NCBI RefSeq assembly: GCF_009914755.1
Contig: NC_060928.1
DNA: 64,000 nt
Direction: 5' to 3' (one strand)
Source: the human T2T-CHM13v2.0 reference genome, Homo sapiens
In this document: positions 1 through 64,000 of the stretch, one piece after another
How positions within the stretch are numbered: position 1 is the stretch's first letter
Layout: each line of letters opens with the position of its first letter
Program-made: the position numbers and the translations under genes
Notes under the pieces: model-generated
Database searches by the model: none
Told to the model about the DNA's origin: nothing
What the model saw: the letters and a program-made list of their open reading frames with translations, nothing else

Positions 1-1320
<1,320 letters not shown>

Positions 1321-1659
1321 AAATAACCTTATAAAATAAATATAAAATGGTTAAAAAAGAAAAAAAAATTATAACAGTTTGCTTTTAGTTCCCAATTAAA
1401 TTATTAGAAAAACTGAGTAAATGCTTACAAATTGTTAAGGTTATTTGACAGAGTAATTTTAGGCCAATCAAATCTAATGATAAAATATGACACGTATTTT
1501 ATATACTTCTAGTTTTCTTTTTTGATTTTTCACTTCAGTTTTGTAGTAACTAACTTTTATTGATTGTATTTTACAAAAGTATAGTCTATAAATGTACTGG
1601 AATAAAAATATACATACATACATATATAAATTCCTGAACTTCCCCTCAGTGTGAGAAGC

Positions 1660-1852
1660 ACTGTTCTAATTTATTCTCTGCAGTGGCCCTATTAGGCATA
1701 CAGAAGGGATTCTACTACCCAACTCACATACTGAACATATACATCTCTGAGGGATTACATAATGTAGTTAAGGTCACAGAGCAAGGAAATGTTGGAATGA
1801 AATTCCAAGTTTATTACTCCATGTTTTATGCACTTTCCCTGATATCACACAC
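1660..1852 (-). mobile_element. MIR SINE relic
   Basis: Degenerate AAGGTCACAGAGC...ACTCCATG...GCACTTTCC, matching the reverse MIR 5'/core region. Confidence 0.5.
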
Positions 1853-2101
1853 TATCAGAGAAAGTAATACCACATGCTTAAAATCAATTGACCTGATAAG
1901 ACTAATTTTGGTTAGTTAATAGCAATGTAGGGAGAAACATTCAGAAGATTACATCATCTATCCATCTGTTTATCTATTTATTTATCTGAAGACAGACTTC
2001 AAAAGGAAAACTTAAAAATTGGCTAAATACAGGAGAGAAGGAAAGAAAGTTTAAAGTCAGAATATTTTATGAGAGTATAAGAAGGAAGAAGAAGAGGTGG
2101 A

Positions 2102-2482
2102 ATATATATATCTTATATATATGTGTGTAGATATAGACATACACACATATATACATATATACATACATATATATGTGTGTATATGTATATGCTCCTAACT
2201 TAGATGATCTTCTAAGATATGATGACTTAGATGATTTTCTACTAAAGATTACTTACATACATATAAGGTATATTCCACCTTTTATATGCATATGTATTAC
2301 ACATACACATATACATATGCATATAGAAGGTGGAATATATATATGGTGTACATATATACACATACACATATATATATATACACATTAGTGTGCATGTTGT
2401 ATAAATATATAATATACACACACACTTATATAATATACACACTTATACCACACATATAAACATATATATGTGTATATGTGTA
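2102..2482. repeat. Compound (TA)/(CATATA)/(TG) microsatellite with embedded duplicated and inverted segments
   Basis: Seen directly; see findings. Confidence 0.9.
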
Positions 2483-4334
2483 ATGAGTAAAACAGTTTTT
2501 AAACAAGAAGGAGAAATAAAAAATTGATATGACCAATTTTTGAGCCTTTATTTTAATGATCATCAATTAAAAGCCGGCATGGCAATGCACTGCTGAAGAT
2601 AGATATTGAATTCCCCTGTATTGGTTTGCCCCAGTCTGGGATCAAGATTGCCATCCTACCAGAGTAGTGTCAAGGGTTGTCCTGTTTATAAGCAGCTGTT
2701 GCATAGAGTGATCTGGGGCTTTTCATTTGAGAAGAATTATAAAGTTTAGGGACATTCTGGGGTCCAGTACTCATTAGGAGATGTTTCTCTTTTGGCCTCT
2801 TAGATGACTTAGATGATCTTCTATTAAAGATTTTATTGATGCATGTACCTGGGGAACTTTACCCATAGTAGAGACAGAATATGTTCACCATCTAAGAAAG
2901 CCTGATCAAGAAGATCAGGGGTCAACAGCTTGAACATTGTTCATTAATGTGTACAAAATGCTATCAGTGCTAATGCTGGCTAGGGTGGGTATCTGAGGAA
3001 ACACATAAAATAAAATTAGAAATAACTAAAAGAATTAAGTTGTTTTTCTTTAAAAAATAAAAGGCTCGATGTCCAAAAAGTGTTTGGAGCTTTAGCCACA
3101 TTGTTGCTGCCTTGAAGTTGCCCTCAGCAATACAATTTTGTAGCTAAGCCAATACTGGGGAATGTCATTCTGAGGGAACTTTGGATTTAATTCTCAATGA
3201 TTTGGGGAGAAGTTTGCATAAAGTTAGTTACAGACAGTGATGAGGGTCAATTAATTTAGTGATAAGGTTTGTATCTGCAAACTGGTAACATAAATTTAAA
3301 TTTAGTTTTGTTTATCAACATGTCAATTTTCCTGACTGGAGGAACATATTTTGTACAAACAATGGTCGCTTTGTTGGTAAATAAGGCACTACAACTCTCT
3401 AGTGGCAGATGCCTTGAATTTCTGACATACTGTAGGCACCTAGAGTTGCTAATTAGCTTGTTTTAAACAACACTAGAGGTACAACATTTATCAAATCAAA
3501 TAGCCATTTCATTTTTTCAACTGGCATTTATTTGAAAACATACTACACTTTTACCTAATAAGATAACCGAATTAAAGTTTTTCATTTACTGTACAAAACC
3601 CCAAAATTATCAAAACAGAATATTAAATGTATTGTCATATTAAGTATGTGCACTTATTTTAAAGAAAATAAAACATTTCATTTAGATACTCACTAAAGCG
3701 TTTCCCCACTCACTATTAGGAATATGATCATATCTTTATTTTCCCTACAGGTTCTTAAAACTCAGAAAGGGTGAAATAAATATATTTCTTTCATGAGTCA
3801 GATATTTATGACTTAAAGACTGTAGTTAAGGATTGTGTTAATGCTTCCTTCACCCAAGTGACCTGAACCTTTTAGTAAATTCTGTCCCCATATTAGTTTT
3901 CATAAGTCAGGAAACATTTTCCATATGTCATGAAGCATTATCCAAAGGGAGTTCACAGCCACAGCGCTCATACTTTATCACGGTCACGTTGACTGAAATG
4001 AAAGCTCTTCTCAGTGATAGCACCCATCTGAGAGGTCAGAGAAAAGCATTTTTGGCACACTATTGTTCTCTCATTGGGTCAGCTGCCTCCTTGGACTGAA
4101 ATTGTTTCACAATCTTTATTAAAATTATTATAAAAGAACAGCTGAAAAAATAAACAAAGAATCTTATTTAGTGTCATCAAAGAAAAATTATCTGTCCTAG
4201 AGCAATATAATGCAATTTAACAGCCAAAACGAACATCTAGAAATAAGCAGAGGCATTAAAAATTGCTGAGGACCACAGAGTGCATTACTTTCAATAAACT
4301 TAAAAAGCAGCAAAGAAAGAAAAAAGAACGGAGA

Positions 4335-4700
4335 TTTGGGAGGCCGAGGAGAGTGGATCACTTGAGGTCAGGAGATGGAGACCAGCCTGGCTAACATGAT
4401 GAAACCTCATCTTTACGAGAAAAAAAAAAAATTAGCTGGGTTTAGTGGTTGCATGCCTGTAATCCCAGCTCCCAGCTACTTGGGAGGCTGAGGCCAGAAA
4501 ATCACTTAAAGCCCGGAGGTGGAGGTTGCAGTGAGTGGAGATCCACTACTGCACTCCAGCTTGGGCGACAGAATGAGACTCCTTCAAAAAAGAAAGAAAA
4601 GAAAGGAAAAGAAAAAAGAAAAGAAAAGAGAAAGAGAGGAAGGAAGAAAGGAAGGAAAAGAAAAGAAAAGAGAAGGAAGAGAGGAAGGAAGGAAAAAGAA
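4335..4700 (+). mobile_element. 5'-truncated AluS (Sz/Sx-like) with long GA-rich tail
   Basis: TTTGGGAGGCCGAGG...GGATCACTTGAGGTCAGG...GCACTCCAGC; 7-bp duplication CCCAGCT; purine tail 4586-4700. Confidence 0.9.
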
Positions 4701-6774
4701 ATGTCAAAATTAGAAAATTATTAAAAAGTTGGAAGAGAAAAACTGCTGTGGAAAATTATAAAAGCATAGCAATGAAGGTAAAAGTAAAATGAAAGAAATT
4801 ATGTAAGGCTTAAGTAATTAGACTAGAAATCAAGATTGTATAAATTCTGCTGTGTTCTTACACATTAATTGTTCTTACACATTAAACAAAGTATGTTTAC
4901 ACATGTTTAATAAGTAAAAATGAAGGGAAAATTATTATGTGTTTAGAATTTTTATCCCTAAATTCTCATAAGCATTTATAGAATATGATTGACAAGAACC
5001 ACTTTGCATGGGCATTATCTTTGACTAGTGAGAGCATTCAATAGACATGAAGTTTGTCTATAAAAACATTATCTATAATGCCCTTGGTATTGTTCATAAA
5101 ATAATTTGATGTCATTACCACATCAGTTTGAACATTAGCACTCAAAACAGGAATAGTACAATAGATTAATTAGATCATACATGATTTAATTAAAAATTTT
5201 AATCAGGAAATAACGCATGTTTAATGGAAAATGCACAAATTAGGAAGACATGTCTACGTTTAAAAATGGCTATAAACAGAAAATAATTACATTCTAGATT
5301 TCTATGCTAAACTATAGGATAAATTATTTTTAGAATGCATGCATTCCATGTGTAATATCCAGCATACTATGATTTCTTAAATGTAACTCTTTGTTATAAT
5401 GTTTGCATAAGCAAAACAGTATTTCCTTTCTTGCCCTTCACCATTTCTGCTGTAGTTTAATGATGAGCAAAATTCAGATAATGAAAATTGTTCTTACCCA
5501 TGGGGTTGTAAGCTAAGTAAAATAGAGGGTAAGAAATTTATCCCTAGAGTCCTCTAGATGAGAAGTGCAAATTTGATTAGCAAAACATATACCTGACAAT
5601 AAGTATGTTAGGCTACCCTGAATGAAACTAACTATTATCCTCAGAGACTGGCTGAGAGGCCTGGTTAAGTTTCAAAGAATATAAATTATAAATTAAAAGA
5701 CTTTAACAATAAAACAATTTCTAAAACAATCTTAATTAGTTGAATATTTTTTAACTGTCTCACTCTACAGCAGCTGTTCTCAGGACAACAGAACTCTGCA
5801 TGTTGACAAAAAACATAGCAAAACAAAATTAAACTACCTTACCTTTGGTAACAAATGACAAAAAAATGAAAATGAAAGAATGACAAATAGGAATATGAAA
5901 GAATTTAATAGTATACACATAAAAACTTGTTTAAAAAGATAGCAAGCAACAAATTAGTAAGAATGCCCCATCATATAATTCATAAACTTTTACCTCTCAC
6001 GTGCAAATGTATGTTTCAAAAGTTATTGTATGTCCTCAAATATACAACTTGAAATTTTTGGTGAGTAGCAAACATTCTCTGCGTCTTAGCTCAAAGACAT
6101 AAAAGATTTTACAAATTATGCCTATGTTCAGAACAACATAAATTCTGTCTTACATGTTCATGAACTGACAATGCAAAATAAGCCTTTTCTCCACCATGTC
6201 CAATGTTTTAATTGGTCACTTGTCTTTCATCAACACTAAAGTTTTTAGTGCTTCATTTTGCTGATTATCAGGATAATTGGGCAGCTTTTAACATACAAAG
6301 CGACAGGGTGGAATTATTTAAAGTATTTTTAAAATGCATTTAACATGAACATCTATGAAGTTTAATCTCTTTTGCACTAACTTTTTAAATCCACAGAGAA
6401 GTATTTTTTTTTTAAGAAACTTAACTTCCTTGAAAGGCAAGGAAGGAGGCTCATGGCCCAATTCTTTCTACCAGTGAGAAAGTTCTTTAAAGACCAAATG
6501 TTTTATTTTTAGAATTTGTGCCAATTTTTCTTTCTACTCCTGTACACATATGTGGCTACCAGCTTTCACTTTTGTGCCAGACACATTCCTAATTTGAAAA
6601 ACATAGTTGTACAGCAATGAATGAAATGCCAGCAAATTATGTCTGCATAAGTCTTTACATGAGTTTTTATAGAGCATCACTTTAATAATTTTCAGTTTGT
6701 TCAGCAAAGACAAAACTAATGATCTCATGTAAGAAAGGAGGAAATTTACATGGGAATTTTGGCAACATGATCTA

Positions 6775-7368
6775 TGTTAGTATTCTATGGCTGTGTAACA
6801 AATTACAACATACTTAGGGACTTAAAAAAACTCAAATTTATTACCTCAGCATTTGAGTCAGGAGTACTGGAATAAGTTAATGAGGTCCTCTGCTCAGGGT
6901 CTCACAAGGCTGAAATCAATTAACAAGGCTGCAGTCTCATCTGAGGCTCAAGCGCCTCTCACAGGTTCACTGGTTGTTTGGACAGAGTTCAACTTCTTGT
7001 GGTTGTAGGACTGAGGTCCCAGAGACTGCCTGCTGTTCCCTGTCATAGAATGCTCTCACAACACAGAAATTTGCTTCTTCGTGGTGAAGGAGAGAATGTC
7101 TCTGGTGCTTTGAAAACTATTTTAAAGGGCTTGCTGGATTGGGTAAGACCCACCCAGGATTTCCTTTTTAATTAACTTGAAGTCAACTTATTATGGACAT
7201 TAATTACACCTTAAAAATCCATTCACTTTTGCCTTATAAACTAATCACAGGAATGATATTCTATTGTATTTACAGGTCTCATTCCTACATACGGGGAAGA
7301 GATATATGGGGTGTGTATACAAGGAGTTGGAATTTTGGAGGATATTTTAGAATTCTGCCTACTACCTC
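6775..7368 (-). mobile_element. MaLR solo LTR, MLT1E/F-like
   Basis: GCTGTGTAACAAATTAC...GGGTCTCACAAGGCTGAAATCAA...TTAGAATTCTGCCTACTAC, typical of a reverse MLT1 LTR. Confidence 0.75.
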
Positions 7369-7593
7369 ATGTTTCTGAAACATTTTTAAAATGATTTTCA
7401 TGAATATAAATAAAAAAGAAGAATTTTACTGTTATTTCAAATGGTAAAATGATATAATAATTTGCTATACATTATTATGCATATGGTTGAAGTATTGCCT
7501 ATATAATATTGTTAGCCAATATAATTTTCATAAGAATTACTCATTTTACCACTGAAAAACTATTTTTCACATTTCCTGTGGTAATACAGACAG

Positions 7594-7660
7594 TAGATAA
7601 TAGATAGATGATACATAGATAGATAGATGATATCTAATAGATAGATGATACATAGATAGG
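7594..7660. repeat. Imperfect (GATA)n microsatellite
   Basis: Seen directly. Confidence 0.85.
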
Positions 7661-8729
7661 TGATGTAGACCATACTTAAACTGAAACAGACAATAATTAA
7701 AGCACCTATTAACTTCTATGCAATGTGACTTTTTAATAGGGCTTTCAAATGTTTCTTTCTGATTGGGATTCTTCGAATTTTAAGAATTGTCACTAGATTG
7801 TAAGTGAAAACATATACATATATTAAACTGACCATACTGAAGCATTTTAAACTATGTAAAATATCTAATGTCTCATTCTTATAAGGGTGATTTAGAAGAA
7901 GAGGCAAATGTTCTTATATTTCATATTGGATATGCTATTCTATGTTATTCTTAGTGATGGAAGAGGCAAGCATCAGTTATGCATATCTTGAATTAAAGCA
8001 AGAGGACATAGTCAAGCCCCGATCTGTAACAGAATTTTTGTGAATGTGATATTTATCTATGTAGAATAGAGAAAATCTTATTCAAAAGCAATCACAAAAT
8101 TGAAGAAAATTAAAACAAATGCCAAATTAATATTGATGGGAGAAACTAGATAGAGAAAACAAAGACAAAATTCTCTATCCCTGGACCAACTTTTGATTAA
8201 TTACATGTAGTTTGTCTCACAGAAGGCAAAGCCAGATCTCCAGGAGAAGTATAGAAAAGCATAAAGGATGTTTTAGCAAGAGCAGGTAAATGATTACTTG
8301 TCACTGTCCTTGAGTGGCAGATATGCATTAGGGTGGCAGACACATCCTGCTAATTGGCATAGAAGCACTGCATGTTGACTTGTATGGAATTGTTCTATCT
8401 TTCTATACCATTCTGTATGTGTTGTGGGGTAAATTCTGGAAATCCTTACGAATCTCAGTGACCACTAATTGGTTAGATTCTCTATCAGAAGAGATCTAGG
8501 AATAATCTCCAAGCACAATGAAAAAGTGGGAAGAAATGTGAAGAACTTGGGAGCACTGAATATTCTAAATTATTGTTTGAGTAAGAATGTTGTAACTTTA
8601 TGAAGAGAACCAGAGATCATCGATGTAAATGACCGAGTACTAAGACAGTATAAAAGAATTGGGTAGATATCTGGCTATGCTTCAGAATACCTGAAGGACT
8701 ACCTTTTGATTAGCAGGTGAAGTGCATCC

Positions 8730-9496
8730 TGCAGTGACAGCAATACTTTTGCTTGATATGTCACTTATTGGTTTATTTTTTCTCAGCCCCAAATTCTGCT
8801 CAGTGAGAATGAATCTGGGCCCTTTTTGACTGCACAGTGAGAATGAATCTGGGCCCTTTAATTATGCTTTCCTTTTTCATTTGGCATGGAAGCTTTGTCA
8901 ATACAGGGCTCTGAAGAGTCACTGCAGGAGGTAAAGGTTTTGTTTCCCAGTTCTGATTTTCTTTCTCTCTCTGCAGGCTTCTACAACATGCTTGGTCACT
9001 TCAACACCAGGATCCTGCAGCACTCGCAGCTTCTTCAGTGCCTAGCTCCTGTGGTGTAGGTGCATATCAGCCAACAGCACTCAGAAACCCAGTAGCATCT
9101 TCCAGCATTCCCTCCTGATTCTGTATGTTTTTTTATTCAGAGTGCCTAAGGTAAAGACATCTTATGATCAGCTTTCCTCAGCACCCCAGAGGGAGAATTT
9201 CCTGCAAGTTCTGCCGGCATGGCACCGCAAGACTTCTCTGTCACCCAGTGAGCATGACTGTGCTCACAGGTCTGAACTGCAGCTCTGAGAGGCAAACCAG
9301 GAGGACCTTTCTTGGATGTTCCATCTCAGGTGCTTCTTACTACTCTGTATTTTTTCAGTTCCCTTTTATTAATAATAACCAATTCCTTGTTGCTTCAATC
9401 GCTTGTTATATTAATAGCTAATAATCCTTTATATTAAGCTTTCTTGTTATAATTACCTTATGTTTTATCTATCTTGGTTGGCCCCAAACTGATACA
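8730..9496 (+). mobile_element. ERVL solo LTR, LTR41-like, with a 34-bp tandem duplication (8796-8859)
   Basis: TG...CA ends (TGATACA at 9490-9496); internal AAGCTTTGTCAATACAGGGCTCTGAAGAGTCACTGCAGGAGG resembles LTR41. Confidence 0.6.
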
Positions 9497-9549
9497 CCTT
9501 CCAATTAGTTGGCTATTAGAAAAAGGCTTCCAGCTGCTGTACTGAGCAA

Positions 9550-10040
9550 ATTTTTTACTAAGTGTTTACAATGTATTATATTTGTGTCAGGTACTAGGGA
9601 TATACAGCAAACAATATGGATGTAGACCCGATCCTAGCCCCCATCAAATTAAACCCTACTTACCCAGATAAAATGTAAGCAGGACATTATAATACATTCC
9701 GTTATGTTCTGGTGGAGGCATATTGCATACTGAATTGAAAGGAGAAATGACAGGATGATAGAACCTGGAAGGTTATATCCTGAGTCATATGGAAGACATT
9801 ATACTTCTGAATAGGTGTGTGCACTATAAATAAAATCAAAGAGAGAATGTTTCAGAAAAGCAAAACAAGAAAGTATTTTGTGAGCATCAGAACATTGGAT
9901 GATGGTATGAGATCTCTCAAGTATGATGAGCTTCCTGGCACTAAAGATATTTAAGCAGAGACCAAATAGTCATCTTATAGATTTAACTTTGGGTCAAATG
10001 ATTTTTAACGCACTCTTCAACCTTTTGTTTCTATGACTAT
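9550..10040. mobile_element. L2 relic (minus) followed by an L3/CR1 or MIR3-like 3' relic
   Basis: TGTGTCAGGTACTAGGGATATACAG is L2-like; TCTTCAACCTTTTGTTTCTATGA is CR1/MIR3-tail-like. Very degenerate. Confidence 0.4.
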
Positions 10041-10928
10041 AAAACTAAGTTATAGTTACTTTATCACAGCATATCTGCTTTTTCTCCTGTGCAACACAGC
10101 CCACCCAATTTTATTTTATCCTGCCTTTATGATAATTATAAAGCTAAAGAGCTTATTCTCAACATCTTCTTAAACTTTGTGGCACACATAGAATTTCCTA
10201 TTGACAGATGTTATTCAAGTCAGTCTTCTAATTTCTTTATAATTTCTTGTCCTACACATTTCATACTTTTCTTTTGTATATCTGTGTATCAGGCCTTCCT
10301 ATGCTCTGTAACAAAGCATCCAATTTTTCAGTGGCTTCTAATAATTTGTTTATATTCTTGTAGTGGTTACCCTAGAGATTGTCCTATGCATTCCTAACAA
10401 CAGCATAATATAAATTATTTTCTCATTACCTAAATAGTAGTACTTGAGTCTTAGAAACATTTAAGTGTTCTCTTCTACCATTTACATTTTTGTTGTCATA
10501 CATTTTAGAAAAACAAAATTGAGGAATTGTGTTTTGGTCAAAGCCTTCTCAGTTACAGATAAGAGATTTTAGTGAGGTGTCCAGAACTCCTACTTTTGCT
10601 CAATTGCAGGTTCTGGGCTATCCCTATGTTTCAAGTCAGGATAGTAGCAGTACCCAAGATATTCTTGAAATACAGAGCAGTCCCACTTGCCAGGGATAGT
10701 TCCAAAAACTTTTTACACTTCAGCATATTAATTATTTGATATAAACCTCAGTGAAATCTGAAATTCCCTGAGACTCTAGATTGTACTGAGTCCTTTAAAA
10801 CTTTCTATTTTCATTCCAAGAAGAAACTGAGTGTCTAGCAAACACCATTGTGAACCCATGTATAGAGGAAAAAGCAGATGATGAAACACTTTTGGGAAAC
10901 TACCATTGGAATATGATCTATCTATCGA

Positions 10929-10947
10929 AATATATATATATGTATAT

Positions 10948-11005
<58 letters not shown>

Positions 11006-11006
11006 A
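10929..11006. repeat. (TA)n(TG)n(TA)n compound microsatellite
   Basis: Seen directly. Confidence 0.95.
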
Positions 11007-11349
11007 AAGTTAAAACCAAGATGCTCCAATAAAGAAAATGTTTACACAATACTTTATGAAAAGCTATCTGTATTCCCAATGTAGGCCTCCCTGATATAAC
11101 CCCACTAAGGTTATCCTAGATTAGATGAGCCCATGGTTCTTAACCATGACAAGTGTAGATCCATGCAAGAGTAATCAGATCTAGAATGACCTCTTACTAT
11201 CTGTAACTGTAACTGCATCTCTCAAGGTTGCCAATGGTCCATCAGGATTAGAAATATTAAAATGCATGTCTACCTGCTTTTTTTTTTTAACTTTACCTTA
11301 CTCTTAGATACAAAGATGAGCTGCTGTATAAGGAGTTGTGGAAATGAAA

Positions 11350-11545
11350 GAATATTCCTTAAGTTCTAGAAATTGTGTTAGGCACATTTATACATTATTT
11401 CAGATAAACTTGGCTTAATATGCAAAACAGATATTATCAACCCCTTCTTATAGATGAACAAACTAAGACAAAAATAAGTACAGTGGTAAAACCAGAATCT
11501 GAACACAGATCTCTCTTGACCCCACATTCATAGCCAGTCCACTTC
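11350..11545 (-). mobile_element. MIR relic
   Basis: TATTATCAACCCCTTCTTATAGATGAACAAACTAAGAC resembles the reverse MIR core. Confidence 0.55.
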
Positions 11546-14500
11546 ATTAGCTGGCCTTTCTATTTTGATTTGTGATTGTTACAGAAAAAAATTTTAAAAG
11601 ATTATGGTACATGTCTTAGTATGAAGTTAAAGATCTTATATTAGACGTGTTAATTTTTAGGATTGAGCTACAGCAAACAGAATGGTTGTCATCAAGCATA
11701 GTTTGTGTAAAGTGACTCTAATATTTTCCCAGGAATGGTAGCATATGTTTTGTTGCTCAGTGAAATTATTGACCATGCTGTCTTCTGAGTCAGGGACATA
11801 TTCTAAGATGTATAACTTTGTTTTGATAAACTTCTAGCAAGAAGAATTAGCTGCGCTCTCTTTATCTGGTAGTCTGATAGCATTATCTGTGGGATTTTTT
11901 TATGGGGCAGATGTGGGTATTTTGCTTTTTCTAATAGGTTATGCCTCAAGTAACTGTAACTCTTTTCCCAATTATCCTAATAGTGATTTCCAAAGACATA
12001 AAATACATTAATTGTTAAGGCTGTCATTTGCTCCACATTGCCCTTGGCATAGAAAGCGATAGAGAATATACATTAAAAAGCATCTAAATGTGTGTTCAAG
12101 TTGGAAACTCTTAATCCTTATCCATTAAGGAAAATTGAAGTGATTTAGTGGGGCACAGATCACCACCTTAGGAACACACAAGTGAGTGAAAGATTGAGGA
12201 TTATATCATAAAAAATGGGGTAGGTAAACTAACCGTTTTCAGAAAAGAATCCTGGGGCAAACTTAAGAAATTATTAAAGAGAAGCACTGGTAAGGGCTTT
12301 AAAGCTTTTGATAAATTAATAAGAATGACCCAGGTTAACCCATAAATTAGCCAAGTCAACTATCAATGTTTTTCATGGGAGCAACACAGAGCCAGAAAAC
12401 AAAATTTCAGTTTTGATTTGTAGGCCCATTTCTGTATGTTCAAAATGGATTGGAGTTTTAAATTATCTTCCTGATATACTTCACATTTCTTCTCCTATAC
12501 TTCTAACATATATTGCTATGCATTTTATCAACATCCATTCTCTCTGAATACTTTTTATTTCTTAGCATAATATTTTATTTCAGGCATACTCCTATATGAT
12601 GTACATTTATTTTTCTTTTAAACTATATATACCTTGTGGCATAATCTAAATAGAAGAAACATAGTAAATGTTTCCAAAATGTTAATACTACTTATAGTTT
12701 CTTTATATCTTTCTTATAATACAATTCCTAACCAGCTCCAATCCATTGTAAACAAGGCATAATAAAATATATATATATGCAAATAAATATATAGATTAAA
12801 AATAAATTAACATTTTACCTTCACTTCAGAGTATTTTTAGAGATTTTAAAACATCATTATGTAATAAAATCTTGTTTAAAAGCACTGACCATTTGTGATT
12901 AGAAATTAAATTTCTGATCATTTAAGAAAGTTAAACAGTAGTATCTCTTTTCTGTGGTTCCAAGAGTTCAAGTCTCTTCAGAAATTCAAAATTTTGTGTA
13001 AAGTTTACAAATTTGGTCATATAGTATAACCTAGTATTCCCAAGAGAAGAATTAAATTAGAAATTTCTTTCTGAATCTACTGACGTGATAAGTCCAAAAT
13101 ATGACATGCTGCCCTTGTTCATTTTCTTGCATTGTTGAGATTCACTTAATTTTATGTCATCTATCCCCATTCAAATTTGAGGGAACTTTTTTTGTTTAGA
13201 TTGCCATTAAATTTATGAGCAGTAGGTTAATGATATTTATATTTGAACACAGAATTCCTTTAATTTTTATTATTTCTTAATCCTATTTATTCAGAAGTTA
13301 ATTGACTTCCTTAAAAAAATTGAGTACTAGTTACATAAACAGACATGTTGTGAACACTTCTTGTTATCAACTCTCTGAAGATAATGGTAATAGGCCTATT
13401 TTACTATAATTAGACTAAATTAATTCAAGTTAGTTAATGAAAGAAAATGGAGTCCATAGAATATTTCCATGTCATAAAAATGAAATTCCAAATTAAATGA
13501 AATTGTTTGCTTTAAAATACTATAGCATTCAGGCATATAGAGATTTGCTTGAAACCTGGGAGCATTATTGCTGTGCATCCTCTGATTATGACACACACAG
13601 TAATATCAGGTTGAAACTAACACAAAATTGATTAAGTGTGTAGAGTCTTCGTGAAAATGTTCAGTACACATAAATATTTGGTGAGCTAAAAAATATTTTA
13701 CATCTGGAACTAATTTAAATATAAAACAGAATTTCATTTCATTGACTATTACACAATTTAATTAATTAATTAATACACAATTACACAATGAAAATAATTT
13801 TTCAAAATCAAAAGACTTGGGGAGAGAATGGAATAAGAAATAAGAGCCTTAAAATATTCTGAAGTAAAACATCTCTGTATGAAACTAACCTTCCAGTATC
13901 AATCATCTTCTGTGTGTGGCTTCAGGTTTCAGATTCCATTAATTTGAAAGAGCATCAGTCTACTGAACAATGGAGAGATGTTTTTTCAGAATCAGGATAT
14001 AAACCCTCTTTTGACAATCTGAAGTGTGATTTTCCCAGAGGTAATCCATTTCAAACCAACAGTGACTACTCATTTTAATTAGTTGCAGGCAGTTTTGTAA
14101 ATTAAATTCCCTCTTCTGAAGTCAAAATTCCAGAAAGAGAATGCTTTCATTTTGCTAATTGCTAAATGAGTTTCCAGAACAAGGTAGAATGAAGGAAGGG
14201 GTTTCTAATCAGTAGGCACCTCTTAGAAGGCACACACCTGTGACTGTTGAGCAGTATCTTAGTAGGGCTGGAATGTTACCACATTGAGTGTACATGCTTG
14301 CAGTTATCTCTCAATCCATACTAATAGATTCAGTTTACATTAAAGACAATTATTTTTCCCCCTTCAGTCATACGCCTTCATGATTCTGACTTGAATTGGA
14401 CATATGTGATGTTATTTGAATTAAAAGTATGATCTAATAACCCAATACAAGACCTGATGTTTTAAAGTACAGCATTCTAATCCCTTTTGTGATATTCACT

Positions 14501-14974
14501 CCCTTAGTGGCCTAAGGCAAATATCTTTTTCTAGGTTTCAAAGACATATGAAAGTGCATGTAAACATAGAAATCACACACGCCTTCAAAAGCCCCTCTAC
14601 CTCAATCAAAGGAAAGTACTTGCTTGAGATCCAATTCAGATCTGAAAGAAAACTTAGAACTGGTTTCTCTATGCAAGTAAAATTTTTGAAGGCTTCTTCC
14701 TACTTGAACATCTGCAATCCTTGGAAATGGCTTTAGGCAATTCTCGGAAGGATTCTCAAGGAGAGACTGACCCCTGGAGGCGGACAGAGCTCTCTTTTGG
14801 CCAGACCTGGCTTTCGTTATTCCCAGATATCAGGTAAAGAACTCTGACAAGAGAGGATGAGATCCGTGGGAAATTCCAATGTGTGCCTCACTTGCCTCCC
14901 TACCTTCTCTAAAATATTTGAAGACAAGGTAATGAAACAATAGGTGGTAGAATATAAATATTTTTTAAATCATG

Positions 14975-15100
14975 TGCTACTGGACCGTAAACTCCATGAG
15001 GGCAGAGATTTGTTCTATTTATCTTTATAACCTCATCTCTTGGTGCAGTGCCTTGCACTTAGCACTAAATAAAAGTCTGTAGAAGGATTAAATGAACAAT
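14975..15100 (+). mobile_element. L2 3' end
   Basis: GACCGTAAACTCCATGAGGGCAGAGA...CAGTGCCTTGCAC...AAATGAA. Confidence 0.7.
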
Positions 15101-16419
15101 TTAATAAATTTCATCTAATTGTTTTACAAAGATTAAGTAAATTGCACAAGGGTCCTATACTTAGCAGAAGACATGAATGTTGGCTGAACATCCATCAAAA
15201 ACAATATGGGCAGGATGAAAGTTTAAAAACATTCAGCCTGAGAGGAGAGTCAGAAGCAGCCCCATGGAACAGAGAATAGCTGTAGTTATTTTATGTCAGC
15301 CCTCAATCACTGCCCCCCACTTTTCTATCTTTGGAATGGCTTTGATGATTCTTTTCAGAAGGAATCCATAAACTTCAGTGGCTTCATATCAACACGAAAA
15401 GGGAAGGGGTGGGGGAGGTACTGCTTGCTCTGTGTGGCTTATAAGTTTTAGGCCAAAACACAGTCATGATGAGAAAACTTTAGCTTCTCCAAGATTACTC
15501 CCCATTGACCAATGACTCAAGCTAATCTAAGATATTAAATATTGTTAATTGACATTACCTGTGGTAAGTCATAGTTTAATTATTATTTGTTCAGTTACTT
15601 AAACCTTAATGCTAATAAGTGAATCATGTAAGAGAAATTTTGGTTGTGGAAAGAACACAAAGTTATTGTAGTTTTGATTACTAAATACTTGTCAAGGCTT
15701 TAGCAAAGCAAAGGCAGAATGTTTTCCCCTAATAATTCAATATATGATATCCCCCCAAAAGGATGAAGTTAGTTAAAAAATATTTTTTATTTTACTTTAT
15801 TTATTTTGTTTTGTTTTAACACCATTTGAAACTATATTGTGGGTAGGGCTCTGTATTTTTCTTTGCTGCTTAAGGTCTCTTATGAGCTCATGAGTGTGCC
15901 CATGTGTCTAGTGTTATAGCATTAAAAAAAGGAGTAGATAAGACTTTATAAATTTCATTATCTTATTAGAACCAATCATGCTTTCTCTCCATTTAAGTTA
16001 TGCTCTAGGGAGAAGTCTTTAAGTTGAGAAAAACTCAACTGCAAATCTAAGCTAAACTTCTCATCTTTCTTGCTCCACAAATATGTAGTCTATCTTTTTA
16101 TATACCTCTAAATTTTTGCTTCAAACTCTTAACTCTTCAAATCTCCTCAATTCTTACTTTCTCTGTTCACATAAGTTTAGAATTAGTCTACAATGACAGT
16201 CACATTCATTTCTTCTCTTTCTTGAGAAAAAAAAGCTTATTTTCTGATTATAAAAGTAATTTTATGCTCCAGGTATAAAACAAAGACAATTATAAAGAAA
16301 AAATAATTCCTAATTCTACTACCAAAGAAAACTACTACTAACATTTTATAAATTTCATTCTTGGATTTAATAGCCTATACTATATATTTCTTTTCAAAGT
16401 TTGCTTTTCTCACATAATA

Positions 16420-16657
16420 CAATACTTTTCCCTTATCTATGGGATATGTTTTAAGACTCCTAGTGGATGCCCGATGCCACAGATAGTACAGAACACTGGA
16501 TATATTATGTCTTTTTTACATATACATGCCTGTGAAAAAGTTTAATTTATAAATTAGGCACCGTAAGAGATTAACAGCAATAATTAATAATAAAACAATT
16601 AGACCAATATAGCAAAAGTTATGTGAGTGTGGCCTCTCTCTCTCTCCCCCACTCCCT

Positions 16658-16689
<32 letters not shown>

Positions 16690-16780
16690 CCCTCTCAGAA
16701 TATCTTGTTGTATGTAATATTTTCAGATTGTGGCAACTGAAACCACAGAAAGCAAAATTGCGGACAAGAAGGGACTACTT
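16420..16780 (-). mobile_element. MER44 (Tigger7-derived DNA transposon MITE) with internal (CT)n
   Basis: Degenerate terminal inverted repeats CAATACTTTTCCCTTATC / GACAAGAAGGGACTACT, TA at the left flank, internal TTTAATTTATAAATTAGGCAC. Confidence 0.8.
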
Positions 16781-17946
16781 TGTAACATTTTGATATCTTG
16801 ATACTTTTGTTTTAATGCTTTCTTGTTGGCTTTAACTTCTTTTGTTTTTCTAACTTTTTAAGTATTGAGTGCATTAGTGAATATGCTTTTAATTTTTATA
16901 AATTCTACTGGTGGTACTTTATTTTTAAAAAACATTTTAAACATATTTATCTAGTTACCAAAATCATGAATGATTTATATTATTTGAAACTATACTAACC
17001 TATTTTCAGCCCTTCCTACCTCTCGTCACCATCTCTCCTCATTTTCCAGGTTTGATTACTTTAATTAAGGAAATGATTAAAAAGATTATCATTATTAAAA
17101 TTTTATTTTTGATTATCTATTTTCTATTTTTAAATATATATTTTAAAATTTGCAAATATATTTAAGAATAAATTTAGAAGAAGTATCCCACCTTAACCCT
17201 ACTTGACTAATTTAAATGAATGCCATCATAACTTTTACTATAAGTTTACCTCCTTTGGTTTCCTAATTTAGATTTAGCTTCTTAATGTTTGAATGTACCT
17301 TTAAGGTTTTCTCCTGCGTTTTTGATGGTAAGCATTTTTGTGATTGGGATTGACTGAGTTTTTTTTACCCATTCTATCTACAAACTCAATTGCAATATCT
17401 TCAATTGTGTAGCTGGTCAGTCCTTCTGTTTCAGGTATTTGTATTGTTGTTATTGATGACCTTTCTTTCCCAAGAGGAATTCAGAGACAATACAGCAGAA
17501 ATCAACTTTCATTTATTTCTCTGTGACATCTTTAATTAACCCTCAGGGGAATGTATAACCCACTAAGACTGGGCTAAGACTCTTCAAGCCAGTAGAAATT
17601 GGTTCATATGCAACACAGAGATGTCATTTTCCTCTCCCCATGCTTAGCAAATTCCTGCTTCTCTCTTTTCCTTTATGAGCCACTATTTACTAACTCTGCA
17701 TTTAAAAGATAAAAATAAAGTTTTAGAAAAAAAATCTGATTTCAATGATTGAAAGGTCAGCCAAAACTTACAAAAACAGAAATCTTACTTAATGCTCCAA
17801 TAATACTATTATATTCCTATTAAAATTTTAGTTTATATGTAATCCTACTTAACTTCAGTACACATTGTTTTTATACCATGAGGTTGTTTTTAATCTCTGC
17901 TAACTTTTTATTTAACGTATTTTTTTTCTATTTCAATGAACCACAG

Positions 17947-18334
17947 TGTGTTAATTTTTATACTGCTATAAAGATACTACCTGAGACTGGGTAATTTATA
18001 AAGAAAAGAGGTTTAATTGACTCATAGTTCTGCATGGCTGAGGAGGCCTCAAGAAAGTTACAATCATGGCAGAAGTTGAAGGGGAAGTAAGGCACCTTCT
18101 TTGCAAGCCAGCAGGAGACAGAAAACTAAGAAGGCACTTTCAAACACTTATAAAATCATCAGAAGTCATGAGAACTCACTCACTATCATGAGAACAGCAT
18201 GGGGAAATTGCCCCCATGATCCAGTCACCTCCCTCTCTCCCTCAATATATGGGAATTACAGGTCCCTCTCTCTACACGTGGGAATTACAGTTTGAGATGA
18301 AATTTGGGTGGGGACACAGAGCCAAACCATATCA
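17947..18334 (-). mobile_element. MaLR solo LTR, MSTA/THE1-like
   Basis: CTGAGACTGGGTAATTTATAAAGAAAAGAGGTTTAATTG...GCCAAACCATATCA; flanks CACAG/CACAA (5-bp TSD, one mismatch). Confidence 0.9.
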
Positions 18335-21300
18335 CACAAACCCTTGTTTTATATTTTATAGATTTTATAACAATTTTATAAAATCTTTCTACAATCCCCA
18401 TGTTATTTCATTTTATGAGGTCTGTTTCTCCTGTGAGTCTTCCAAATGTCAGTGCCTTATTCTTATAATCATGTATGTGTAAAATAAATATTTTCATGCT
18501 GGATTATTTCTTTTTTACTTATTCTGAAACTATGATAGCTCTCTTTAAAGAAATTGGCTCAATCCTCAAAAATAATCAAATCCAAAAACACATAAATATG
18601 TTAGTCAATAGAATATGGAGACTGACTTGCATCCATTCTCTATGCACATATTTAACTTTCTTAGATGTAAGGCTGTAAGTGAGGCAGAAACACACAACTC
18701 ATTCCAAATCCAATCTTCGGAGGCATGCATCTAGTGAAATTTCCATGTCCTGAAATGAGCTTCTTTCACCCAATTTCTTAGAACCCTGTATTTGACAACC
18801 AATTCCTAGTTTTTCATCATAAATTTTGTCTATAGGGCATGTACTCACAGATAATACACCAGCAGAGAGACATGGAGTTGAGGAATAAGAGAAAAGAGAA
18901 ATAGAGGCAGAAGGCTGTAGAAGGGGCTTCTGGAGTTTTCAAGTTGGTTCAGAACTTGCATTTTGGGAACAGAGAATAGATTGTGGGAATAGTGAAGAAT
19001 ATTTCCATTCACTTTCAGGTAAGGAGGTTTGTTTCTATCCTGTAGTGCAGCATGGTTGGTGTTTTCAATCCAGTTCTATCAGCCTTGCTGCTAGTGGAAA
19101 TTCTTCCCTAATTCTGGCATTAGAATAACATTCAGCACTGGCTTTCAGTATCATTTTGAGTTTACTAATTTTGGTGCCTTCTTTTAGTAGGAATTGGAAA
19201 AAATTACATCAGGAGATAATAACCATCTTAAATTAGATCTACTCTACCATTAATTTTTCATCCCAAGCTGGCATAAGCAAAAAAGGATATATATTACCTC
19301 ACATAATATAGAAGTTCATGCATGGGGTTATTTTCATGTATGAGCTCAAATGATGTATTCAGTTCTTGAATATTTTCCATTTCCCAGTCTTTCATATCTA
19401 CTTTCCTCTGTTGATTTTGTTTCAAGCAGAATTTTCTACGAGTGGCACTCAGAAACTACATTTAAATTCTTCTCCTATGCCAACCACATAATAAAATAAG
19501 CTTTTGACTCTGAGATCACTGGCCTCATTGAGTCATGTGTCCATCTGTGAACCAATTTCTGTGGTCAAGGTTATGTGGAACTTTGACCAGTTCTGGGTCA
19601 ATCAGGGCATCCAAGCTGAAAACCAAGAACTGAGCCAGTCCCACTCAAAACACATGAAGTACAGCACATGGAGATAATTTTGAAAAGGAAAATAAAAGTA
19701 GAGTTTCTTGGCAAATGCAATTTACTAAACATTTGTGGGCTTACTTTCTATTTGGATTCATTGAGTTCCATGAGCTAGTGACTAAAGACAGAGACCTTGC
19801 AGAATCATGTTCCTTGAATCTAGATTCCAGCAGTGTCTAAGGACTAAGTTTTTTCTGCTTTCCACTATTCTCAGAGCAATACGCAAATATAACATAGTAT
19901 ATGGTGGTATAGTCAATCTGCTTCATTATACCATGGTGCATTTAAATTTATGACTCTACAATGATGGCAATTGTTCTTTGACTGGAAGAGGAAAAATAGC
20001 AGGAAATATTTGGAAGGCTTTCTCCATGTCCCAGCATATTACCAGACTTTCACTCTCATCTTTCTGCCTTTGCTGGAACTGACTAGAGCTGGGACATGGA
20101 TTTCAGGGGTTTTTTTTCAATTTTCCAAGGATTAATGTTATTGGATTCTAATCCATATAGATTTGCTTGTTCACAAAGAGAAGAAGCCTCTGAAAGTTTT
20201 TCTACCAAGTTCCTAAAACTCCAGCCCTGATTATCATATTGTCTAGGTTCCAAGATACAGCTCACCATTTAATGGATGTTTTGCTACCACATAATCAGCA
20301 TTGCAGAATTCCTAGCCTAGAATGGAGGGATACTCATTGTCCTCTATATAAGCTGACTCAGTCAGTTTTACATTATATACCCTATTGTCTTATACTCCAT
20401 GAACTGAGCCCCATAAGGGAGAATTGGTTCCCCCATAAAACAAATCTGAAATACTATTACTTGAAGAGAGTGACTCAATTCTGAACAGACAAAAATGATG
20501 GCTTTCCAATATAAGCAACTACTATGTTAAGACAGTGTGATAAAAGAAGGAAAAATAATACAGTCACTTCAAAAAAGAATCTTCAGTCCAGTGTCTGTGT
20601 GAGGAGAGCAGAGGAGAGGAGCCACAAAACATCAGAATTTTACAAGGCAAAGTAAGGTGAATGTCTTAAGAAAAGTGACAGTAGAGGAGGTAAACAGTGA
20701 TTGGAGAGAATTACAATGACGTTATATCAATAAAAGCATTTGAGAAAACTTGCAAAATTGTGCAGCCTTTTGAAAGTATTGTAATGATAGAAAAGGCCCT
20801 ACAGACTGCAAAGACAATATGAAAAGGTAGAAAACTATAAGGGCATCCTTATATCCAATTGTGTCTCCTGGTCTTTGCTCAAAAATCACAGGTCACCTAT
20901 TCTAACTCCTTTTCAGCTGACAATAAATCAGTGTCTTTAAAAATATTTGACATACGTTTGCCTCTCTAAGGCAAGCAGATCAGTTCTATTCTTTATGGGT
21001 ATTCCGAAAACAAAGGCAAAATTTGCATTACACTTTCCTTAAACAAGAAGATATTCATCACTTTTAATTAACAAGACATTTTATAAGAGGAATATTGTAT
21101 ATCTCAAGCAGTTCACAACTGTGAAAGTCTTGATCAACTCTTAGAGCCAGTCTTCCTACATATCTCATCTTTTTATCTTTAATACACTATTATTTAAACA
21201 TCAATATTAAGGGCTTCTCAAATAATGTGCCCTCACATAGAGGGTTACCACATAGAGCTATCTATGGTCTTAGTTCCAAGAACGCTGACCAATTGCTTAT

Positions 21301-21799
21301 GTTTGGGTCTCTTTCATAATTTCTTAAGGACTAGCATGTTGACAGTCAGGATCATCCTTAGACCAAGCACAAGATTCAATTTCTTCTCTACTGAAATAAA
21401 GAAACCCAGAGGTTATAATGTAACTCTTAAATCTACTTCTGGAAGCAAAGAGAGTCTGAGAAACACTGCCACTAGCTATTTCGGGAGTAGGACTAGCAGA
21501 AAACACAGAGTCAAAATTACCAGTAAAAGAGATAGTTCCTGGTTCTATGTTTGCTAATGAAACAATTCCCCAGCACTTCTGTGGACTGAGAAGAAGAACT
21601 GACCAAAAGTACAAAAAAGAAAAGACAGAAGCCAGGAAAGAAGGCAAAAAAAAAAAAAAAAAATCTTTTCCATCTTATGCCAGGCACTCACAATGGTAAA
21701 TGCCAAGTATGAATGTGTGTGTGTGCATGTATGCATGACTAGAGAGCAGAGGCATGTTCACAAAAAGGGAAGAGGCAAGTTTGATTAAAACTTACAATG

Positions 21800-22435
<636 letters not shown>

Positions 22436-24201
22436 CTAACAGATCTTCAGAGGGAATGCACCAAGAGTGGACAGAGGGAAGACACAGAAGCTTGGCTGAA
22501 GGGGGAGGAAGCTGGGACCCCCACCTGAGACTACTGAGCACTGGGATTCAGTCCTGGCCCCTAATGAGTCCAGGGGAGCGAGTGAGGTGAACAGGCAAGG
22601 AGCAATCCACTCTTGCCACAGGCCTCTGTAATCCTAACAGGAGGAGATCTTCAGCCACAACACTCAAGTTGGCAAAGAGAGCTGCTTAGACAGGCGGTAG
22701 GGGCAGCAAGCCAGCTGATGCAGAACTCAGAGGCTTTGGTGCAAGAGCATGTGTAGCAGAACATGGCCAGGAAAGGGTAACTCCTAATCTTGACTTGCTC
22801 TCACAGGAGACTTTAGCCCTGGGAGAACTGTCAGACTAAACTCTGCAGGTGGTCTTGCTCATCAAATGGGGTCAGTACAATCTGAGCACCCCTTGGTCTC
22901 CTGGCCTCTCCCGGGGCCAGGACTGGCCATACCTGCTTGCAGGGCAGCCTTGGATTCCCTGGAGGCCTGCATGATAGCTATTGCACTGGTGGACCATGCC
23001 TTCACCTGCAGAGAGCTCCAATGGGGCGGCCCCCATGGCCACACACCAAGTCATTTGTTTGCTCCTCACATTTCAGCTTTCCCTAAGAACACGACATACC
23101 CCCACATTGCTTTGCCTGCATGTTTGTGCAAGGCAGATTTTGCTTTCCTTGCCCCACCAGTGCACGAATGTGTGTACATGTACCCTGCCCCGCCACTGCT
23201 GCTGTGGGAGTATAGTCTGCCCTGCACCTCCTGTATGACTGCCATTGCAGCTGGAGCCTTGGCAGGCATAGGGCAAGCTAGACCTGCTTTCACCAGTGCC
23301 CTGCCCTTGAACCAACACTGCTGCCAGAATGAAACTCTGCATAGAGAACAGTGGACTTGTTCCCACCCTGAGTAACCACCCCTGCCTATGGCCCACAGAA
23401 AGGGCAAAGAAATCTGTGCCTGCAAGCATCCTGCCCTTTTGCTAACACCACCACCAGCACGGTGGCACACATAGTCACCAAAGAGCCACCCCCACAGCTG
23501 TGCTGTCTCGGCCACTGTGGTGAATACCTGCATGGAATCAGGCACCCTGGCCCTGGCACCCATTAGCACCCTGCTGCAACAAATGAGCCTGCACCCTGCC
23601 ATGCTGCTGCTCGTGCTGCTGCTGGCACATGCTACCAAGGACCAAACCTATTTCCACCACACTGTCAAAGGCTTTCGCTAAACCACCCATTGTAGTGTAG
23701 TGACCAGAGGCCTGAGAGTACCTTGGGCACCCCAGTGCAGTGGATTCCTAACCTCGAAAAGCCAGAGAAAAAAGTTCAGGCCCAATACAAGTCCTCCAGA
23801 GTTATAGTACACAGTCAGGACTTGGAAGCTGAGTGTAGGCCCCTTAAAACCTTCTAGAAATAAATCCAGTCAGCTGAATCCACTTTATATCACAATCAAA
23901 CCCCTAAAGACATCAACAGGATTTAAAAAAAAAAATCCAAAGGTCAGCAACCTCAAAGACTAAAGAAACATCATCCCACAAATATGAGAAAGAACAAACA
24001 CAAGAACTCTGACAATTCAAAAAGCAGAGTACATTCTTTCCTCCAAAAGACCATACCGCCTCTCCTGCAAGGGTCCTGAACCAGGCTAAGGAGGCTGAAT
24101 TACAGAAATATAATTCAGAATACGGATAATAATGAAGATTATTGAGATGCAGGAGTACACTGAAACCCAAGTCAAGGAAGTTAAGAATCACAATAAAATC
24201 A

Positions 24202-24674
<473 letters not shown>

Positions 24675-26264
24675 CTAGCTTTCTAAAATAAGGCAATCAG
24701 ACAAAAATAGAGAAAAAAAGAATGAAAGGGAATAAACAAAACCTCCTAGAAATATAGTATTATGTAAAGTGACTGAATCTACAACTCATTGGTATCCCTA
24801 AAAGAGACAGGGAGAATGGAACCAACTTGGAAAGCATACTTCAGGATATCATCCATGAGAAATTTCCCAACATAGGTAGAGAGTCCAACATTCAAATTCA
24901 GGAAATGGAGAGAATCCCAGTAAGATACTTCACAAGAAGGTCAGCCCTAAGACACATAATCATTAGATTCTCCAAAGTTGAAATGAAAAAAAAAAATGTT
25001 AAAAGTAGCTGGAGAGAAGGGTCAGGTCACCTACAAAGGGAAGCCCATCGGACTAACAGCAGACCTGTCAGCTGAAACCCTACAAGCCAGAAGACATTAG
25101 AGGGGTATATTCAACTCTTAAAGAAAATAAATTTCAATCCAGAATTCTACATCTAGCCAAACTAAGCTTCATAAGTGAAGGAGAAATAAGATCGTTTTCA
25201 GACAAGCAAATGCTTAGGGAATTCATTACTACCTAATGTGCTTACAAGAGCTCTTGAAGGAAGCACTAAATATGGGGAAAAAAGACCATTACCAGCCACT
25301 ACAAAAACACACTTAAGTACACAAACCAGTGACACTGTTAAGCACTACACTAACAAGTCCACATAATAATCAGCTACCATCATGACGACAGGATCAAATC
25401 CACATATATCAATACTAAACTTGAATATAAATGGGCTAAACACCCCAGTGAAAAGGCACACAGTGGCAAACAAGATGAAGAACGAAGATCCATTCGTATG
25501 CTCTCTGCAAGAGACCCATCTCAGACACAATGACACCTATAAGCTCAAAATAAAGGAATGAAGAAAAATCTACCAAGCAAATGGAAAATAGAAAAAGCAG
25601 GGGTTGCAATCCTAATTTAAGACAAAACACACTTTAAACCAACAAAGATCAAAAGAGACAAGGGCATTGAATAATGGTAAAGGGTTCAATTCAACAAGAA
25701 GACCTACCTATTCTAAATACATATGCACCCAAAACAGGAGCACCCAGATTTATAAATTCTTAGAGACCAATGAAGAGACTTAGATATTCACACAATAATA
25801 GTGGGAGATGTTAACACCCCACTGACAGTATTAGACAGATCATGGAGACAGAAAATTAACCAAGATATTCAGGACCCGACTCAGCACTGGATCAAATGAA
25901 CGCTTTTAGACATCTACCAAACTCTTCACCCAAAAACAATGGAATATACATTCTTCTCAGTGACACATGGTAAATACTCTAAAATTGACCACATAATCAA
26001 GCATAAGAAACACTCTTCAGCAAATGCACAAGAACTGAAATCATAACCACTCTGTTGAGCCACAGATAAAATTAGAAGTCAACACTAAGAAATTCACTCA
26101 GACCCAAACAATTACATGGAAATTGAATATCCTGCTCCTGAATGACTTTTGGGTAAATAATGAAATTAAGGCAAAAATCAAGAAGCTCTTTGGAACTAAT
26201 AAGAACAAAGATAAAACATAGCAGAATCTCTGGGATACAGATAAGTGTTAAGAGGGAAATTTAT

Positions 26265-26584
<320 letters not shown>

Positions 26585-26798
26585 CTACATCAAAAGTTAG
26601 AAAGATCTCAATTTAACAATGTAACATCACAACTAAAATAACTAGAGAACCAAGAGCAAACCAACTCTAGAAAAAGACAAGAAATAACCATGATCAGAGC
26701 TGAACTGAAGGAGATTGAGTCACCCAAAAAAAAAAAAAAAAATCAAAAAGTAAGTGAATCCAGGAGTTGGTTTTTTGAAAGAAATAATAAAATATATA

Positions 26799-27120
<322 letters not shown>

Positions 27121-28625
27121 CTACTAGCTAGGCTAATAAATAAGAAAGAAGATCTAAATAAACAAAATTAGAAATGATGAAGAGGATGTTACCAGTGACC
27201 CCACAAAAATAAAAATAACCATCAGAAACTACTATGAATACTTTTGTGTACACAAACTAGAAAATCTAGAAGAAATGGATAAATTTCTGGACTCATGCTG
27301 CTCCCAAGATTGAGCCAGGAAGAAATTGAATCCCTGAGCAGACTAATAATGAGCCCCCAAATTAAATCAGAAATAAATAGCTTACCAAAAACAGCAAGAA
27401 AAAGCCCAGGACCAGAGAGATTCATAGTCAAATTCTACCAGATGAACAAGAAAGAGTTGGTACCATTTCTATAGAAAGTATTCCATAAAACTGAGGAAGA
27501 AGGACTCCTCTCTAACTCATTCTATGAGGCCAGGTTCATCTTTATACCAAAACCTGGCAGAGACACAACCAAAAAGAAGACTTCAGGCCAATATCTTTGA
27601 CGAACATCAGTGCAAAAATTCTCAACAAAATACTTGCAAACCAAGTGCAGCAGCACATCAAAAGGCTAATCCACTATGATCAAGTAGGCTTTATCCCCAC
27701 AAATCAATAAATGTGATTCATCACATAAACAGAACTAAAGACAAAAACTACATGATTATCTCAATAGATGAATAAAAGACTTTTAATAAAATTCAACACC
27801 CCATTATGTTAAAAACTCAATAAACTAGGAACTGAAAGAATATACCTCAAAATAATAAGAGCCATTTATGACAAACCCACAGCCAACATTATACATGATG
27901 GACAAAATCTGGTTGCATTCACCATGAAAACCAGCACAAGACAAGAATGCCCAACATTCAACATAGTACTGAAAGTCCTAGCCAGAGCAATCAAGCAAGA
28001 TAAAGAAATAAAGGCCATTGAAATAGAGAAGAAATCAAACTGTCTCTGTTTGCCATTGTAAAGACACATGCACACATTTGTTCATTGAAACAGTATTCAC
28101 AATAGCAAAGACATAGAATCAATCTACATGACCATCAGTGGTAGACTGGATAAAGAAAATGTGACACATATACACCAATGAATACTATGCAGCCATTAAA
28201 AACTGAGATCATGTTTCTTGCAGCATCATGGATGAAACTGGAGGCCATTATCCTTAGCAAACTACACAGGAACAGAAAAAGAAATACCACATGTTCTTAC
28301 TTATAATTTTGAGTTAAATGATAAAAACACATGGATGCATTGAGAACAACAGACACAGAGGCCTATGAGAGGGTAGAGGGTAGGAGGAGGGAGAGGATCA
28401 AGAAAAATAACTAATGATGACTAGCCTTAATACCTGGGTGACAAAATAATCTGTACAACAAACCCCCATGACACAAGTTTATGTATGTAACAAACGTACA
28501 CGTGTACCCCTGAACTTAAAAGTTAAAAAAAAACAGATATAGTTACAATAGCTCAAGTGATAAATCATGAGAAACATACTTAAAGTAATGGAAAGAAGGA
28601 CAGGAGAAAAAAGATAGATTTGACA

Positions 28626-29075
28626 TCCCATTCTGTAGGTTGCCTGTTCACTCTGATGATAGTTTCTTTTGCTGTGCAGAAGCTCTTTAGTTTAATGAGA
28701 TTCCATTTGTGAATTTTGGCTTCCGTTGCAATTGCTTTTGGCATTTTCATCATGAAGGCTTTCCCATGCCTATGTCCTGAATGGTATTGCCTAGGTTTTC
28801 TTCTACATTTCTTAAGGTTTGGGATTTTTCATTTAAGTCTTTAATCCATCTTAAGTTAATTTTTTTATAAGGTGTTAAGAAGGGGTCCAGTTTCAGTTTT
28901 CTGCACGTGGTGAGCCAGTTTTCCCAGTACCATTTATTGAATAGGAGATCATTTCCCAATTGCTTGTTTTTGTCAGGTTTCATGAATATCAGATGGTTGT
29001 AGATGTGTGGTGTTATTTCTGGGTCTCTGTTCTGTTCCATTGGTCTATATATCTGTTTTGGTACCAGTACCATGC
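28626..29075 (-). mobile_element. Inverted 5' segment (twin priming) of the L1PA10-like element
   Basis: Antisense ORF2 that breaks at ...CCTACAGAATGGGA; the sense part resumes slightly further along ORF2 at ACCCATCTGACAAAGG. Confidence 0.88.
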
Positions 29076-30345
29076 CACCCATCTGACAAAGGTCTAATAT
29101 CCAGAATCTAGAAGGAACTTAAACAAATTTACAACAGAAAAAAAAACCACCCAGTCAAAAAATGGGAAAAGGATATGAACAGATACTTCTCGTAAGAAGA
29201 CATTTATGGCTGCATAGTGAGTTCATGTCCTTTGTAGGGACATGGATGAAATTGGAAACCATCATTCTCAGTAAACTATCGCAAGAACAAAAAACCAAAC
29301 ACCGCGTATTCTCACTCATAGGTGGGAATTGAACAATGAGATCACATGGACACAGGAAGGGGAATATCACACTCTGGGGACTGTGGTGGGGTCGGGGGAG
29401 GGGGGAGGGATAGCATTGGGAGATATACCTAATGCTAGATGACACGTTAGTGGGTGCAGCGCACCAGCATGGCACATGTATACATATGTAACTAACCTGC
29501 ACAATGTGCACATGTACCCTAAAACTTAGAGTATAATAAAAAAAAAAAAACCATTAAAAAAAAAAAGAAAAAAAAAAAAGAAGACATTTACATGGCCAAT
29601 AAACATGAAAAAAAGCTCAGCATTACTGATCATTAAAAAATGCAAATCAAAACCACAATGAGATACAAACTAGAAAATCTAGAAGAAATGCCAGTCAGAA
29701 TGGCAATTATTAAAAGTCAAGAAACAATAGGCTGTGAAGAAATAGGAATGCTTTTACACTGTTGGTGGGAATGTAAGTTAGTTCAACCATTGTGGAAGAC
29801 CATATGGTGATTCCTCAAGGATCTAGAACCAGAAATACCATTTGACTCAGTAGTGATCCTATTACTGGGTATATACCCAAAGGATGATAAGTCATTCTAC
29901 TATGAAGACACATGTACACATATGTTTATTGCAGTACTATTTACAATAGCAAAGTCATGGAACCAACACAAATACTCATCAATGATAGACTGGATAAAGA
30001 AAATGTGGTACAAATACACCATGGAATACTACAGAGCCATAAAAAGAAATGAGATCATCTGATTTGCAGGGACAAAGATGAAGCTGGAAGCCATCATCCT
30101 CAGCAAACTAACACAGGAACAGAAAACCAAATACCACATGTTCTCACTCATAAGTAGGAGTTGAACAATGAGAACACATGGACACAGGGGAACATCACAC
30201 ACCAGGGCCTGTTGGGTATAGGGGGCAAGAGGAGGAAACTTAGAGGACGGGTCAATAGGTGCAGCAAACAACCATGGTACACATATATCTATGAAACAAA
30301 CCTGCACATTCTGCACATGTATCTGGAACTTAAAGTAAAATAAAA
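29076..30345 (+). mobile_element. L1PA10-like (L1PA8-PA11 era) 3' portion, interrupted by L1HS
   Basis: ORF2 3' end and 3'UTR TTAGAGGACGGGTCAATAGGTGCAGC...GGAACTTAAAGTAAAATAAAA. Confidence 0.82.
29207..29577 (+). mobile_element. 5'-truncated L1HS pre-Ta (ACG/G) insertion
   Basis: ACG at 29444-29446, G at 29529 (CTTAGAGTATAAT), long A tail, perfect 13-bp TSD AAGAAGACATTTA at 29194-29206 and 29578-29590. Confidence 0.93.
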
Positions 30346-30375
30346 TGTTTTAAAAAGAAAGAAACAAACAAATGA

Positions 30376-30579
30376 AAAAAACCCTAGGAACATGCAATGT
30401 GTGAAAATGCTTTGTGATGTGCTGTTTTATATCACAGAATGGAACCTGTGCTTTTATTCGACAAGTTCGAAACACTCTTTTTGTAGAATCTAAGAAGTGA
30501 CATCTGAGCCTATTGAATCCTTATAGGAACATATTCATATCCAGTCCTAAAAACTAGAAACAAGCTAGCTGTAAAAATG
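30376..30579 (+). repeat. Isolated alpha-satellite (ALR/Alpha) monomer, about 1.2 units, old monomeric type
   Basis: Alphoid blocks CTTTGTGATGTG, TCACAGAATGGAACCT, GAAACACTCTTTTTGTAGAATCT, TAAAAACTAGA; 170-bp periodicity (30384-30409 vs 30554-30579, 20/26 identical); no CENP-B box seen. Confidence 0.9.
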
Positions 30580-30644
30580 AAAAAAAGAGAGAGATAAATC
30601 CCTAAGTTTAATGAACTCTCTGTGTTGTCCACTGTTATTCACTG

Positions 30645-30752
30645 GATTCCTTCCTCGCTCCCTCTTTCCCCTCTCTATTTCTTCCTTATTTTCTTCATTC
30701 CTTCATTTCTCCTTCTTGTGTCCCTTTCTTTTTTCTATATTCTCATTCTTTT
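30645..30752. repeat. CT-rich low-complexity tract
   Basis: Seen directly. Confidence 0.7.
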
Positions 30753-31699
30753 GGCTATAATTAAACTGATGACAATTTCACCTTAATCAAGATAAGCAAA
30801 GTTATTGGGATCTGTTCTGATAGGCTGTTGTTGTCTGAAACTATTTGGCCAATAGGATCCCCAAATTTCCAGAAACATTGGTGTAAGATTTTCTAGGCAT
30901 TGCCTATTTAGTACTGAGCAAATTATTTTACTTCTATCTGCTTTGTCATTTAAAAAGGAAGCTGACATATGAGATCATCTTTTAACATTTTGCAGCTTGG
31001 GAATACTTTATCTGAATAGCTTTTGGTATGCAATAACATTCCAGATCACTTGAAAAACAGGTCAAATTTACGTACACTTTCAAATATGTATTTTTTCATT
31101 TATTTTTTATTTTATATTTTGCTTTTAATAATTATTTTATATGTGGCAAGCACAGTGCTAAATACTTTAATATTTTATTATGTAGAGTTTAAAATAGACA
31201 CAATGGGAGACAAAATAATCAAAGGAACTGTTCACTTAACTTTACCAATATCATAGCAAATGATTTTTAAGTAGAGCTAAATTCCTACCTTTTTAAAATC
31301 CCTAATTTTAAAAAATCAGATATCTTTTTGGTTTTGCATTACAATAGCGGAATAATATAACATATAACTTTCCTTTCTTCAGGATATTGGAAAACCCCTT
31401 AAAGAAGGCACATTAAGGTGGAGTTCATTTTACTTATTGCTGAACACAAAATATTAATTCCTTCAAATATTCATATATTTTATACCTTAATTAATAGAAA
31501 AGCAGACTAAAATTTTTCCACCAATTATTCACTTGCATCGATCCAAATTATTGTAGTATTTGGGTCAAACAGACAATTTTGTCCTTTTAGAGGTTGTATA
31601 GTATGATTGTATCATGAGCAAATTATTTGGACAAATGTCAAATGACATTATCCAGCAAGTTATAATCAATAGGTGCTTATTCAACAAATCATTTTGTCC

Positions 31700-31905
31700 A
31701 GAGAGTAGAGCCCCATGTGAACCAATAGTCAAGAATTCTGTGTAACCTCCCTTTTTGCCGTGACTTGCTTCGTGAATTGGAAAAATCAGTTAACCTCTCG
31801 GTGCTTCAGTTCACTCATCTATGAACTGAGGAGAGTAACATTTGCCACCTAACTTGCCAGTATTTTGTGAAGGTTAATGAGCTTCAGAGTTTATAAAGTG
31901 CTTTT
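31700..31905 (+). mobile_element. MIR-family relic
   Basis: Core TTAACCTCTCGGTGCTTCAGTTCACTCATCTATGAA...TTGTGAAGGTTAATGAG. Confidence 0.7.
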
Positions 31906-32721
31906 TCTTTCTGGATTGAAAGATTTTTGAAGATTACTAAGTGTCACTGCAATTTTTTTTCTTCTTAAAACTCCACTAAATCTTTTTAAAAATTCATGAT
32001 ATTATATTATAAAATATGCGGTAACATTCTTCTAGTGGCACCATCCCATATTTATCATGTTATAGGGGTAAGAAAAGCATCAGCATCACTGCTTCTGTAC
32101 TGGATTCACATAACTCATATTATTAGTCTGAACACATTGCACCCCCAATAACATATGCACGTTTGACAGCTGTTTCCAACTTCAACTTAAAATACTTTAG
32201 TTCTAACCAGTTTCTCAAGACCCTATCATTTCTTGGCATAGTTTTATAAGTTAAATATTAACAGGAAAAAAAAGCTTCTCCTCTGAACAAATGTGCCTCT
32301 TATATAATGCCACAATGAATGAAAAATGTTAAGATCAAGATCTTAACTGAAACCCACAAAAGTAAGATGATTTCATATAAGTGGAAAATCTGTGCTGTTA
32401 CTTTGCACTTTTTGAAACAGTTTTGCCAAAGCTCTGCTTGAGATAAGGGAACTTTTAATAGCACAAATTTGTCTGGATCCTGGACTTTAGATGAAGGGTA
32501 ACAAATTCTATGTTTCATGGATTTTAATTAATTTCATAGTATTTACATATATATAGTTTTTAAATTTGAGCAAGAAAATCATATAATTTTTATGCCATTA
32601 AATGAGTTTATCTTGGAATTTTAGAAAGATATCAAGTTATAGAATAAACTTTTTAAAAATTACAGTTTTTCAGGTTACTTTAAAATATTTTAAAAATACC
32701 CATTGCACCATATATTCAAAC

Positions 32722-32724
<3 letters not shown>

Positions 32725-32762
<38 letters not shown>
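32725..32762. repeat. Perfect (CA)n microsatellite, about 19 units
   Basis: Seen directly. Confidence 0.97.
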
Positions 32763-32764
<2 letters not shown>

Positions 32765-33797
32765 AAAACTTAAAGGAAAAAATTAAAAATACATATATTT
32801 TGCACTTTTGATTTCTCTCTGGACAGGAAAAAGAAACTATCCAAAAAGCCTGGAGGCATAGTACTCTTACGTTTTTTTTCCTGATTATGGAAATCAGTGA
32901 AATTATCTATTATGGTTTTAGTTCAAAGTAAATACAAGTGAAAGTCAATATTATCTGAAAGTTTACAGAAAAAAAATTCCAAAATAATTTTAGATTTTTT
33001 TGGGCACCATCTATCCAAGGGCTATCACTGACAAAGGATTCATTTCTTCGATTTCCCAAAATGAAAGTAATACATAAAAGTAAAATGGAGAGATTTTTAA
33101 GATTATCACCTAGATACCAACATGTCCTTCTTTGTTCCTTCCTAGTTTGCCAACCAGCCTCTACCCCCAGGTCTGTATGGATGTAGATAGAGGCACTTAA
33201 AATGAAGGGCAACAGAAATTCAGGCTCCTGCAAGAAGATACAAGGAGTTTGTCTCTTAAACCACAATCTAGTATTGTAACTGTGACTGGATAGTCAGATA
33301 GCCAAATAAATTACACAGGGATCCTTAATTTAGAGCAGGTAATTTATAAAAAGCAAAATTTGGGTTTAATTATTTTTTTTCTCCTCTTGGGGCAATATAA
33401 TGCTGTGGTTTCCATGTGCCAGTTCTCAGACCAGAGATGGTTTTGGACAAGATGAGAAAAATAAGACAAAATTTTTATGTATGTGAAGGTAAAATTGTCA
33501 ATTATCCTGCTTTATAAAATATACCTTTGAGTCCAAGAATCTGCACTTTTAAATTATTTTGTGATAGAGTTACTTTCTTTTATAAAATAGTGGTGATAGA
33601 GTAAATTTTTTAAATAATGTCCTTACTTAGCAAAGTTAAAAGTTAGAAAAACTATGTTGTTCCTGGTTCCTTCACACTACCACTTTTTTAAGAAAATATA
33701 TTCATCACTAAAATCCAAGTCCAAAACTCTTTGTTTTAAATATTATATAATAGCTTCAGATAGCTTAAGAAAGCAAGATGTATAATATCATTATATA

Positions 33798-33841
33798 TTA
33801 AGTTGGTGCAAACTTAATTGTGGTTTTTGCCACTACTTTTA
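33798..33841 (+). mobile_element. Half MADE1 (Hsmar1 MITE, one TIR plus spacer)
   Basis: TA|TTAAGTTGGTGCAAACTTAATTGTGGTTTTTGCCACTACTTTTA matches TTAGGTTGGTGCAAAAGTAATTGCGGTTTTTGCCATTACTTTTA; second arm absent. Confidence 0.85.
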
Positions 33842-36308
33842 GTGTGAAAGTCAATATTATCTGAAAGTTAATGACTTAGAGAAGTCACTAACTTAGAAAA
33901 AATTTATTATCCACTAAAATATACATTAATATGAAAAATAAATGCTGTTTATATTATATGTAATATTCCTAAAGAGGACTTTTAAATGAACAAAATTTGA
34001 TACGCGATATGTAAAATTGATGCCTTTTTCTGTAAAAGAATTATGATTGCTTTGTTTCATACATAACCTATGATTGGTATGACAAGATTTTATTAAAAAT
34101 ACATGAGATAAAAAAAGATTATTTGGGGACAACAAATAAATGCGATGATGTAAATTAATCAGCAATTTCTCCCAATAAGCCAAACCAACCCAGACAGTCC
34201 ACCCATGTTATCTGACCACTGTCAGCTGAGGAACCCAAAGCCCAGACCACAGAATAGTTGACTAAAGTATTTTCCAAACATACAGATGCTGTTTTGGGGG
34301 TGAGACATTTCAAAATCAGACATACCAGTTCTTTATGATAATTTCGTTTTTGGTAGAGGAAGATAAACTTTGTGGCTGGTAGAAAAATTCTGGATACCTT
34401 CTAGATGCTTAAAAAATACAGGTTGGAAGAAGTCTCTATTTTTGTTACACATCCCAATTTCCAAAATTTTTTGGATTTCTTCGAGCTAGTAAGATGCTGG
34501 CATCATATGAACCCTTGCGTAGCATTGTAAATATTTTCATAGGAAAAAGGACTCACTGCAAGTTATCACAGCTTTCTGGCTGATTACTGTGAAAGATCTT
34601 GCTTGTTTTGACCAAATCTGCCCAGAAGAGTTTTAATGTCCAGCACTAAGTAGATAGAGTTCTTACTAGCTTCTGAATGACAGTTTTATAAGGCCACATT
34701 TTTTAAAAATTGCATTGAATCCACGAGCTTGTTTTTCCCCTGTGTATGTAAAGCTTGGTTACATTGTGGAATCTTTTCTGAAACTAACTTTATCTGCATA
34801 TTTTTGGTCTCTGTAGATGAAAAATGTTAGTGCTGGAAAATTCCTGGACAGTGATTTTAGAGGTGCATGACCATAAAAGCAAAGTATTTCCTTCTTTTCA
34901 CTGCTTGACTTAACAAAATAAACTCATTTTAGTTTTATAAAATGTAGGCAATAATTCAATTGTAAAGGACCCTTAATTTTACTTTAAATGATTTAATCTT
35001 TTGCCTTTACATAACCTTTTAGTATTATCTTTTAATAAAAAGGATAGGCTGTATAATGGTACTTTGGCATTGTAAAGAGGATTTGAAAATATCATTTTCA
35101 ACCCAATATATATTTCATGCTAAGTACATGGACAGGAATATAATTATTGGAGAATAATTATATTAAGCTTCCAATCAGAAGGCTGAATGTGCTGATCCTC
35201 ATTCTTTCACTGACTTCATTCTTTTTCCAAGTTTATTGTGCTATGCCAAGGTTTCTCACCTATGAAAGGGGACTACTTAGGCCAAAGCAAAGAGAAAGAG
35301 AGAGGGGAGAGAATAGACAGGTTTTAGAATTTCGTGTGCATAACAGTAGGCTCCACATTTTCCCTAGTATTTAATGATATACAGTGCATTGGGAGGTCTG
35401 TCTAAATTGGTAACGATCTCAAAATATTAATAAACAAATATGACAGAAATGGACACATTAAATAAATCTGTGCTTATATTATTTTCAAATGATAAAATTA
35501 AACAATATTAACCAACAAAATGTAGGCTGTTCACTGTATTTTTTGTCAATTTAATTTTATTTAATCTTGGAGGAAAATATTTTTTGAAGAGGAATAGATT
35601 GTATTCAATTAAGGTATATGTATACATATGCCTTGTTTATAAATATATACATAGATTATATAGAAAGTGCTAGAGAGAAATTATTTTGGGGGAAGAATAG
35701 ATCACTTATATCAAGCCACTGCCATCAGGTACTTAATAGTCAAATAGACTCTCTATTAGACAAGATAACTCAATGGCTTTGTGTTTGTGCTTATGGAGAG
35801 CGTATTTGACTCAAAACAAAACCAGGAGCTATCTTACCTAAAGTTATTCTCAATCCAATGACTTGGTTTCCTTAAAGAAAGGACTAAACTGGGGCTATAT
35901 GTATCTTACACATGCTATCTGACTCAGTTAGGAGTGTCACTGCATTTTGGTGGGAATTTTTGCTCTAAATTTATTGATAAAGTGCAAATAAAATATATTT
36001 CCATAGTGTCAAGTTACAAAGAAGAAACTTTTTATTTTCCTCAAAGAATACCAGTATGATACTGCCCAAGAATATATAAGACCCTACTCAGCAAAAGACC
36101 CAGAGCATTCTAAAAGTTCCTGAAGTTGTGCCTTGTATGTCAGACTCTCCAGCACAATTGAAGTCACTTCCTCACGCCAGACACATATTCACAAAAAAGA
36201 TTCAGTTAACTAGTTTCTTGAGGTCCTCATGATTTTGTTGTTTTCATATATAAATGAAAGAAAGAAAAGTAAAAATTTGATGATATGAATTAGTTTGTGA
36301 TTACTGGG

Positions 36309-37149
36309 TGTATTAGTTTGCTATAAACTAGACTATTTTAGATTGCTATAGCAAAGTACTACCAACTCGGTGGCTTAAACAACAACAAAGTATTGTTTCA
36401 CAGTTCTGGGGGCTACAAGTCTGAGATTGAGATGTTGTCAGGGTTAGTTCCTCGTAAGGGCTGTGACATGGTTTGGATCTGTGTCCCCACCCAAATCTCA
36501 TGTCAAATAGTAATCCCCAATATTGGAGAAGAGGCCTAGTGGGAGGTGATTGGATCGTGGGGTTGGATTTCTCCTTTGCTGTTCTGGTAATAGTGAGTTC
36601 TCATGAGATCTGGTTGTTTTAAAAGTGTGTAGCACCTCCCCTTTCATTCTCTCTTCCTCCTGCTCCACCCATGTAGGACGTGCCTGCTTCCCATTAGCCT
36701 CCTGGACATAGTAAGAAGTTTCCTGAGGCCTTTCCAGCCACGCTTCCTGTATAGCCTGTGGAACCATGAGCCAATTAAACCTCTTTTCTTTATAAATTAC
36801 CCAGTCTCAGGTAGTTCTTTACAGCAGTGAGAGAACAGACTAATACAGGCTGGGAGGGAGAAACTGTTTCATGCCTCTCTTCTAGCTTCTGGGAATCTTT
36901 GGCTTTCTTTGGCTTGTAGACACCAGGGAAAAGAGATCACCCTGATCTCTTCATATTCATATGGCATTCACCCTGTGTCCAAATGGCCCCTTTTTACAAG
37001 GTCACAATCATTTTGATTAGATCCCACCCTAATGACCTTATTTTAAATTGATAATCTGCAAAAACCCTATTTCCAAATAAGGTCACATTCACAAGAACTG
37101 GGAGTTACAACTTCAGCATCTTTTGGGGGACATAATTCAACTTATAACA
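36309..37149 (-). mobile_element. MLT1B/C-like solo LTR interrupted by MSTA
   Basis: TGTATTAGTTTGCTA...GGTGGCTTAAACAAC...CCAAATAAGGTCACATTC...ATTCAACTTATAACA. Confidence 0.85.
36464..36847 (+). mobile_element. MSTA solo LTR
   Basis: TGACATGGTTTGGATCTGTGTCCCCACCC...GACTAATACA; perfect 5-bp TSD GGCTG. Confidence 0.92.
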
Positions 37150-40100
37150 CGGAGTCTATCCAGTTTGACATTTGTATTTCCATCCTGTTAAGCTCTTAAG
37201 ATAACACAGACTAGAACATTGGGATTTCCTTGTAAGGACTATATTATATAAAACAAGAATATGACAGATTAAGGAAGGTTAAAGAATGCATCTAAAATAA
37301 CATCAACTTAGTTTTGCCTCTTTTTAGTTAAATATGTGCCTTTGAAATATGTTTCTAATGTTCATTATTTCTTTCCATTCTCATCTAATGAATCTTTCTA
37401 CCAACACATAATCCAAATTATAAAAAAAAGTTAGACACAATTTTGGTGGCTGCCCAATATCTGATTCATTTTAATAATCAAAGACAGCCTCTAATAGGAG
37501 TGTGTTTCTCTATTACATGTTCATTCATATTCATAAGGACAAATGCAAAGTAGAGAAATACCTCTCAAAGGAAACAACACATTGGCTATTTGGTTCTTAG
37601 GTAAACAGGCCATGACTGTACTGAATCTGCTGGTCTTTTCTCCAATCCCTCTTTGCCATATCAACTGATTTCTCCACTGTTGATTGAATCAGCTCTGCAG
37701 ACAATCCAATTTTGTCATTAAGACAGCTGAAAGCACAAGATTGACTCTTTTTTTATCTGTTTCATATAAATGCAATTATTGTCAAAGTGTTCTCAAATCC
37801 TCTGACCACAGAACATATGAAACTTTACTTTTTACAAATTTTACAGGAAAAAATAAAGTGGACTCTATAATCGATTTGCCTAATAGTAGTAAAAGTTTGA
37901 GTTAACAATTTTAGGAATTGAACTTAAGAGCCACAAAATCCTCAAGATGGTCTGACTTGACAGTATCTGGAGCTAGGTTGATTTAGGATTAATGACATAA
38001 TGTCTGGAAAATACATTTAGTTTCTTTAAAAAAAATAGAAGCAGTATTGGCTTCAGCATAAAGCAATATTAGGAAAGTATAAACTTCAGACACATTCCAG
38101 TGACCGATGTGTTGCCTCTAATTTTTAGTCTACTAGAGGGGTGAATAGGGTGTTTTTATTCTACTGCATTTACCTTTATTCTAAGATATACTTAGAGTAT
38201 ATCTCTGAATGAAGACCAATGACATACTGGGTACTTAGCACCTTTCCTTGCTTTCCAAGTGGACTGCAAATATTATCTCACTACCCTTCAAAACTATTCA
38301 GGCAAGAAATCATGAATCTCATCTCAAAAGTGATCCTCAACAATGAGAATTTATATTGTCCAATAAGTATGTATACTATATATGCATTTAAAATCTCCCT
38401 TCCCCCAAGTTTTTATTTTGGAGATATAGTCTATAAATGAGCAATTAAGAAACCATCTAAACAAGTCAGGAAGTAACTGCATGTCAAGAAGTTATTTGTG
38501 AATTACTCTCCAACATGTTTGTTTTACAAATTAACATTAAATCTTCAAATAACAATAGGTTGGTGTGATTTTCTGTGAAGCAAACATGAAGCTCTAAGTG
38601 TTTAACCATGTTAAGGGCTGCTTTTCTATTTACATAATGATATATCATGTTTATCTTATTCACACTCTAAAAACATTAGTAACCATTCATAAATGGAGCT
38701 CTGATAAAAGAATACTTCATTTCAGAACCACTAGTCTATGTTAATACCATTTTGGTCAGGGTCTTGTTATAGCTGTTAGGATTTCAACCCCTGTAGGTCA
38801 GAGAAAGAAGATAGGAAAATCCTTAATAAAATGTTGTTAGAAGCTACAGGTGGGAAATAAAGAAGCTCTTGCGACCTATAATCTTATTCCCTCATAAAGT
38901 CACCAAGAGAGCACAGCAGCTTCTGCAGTTGAAATTAGACAACACACTAGTGGCTTTTCAATCTTAACTTTTACAGTTCGATGTTATCATTTTCAGTGAA
39001 GAACAAATGAAGGATACAGCAGCACTGCCAAGATGCTCTCTCTGGGTTTAATCAGTCCACTCAACCACATGAGTAACTCTGCCTTAACAGTATTTTATTC
39101 CCATTTATAAACAATGCAGACGTTTTGCTGGTCTGTTCATAAACAACAGATTCTCAACATGCTTTATTTGGGTTTTATCTATTTCTATGCCAAATACATC
39201 TAAAGAAAAAAATTTCCTTTTAAACATTTCTTATTAGGTCAGATCAACCTTGTAACAGGAGTTGTCATGAGATCATAAAACCTACAGAAGAAATCAGCCC
39301 AGGTAAAGTGCAGAGTCTCTCTAATATATGGTCCCACTATATTGGCACTGTGTAAAAATCCATATTAAAAAAAAGTCCTGTAAAGGGCTACAGGCAAGGG
39401 CTTGGGCAAATAATAATGTTGATGATAACTGTGCTCATTCAGCAGATGCCTCTGTGAGCTCTTGCCAAAAACATAGTAGGCTTTGACATCGTTCTGCCAT
39501 TACAGCCATTGGGGATGGTGCAAAGCTCCAATATTTCTGCCACACTCAATTAGATCTTGAGGGATAATTAGCTTGTTACTTTGTTTTGCATAGAAAAGTA
39601 TGTAACTTGTATTTTTCTTGGCCCAAAAGGGGGAAACAAAGGAATTTTTTTTTTTTTTAGGAAATCACCATTGAGATATTTTTCTTTATTTCATAAAACT
39701 AATATTTTATGTTTTCCCTATTTGGTTAGGAAGAATATTAAGCAAAATATAAAATAATTGAGTTGACAGTATATTTTCCTGTAGAAATATCTAGGGAAGG
39801 GTTTATAGCAATTTTCTATGTTTTATTTTTCTCTTGATTTATAAAAAACATCTCTAGTTACTACAGCACATCAAAGTTACATTTTTAAAAATGTTTAATC
39901 AATATCAAATTGTTTTATTTAAAAATAGGTTCAGACTATCAATCCTAAAAATTATGCTGCCATGAGAAAAGATAAAATAAGTTTCTTTTGTTCTAGATAG
40001 CACAAACGTTTTTACAGATCCATTTTGTTCTAAAAGTTCATCATACTGTACAAAGAGTAGTGTTGCGTATTATTATGTGAAGAGGACAAAATTTTATAAA

Positions 40101-40199
40101 TCTAATTTGCTATCAAGCATCTGCATAATGTTAAGGTTTGGATTTAACATAAGCTTAAGATTTGTTACATGCAATTTTCATTTATTTACCATGTATAGG

Positions 40200-41300
40200 A
40201 CAACTTGTTTAACGAAATATTTGGCACTGTGAGCAGTTTACTTGACAAATTCTGTCAAATATTTGCTTTCTGAAATCTCGAGAATTGGTTGAATATAATT
40301 GTACTTAATGTTTGCAAAATAAATAAATATGGGACTAAGGACGTTCTATCATTAATTTGTCAGAAAAGAGAGTTGTCATTTCTGAAAATTTAATGTCATT
40401 GAAGCTCTATTTCCAATAGCAAAGGAGCACTATTGCTAATAGACTTCAGAGCTTGAAATAAATAAATCTTTGGAATCCTGTTGCATCTCTTGGGGTGTGA
40501 CATTTGACAGTCTTTTATAGCACAGAACGAAACAAGTTTGTGAGCTGGAATTCAATTGTGGCGTATTGATTCCTTGCATCAGTCATTATTCCCTGCTGAT
40601 TGACAGGTGAAAATTGGTTACGTTAAGTATTTCATATGTTATATTGGCTGACATTTGCTTGCCTGCTCTTGTGTCAATATTGTTGTAAAGATCTCCAGCT
40701 TTATGAGATAGCAATAGACACTGACTGTGGCTTTTGTGTGATGTTCCAGTGTTTTTCCTGACATAATTTAAGACATATTAAAAACCAGCAGCATCTTCCC
40801 TCTTGAGAAGCTTAATGCCAATATTATTGTCTTCCAGGGGAAGATCATGTATGCTCATAATCGGGTGCTAATTTCCACCAGTACGCTCATGTTTAGGCAT
40901 TAGGCACTATAACTGTAAAATTGAGCCTTCTTGATTGATTCATGTCAAGCCTCATCTCGGCTCCTGCAGGGGAAGTCATCCGGCTGACCCTTTTTACACT
41001 AAAAGAAGAGATTTGTGTTCCTTTCTTTCACCTGGAACCATCAAATTGACTGAATAATCTGTAATACATTAGTGCTGACATTTGTTAGGGAGAATTAAAC
41101 AAGACACAGTAATCATTCCCCAGAATAAAAATTGTGTTTGATTTCCAGCAGAGTTCTATTAAAGGGAGGACAGAATCTGTCTCTTCCAAGGTGGAAAATC
41201 GTGAATATTCCCTGCATTAATGAACCAAGTTAACACTTTAATTGCTTATAGAACCGAGTTCTCCAATGACAGCATTAAAAGATAGGGAGGCTCTGATTTA
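40200..41300. promoter_or_regulatory. Candidate conserved non-coding enhancer with a homotypic TALE (MEIS/PBX) site cluster
   Basis: No recognisable repeat; 14 TGACA/TGTCA sites; TGATTGACAG at 40597-40606; TGATTGAT at 40932-40939. Function is inferred. Confidence 0.55.
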
Positions 41301-42030
41301 TGGTCAACACAGATTTGTAACCCAGTGAGGTTCTAGAGAGGAAAAAAAATTCTTATTCATTTTGCTTTTGCTAGTCTGAGACATGAAAAGTTGTATTATT
41401 CCCTGGGATATATAAAATTCATCCAAAAATGGCCTACTATCTACTCTCCAACTCACTTGAGAAATATGGCAAAAAGATTAAGTGAGCTAAATATCTAAGT
41501 ACTAAATTTGTCTTTCATTATGTCACTTTGGTTTGCAATGTCTTTGAATTTTGATCAGGAAATATCATTACAGTTCATTCTTTTGGTTCTAAAGTATATA
41601 GGAATCATTGTGTCTGAACTTCATTTGATGCAGAGGCTCCTGAACAACTGTATCTCTTATTCATTGGTCTTCATCCACAGCACCTGCTCATCAACCACAG
41701 CTGTCAACATGGAGCTGAATCATATTACACTCTAGAGTTCACATGTGTGTGCTCTGTAAAAACCACAGTGTTTTATATCTAACTTGTGTAGGACTAATTT
41801 TCAAGATGATTCGTTCATAAGTGATTATGTGAGTATGTTTTCCATTATGAGTTCGCACTTCTCAGAAGTACCACTTAAAAATGGACCTTTTCCACTTTTG
41901 ACTACATTTGTGGAAGCAATTGTCAAGTTTGTTAATTGGGGTCATTTCAAAGTGCTAACATGCCTGCCTGTGCTCTAAATACTTTATGTCGTATGGAGCA
42001 ATTTTGGAAGAAGAATTGAACAGCTTTTGT

Positions 42031-42034
42031 AAAA

Positions 42035-42073
<39 letters not shown>

Positions 42074-42082
42074 AAAATAAAT
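42031..42082. repeat. (AAAT)n microsatellite
   Basis: Seen directly. Confidence 0.95.
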
Positions 42083-43129
42083 ATGTAGAGCAAACAAAAC
42101 TTTCTTCTTCCTTGAATTATCATAAAGATTCCAGAAACTTGCTAAAGTTAAGTGGATGATCCATGAACAAGAGGTAAGCTCCTACCAATTTCTACAAAAA
42201 AATATTCAAAAGAAACTCTTAGTCTAAGAAAATAAAATAAGTTGGTTTCACTTCATTCAATTTGGGAAAGTTTGTGGCTTATTATCTTACAGATGACCTA
42301 TTTCTGTTTAAAAAAAATTCACTGAGCAAACATAAATCCTGTAGCCCTCAGCCAAGCATTTTCTTAGGAATTGAATCTACTAGCATGAAGACATGAGGCT
42401 TGCTCTCATGGAGTCCACAGTCCCCCGGGAGAGAGATGGAACAATATACTTGCAATGAAATAGGTTAAGTTCTGAAGGGAAAAAGCTGTACAAAAAACAC
42501 TCTTTTAATACATCGATGACCTAACTGGTTTGCACTCCAATTTTGTAAATAAAACCACATACATTCATAGTTTAGTATCATTTTGTACTTCACAGAGGAA
42601 AGTTATAATGCAGAAGAGACTGATATATAATTTATGGAATCAGAATCAAATATTTGACAGCTTATCTAGTGTCTCTCCATGAACCTATTTGTTGACAAAA
42701 GCACTTGCTCTGAATGGAGAATGCCCCACTTTTGCATGACACGTCTCCATACATTCATTTTTGGTGGAAGTATAAGGAAGCGCTTCAGTTGTCAATTACC
42801 CTCTCGTCTGAACAGCATGAGGAGCCCTGATAGATTTTAAAGACAATACATATTTTCACTGAAATTACAAACTAATCCAAGGTCAAGCAGTAAATATAAA
42901 ATAAAGCAAAAAACACTGAACTTGAAACAAGAAGCCAAATCATTCTGACCTGAAATGCCTGACCTGGAAAAAGAGTTTGTACTATCTAATTTCTGACATT
43001 ATTCCTAAACCTAAAATTCAATGACAATTTCACATAAAATGCTTTAAAATATACCAGTAAATGATATAGGGAACCGAAGAGTGTAAATGCAAGGGGAAAA
43101 TACTTTTGAAATAAGGAAATTTGTGACTT

Positions 43130-43440
43130 ATTTATTAATATGTAAGTAAGTAAAATATTGGTGACCATAATTTTTTACTGTTAGGACTCAGAGGCATACA
43201 GGTTAATAAGACCAAGTCCCGGTCCTGTGTGTTTCTGTGCACAACAGTAAGAGAGCAGGAGAGTCGACTAAGTCACCCAGTTTGATAAGCCCTATAAGAG
43301 GCAAATTCTATAGCACTCAGAGGAGGTAGCAATTAACTGTGTGGGTAATAAGAAAAGGTCAGAGACCCAGAGGTGTCATTTCAGCTGGGCAGACATTAAA
43401 GAATGTCTCAGATTTTCAGTGTGGTTGAAGTGAAAATGAA
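43130..43440 (-). mobile_element. L2 relic
   Basis: GTTAATAAGACCAAGTCCCGGTCC...CTATAGCACTCAGAGGAGG...AGAGGTGTCATTTCAGCTGGG. Confidence 0.5.
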
Positions 43441-43739
43441 TGAGTACTTTAAGAAGATATTTTTCATTGGTCAGTGTCCCTTTGCTGACAACATAATTAT
43501 CTCTAAATAATTTAAGCAGAATGAAATTTAAAACAGGGTGCTGTTTAACTTATCTTTGGGAGGGCTGAAAAAGGCTCTCATTTGGGCTTTCAGAAATTAC
43601 TCCCAAAGTCATACTACAGAGCCAGACCACAAGGGAACTACTATTTCTTCTACAATCAGGAAAACCTGGCCAATAATGTATAGTTGCTGCTCCAATTAGG
43701 GACATAATGCATAAGCCACCAGACCAGGAAACCACTGTT

Positions 43740-43870
43740 GGCATGTAAGCCCCACATGGGGAGAGATCATGATGTGTTTTGTTCATTGATATATCCCAAG
43801 GACCTTGAAGAGTGTCTGGCATATGGCAGGTGCTCAATCAATATTTGTTGAGTTCACTGAATAAGTGAAC
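43740..43870 (+). mobile_element. L2a 3' end
   Basis: TGTAAGCCCCACATGGGG...GTGTCTGGCATATGGCAGGTGCTCAATCAATATTTGTTGA. Confidence 0.8.
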
Positions 43871-43923
43871 TGCTAACTTTACCTGTTCCAGAACGATCCA
43901 ATGCCTAATAAAATTCACTCCAC

Positions 43924-44338
43924 CGATATGTTTTGGATATATGTCCCCACCCAAATCTTATGTCGAATTGTAATCCCCAGTGTTAGAAGTGAGACCTAGT
44001 GGAAAGTGATTGGATCACGGGCGTGGATCCTTCATGAGTGGTTTAGCACCATCCCATTGGTGCTGCTCTCATGATAGTGGGTGAGTTCTGGCAACATCTG
44101 GTTGTTTAAAAGTGTGTAGCACCTCCCTCCTCTCTCTCTTGCTCCTGCTCCCACCATGTGAGACACTTTGCTCCCCCTTTGCCTTCCACCATGATAGCAT
44201 GTTTCCTGAGGCCTCCACAGGAACAGAAGCCACTATGCTTCCTGTACATCCTGCAGAAACATCAGCTAATTAAACCTCTTTTCTTTATAAACTACCCAGT
44301 TTCAGGTATTTATAGGAATGCAATAACAGCCTAATACA
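43924..44338 (+). mobile_element. MSTB-like solo LTR
   Basis: GATATGTTTTGGATATATGTCCCCACCC...GGTTTAGCACCATCCC...CTAATACA. Confidence 0.88.
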
Positions 44339-44899
44339 CCTACCAGTGGCTTCCCTGTGCCCTGCTTCTCAATACCTACCAAGTTTACTAGACACTAGTA
44401 CAACACTCACGTTTAGAAGAGAAATCAAAGGCCTTTCTGACAGTGTCTCCAGCAAAGACAAAAGATATCTCAGAAGGATGCTATCTGTCTCACTTTGGCT
44501 TCCAGTCTCATGTGATTGCATTGGAATGGCAGAACCTAGTCATATCCAGTGTGTACCATGAAAGGAGCCTGGGAATATGGCTTTTAGCTCTTTGGCCTCT
44601 TCAAGAAAAGAGAGATACATAGTTCATCCTTTTGACTCCTCATATCTGTATACACACATCTTATTAAACGTAATCTTAGTAACAAGGAGAAAAACATTGT
44701 CATACCTATCATAAAACTATGGTGAATAGGAAAAAAAAATTCACTTACCCCCTCAAGGGTGAAAACAAAGCCTATCCATTACTGCATTTATTTCTGATCA
44801 TTTTATTCTTTTCTAACTGATCAGAGTCCTTTATTATTATCTTAAAACCCATGGACTACATAATATATTTAACAACAATCATCATATATGATATAAAAG

Positions 44900-47800
44900 G
44901 GGTGGAGACAGGAGGAATGAGGGGAACTCAAAAAAAACCCAGTCACATGACATGTGGATCCAGGTGAAATTAATGAATTCACTGGAGTGAGCCAGTACTG
45001 CAAGCTAGCTAGTGATCCAATTGTGCAAGCCAAATATATTCTGGCCCCACTGTGGTTTGGGACTACCTGGTAGTGAATTTCTATCTGTTTGGGCTTAAAT
45101 ATCAACAGAGAGAATTTTGTGTCATGGCCCTGACTGTGACTTTTAGGATGAGCAGTGATTCCAGTCACCCTAATATAGGAAGGTTGGGCCAGGAGAGGGC
45201 CAGAATGCCAAGGATGGAGGGATCCACTTTCTACCCACAGGCTTACTAAGTTGAAGTTGCTTTTTGCATATTTGCTAGGCTGCACCTCTTGTATCTCATT
45301 CCTCTACAACACACACAGAAGAAAAAACTATATCCACACCATTTGAAAACAGGGACTGAATGAAAGATGGGAGTCATAGCCAATCTTGGTATGTGTGAAA
45401 TGCTTTTATTTGAGGGGATATTATCATATGGGTTTTTTTCTGCATAAATATATACAACATGGATACAAACCATAGTCATTTGTGTAAATGGCAATGAAGT
45501 CAGAGTCAGGATATAGCAAATTTCTTCCTTTTACAGCAATCCAAATTCCCTTTTTTTCTCAGTCAGAACCCCTAGCATATCACTGTTTTTTAGACAGCAG
45601 AGTAACACAATACACTTGCCTATGTGGAGTGATGTGTAGTCCTCCATAGGCATGGTAACACTAGCTGGCACACCAGAAGAATCCTAGGATGAAGACAGTC
45701 TCTTCCCTGCACATGATTTATAGCGGAAATCTAATTAAGAATGCATGTTGTGCACATGTACCCTAAAACTTAAAGTATATAAAAAAAAAGTTGCCAATAG
45801 AAAAAAAAATGCCCTTGCACTTTTCTTGTCACCAGTCTTCTACCTGTTCACCTGGTCAAAGCATTGGCCAGTGAGGAGTCCTTATTCTGCCTATGTATTC
45901 TTCTAGAAAACTGTAGCTCAAGGTTCTGCCTACTAGTAAGAGTTGCACTTCAAGCCCACTTCTGAACACAGCCATAATGCTGAAATTATCCACTTCTATC
46001 TGGAAAGCATATCATGCTCAATGATCTGTAAACCAGCAGATTGGTTTTATGGGAATTCTCTATGAGGCCATAGGTATAAATGAAGGAAAGGATGGCAATG
46101 GGGAAAAAATAGGTACAATGTGAGTAGAAGACACCTTCTCAATTATCTTATTTGTGATTTTAAAAAGTGCTCCAGATTGATCTTACAAAAACAACTTCAA
46201 CTTGATGATGGAATATTGCTACATACTTCTAACTTGATGGCTTTTTTATAAGAACATTGTTTTATGATAGGTAGCCCATGACACTTGGTTATTGGTGTAT
46301 CATGGTCAAAATATTCCAGTAGCATGCCAAGACAGTAATTATCACAGAAATCTTTACTCCAGACCTATAATGGCCTAGGCTGTGATTCTGCTACCCAGCA
46401 TTGTCAGAGTATTCTAATGTTTTTCTAATCTTTAAGAACCTTTATATCCACTGGGCCCAAGTTACAAAGCTACTTCTACAGAAACCTAGACCAGCTGGAG
46501 AGTATTTTCTTTCTGTGAGGCTCAGCCCGAAGTTGGCAGTCTTAAGGGATCCTCAGTAAATGAGTCACAAAAAGACTCACAAGTATGATTTAAGTTGCCT
46601 CTCAGTCTATAGGAACCCACAAGCATTATGACTTTTTTTGACGTTAGTTGACATGGCTTGCAAGTTTTCCTTAACTTTAGAGGTGATTACCTTGCATGCT
46701 GCACACGATTGGATCTCTATAATCATCATTAAATTACTGTGGGGCGCAATTCTCACCCTCTTGCATGCATGTATCTTACCTACACATGTAGATCATAGTT
46801 ATGTCCTGCATACTGACCTCAATAAATTGGGCCCACATGACATCCCATGTAATGGTGAATTGACTGAGGTTCCTGCAGAACAAATTAAACCAGATAAATA
46901 ACATAATAAAGTAATACAGTGGAGTTTTACTACCATCACTGAAAGATAAAAACAAATTACCTCTGGAGTCCTGTTTCTTGGAACAGAAAAACTACATTTA
47001 CTAGATAAATTAACATGCCTGGTGCCAGAAATTGGTTTGATGTGCTTCAGTAAAGAAACAATTTCTGGGTCAGTTGTTGACAGTGGAGCTAACACATCAC
47101 TAAATGTGTAATCATCCATTGCTGAGCACGGGGAGGGGCAGTTATCTAATGACCACATTAGTACACACAGACCTGGGGTAGGAGCTAAAAAACTGATGAC
47201 CCAGAAGTAGGAGGGGGCCTTCAAGAGTTGACCTTCTGCTTTTGCCCCACCTTACTTATCCCTCTCCATCAGATTCAGCCACAATTTTTCAAGTCCAGAG
47301 ACCTTGAAAAATATTTCAGAAAAACTTTTTTCATCAGGTGAGGCATTTGCCAGGTATTCAGACAAAGACTGGCCTTGTGGCTGGGTTGTGGTGTGGAATA
47401 CTCACAATTACCTGAATCCTTGTAATATTCTTCTAATCTTGGGGTCACTCTTTCCCAATAAACACTCCCAAATTTACAAGAATCTTGGAGAGGTTCAGAG
47501 CATAACCTATGTTGTAATTCAGCACTCAGAGTCAGACTTGGTCATCATCTATTTAGGCAATTTCAGTTAGAGTTGATAAAGTGATGATTGTTTTAGGAAG
47601 TCCATGGATGATCCTGGTCATCTGAGGTCATTTTGATGTGATAATTTATAACTCTAAATATTCATTTCTTTTAAAAACTCACAAGAATATTTAGAAGCAG
47701 CTACTCTACACCAGTTTCTGTATTCCCCATTATTTCCATAATGGTCCACTGAAGGAGTCATGTCGTATGCCTTGCCTTCAGTGTACACTTCTTTCTGGGT
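44900..47800 (-). mobile_element. Degenerate ERVL-class internal region (pol remnant)
   Basis: Translation MDDYTFSDVLAPLSTTDPEIVSLLKHIKPISGTRHVNLSSKCSFSVP parallels ERVL RT (DYxxLNxVVxPxxAAVPDxVSLLEQI...DLxNAFFSIP). Boundaries uncertain. Confidence 0.55.
45742..45809 (+). mobile_element. Very short (about 40 bp plus tail) L1PA 3' end
   Basis: TGCATGTTGTGCACATGTACCCTAAAACTTAAAGTAT plus A tail; possible TSD AAGAATGC/AAAAATGC. Confidence 0.85.
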
Positions 47801-49519
47801 GGTCTCAGATGATAATTTTAGTAACTGCTTTATCTCTGCATGACATGAGTAGCCTCTTGTTTTCTAACGCTGATGAGCTTCAAACCCACCCAGGCATTGC
47901 TGGGTTTTTTTGAGTAAATTTAAGGTATACAAGTGGAGTTTGATACATGGATGCATAGCAGTCATTGTTTTTAGTATTTTAGAATATTTGCTTTCATTGA
48001 AAAGGTGTATGTCTACTTTCTGCAAAAGTAGTTTAAAAATTTTAGGCACTGGTATTTTTAGTGGCTTATTCTATTTTAGTTGATAACATTTGTTGGCTAA
48101 AGAAAGTTTAGATTTATGGGCAAGAAGTATGATCAATTAAATTGCACTTCTTAGGATCTTATAAAGAGAAGACTTCTTCAATATTCAGAGATATGAGTGA
48201 AATGGAAAAAATAAACACAGTTGGCAAAGAGATAAATTACTTCTTTAAGGCCTAACCTTCATAGTAGTCTACTCATGACACTTTTATAGAGATCATACTT
48301 CTGAAAGGGATCTAAGAGTCCATCTTGACTAACCCTTCAGTTCACAAGAATAGAAGCTGATGCTGCACCCCCACCCCGATTAAACACTTCATTAGATACT
48401 GTCTTACTCTCTAATTGCCTCTTGCACATATTACATTTCTAACAAGACTGTAAGCTCTTTGATAGCAGAGATAATTATCTTCTGTGTTTTTTTTATCTCC
48501 CTCACAGCTCTTAATACTTGTTGATTAAATGATTGATTTAATCAAGGATGCTCTCTTTTTTATCCCTTATGCTTCCAAGATCACTGGTCAGGTCACAGAT
48601 TGAGGCACTCATGGCAAAAGATATTGTTAGTATGTAAAGAATTCTAGGTCCTTTGGATATAGTGTACTTGGATAATAAGGTGACTAAATAAAGTCAAATG
48701 ACTCAATAATTAATGGAATAAAAATTAAGAGGAAGGATTACAAAAAGGAATTTGTAAATTCAAACAAGATTAGTTTTCCAAAATGATGATATGATACAAA
48801 TGGACTTTTGTTCACTATAAAAATGCTAGAAAGCTATAAGATCCACTTATAATCTAAGTACAAAATGTGTGCTTTTGTACATATGTAGATGCACTAATGT
48901 ATATTAAGAAGCCTAGATTTTACTTTGCACAATTATACTGCCAATTACTGTGCACAGAAAATCAATAACTTGAGATTGGTCAGAGTATACATATGTGTCT
49001 TAGTTATTTGACAAGAAGTCATAGAAGTATAAATGATCTCTCTTCAAAAGTGAGAACTTGTGTTTTACAGATAAAAATACAGACATAGGGTATTTATATG
49101 CTTTGATGTTTTTTTCCAAAGCTCATGCATTTATTAAATAAATTTAGATTAGCCTAAATGTGAAATTTTAATTCTTTTTCTATGCTTTGTGAAGGTCATG
49201 TAGTTGTCCTGTATTTGAGGGAGATGTTTTATAAACAATGAACAAAGTTAAAACTGCAGTCACTCCCTACCATATTATTGTTAATTACATTAATGTTAAT
49301 TTCACTTTTCCATCTGTGGATTGCTTGAAGAAAAATATCCTATCTTATTTTTTTAACTCATAGTGGTATCACCTTAGGTATAATCTGCTCATCAAAGCAG
49401 GTACTGACCAGCCTAGAATAAAAAAGAGAAAACATAAACCCTACCATCAGTCTTATAATCAACAGGAGGCATAGCAAGGAATTTCTATCCCTCTTTAGTG
49501 TGCTGTAGACATTAAGAAA

Positions 49520-52200
49520 ATAGTAAAAGACATGAAAATGAAACATAAAACATAATTACAATAATTCAGGTATGATCTGATGAAGCTCAAATCAAATTAG
49601 ATGTTTTATCAAGAATAATTGATAAAACTCAAATAAAATGAGAAGACAAGTTCTTTGAAAATGAAGAATAAACAAGAAGAAACACAGCTACATATAAACA
49701 AAGCAAATAATGCCTTAGGAGAAATATACAGTGAAGAATAACATTTTTAATTTTAAAAATAAAAAGAGTAAAAGAATTTATGAGCTAGTGACATACATTG
49801 AAGATGGGCAATGAAAATCCAACGTAAGAATCATCAGAGACCCTGAAAACAACATCAACAACAACTAAAGCAAAAGAACAGAAAATATATTAAAATTTAT
49901 TATTAAAGAAAAATGTACTAATTTCTTTTTAGCTGAGACCCTGCCTATATTGAAAAAGCACACATTTATTTTTCTGAGAATATAGACTCAAAATGGCCAA
50001 AGGCAAGTCATATTCTACTAAAATGACAGGACATCATAAAGAAAAAAATCATTTGTCATGAATACAAAAAGAACATGAGACCTATATGAGAAAGAAAATT
50101 AGATAACTTATTTTTCAGCAGGTTGCTAGAAGATTGGGAAAACATATTTAAGATGCAGAAGGAAAAATAATGAGTCAAGTATTTTACATCCTTCAAAAGT
50201 GACCTTCAGTACAATATACAAGAATCAAAGACTACTATTCTCATGTGTACTTCTTAAGGAATCTATTTAAAAGTGTGCTTCAGACAACCAAAATGTCCAG
50301 AGAGACATAGACCCAAGTCTCAGTGATGACTACCTGTGATTAGCTATGTAGTTACTCATAGAACTAACATAAATGAGGTTAAAAGGCAGGAATTATGGAA
50401 TGTAAGGGATAAATAATCTGAAAAGGCAGATTGAATCCAAACAAAAAGAATGGAGAAGGAACTAGCACATAAAAAATTTTAATTTGGTAATGCTGGTATG
50501 AATATTATTCTGAAATTGTATTCTGAATAGTAATGTGGGATAAATCAAATAAATAATTTTAGGATTAACCATATAATAATCCCAGGGTTCTTGATGTGGA
50601 CAAAAGGAAATGAGGATGTAAAAAAAAACATTTTAAATAAAATCCCTATAGGCTTGAATTTGAACTGGAATATAAGTATTTAGTCTTTAAACATACTACT
50701 ACAAATAAATATGTATATATACACTTCTGTCCACCAGAAAGGCCTAGAAATAATACAACAATCCAGTAGCAATGAGCATTTCTAGTATCCATAATGTGTC
50801 TAAGCATCATGACTCATTGAAATAAACCAAGGCTTTTTGGAGTAATGGTTGATTGCAGATCTAGAATATGAAATATGCAAGATGAGAGTTCCATATTTTG
50901 GCATATCAGATAGCAAGGCAAGTATCAAAGTCCAATAAGTTTGTGTCAAAAGGAGTCAAGAGCCAACCTAAAGATGCTGTCGCTGGCCAAAAATAGAATT
51001 GTTTGAGCTTTAATATGGATAAAAAATTGCAATGGAGTAAAATCCATTAAAAATTATGATTATTAAATAATAACTAATTTATTCTTAAAATATTACTAAA
51101 AACCAATTAGTATTAAAATACATTAGTAAACATTACATTTAAAATATTATTAAAGTAAAAATGAACTTGTCATCTTCTGAGGATGACAGGGAAGCAATTC
51201 TCTTTATTGATTGATTTTTTTTTTTAAAGACCAGGTGTCCTTCTGTCACCCAGGCTGGAGTGCAGTGGCACTATCATGGCTTATTGCAGCAGTCTCAACC
51301 TCCCAGGCTCAAGCGATTCTCCCATCTCAAGCTCCTGAGTAGCTGAGACTAAGGCCTGCACTACTACACCAGCTAATTTTTTATTTTTTGTGGAGACAGA
51401 GTCTCATTATTTTGTCCAGGCTGGTCTTGAACACTTGGGCTCAAGCAATCCTTCTGTCTTGGCCTGTCAGGAAGTGTCGGGATTACAGGCATGAGGCACC
51501 ATGCCTAGCCATAATTATCTTTAAAATAGAGTAAAACCAAACCAAAGAAAACATCAAACATTTATCCTACATTTATTTTCCGTATATGAATTTTATCACT
51601 GTTTAACCAAAGAGTAGATGAGGAACACATCTCCTTGTAAAAGTATTCTGGCTAATACATGGAAGCAAAATGATTGAATTAGAAAATAACCATTTTGTAG
51701 ACCCTAATAAATTAATGGACTAGGCATTGAACATCAATAAATATTAACTTCAAAAAAGTAAAAAAACAGACATTATATTCCTCCTTATGGAAGAACATAC
51801 CACCGCCGATATTTCTCACCAAAAGAATCTAACATGAGTCAGATTATGCGTCTGGATCCAGCTTGCATTTTTCAGGAAATGCAAAAGACAGAGAAAAAGT
51901 AGCACAGAATGAGTCAGCATTCTGTAATACATTCAGTAGTACAGCATGAGTCGGCAATCAGCAAAATCTAGACTTTTGGAAACTCCATACATCAAATCAT
52001 CTGGGCTCTTTAACAGATAGATTGTAAAGGGAAAAACAAAATGGAGAAAATATTCATGGATTTAAAAATACTTTAAACAACAGTAGCAAGTTAAAAATGG
52101 GTAAAACATATCTGTGTATACCTAGACACAGTGAAATACCATAAAAATTGGGTTAGTATAAGACAGTTTTGGAGATAAGGCTGTGATTAGGATGGGGCAT
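49520..52200 (+). mobile_element. Ancient L1M/HAL1-like relic (ORF1-like part followed by L1MC/MD-type 3' region)
   Basis: A-rich ORF1-like blocks at 49.8-50.3 kb; CCAGTAGCAATGAGCA...AACCAAGGCTTTTTGGAG...GCAAGATGAG at 50.76-50.89 kb. Confidence 0.55.
51215..51510 (-). mobile_element. AluJ
   Basis: GGGCTCAAGCAATCC in the left arm, high divergence, T tail. Confidence 0.9.
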
Positions 52201-53435
52201 AGGCAGAGCAATCTGGCTCCAGAATCTGACCCATCCTTAGAATTCATGCGCTTCAGCACTTTGTTAGGTTGTCTTTGTGTGATTTAAAACTATTCCAAAC
52301 AAATCTCAAGGATGTTTTGAATTTGCAAATAGTTTTATTTGAATTTATTGAGAGTTCACTCTATTTTTGACAAATTACTAGGCATTGGTGATAAAACAGG
52401 TAATAAACATGGTCTCTTTTCTGGAGAAAAATAGTATTTTTAAAGTCTTGAGAGCACAGTCATAGTGTCAATTGTAATAAGGAACTGTGTACATATTATC
52501 CAATTAGTTGTAATTATACAGACAACTTTGATATGAAGAAGAAATACACTAGCAACCCAGTTTCAAGGGCTCCCGCCCAAAATTAAGTATTTTTAAATAT
52601 TTAACAAAATCTTTGATATATTTATTTTCCTTAATCTAGCAATTTTAATTTCAAAATTTTATCCTAAAAATTCTTACAAAGACAAATATGCAAAGATGTT
52701 CTTTATAGTTCTATTGTATCAACAGTTACAATCAATATAAAATTCTCATCAATGAGGATTTTATTTAACAGATGAAGATGCAACTGTACAGTGAAATGTC
52801 ATAATTTTAATTATAAACTCAAAGGTCTCCAATATATTGATGAATTTAAAAAAAAAGTTTAAAACCTACATTTTAGTTCTGGGTGTGAATAATACATTAT
52901 CTATTTTCTTTGAGTGATAAATATTAAAATTCTACATTTCCAAAGGGAATTTTTAAATCCTTGGCTTATTTAAAATTACATATTTTTATATTCATTCCAT
53001 TCTCTTCTGTTCTATTCCATTTTGTTCTATGGAATTTTGAGTGCCTATTACACTAAGAGCTAGGATAATATCATGCTAAAAATATAATAGAGTATACCCA
53101 AATAATTCTAGTAAGATTATCAGGAATTTTATTATGAAAGTAAAATAAATTGCTAAAGAAGCACAAAAAGAGATATTATTTATGAGATATAGGCCTTGAA
53201 AAAAAATTAATGCGGAAAGGTGGATTTTGAAGAATGAGACAAATATGGAAAGTTGGAGAAAATGTATAAGAAATCTAAGGAAAAGAAACTACTTAAACAA
53301 CAGCATAGAAACGTGAAACCATCTGGTACATTCAGCAAAGAGCTAGTATAGATGGAGATTTGTAAGGGAGATGGAGAAATGCACGGTTGGTACCAAATTA
53401 TTATGAGCTTGCAGGCTATGTTGGTAACTTTGGTC

Positions 53436-53974
53436 TTTTTTTAAATAGTGATAACATACATATAACATAATATTTACCATCCTAACTATTTTTAAGTATA
53501 TAGCTCAGTGGCATTAAGTACATTCATATTATTCTACAATCACAACCATCCATCTCCATAACTTTTTTATCTTCTCAAACTTAAACTTTATGCCCATGTA
53601 ACAATAACTTTCTATTCCTCCTCCCTGCCGGCCCTGGAAGCCGTCTTTCTACTTTCTGTCTCCATAAATCTGACAAATATAGGCACTTCATATAAGTAGA
53701 ATCATGCAGTATTTTTCATTTTGTGACTGGCTTATTTCACTTAACATAAAGTCCTCAAGGTTTATCTATGTTGTAGCACATGTTAGAATTTTCTTCCATT
53801 GTATGTGTATACTAAATTTTCTTTATCCATTTATCTGTCGATGGACACTTGAGTCTTTTCCATCTTTTTGGTTTTGTGAATAGTGCCGCTATGAACATGG
53901 GTGTACAAATAACTCTTCAAGTCTCTGCTTTCAATTATTTTGTGTATATACCTAGAAGTAAAATTGCTGGATCA
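53436..53974 (-). mobile_element. L1MB-type 3' end
   Basis: CAGTGGCATTAAGTACATTCA...GACTGGCTTATTTCACTTAACATAA...TTGCTGGATCA. Confidence 0.8.
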
Positions 53975-53978
53975 CGTG

Positions 53979-54600
<622 letters not shown>

Positions 54601-55589
54601 CAAGAGACTTTAAAAGTCATCAATGCCTGAATATTCAAAATAATTGAAAAACATTCAACTGCCTATGTTGGAGAAAAGAAGAATAAAGGAAAACAAGACA
54701 GTTGTTTTCAAATATATGAAAATCTGTAGGCAAGAAATTGGAATTGAACTTACTTTGAGTAATTCCAACAGCAGAGCCAGAATCAATGGATTGAAGTTAC
54801 AGAGAGACTAGCTATGTGATCTTTGGCAAACTGGTCTCCTAAACCCTAATGGCCTCCACTTTCACAAATAAAATATGGGAGTAAAAGCAGATGATCTCAC
54901 CATGTAAGAACAGTATTGTGAAAGAATGTGTAAACTACACTTGGACTGATCTAATTTCTATGGTTCTATGGTTCTGTTATTGGAAATATTTACCCAGAAA
55001 ATATTATAGGGAAACTATACTTGATGAATATTCATAACAAATTACCTTTGAGGTCTTCTCTAGCTCTCAAACTAGTTCTCAAGCTGTGGATAAAGATTTC
55101 TGCCTCTATGGGAAAGATGATGTGTCTGTGAAGATGCTAAGGAATATGTGTTGAACTAACACCAAGTATGCTAAGCATGCTTCAGTACCAAAGGAAGATA
55201 AAAGTCTCATACTTGAATTTCCATTGTACTTGCAACAGGTGTCTCATTTCTATCTGCAAAGTCATAAAAATTTATAATGAGGATAACATAAGCTAATACA
55301 TGAAAAGCACTTAGAATACTGTCAAATACACAATATGAGTTCAGATTCAATTAATATTAGTTATTACTGTTATTATTGGGAATTACATCCATTATTATTT
55401 AATATTGTATATCGTAATTATTAAGAGCTTAATTTTTCTACATTAGACTGACCTCGGTTCAAATATTACTTGTGCAAATAAATTCCTGAGCCTGTTTTCT
55501 CATTTGTAAAACAGTGAATAATATCATGAAATCATTTGTGAGAGCATACAATATATAATGAATACAGGGTTCCCAGTACTGTATCTTAT

Positions 55590-55990
55590 GTGTCAGAGAC
55601 AGATAGCTGTCTGGCTCAAATATTCATATTGTGAAATTGTCTTTTGGAAGCAGCTATTCAGAGAGAGACTATAATTTAGAGATTCACATCCAGTGAGATC
55701 CCAGCACTAGATCTTGCAACAGAGAAAGTGCAAAGTGATGTGGGCTTTTAAGACTAATAACCTTTCTCATGTCCTCTGTCTCTTTCTCCCCAGCTAGAGG
55801 AAAAGCCCTAAGAGATCCTAGCCTGGAGAATCATGGAGCCATGTCGTTAGGAGTTTGAGATCATTATCACAGGTAAGAAAGCCACCCACTAACCAGACCT
55901 ATCTATATTGAAATTCTATGTGAGAAAAAAAAATTCTTACTATGCCATGCCCTTGACATTTGGAGTTTCATTTGTTATGGCAGTTAAAGT
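55590..55990 (+). mobile_element. Old MLT1-like LTR relic
   Basis: 3' end TATGTGAGAAAAAAAAATTCTT...TTGGAGTTTCATTTGTTATGGCAG. Confidence 0.45.
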
Positions 55991-56918
55991 TACTCTTGTT
56001 AATATTCATTAAAAGTAGTAAGTGTTGAATACATAATATTTATTTTAATCAAAGTGTCTGAGAAACTGTCTGGAAAATATGAGGTTCTTAAGGAGTAGTA
56101 GACATTATTCTTTTAATGCGTCTCAGTGAAAGAATGATATACAGGAGTATGAAGAAAAAGATGTGAATTATATTCCAAATTTTGTACTAATATCAAAGAT
56201 AATAATACTGGTTCCATTTGATTTTACTATTTATATATTAACTTTTTAATTGAAGTAACTAACAATAAAGCATTATCATATTTACAAAATAGAATTACAT
56301 CTCTACTTTCTGTTTAGCATCCACTAGATCTACTTTACAAAGTGAAAACAATTTCTTAACTGATCAAATTTTCCTTCTTTAATATCATATTAATTCAATT
56401 TTATATATTTTATATAATGTGTATGTAGAGCAAGTAAGTGTTCAGGTTTCAATATCATCTCGTTTTTTATGATAAAAGCCATATAAATAATGCTTAAAAT
56501 ATATTTATAAACTGAACTTGGATAAGAGAGCGCCCTTTGTAAGTTGAGTGACATAAAATTAAGACACATAAAAGGAAGACTACATATTTGTGAACTGTAT
56601 AAAACTAAGAGTTTCAGAAAGCAACATAGGCAAAAAAATACAAGTGAATTCAGAGATGGTTTATGGAATGGTATGGACAAGGAAGGCACAGCATTGTCTG
56701 GGGAAATATTGTTTGTGATGAAACTTTAAGAGAGGCATAAGGCCATGCCTTGTGCCTCCAAAAATACATCTTTAAGAGACATGTTTCTTACTCAGAAGAC
56801 TGGCACATTCACTGTTGAAGTGACTACATATGGCAAATTCTTTCTTCTTATGCTGAAATTGTACACAGTGAATGTTAAGGCCAGTTCATCTTAATTAAGC
56901 AAACATGATAACTTAGAA

Positions 56919-56979
56919 TTTTTTTTTTTTTTGAGATAGAGTTTGTTCTGTCGCCAGGTGTGAGCCACCACGACTGGCC
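56919..56979 (-). mobile_element. Internally deleted Alu (AluSc-like) with both termini retained
   Basis: T tail + GAGATAGAG...TCTGTCGC[CAGG]TGTGAGCCACCACGACTGGCC. Confidence 0.85.
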
Positions 56980-57827
56980 AGAATATAAAATTTTGATGGA
57001 TTAAGACATTAATAAGCTCAGTTAATCAGATAATACTTATCACATTGTTTTTAAGAAGTTAATGATCAATTTTAAAAGTTAAGATCTAGGGTATATACTG
57101 AATTCCTAATTGTTTCAATATCTCATGAAATAGTGAGTTTTATGATCAAATTTGGTGCATTTCATTCACAGAATGATTAACAAAAGAAGGTTTCTATACA
57201 TGTTCACATCTAATTATGAGTCATGTAAAATACATTATCATGTTAGCCATGGAAGTGTAATACAAATAGGCCATTTTGATGTTTCCTTCCCATTTTTAGA
57301 TTTTAAAAATTTGTTTTCAAGAAATTCATAGATAATACATTGAGCAAAATTAGGCAACAACCTGATCTGTTGAATAATTAATTGGTTTTCCCTTTTGTTA
57401 GTTCATGATGTGTAGGCTAAGAATAAATTTTAAATAAAATTCTGTTAACTAAGAAAGCATCCTACAAATATATCAACTCTGTTTGGAAATATGTTGTGAA
57501 ATGGATGTGTTAAACTTATGTTAAATAATACTATAGCGTATCTATGAATTTTTTATTTCACCAACCACTCTTGCTTTTTCATTTACTATACTTGCCACTA
57601 TATATTACAGATTGAAGCAAACTTGTGACACTAGATTATATGTGTTTATTGATGAGCATCTTGCCTTTTATTAAATATAGCAATTCATTAACTCAGAATT
57701 GTAATTTACCTTTTTGCTCAAAATTAGTATTTGGGAAAGCATACTCTTTTTTTTTTTTTTACCTTACACACAAACTTTTTCTGGAAATTTGAAATAAAAA
57801 TAAACATGTGCTCATGCATAAAATTAA

Positions 57828-58138
<311 letters not shown>

Positions 58139-58424
58139 TAAATGTGTCTTAAAGACAATTTGTGATTTTTATGGAAGAAGAACAGAAACTGCATTTTATT
58201 TTTTGTCTTAAATTCAAGTCACTCTTTCTTATAAGACTTAGCTTTTTAAAGTTCATTTTAGTCAATCAACTTAGAAATTTATCTCCGTTTGTTGGTACCA
58301 TATTAGTGAGTAATGACATAAAGGCATGCTCTTTATATTGCAAGTCTATGCTTACTGATTGCATTGCAATATAAAGAGCATGCCTTACTTTGATATAGCC
58401 AGAATTGCTATACCAGAGCAGATG

Positions 58425-58752
58425 GGCTGGGCGTGGTGGCTCACGCCTGTAATCCCAGCACTTTGGGAGGCCGAGGCAGGCGGATCACGAGGTCAGGAAA
58501 TCGAGACCATCCTGGCTAACACGGTGAAACCCTGTCTTTACTAAAAAATACAAAGCAATTAGCCGGGCGTGGTGGCGGGCGCCTGTAGTCCCAGCTGCTG
58601 GGAGGCTGAGGCAGGAGAATGGCTTCAACCTGAGAGGCGGAGCTTGCAGTGAGCCGAGATCGCGCATCCCGAGCGACAGAGTGAGACTCCGTCTCAAAAA
58701 AAAAAAAAAAAAAAAAACCATAAAAGTAAAAATTTTAAAAAAAGAAAGAAAT
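58425..58752 (+). mobile_element. AluY with a right-arm deletion of about 11 bp and a bipartite tail
   Basis: ATCGAGACCATCCTGGCTAACACGG; TSD AGAGCAGATG at 58415-58424 and 58753-58762. Confidence 0.93.
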
Positions 58753-61700
58753 AGAGCAGATGCAAGTCTGACTCTCTTTCAGATTTAAAATTTTACAAAG
58801 TTAGCCTGCAGTGCATTGAAAGACAAAGCTTTCTCGTGTTCTCGTGTTTTCAGAGTTGAAGAAAGTCCCTACCAGATAATAGATGTACATTTGTTGAGTG
58901 AATAAATCCAACAGTTAGGAAGCTTAACTGCTCAGAACCCAGTTCAGTAAGCACAGCTTCCTTCCATCTCCCAGGTGAAAGGAGAGAGTTATGAGACAGA
59001 ATTTTCTACATAATTTTTATTCATCTTGTGTGAAGTCATTAACATGTAAATGATAGATTCTTTTATTCCTCTACTTTCGTTTTGTGATTTGACCTAGAGA
59101 GCTTGGAATCATCCATATATTTTCAACAAATGAATCTACAGCATTAACTCACAAAGCAAAATATATTATTTGGTGTTTTGGCATTTCATTATTACTCCTG
59201 AGAAAAGCTCAGAAAACTGACACAACTGCATGGTGCTGGTTACACTTCGTTCTTATGAGAAGAGAAATATGCTTTTTGTTTTTACATTTTCTGAGTTGTC
59301 TTGGGAGCAAAACTGCCTCCAGCTACAAATGGGCTTAGTTGCCCACGTCCATCTTGCGGGTGTCACCTGTTAAGGTGAAGAGTCTGGAATAGCCCAGACA
59401 CATTATGTATGGGTGGCCTTTTGTTTACCACAGACAAAGCCCAAATCCTGGGGATTACTTGAAGATATCATATAACACACAAGATGGAGTTACTATTATT
59501 CTCCTCTAAGACATATAGTGTTTCCCCTGGGCAGAGGAAAGAACACATAGCCAATCACATGAAGGCAGAACCCATTAAAGATTTACGCAAGCCCGAATTA
59601 CTTGGCTTTAAACTATTTTTTTTCCTTTTTCTCTCTCTTTTTTTCTTTATTAGGAGAGGCGTCCCTTCCTGAACAGCAAAGCTGATGTAGATAGTATCAC
59701 TAGTAATCCTTGGCTTAAGCACAGAGCTTCTAAATGGCTTGAATTAGGCTGGAAGATGGGGCTGTTTGATTTCCTTTCCTTTTTGTTTCTGTTTTTAAGG
59801 CTCTGTCACCAAATGTCCCACTAAACTAGCATTTATGTGGGCTTGGGACCTCTGTGTGTAAGTTTCCTTTTAAGCATAGTCAATGAAATAGCTCTGAAGC
59901 TGTTGAACTGTGTAAATGTTATATTAACATTTTCTCTCGCAATTATAGACATTTACATGGTCTTGTTGAAATAGCACTTTCAGAGGGAGGAAAAAAATAC
60001 CAGAAGTGAAGGTACACAGTGAAATGAAAAAGCAGCAGTGTGCTCTATTTATTTAGTTTCTGAAATAAATCATTTCGACTTTTAATTTACACTTCTCTAG
60101 GATGGTGGTTAAGAATAGACAAACAAAGGATACTGACAGAAATAATTTCATCTTGTTCCTTTGTTACATTAGATCATTTAATTTCCACATTTCATTTGGT
60201 TTGCATATGGAGATTTGACCAATGCACCTTGTTCTTTAACTTTGCTAACTAATAACAAGGACTCAGGAAGCTCATTCTAAAGACCTAAGACTCATGGATG
60301 ATGATTCAAAAATTATGAGACTACAAGTAGTTGTCCAGTTATAAGGAGAAAGGCAAATAGAGTAAATTAGACATTAATCCAAAGTATTCCCAACTATCCA
60401 TGTCTCTAACAGGAACCATAATGTGCTTTCAAATTGAAAAGTGATTTGAATCATTCCAATAACTACCACCTGTGTCACTGCATGCAGTCTGATGAGCAGT
60501 CTGATGCTGGAGAAAATATAATCACTAAGATCCTAAGGAAATATTTTAGGAGTCTAATTTTGGTCCCTTTCCACACACAAAACAATCATTTACTGATGCA
60601 CAGTGTTTGTAAAATGCTTGAAATATTTTTCTCCTTTCACATTGATACTACTAAATTTAGTTTATCTAAAGATCAATACTAGTAACCTTAACATTAGTTA
60701 TTTTCATGGGGTTTTTTGCTCTTGATAGACTTCTATTCAATGGTAGACTTGTTTTATCATGGATAAAAATGTATATGTTTTTTATCTTTGCACCAATTCA
60801 AAGCAAAGAACATATTTGTGATGGAACCGTTGCTCACCAACTGTGATCTCTCCACTAGTCTGACAGTTGCTTTCTTTCCAGCAGGACTCATATGCAAAAT
60901 GGACAGACATTGATCCTCAACGCAGCATCACATTTTGTTATACACATTTCAGAAGCTGATAGCAGTAATCTTCTATAAGTCTCTGTCTACACATCATTGC
61001 ACTTTTACAGTTAAGCTTTAAAAACTACATTGCTATATAAGAATTTCTACAGCTTGGCTATGTAATTGATTTTCAGTTCTTAAAGTTATGTTCTTGAAAA
61101 CCTAAATTGGTTGGTCTTCATGTGATCACTAGACACAGATATTATGTTAAAATCCAAACAAAAAGTTGTGTAGTATTTTTTTTCAAATTTTCCTACTTGA
61201 TTTTGGAACCACATTCACAAATTTTATTATCGGACAAGGAAACAGATTAATGCAAGAGTCAAAACTACAATTATGTATGTTAAAGATAATGAAGATATGA
61301 AATATTCCCTTTTGATGTGCATCTTCACTTAAACTAAAATTTTAGATTGAGGACATTTTTTAATTTAAATTTATTTTATAAAACATTGATATAAATTTTA
61401 TTAATTATAATTTAATCCCTTGTGTCAACTTACATGTTTAAAGTGTTTAAATTTTTAAAATTTAAGTGGTTGAGTGAGCTTACTTTAATCTGATAAAATG
61501 TCAGTTCTGATATTCACGAAATCTCTCTGGTTGACATTATCTCAGGAAAAACACTGCTTTGGCCAGCAAATTAACCTATATGGAGCCAAGTTAGATTCTT
61601 TCTTAAAAATAAAATCAAGAAATTTGACCTGCGACCTTAGCAAGCCCAAAATTTTCTTATTTATTGGCAAAAGTAGTTCTAGAGTTTCAGATTGTTTTTT

Positions 61701-63185
61701 ATTGGAAGATAATGTGCTATTTAATAAAAACTTACTACCTTTTAAATACCTGAAATCTCCTGCAAAAGCAAATTCATGGAACAAAAGAAAAAATTCCCAA
61801 TATAAAACATTCTTGGGAGTGAAATTGTATTTTAATGAGGAATTCACAAAGTTATGAAAATCAAGGAGTCAGAGTGAAAAAATTTCCCAAGTTAATGAGC
61901 CATTTATAATTTGAGAAAAGATCCAAATTTAAGGATCAGTTTCATATGATCAATAAGACTAATTTCAGCAGAACTCACTTATCTAATAATGTCAGCCATC
62001 TGAAACACAAACAAAAAAACAAAATGGAAGCAAAAAACTTTTGCTAAGAATCCAAAAAAAATTTACAAAATTGAAAGCACTTATAAAAATGCTATGTATG
62101 TATACAAAATCCCTGAGGTAGCTTTACCCTTTCACTCAACACACTTTCCCATAATCCCTGGTGTAACTCTCTTCCCAGCTCTATTATAAGCTACATCATG
62201 GAGCTGAAGCAAGTATTATTTGTCTTTATTTCCTTTAACCTATAGTATATATTAGGGTATCAATAAACATAAGTTAACTAAATGAATTTTAAAAAGTAGT
62301 CAATAAAAGAGAAATTATTTTGTGTATGAGGTCTTTGAGCAGAAATCTAAGTTATGGCCTTGAGAAGCATGTGAAATCACTACGAAGTCTTAAGAAGCAG
62401 ACAGACGTATAGTGAATCAGCTAAGGGAGACTGGCTAAGCCTGTGAAATTCACTGTCAGGAATATTTTCATCGAGGTTATTGAGTAAACTAAAATTGGTC
62501 AGCTAAAAGATGATCAATATTTAGAGAAAATGAAGAAATACTGTCTTTTTTAAAAGACTGCAACTATAAAGAATTATAGGAAAAACAGCTGCAACTGCCC
62601 AACTTGCAATTTTCAACTTACATTTGTAATCAGTTTATACAGTAATGAAGAGTGACTGATACTCTTATGGAGGGTCTAATGGTCATAGGAAATTTTATTC
62701 CCTCTTCTATTCAATGACTCAGGATTGTTTTCTTCCATTTCTTCAAAATTCCTCATATCTACTGAAATGCTCTAGGATTTCCAGTCCTAAGTTCACCCCT
62801 TGTCTGAGATAATTTCTTCTATGGCAGAATTTGTGAATTAAAAAAAAAATCAACCCTTTGATTTATCCTCACTGTGCCTTGATTACAAATGAAGTTGAGC
62901 ACTTTCTCAACTCTTCATGAGCCACTTTTATTTCCTTTTCTGTAAAACCCGCAATCATTTATTTTGCCTATTTTCCTGCTTGCTTCTTTTTGTTGTTCTT
63001 CTTGATTCATAGTATTTGTTAAATTTTTAGGATATTAAACCTTATTGGAATTGGATGTTGCAAATATCTTCTCCCAAATTTCGATTTGTGGCTTCCTTCC
63101 CTTTTTCCCTGCCTCCTGCCACCACATAAAGTTGCGGTTTGTGTGTTTCAATGAAGAGAAGTGGCTTCCCCCCTTCTCAGAGGAA

Positions 63186-64000
63186 GGTTCAGGATTCAGG
63201 GGGTACATGGGCAGGTTTGTTACATGGGCAAATTGTGTGTAACTGATGTTTGGTGCACTGAGGTTTGGTGCACAAATGACCCTATCACTTTGGTAGTGAG
63301 CATAGTACCCAATAGGTAGTTTTTCAACTTTTGCCCCTTTCCTCCCTTCCCCTGGGTAACCCCCAGTGTCCAGTGTCTATTATTCCCATGTTTATGTCCA
63401 TGTGTAGTCCATGTTTAGCTCCCACTTATAAGCGAGAACATGTGGTATTTGGTTTCCTTTCCCTGTGTTAATTTGCTTAGGATATTGGCCTCCAGCCGCA
63501 TCCATTTGCTGCAAAGGACATTACTTCATTCTTTTTTATGGCTCCATAGTATTCCATGGTGTATATGTACCACATTTTCTTTATCCAGTCCATTGTTGAT
63601 GGACATCGAGGTTGATTCCATGTCTTTGCTATTGTGAATAGTGCTGATATAAACACATAAGTGTGAGTGCATGTGTCTTTTTGGTGGAACAATTTATTTT
63701 GTGGCAGGGGGCGGGCATACCCAGTAATAGCGTTGCTGGGTCAAATGGTAGCTCTGGTTTTAAGTTATTTGAGAAATACCCAAACTGCTTTCCACAATGG
63801 CTGAACTAATTTACATTCCCGCCAACAGTATATAAGCATCCCCTTTTCTCCACAACCTTGACAATATTGGTTATTTATTGTCATTTGAATAATAGCCATT
63901 CCGACTGTTGTGAGATATTATCTCCTTGTAGTTTTGATTTGCATTTCTCTAATGACTAGTGATGTTGAGCATTTTTTAAATATATTTGTTGGCTGCATAT
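63186..64000 (-). mobile_element. L1PA15/16-like 3' end (continues beyond the window)
   Basis: GGGGTACATGGGCAGGTTTGTTACATGGG...GTGAGCATAGTACCCAATAGGTAG; ORF2 remnant KDTCT...[15 protein letters not shown]. Confidence 0.88.

What the first reader, a model, noticed from the sequence alone, without database searches (positions are those of the whole stretch)
28607..30602. Centromeric alpha satellite apparently exported to a chromosome arm by L1 3' transduction
Seen: a single alphoid unit (30376-30579, 170-bp period) starts immediately after the A tail of the L1PA10-like element and ends in another A run. It begins at the AAAAACTAG position of the monomer, whose TAAAAA context is an L1 endonuclease-type site. 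A degenerate repeat brackets the whole unit: AAAAAAGATAGATTTGACATCCC (28607-28629) and AAAAAAGAGAGAGATAAATCCC (30581-30602), 18/23 aligned, ending in the TCCC shared with the inverted L1 start. Known: L1 read-through mobilises 3' flanks. Inference: an L1 inside an old centromeric array was transcribed and carried alphoid DNA here, leaving a monomer frozen outside concerted evolution. The TSD is only suggestive.
Basis: partly seen in the sequence, partly recalled or inferred. Interest (0 to 1): 0.82.

Follow-up and report, generated by a model that had tools for sequence, protein, structure and literature searches.

The report
Lone alphoid unit in L1 tail
A single old alpha-satellite unit really does sit on a chromosome arm just behind an L1 tail, but it is an already published locus and its own 12-base flanking repeat suggests it was inserted into the L1 tail separately, not carried there by L1 read-through.

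Summary
Window 30384-30579 is 1.15 units of an old 171-bp alphoid family (E 2.7e-58). It is the only alphoid in the 64 kb and lies about 60 Mb from the chr4 centromere.

It follows the A-rich tail of a twin-primed L1. So the alphoid lies inside the L1's target-site duplication.

The locus is in print as sat_730 of Feliciello et al. 2020 (PMC7719264). It is described there as between L1PA8A and a simple repeat, dated to Simiformes, with duplicated target ATGAAAAAAA.

That duplication is a perfect 12-base repeat around the alphoid alone (30370-30381 and 30575-30586). Read-through does not predict it. The chance that the first tail ends this way is about 7e-4.

The alphoid has almost no second poly(A), no canonical polyadenylation hexamer, and no source or sibling junction in CHM13.

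Odds:
- Separate nested insertion into the boundary between the L1 tail and its duplication: about 0.55.
- 3' transduction: about 0.2.

No primate orthologues were on hand, so this is not settled. Interest is low to moderate.

The parts
28607..28629 (+). Left copy of the L1 target-site duplication (AAAAAAGATAGATTTGACATCCC). The last four bases, TCCC, are shared with the start of the inverted L1 arm.
   Evidence: Aligns 18/23 with 30581-30602. 2 of 485 control A-run sites score as high, and none of them ends at the L1 boundary.
28626..29075 (-). Inverted 5' arm of a twin-primed L1 (ORF2 3' region, read on the minus strand).
   Evidence: Its reverse complement aligns to positions 10-365 of the window's own L1 at 1-1380, used as a ruler, at 86.5%.
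29076..29193 (+). Direct arm of the same L1, first part. It starts 17 ruler bases after the end of the inverted arm.
   Evidence: Aligns to ruler 383-504 at 82.8%.
29194..29590 (+). A younger L1 3' fragment with a poly(A), nested in the old L1 and flanked by a perfect 13-base duplication AAGAAGACATTTA at 29194 and 29578.
   Evidence: 96% identical to ruler 969-1326.
29591..30345 (+). Direct arm of the old L1, second part, up to its 3' end. Its own AATAAA is at 30339.
   Evidence: Aligns to ruler 527-1292 at 76%. Hexamer scan.
30346..30381 (+). Degenerate A-rich L1 tail, ending in AAATGAAAAAAA.
   Evidence: Read directly. TRF row 30352-30382.
30370..30381 (+). Left copy of the inner 12-base direct repeat AAATGAAAAAAA.
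   Evidence: It is the only exact 12-mer pair at 100-300 bases that touches this region, and one of about 10 non-homopolymer pairs in 64 kb. Listed as the duplicated target ATGAAAAAAA of sat_730.
30384..30579 (+). Solitary alphoid unit, 1.15 monomers (model positions 1-171 plus 1-26), preceded by CC at 30382-30383.
   Evidence: nhmmer E 2.7e-58. 154/171 identical to the family consensus. Best genome matches are 83-84% identical.
30575..30586 (+). Right copy of the inner repeat. Its first five bases (AAATG) also match alphoid positions 22-26, giving a 5-base microhomology at the 3' junction.
30581..30602 (+). Right copy of the L1 target-site duplication (AAAAAAGAGAGAGATAAATCCC).

Best explanation
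I read this as two nested events.

First event. An L1 inserted by twin priming. It made a roughly 22-base target-site duplication (28607-29 and 30581-602) and left a degenerate A-rich tail ending in ...AAATGAAAAAAA.

Second event. Later, but still before New World and Old World monkeys split (dating taken from the paper), about 1.15 units of the alphoid family then current were inserted exactly where that tail meets the L1's 3' duplication. This second insertion duplicated 12 bases of target (AAATGAAAAAAA).
- Its 3' junction uses a 5-base match (AAATG) between target and alphoid instead of a poly(A).
- Its 5' junction carries two extra C's.

A 12-base, A-initial duplication at a T-rich bottom strand, in the sense orientation, is what L1 endonuclease and target-primed reverse transcription of an alphoid RNA would give. 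Capture of an alphoid DNA fragment at a staggered break is the alternative route.

Shown: the anatomy, both duplications and their rarity. Inferred: the order of events and the RNA or DNA nature of the intermediate.
For: - The inner 12/12 repeat brackets the alphoid alone. Only 2 of 487 A-runs of six or more bases in 278 kb of this genome are preceded by AAATG, and 87 of 487 have length 7. A chance match of the first tail is therefore about 7e-4.
- Taking out 30382-30586 leaves a plain L1 3' end whose tail abuts its duplication.
- The second A run (7) is no longer than the duplication's own A run (6) plus one.
- No canonical poly(A) hexamer lies upstream of the alphoid end.
- The same locus holds a control for what a nested insertion looks like: the young L1 fragment with a 13/13 duplication.
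- The published record of the locus lists this duplication.
- For the 11 embedded alphoid units in Table 2 of that paper, outgroup primates show the host transposon without the alphoid wherever the locus could be read. sat_1147 could not be assessed, and sat_703 was seen only in mouse lemur.
- No second copy of the junction exists in CHM13: 11 matches, and only the window itself spans it.
- At sat_685 the alphoid start GAAGTGAC recurs as GAAGTGCC right after the second tail (7/8). This is again a repeat around the alphoid and not around the L1.
Against: - The right copy's AAATG is also what the alphoid would read at positions 22-26. The informative part of the repeat therefore rests on the left copy. 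The model needs a 5-base microhomology at the junction.
- 12/12 identity is rather good for an event at least 40 Myr old, when the outer repeat has decayed to 18/23.
- In both L1-adjacent loci examined (the window and sat_685), the alphoid starts at monomer sites where Alus have inserted in arrays (AAAA/CTAG and AAGAA/GTGAC). A resident source L1 would produce exactly this.
- L1PA8-11 activity and the Simiformes dating leave little time between the two events. The L1 ages are recalled, not tested.
- No orthologue could be examined here.
Confidence: 0.55

Rival explanations
1. L1 3' transduction. A source L1 sitting in an old alphoid array at the AAAA/CTAG site was transcribed past its own AATAAA. 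The RNA ended 197 bases into the alphoid. The whole RNA was inserted here in one twin-primed event.
For: - The L1 duplication encloses L1 plus alphoid.
- The alphoid is on the L1's strand and starts at an A-rich monomer site that Alus also used in arrays: sat_496 and the chr7 array.
- sat_685 repeats the layout with an A38 second tail.
- Satellite transduction has a precedent, AluSx3-WaluSat.
Against: - It does not predict the 12/12 repeat around the alphoid alone. Chance is about 7e-4.
- The second poly(A) is at most one base beyond the duplication's own A's.
- No AATAAA or ATTAAA lies before the alphoid end.
- No source or sibling junction is found in CHM13, matching the paper's negative BLAT search for hybrid elements.
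- The two loci have different junctions, so two separate source elements would be needed.
Confidence: 0.2
2. Circular alphoid DNA integrated by recombination at a short shared motif. This is the mechanism proposed in the paper that describes the locus.
For: - Microhomology is present: AAATG at the right junction.
- sat_722 (L011) is one unit plus a 7-base CAAGCTA overlap, as a monomer circle would give.
- sat_826 (L030) has no A tail at all.
Against: - Recombination within AAATG would place alphoid position 27 after the left copy. What follows is A7, CC and position 1.
- The duplicated 12 bases are target sequence (L1 tail plus L1 duplication), not alphoid.
- sat_685 carries a 38-base poly(A) on the alphoid's sense strand.
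Confidence: 0.1
3. The alphoid was there first and the L1 inserted beside it. Alternatively, one reverse-transcription run switched template from an alphoid RNA to an L1 RNA.
For: Alus do insert into solitary and arrayed units at AAAA/CTAG. Chimeric retrocopies made by template switching are known (recalled, not checked here).
Against: - No alphoid homology is found in the L1's 5' flank 28520-28640, even at E 1000. This is unlike sat_496, where the alphoid continues on the far side of the Alu.
- The stretch after the first tail matches the 5' flank no better than 132 of 178 controls.
- Template switching does not explain the inner repeat either.
Confidence: 0.07

Closest known systems
sat_730, a dispersed euchromatic alpha repeat of Feliciello et al. 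2020 (Genome Biol Evol 12:2125, PMC7719264). I read the abstract, sections 12 and 16, passages, and supplement file 1 part 2.
   Same: It is the same locus.
- hg38 chr4:111490800-111491006, 207 bases, intergenic, 630 kb from MIR297.
- Described as 'between L1PA8A and simple repeat', with duplicated target ATGAAAAAAA and dating Simiformes.

The match to the window rests on chromosome, length, neighbours, the identical duplicated string, and an offset (3.30 Mb) close to that of sat_722 = L011 (3.49 Mb). I ran no formal lift-over.
   Different: - The paper lists its size as 0.5 unit; I find 1.15 units.
- The paper does not describe the L1's own duplication enclosing the alphoid, the twin priming, or the misfit of the circle model at this junction.
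- The word 'transduction' does not occur in its main text.
L1 3' transduction (Moran 1999, Goodier 2000, Pickeral 2000: recalled; general description read in Hoyt et al. 2021 preprint)
   Same: An L1 3' end with its own tail, then foreign DNA, then an A run, then a duplication that encloses everything.
   Different: The foreign segment has a private 12-base duplication, has essentially no new poly(A), has no poly(A) signal, and has no traceable source.
AluSx3-WaluSat transduction (Hoyt et al. 2021, bioRxiv 10.1101/2021.07.12.451456; passages read)
   Same: A satellite unit that sits directly behind a retroelement tail on chromosome arms.
   Different: In that case several offspring share the junction and keep duplications around Alu plus satellite. 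Here the junction is unique in the genome.
Nested retroelement insertion into an older element's A tail, and L1 twin priming (Ostertag and Kazazian 2001: recalled)
   Same: - An A-rich tail used as target, the same orientation, and a 12-13-base duplication starting with A's. The young L1 fragment at 29194-29590 is an in-window example.
- The inverted and direct arms are contiguous on the L1 ruler apart from 17 bases.
   Different: The inserted piece is satellite DNA without a poly(A), joined through a 5-base match.

Membership tests
Alpha satellite (ALR/Alpha) | Sequence homology to the ~171-bp alphoid monomer over its full length | tested here: met
   nhmmer with a profile of 52 monomers from tandem 171-bp arrays gives 30384-30579, E 2.7e-58. 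The unit is annotated ALR/Alpha by RepeatMasker according to PMC7719264.
Alpha satellite (ALR/Alpha) | Head-to-tail tandem array | tested here: not met
   1.15 units only. TRF gives no ~171-bp row, and there is no other alphoid in the 64 kb.
Alpha satellite (ALR/Alpha) | CENP-B box or pJ-alpha motif, assignment to a named suprachromosomal family | not tested
   No reference motifs or monomer classes were available as tool sequences. The paper labels the unit 'Um'.
L1 3' transduction | L1 3' end with its own tail followed by non-L1 DNA on the same strand | tested here: met
L1 3' transduction | Target-site duplication enclosing L1 plus transduced DNA | tested here: met
   18/23. 2 of 485 controls score as high. 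A later insertion into the tail predicts this equally.
L1 3' transduction | A second, new poly(A) tail after the transduced DNA, with a poly(A) signal upstream | tested here: not met
   The A7 compares with an A6 already in the duplication. Only AATGAA is found, at the junction itself, and no AATAAA or ATTAAA. Tail loss with age cannot be ruled out.
L1 3' transduction | No private duplication around the transduced segment | tested here: not met
   AAATGAAAAAAA occurs at 30370 and 30575, 12/12. Chance is about 7e-4.
L1 3' transduction | A source or sibling locus sharing the tail/flank junction | tested here: inconclusive
   Of 11 matches, only the window spans the junction. The search scores only the best candidates, and an event at least 40 Myr old may have lost its source.
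Dispersed euchromatic alpha repeats (Feliciello et al. 2020) | Solitary ALR unit more than 5 Mb from the centromere, unique in the genome, with a short duplication at the insertion site | tested here: met
   Listed as sat_730.
Twin-primed (5'-inverted) L1 insertion | Inverted 5' arm and direct 3' arm adjoining on the L1 map, with a small gap, inside one duplication | tested here: met
   Ruler positions 10-365 (inverted) and 383 onward (direct), a 17-base gap. Duplication.

The most novel reading that the evidence does not exclude
Early-simian alphoid units reached chromosome arms as RNA through the L1 machinery. This would be either read-through from L1s resident in the old arrays or trans copying of alphoid transcripts into A-rich tails, and not only through DNA circles as the published model holds.

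The window (sat_730) and sat_685 would be two exemplars. Both lie directly behind same-strand L1PA8-11 tails. Both start at monomer sites that L1 endonuclease demonstrably uses. sat_685 ends in a 38-base poly(A).

sat_1 and sat_705, both listed as 'adjacent to L1PA10', were not examined.
Probability: 0.4. Interest if true: 0.5.

Novelty: already known. Interest (0 to 1): 0.27.

Why it matters
Solitary alphoid units on arms are dated fossils of the centromeric satellite of early simians. How they got there bears on how satellites seed new sites.

This locus, its dating and its flanking duplication are already published, so the find itself is ordinary.

Two things are new:
- The alphoid lies inside a twin-primed L1's target duplication.
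- The junctions fit a staggered-cut, L1-type insertion better than the published circle-recombination model.

With sat_685, that gives a testable hint that L1 enzymes moved alphoid RNA. Two loci do not make a rule.

Tried and rejected
- **L1 inserted into a larger pre-existing alphoid block.** Rejected. There is no alphoid signal in 28520-28640 or 30580-30800, even at E 1000.
- **Alphoid homology running back into the L1 tail.** One chr3 monomer aligns 83% over 64 bases including the tail. The three-unit profile alignment still starts at 30384 (envelope from 30364). Left open as weak.
- **The (AAAC)n-plus-alphoid junction on chrX (L028) as a possible source.** It is a microsatellite grown inside an array monomer, not a retroelement tail.
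- **Source or sibling search.** Only L1-only or alphoid-only hits were found for the window junction and for the sat_685 junction (40 matches, only itself spans).
- **A duplication for sat_685 around L1 plus alphoid.** None clearer than noise was found (scores 7). The left flank there is an (AAT)n run.
- **Looking at sat_705 (AFAP1 intron).** I asked for 400 kb of chr4p. The tool returned 10 kb of each 20 kb, 200 kb in all, and no alphoid was in it.
- **Paper searches.** One search returned only off-topic papers. Searches failed on term syntax.
- **Literature on alphoid transduction.** Searches turned up no paper that proposes L1 3' transduction of alpha satellite. Of the listed papers I opened only three.
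- **bioRxiv supplements.** The transduction tables of Hoyt et al. were not available and could list this locus.
Full report
**What is there**

The window is CHM13 chr4:114762001-114826000. Reading 28400-30900 shows, from left to right:
- 73 bases of unique DNA behind an older L1 tail.
- An L1 whose first 450 bases are inverted.
- The rest of that L1 in direct orientation, interrupted by a younger L1 3' fragment.
- A degenerate A-rich tail ending at 30381.
- CC.
- An alphoid-looking stretch.
- A7, then GAGAGAGATAAATCCC.

**Is it alphoid, and is it alone?**

Searching the window's own genome with 30376-30602 gave 170 matches. The best non-self matches are 83-84% identical. Almost all matches lie in tandem 171-bp arrays at chr7:65.6 Mb, chr3:128.38 Mb, chr22:22.55 Mb and smaller blocks.

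I built a profile from 52 full-length monomers of those arrays. nhmmer places the window copy at 30384-30552 (E 5.4e-48), plus 30554-30579 as the first 26 positions of a next unit. A three-unit version of the profile joins them into one hit, 30384-30579, E 2.7e-58.

The unit is 154/171 identical to the family consensus. That is closer than any of the 52 array monomers (mean 84%), but those monomers were picked by likeness to this unit, which biases the figure.

Nothing else in the 64 kb is alphoid:
- blastn finds only itself.
- The next nhmmer hit is a 59-base stretch at E 0.048.
- The flanks 28520-28640 and 30580-30800 give nothing at E 1000.
- TRF finds no ~171-bp period in 27000-33000.

No other chr4 match lies near 114.8 Mb.

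**The L1**

I used the young L1 at window 1-1380 as a ruler.
- The reverse complement of 28626-29075 maps to ruler 10-365.
- 29076-29198 maps to 383-504.
- 29586-30345 maps to 527-1292.

So the two arms adjoin apart from 17 bases. This is the twin-priming layout (mechanism recalled from Ostertag and Kazazian 2001). The fragment at 29207-29577 is 96% identical to the ruler. It is flanked by a perfect 13-base duplication at 29194 and 29578, a clean in-window example of a nested insertion.

The 30 bases ending at the L1 boundary align 18/23 (score 12) with the stretch starting at 30581. With the stretch after the first tail they share only the A run (score 7).
- Among control A-run sites, 1 of 178 in the window and 2 of 485 in 278 kb of this genome reach 12. 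None of these also ends at the L1 boundary.
- Score 7 is reached by 132 of 178.

The L1's 3' duplication therefore lies after the alphoid. This rules against an L1 that merely landed beside an older alphoid. At sat_496 on chr19, an Alu did land in an alphoid, and there the alphoid continues on both sides of the Alu. Here it does not.

AAATGAAAAAAA occurs at 30370-30381, where it forms the end of the L1 tail. It occurs again at 30575-30586, directly after the alphoid body. It is one of about ten non-homopolymer exact 12-mer pairs at 100-300 bases in the whole window, and it brackets the alphoid to within two bases.

Read-through does not predict this. The first tail would have to end in AAATG plus exactly seven A's by chance. 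In 487 A-runs of six or more bases, 2 are preceded by AAATG and 87 have length 7, giving about 7e-4.

A caveat: the right copy's AAATG is also what the alphoid reads at positions 22-26. The nested-insertion model therefore needs a 5-base microhomology at that junction. That is a normal feature of target-primed reverse transcription without a poly(A), and of end joining.

Further points against read-through:
- The second A run has seven A's, while the L1 duplication's own A run has six.
- No AATAAA or ATTAAA lies in the alphoid.
- The junction is unique in CHM13.

**The locus is in print**

Feliciello et al. 2020 (PMC7719264) list sat_730 at hg38 chr4:111490800-111491006. They describe it as 'between L1PA8A and simple repeat', inserted in the ancestor of Simiformes, with duplicated target ATGAAAAAAA.

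For the 11 alphoid units embedded in transposons (their Table 2), they report the host element without the alphoid in outgroup primates wherever the orthologous locus could be read. sat_1147 could not be assessed in either outgroup, and sat_703 only in mouse lemur. They found no spread of alphoid-transposon hybrids. They propose integration of circular alphoid DNA at short shared motifs. The word 'transduction' is absent from their text.

At this locus the circle model fits poorly:
- Recombination within AAATG would put alphoid position 27 after the left copy, not A7-CC-position 1.
- The duplicated bases are target DNA.

A staggered cut of 12 bases at an A-rich site, with the insert in the sense orientation, fits L1 endonuclease better. 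That is inference.

**A second locus**

sat_685 (CHM13 chr3:102663109-353) has the following layout:
- A 5'-truncated L1 3' end.
- A11.
- 1.9 alphoid units on the same strand.
- A short CA run, A38 and GAAA repeats.

The long poly(A) argues for an RNA intermediate there. The alphoid starts GAAGTGAC, and the first non-tail bases after the second tail read GAAGTGCC (7/8). This again ties the alphoid's own ends to the flank. No enclosing duplication is visible, and the junction is unique.

In favour of read-through, both loci start at monomer sites where Alus inserted in arrays:
- AAAA/CTAG in the chr7 array and at sat_496.
- AAGAA/ATGAC in the chr3 array.

Other solitary units show no retro marks. 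sat_722 is one unit plus a 7-base overlap. sat_826 has no A run.

**Verdict**

I put a nested, separate insertion into the boundary between the L1 tail and its duplication at about 0.55, undecided between an RNA and a DNA route. Other odds:
- 3' transduction: about 0.2.
- Circle recombination: about 0.1.
- Other histories: the rest.

Satellite transduction as a concept is already published for WaluSat.

Primate orthologues, the decisive test, were not available. sat_1 and sat_705 could not be fetched.

Noticed in passing
window 29194-29590: A young L1 3' fragment (96% identical to the L1 at window 1-1380) with a poly(A) is nested in the old L1's ORF2 region. It is flanked by a perfect 13-base duplication AAGAAGACATTTA. 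About 13 bases at its 5' junction (29207-29217) did not align to the ruler.
   Followed up: partly
L031 (CHM13 chr3:102660500-102665500), 2540-3100 on the minus strand: sat_685 consists of a short L1 3' end, A11, 1.9 alphoid units, a CA run, A38 and GAAA repeats. An (AAT)12 run lies on the 5' side of the L1. The paper lists only 'AAA' as the duplication. The 38-base poly(A) on the alphoid's sense strand is not discussed there.
   Followed up: partly
L003 (CHM13 chr19:6806998-6810191), 1144-1749: At sat_496 an Alu inserted into the alphoid at AAAA/GTAGAAACAAACT. The alphoid lies on both sides, and the Alu's duplication is made of alphoid sequence.
   Followed up: yes
L028 (CHM13 chrX:57370195-57373259), about 1530-1570 on the minus strand: An (AAAC)n microsatellite has grown out of the A run between two alphoid monomers in an array. 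It mimics a retroelement tail.
   Followed up: yes
L012/L019 (chr7:65.6 Mb), L013 (chr3:128.39 Mb), L018 (chr22:22.55 Mb), L024 (chr16:38.43 Mb): Roughly 300-base gaps in the old alphoid arrays are Alu insertions, in sense and antisense, at several A-rich or T-rich monomer sites and not only at AAAA/CTAG.
   Followed up: partly
window 28061-28533: An older L1 3' end with a short A9 tail lies 73 bases upstream of the twin-primed L1, on the same strand.
   Followed up: no
window 13979-14037: A weak alphoid-profile hit (E 0.048, 59 bases, 8.8 bits), below the inclusion threshold. It is probably chance.
   Followed up: no
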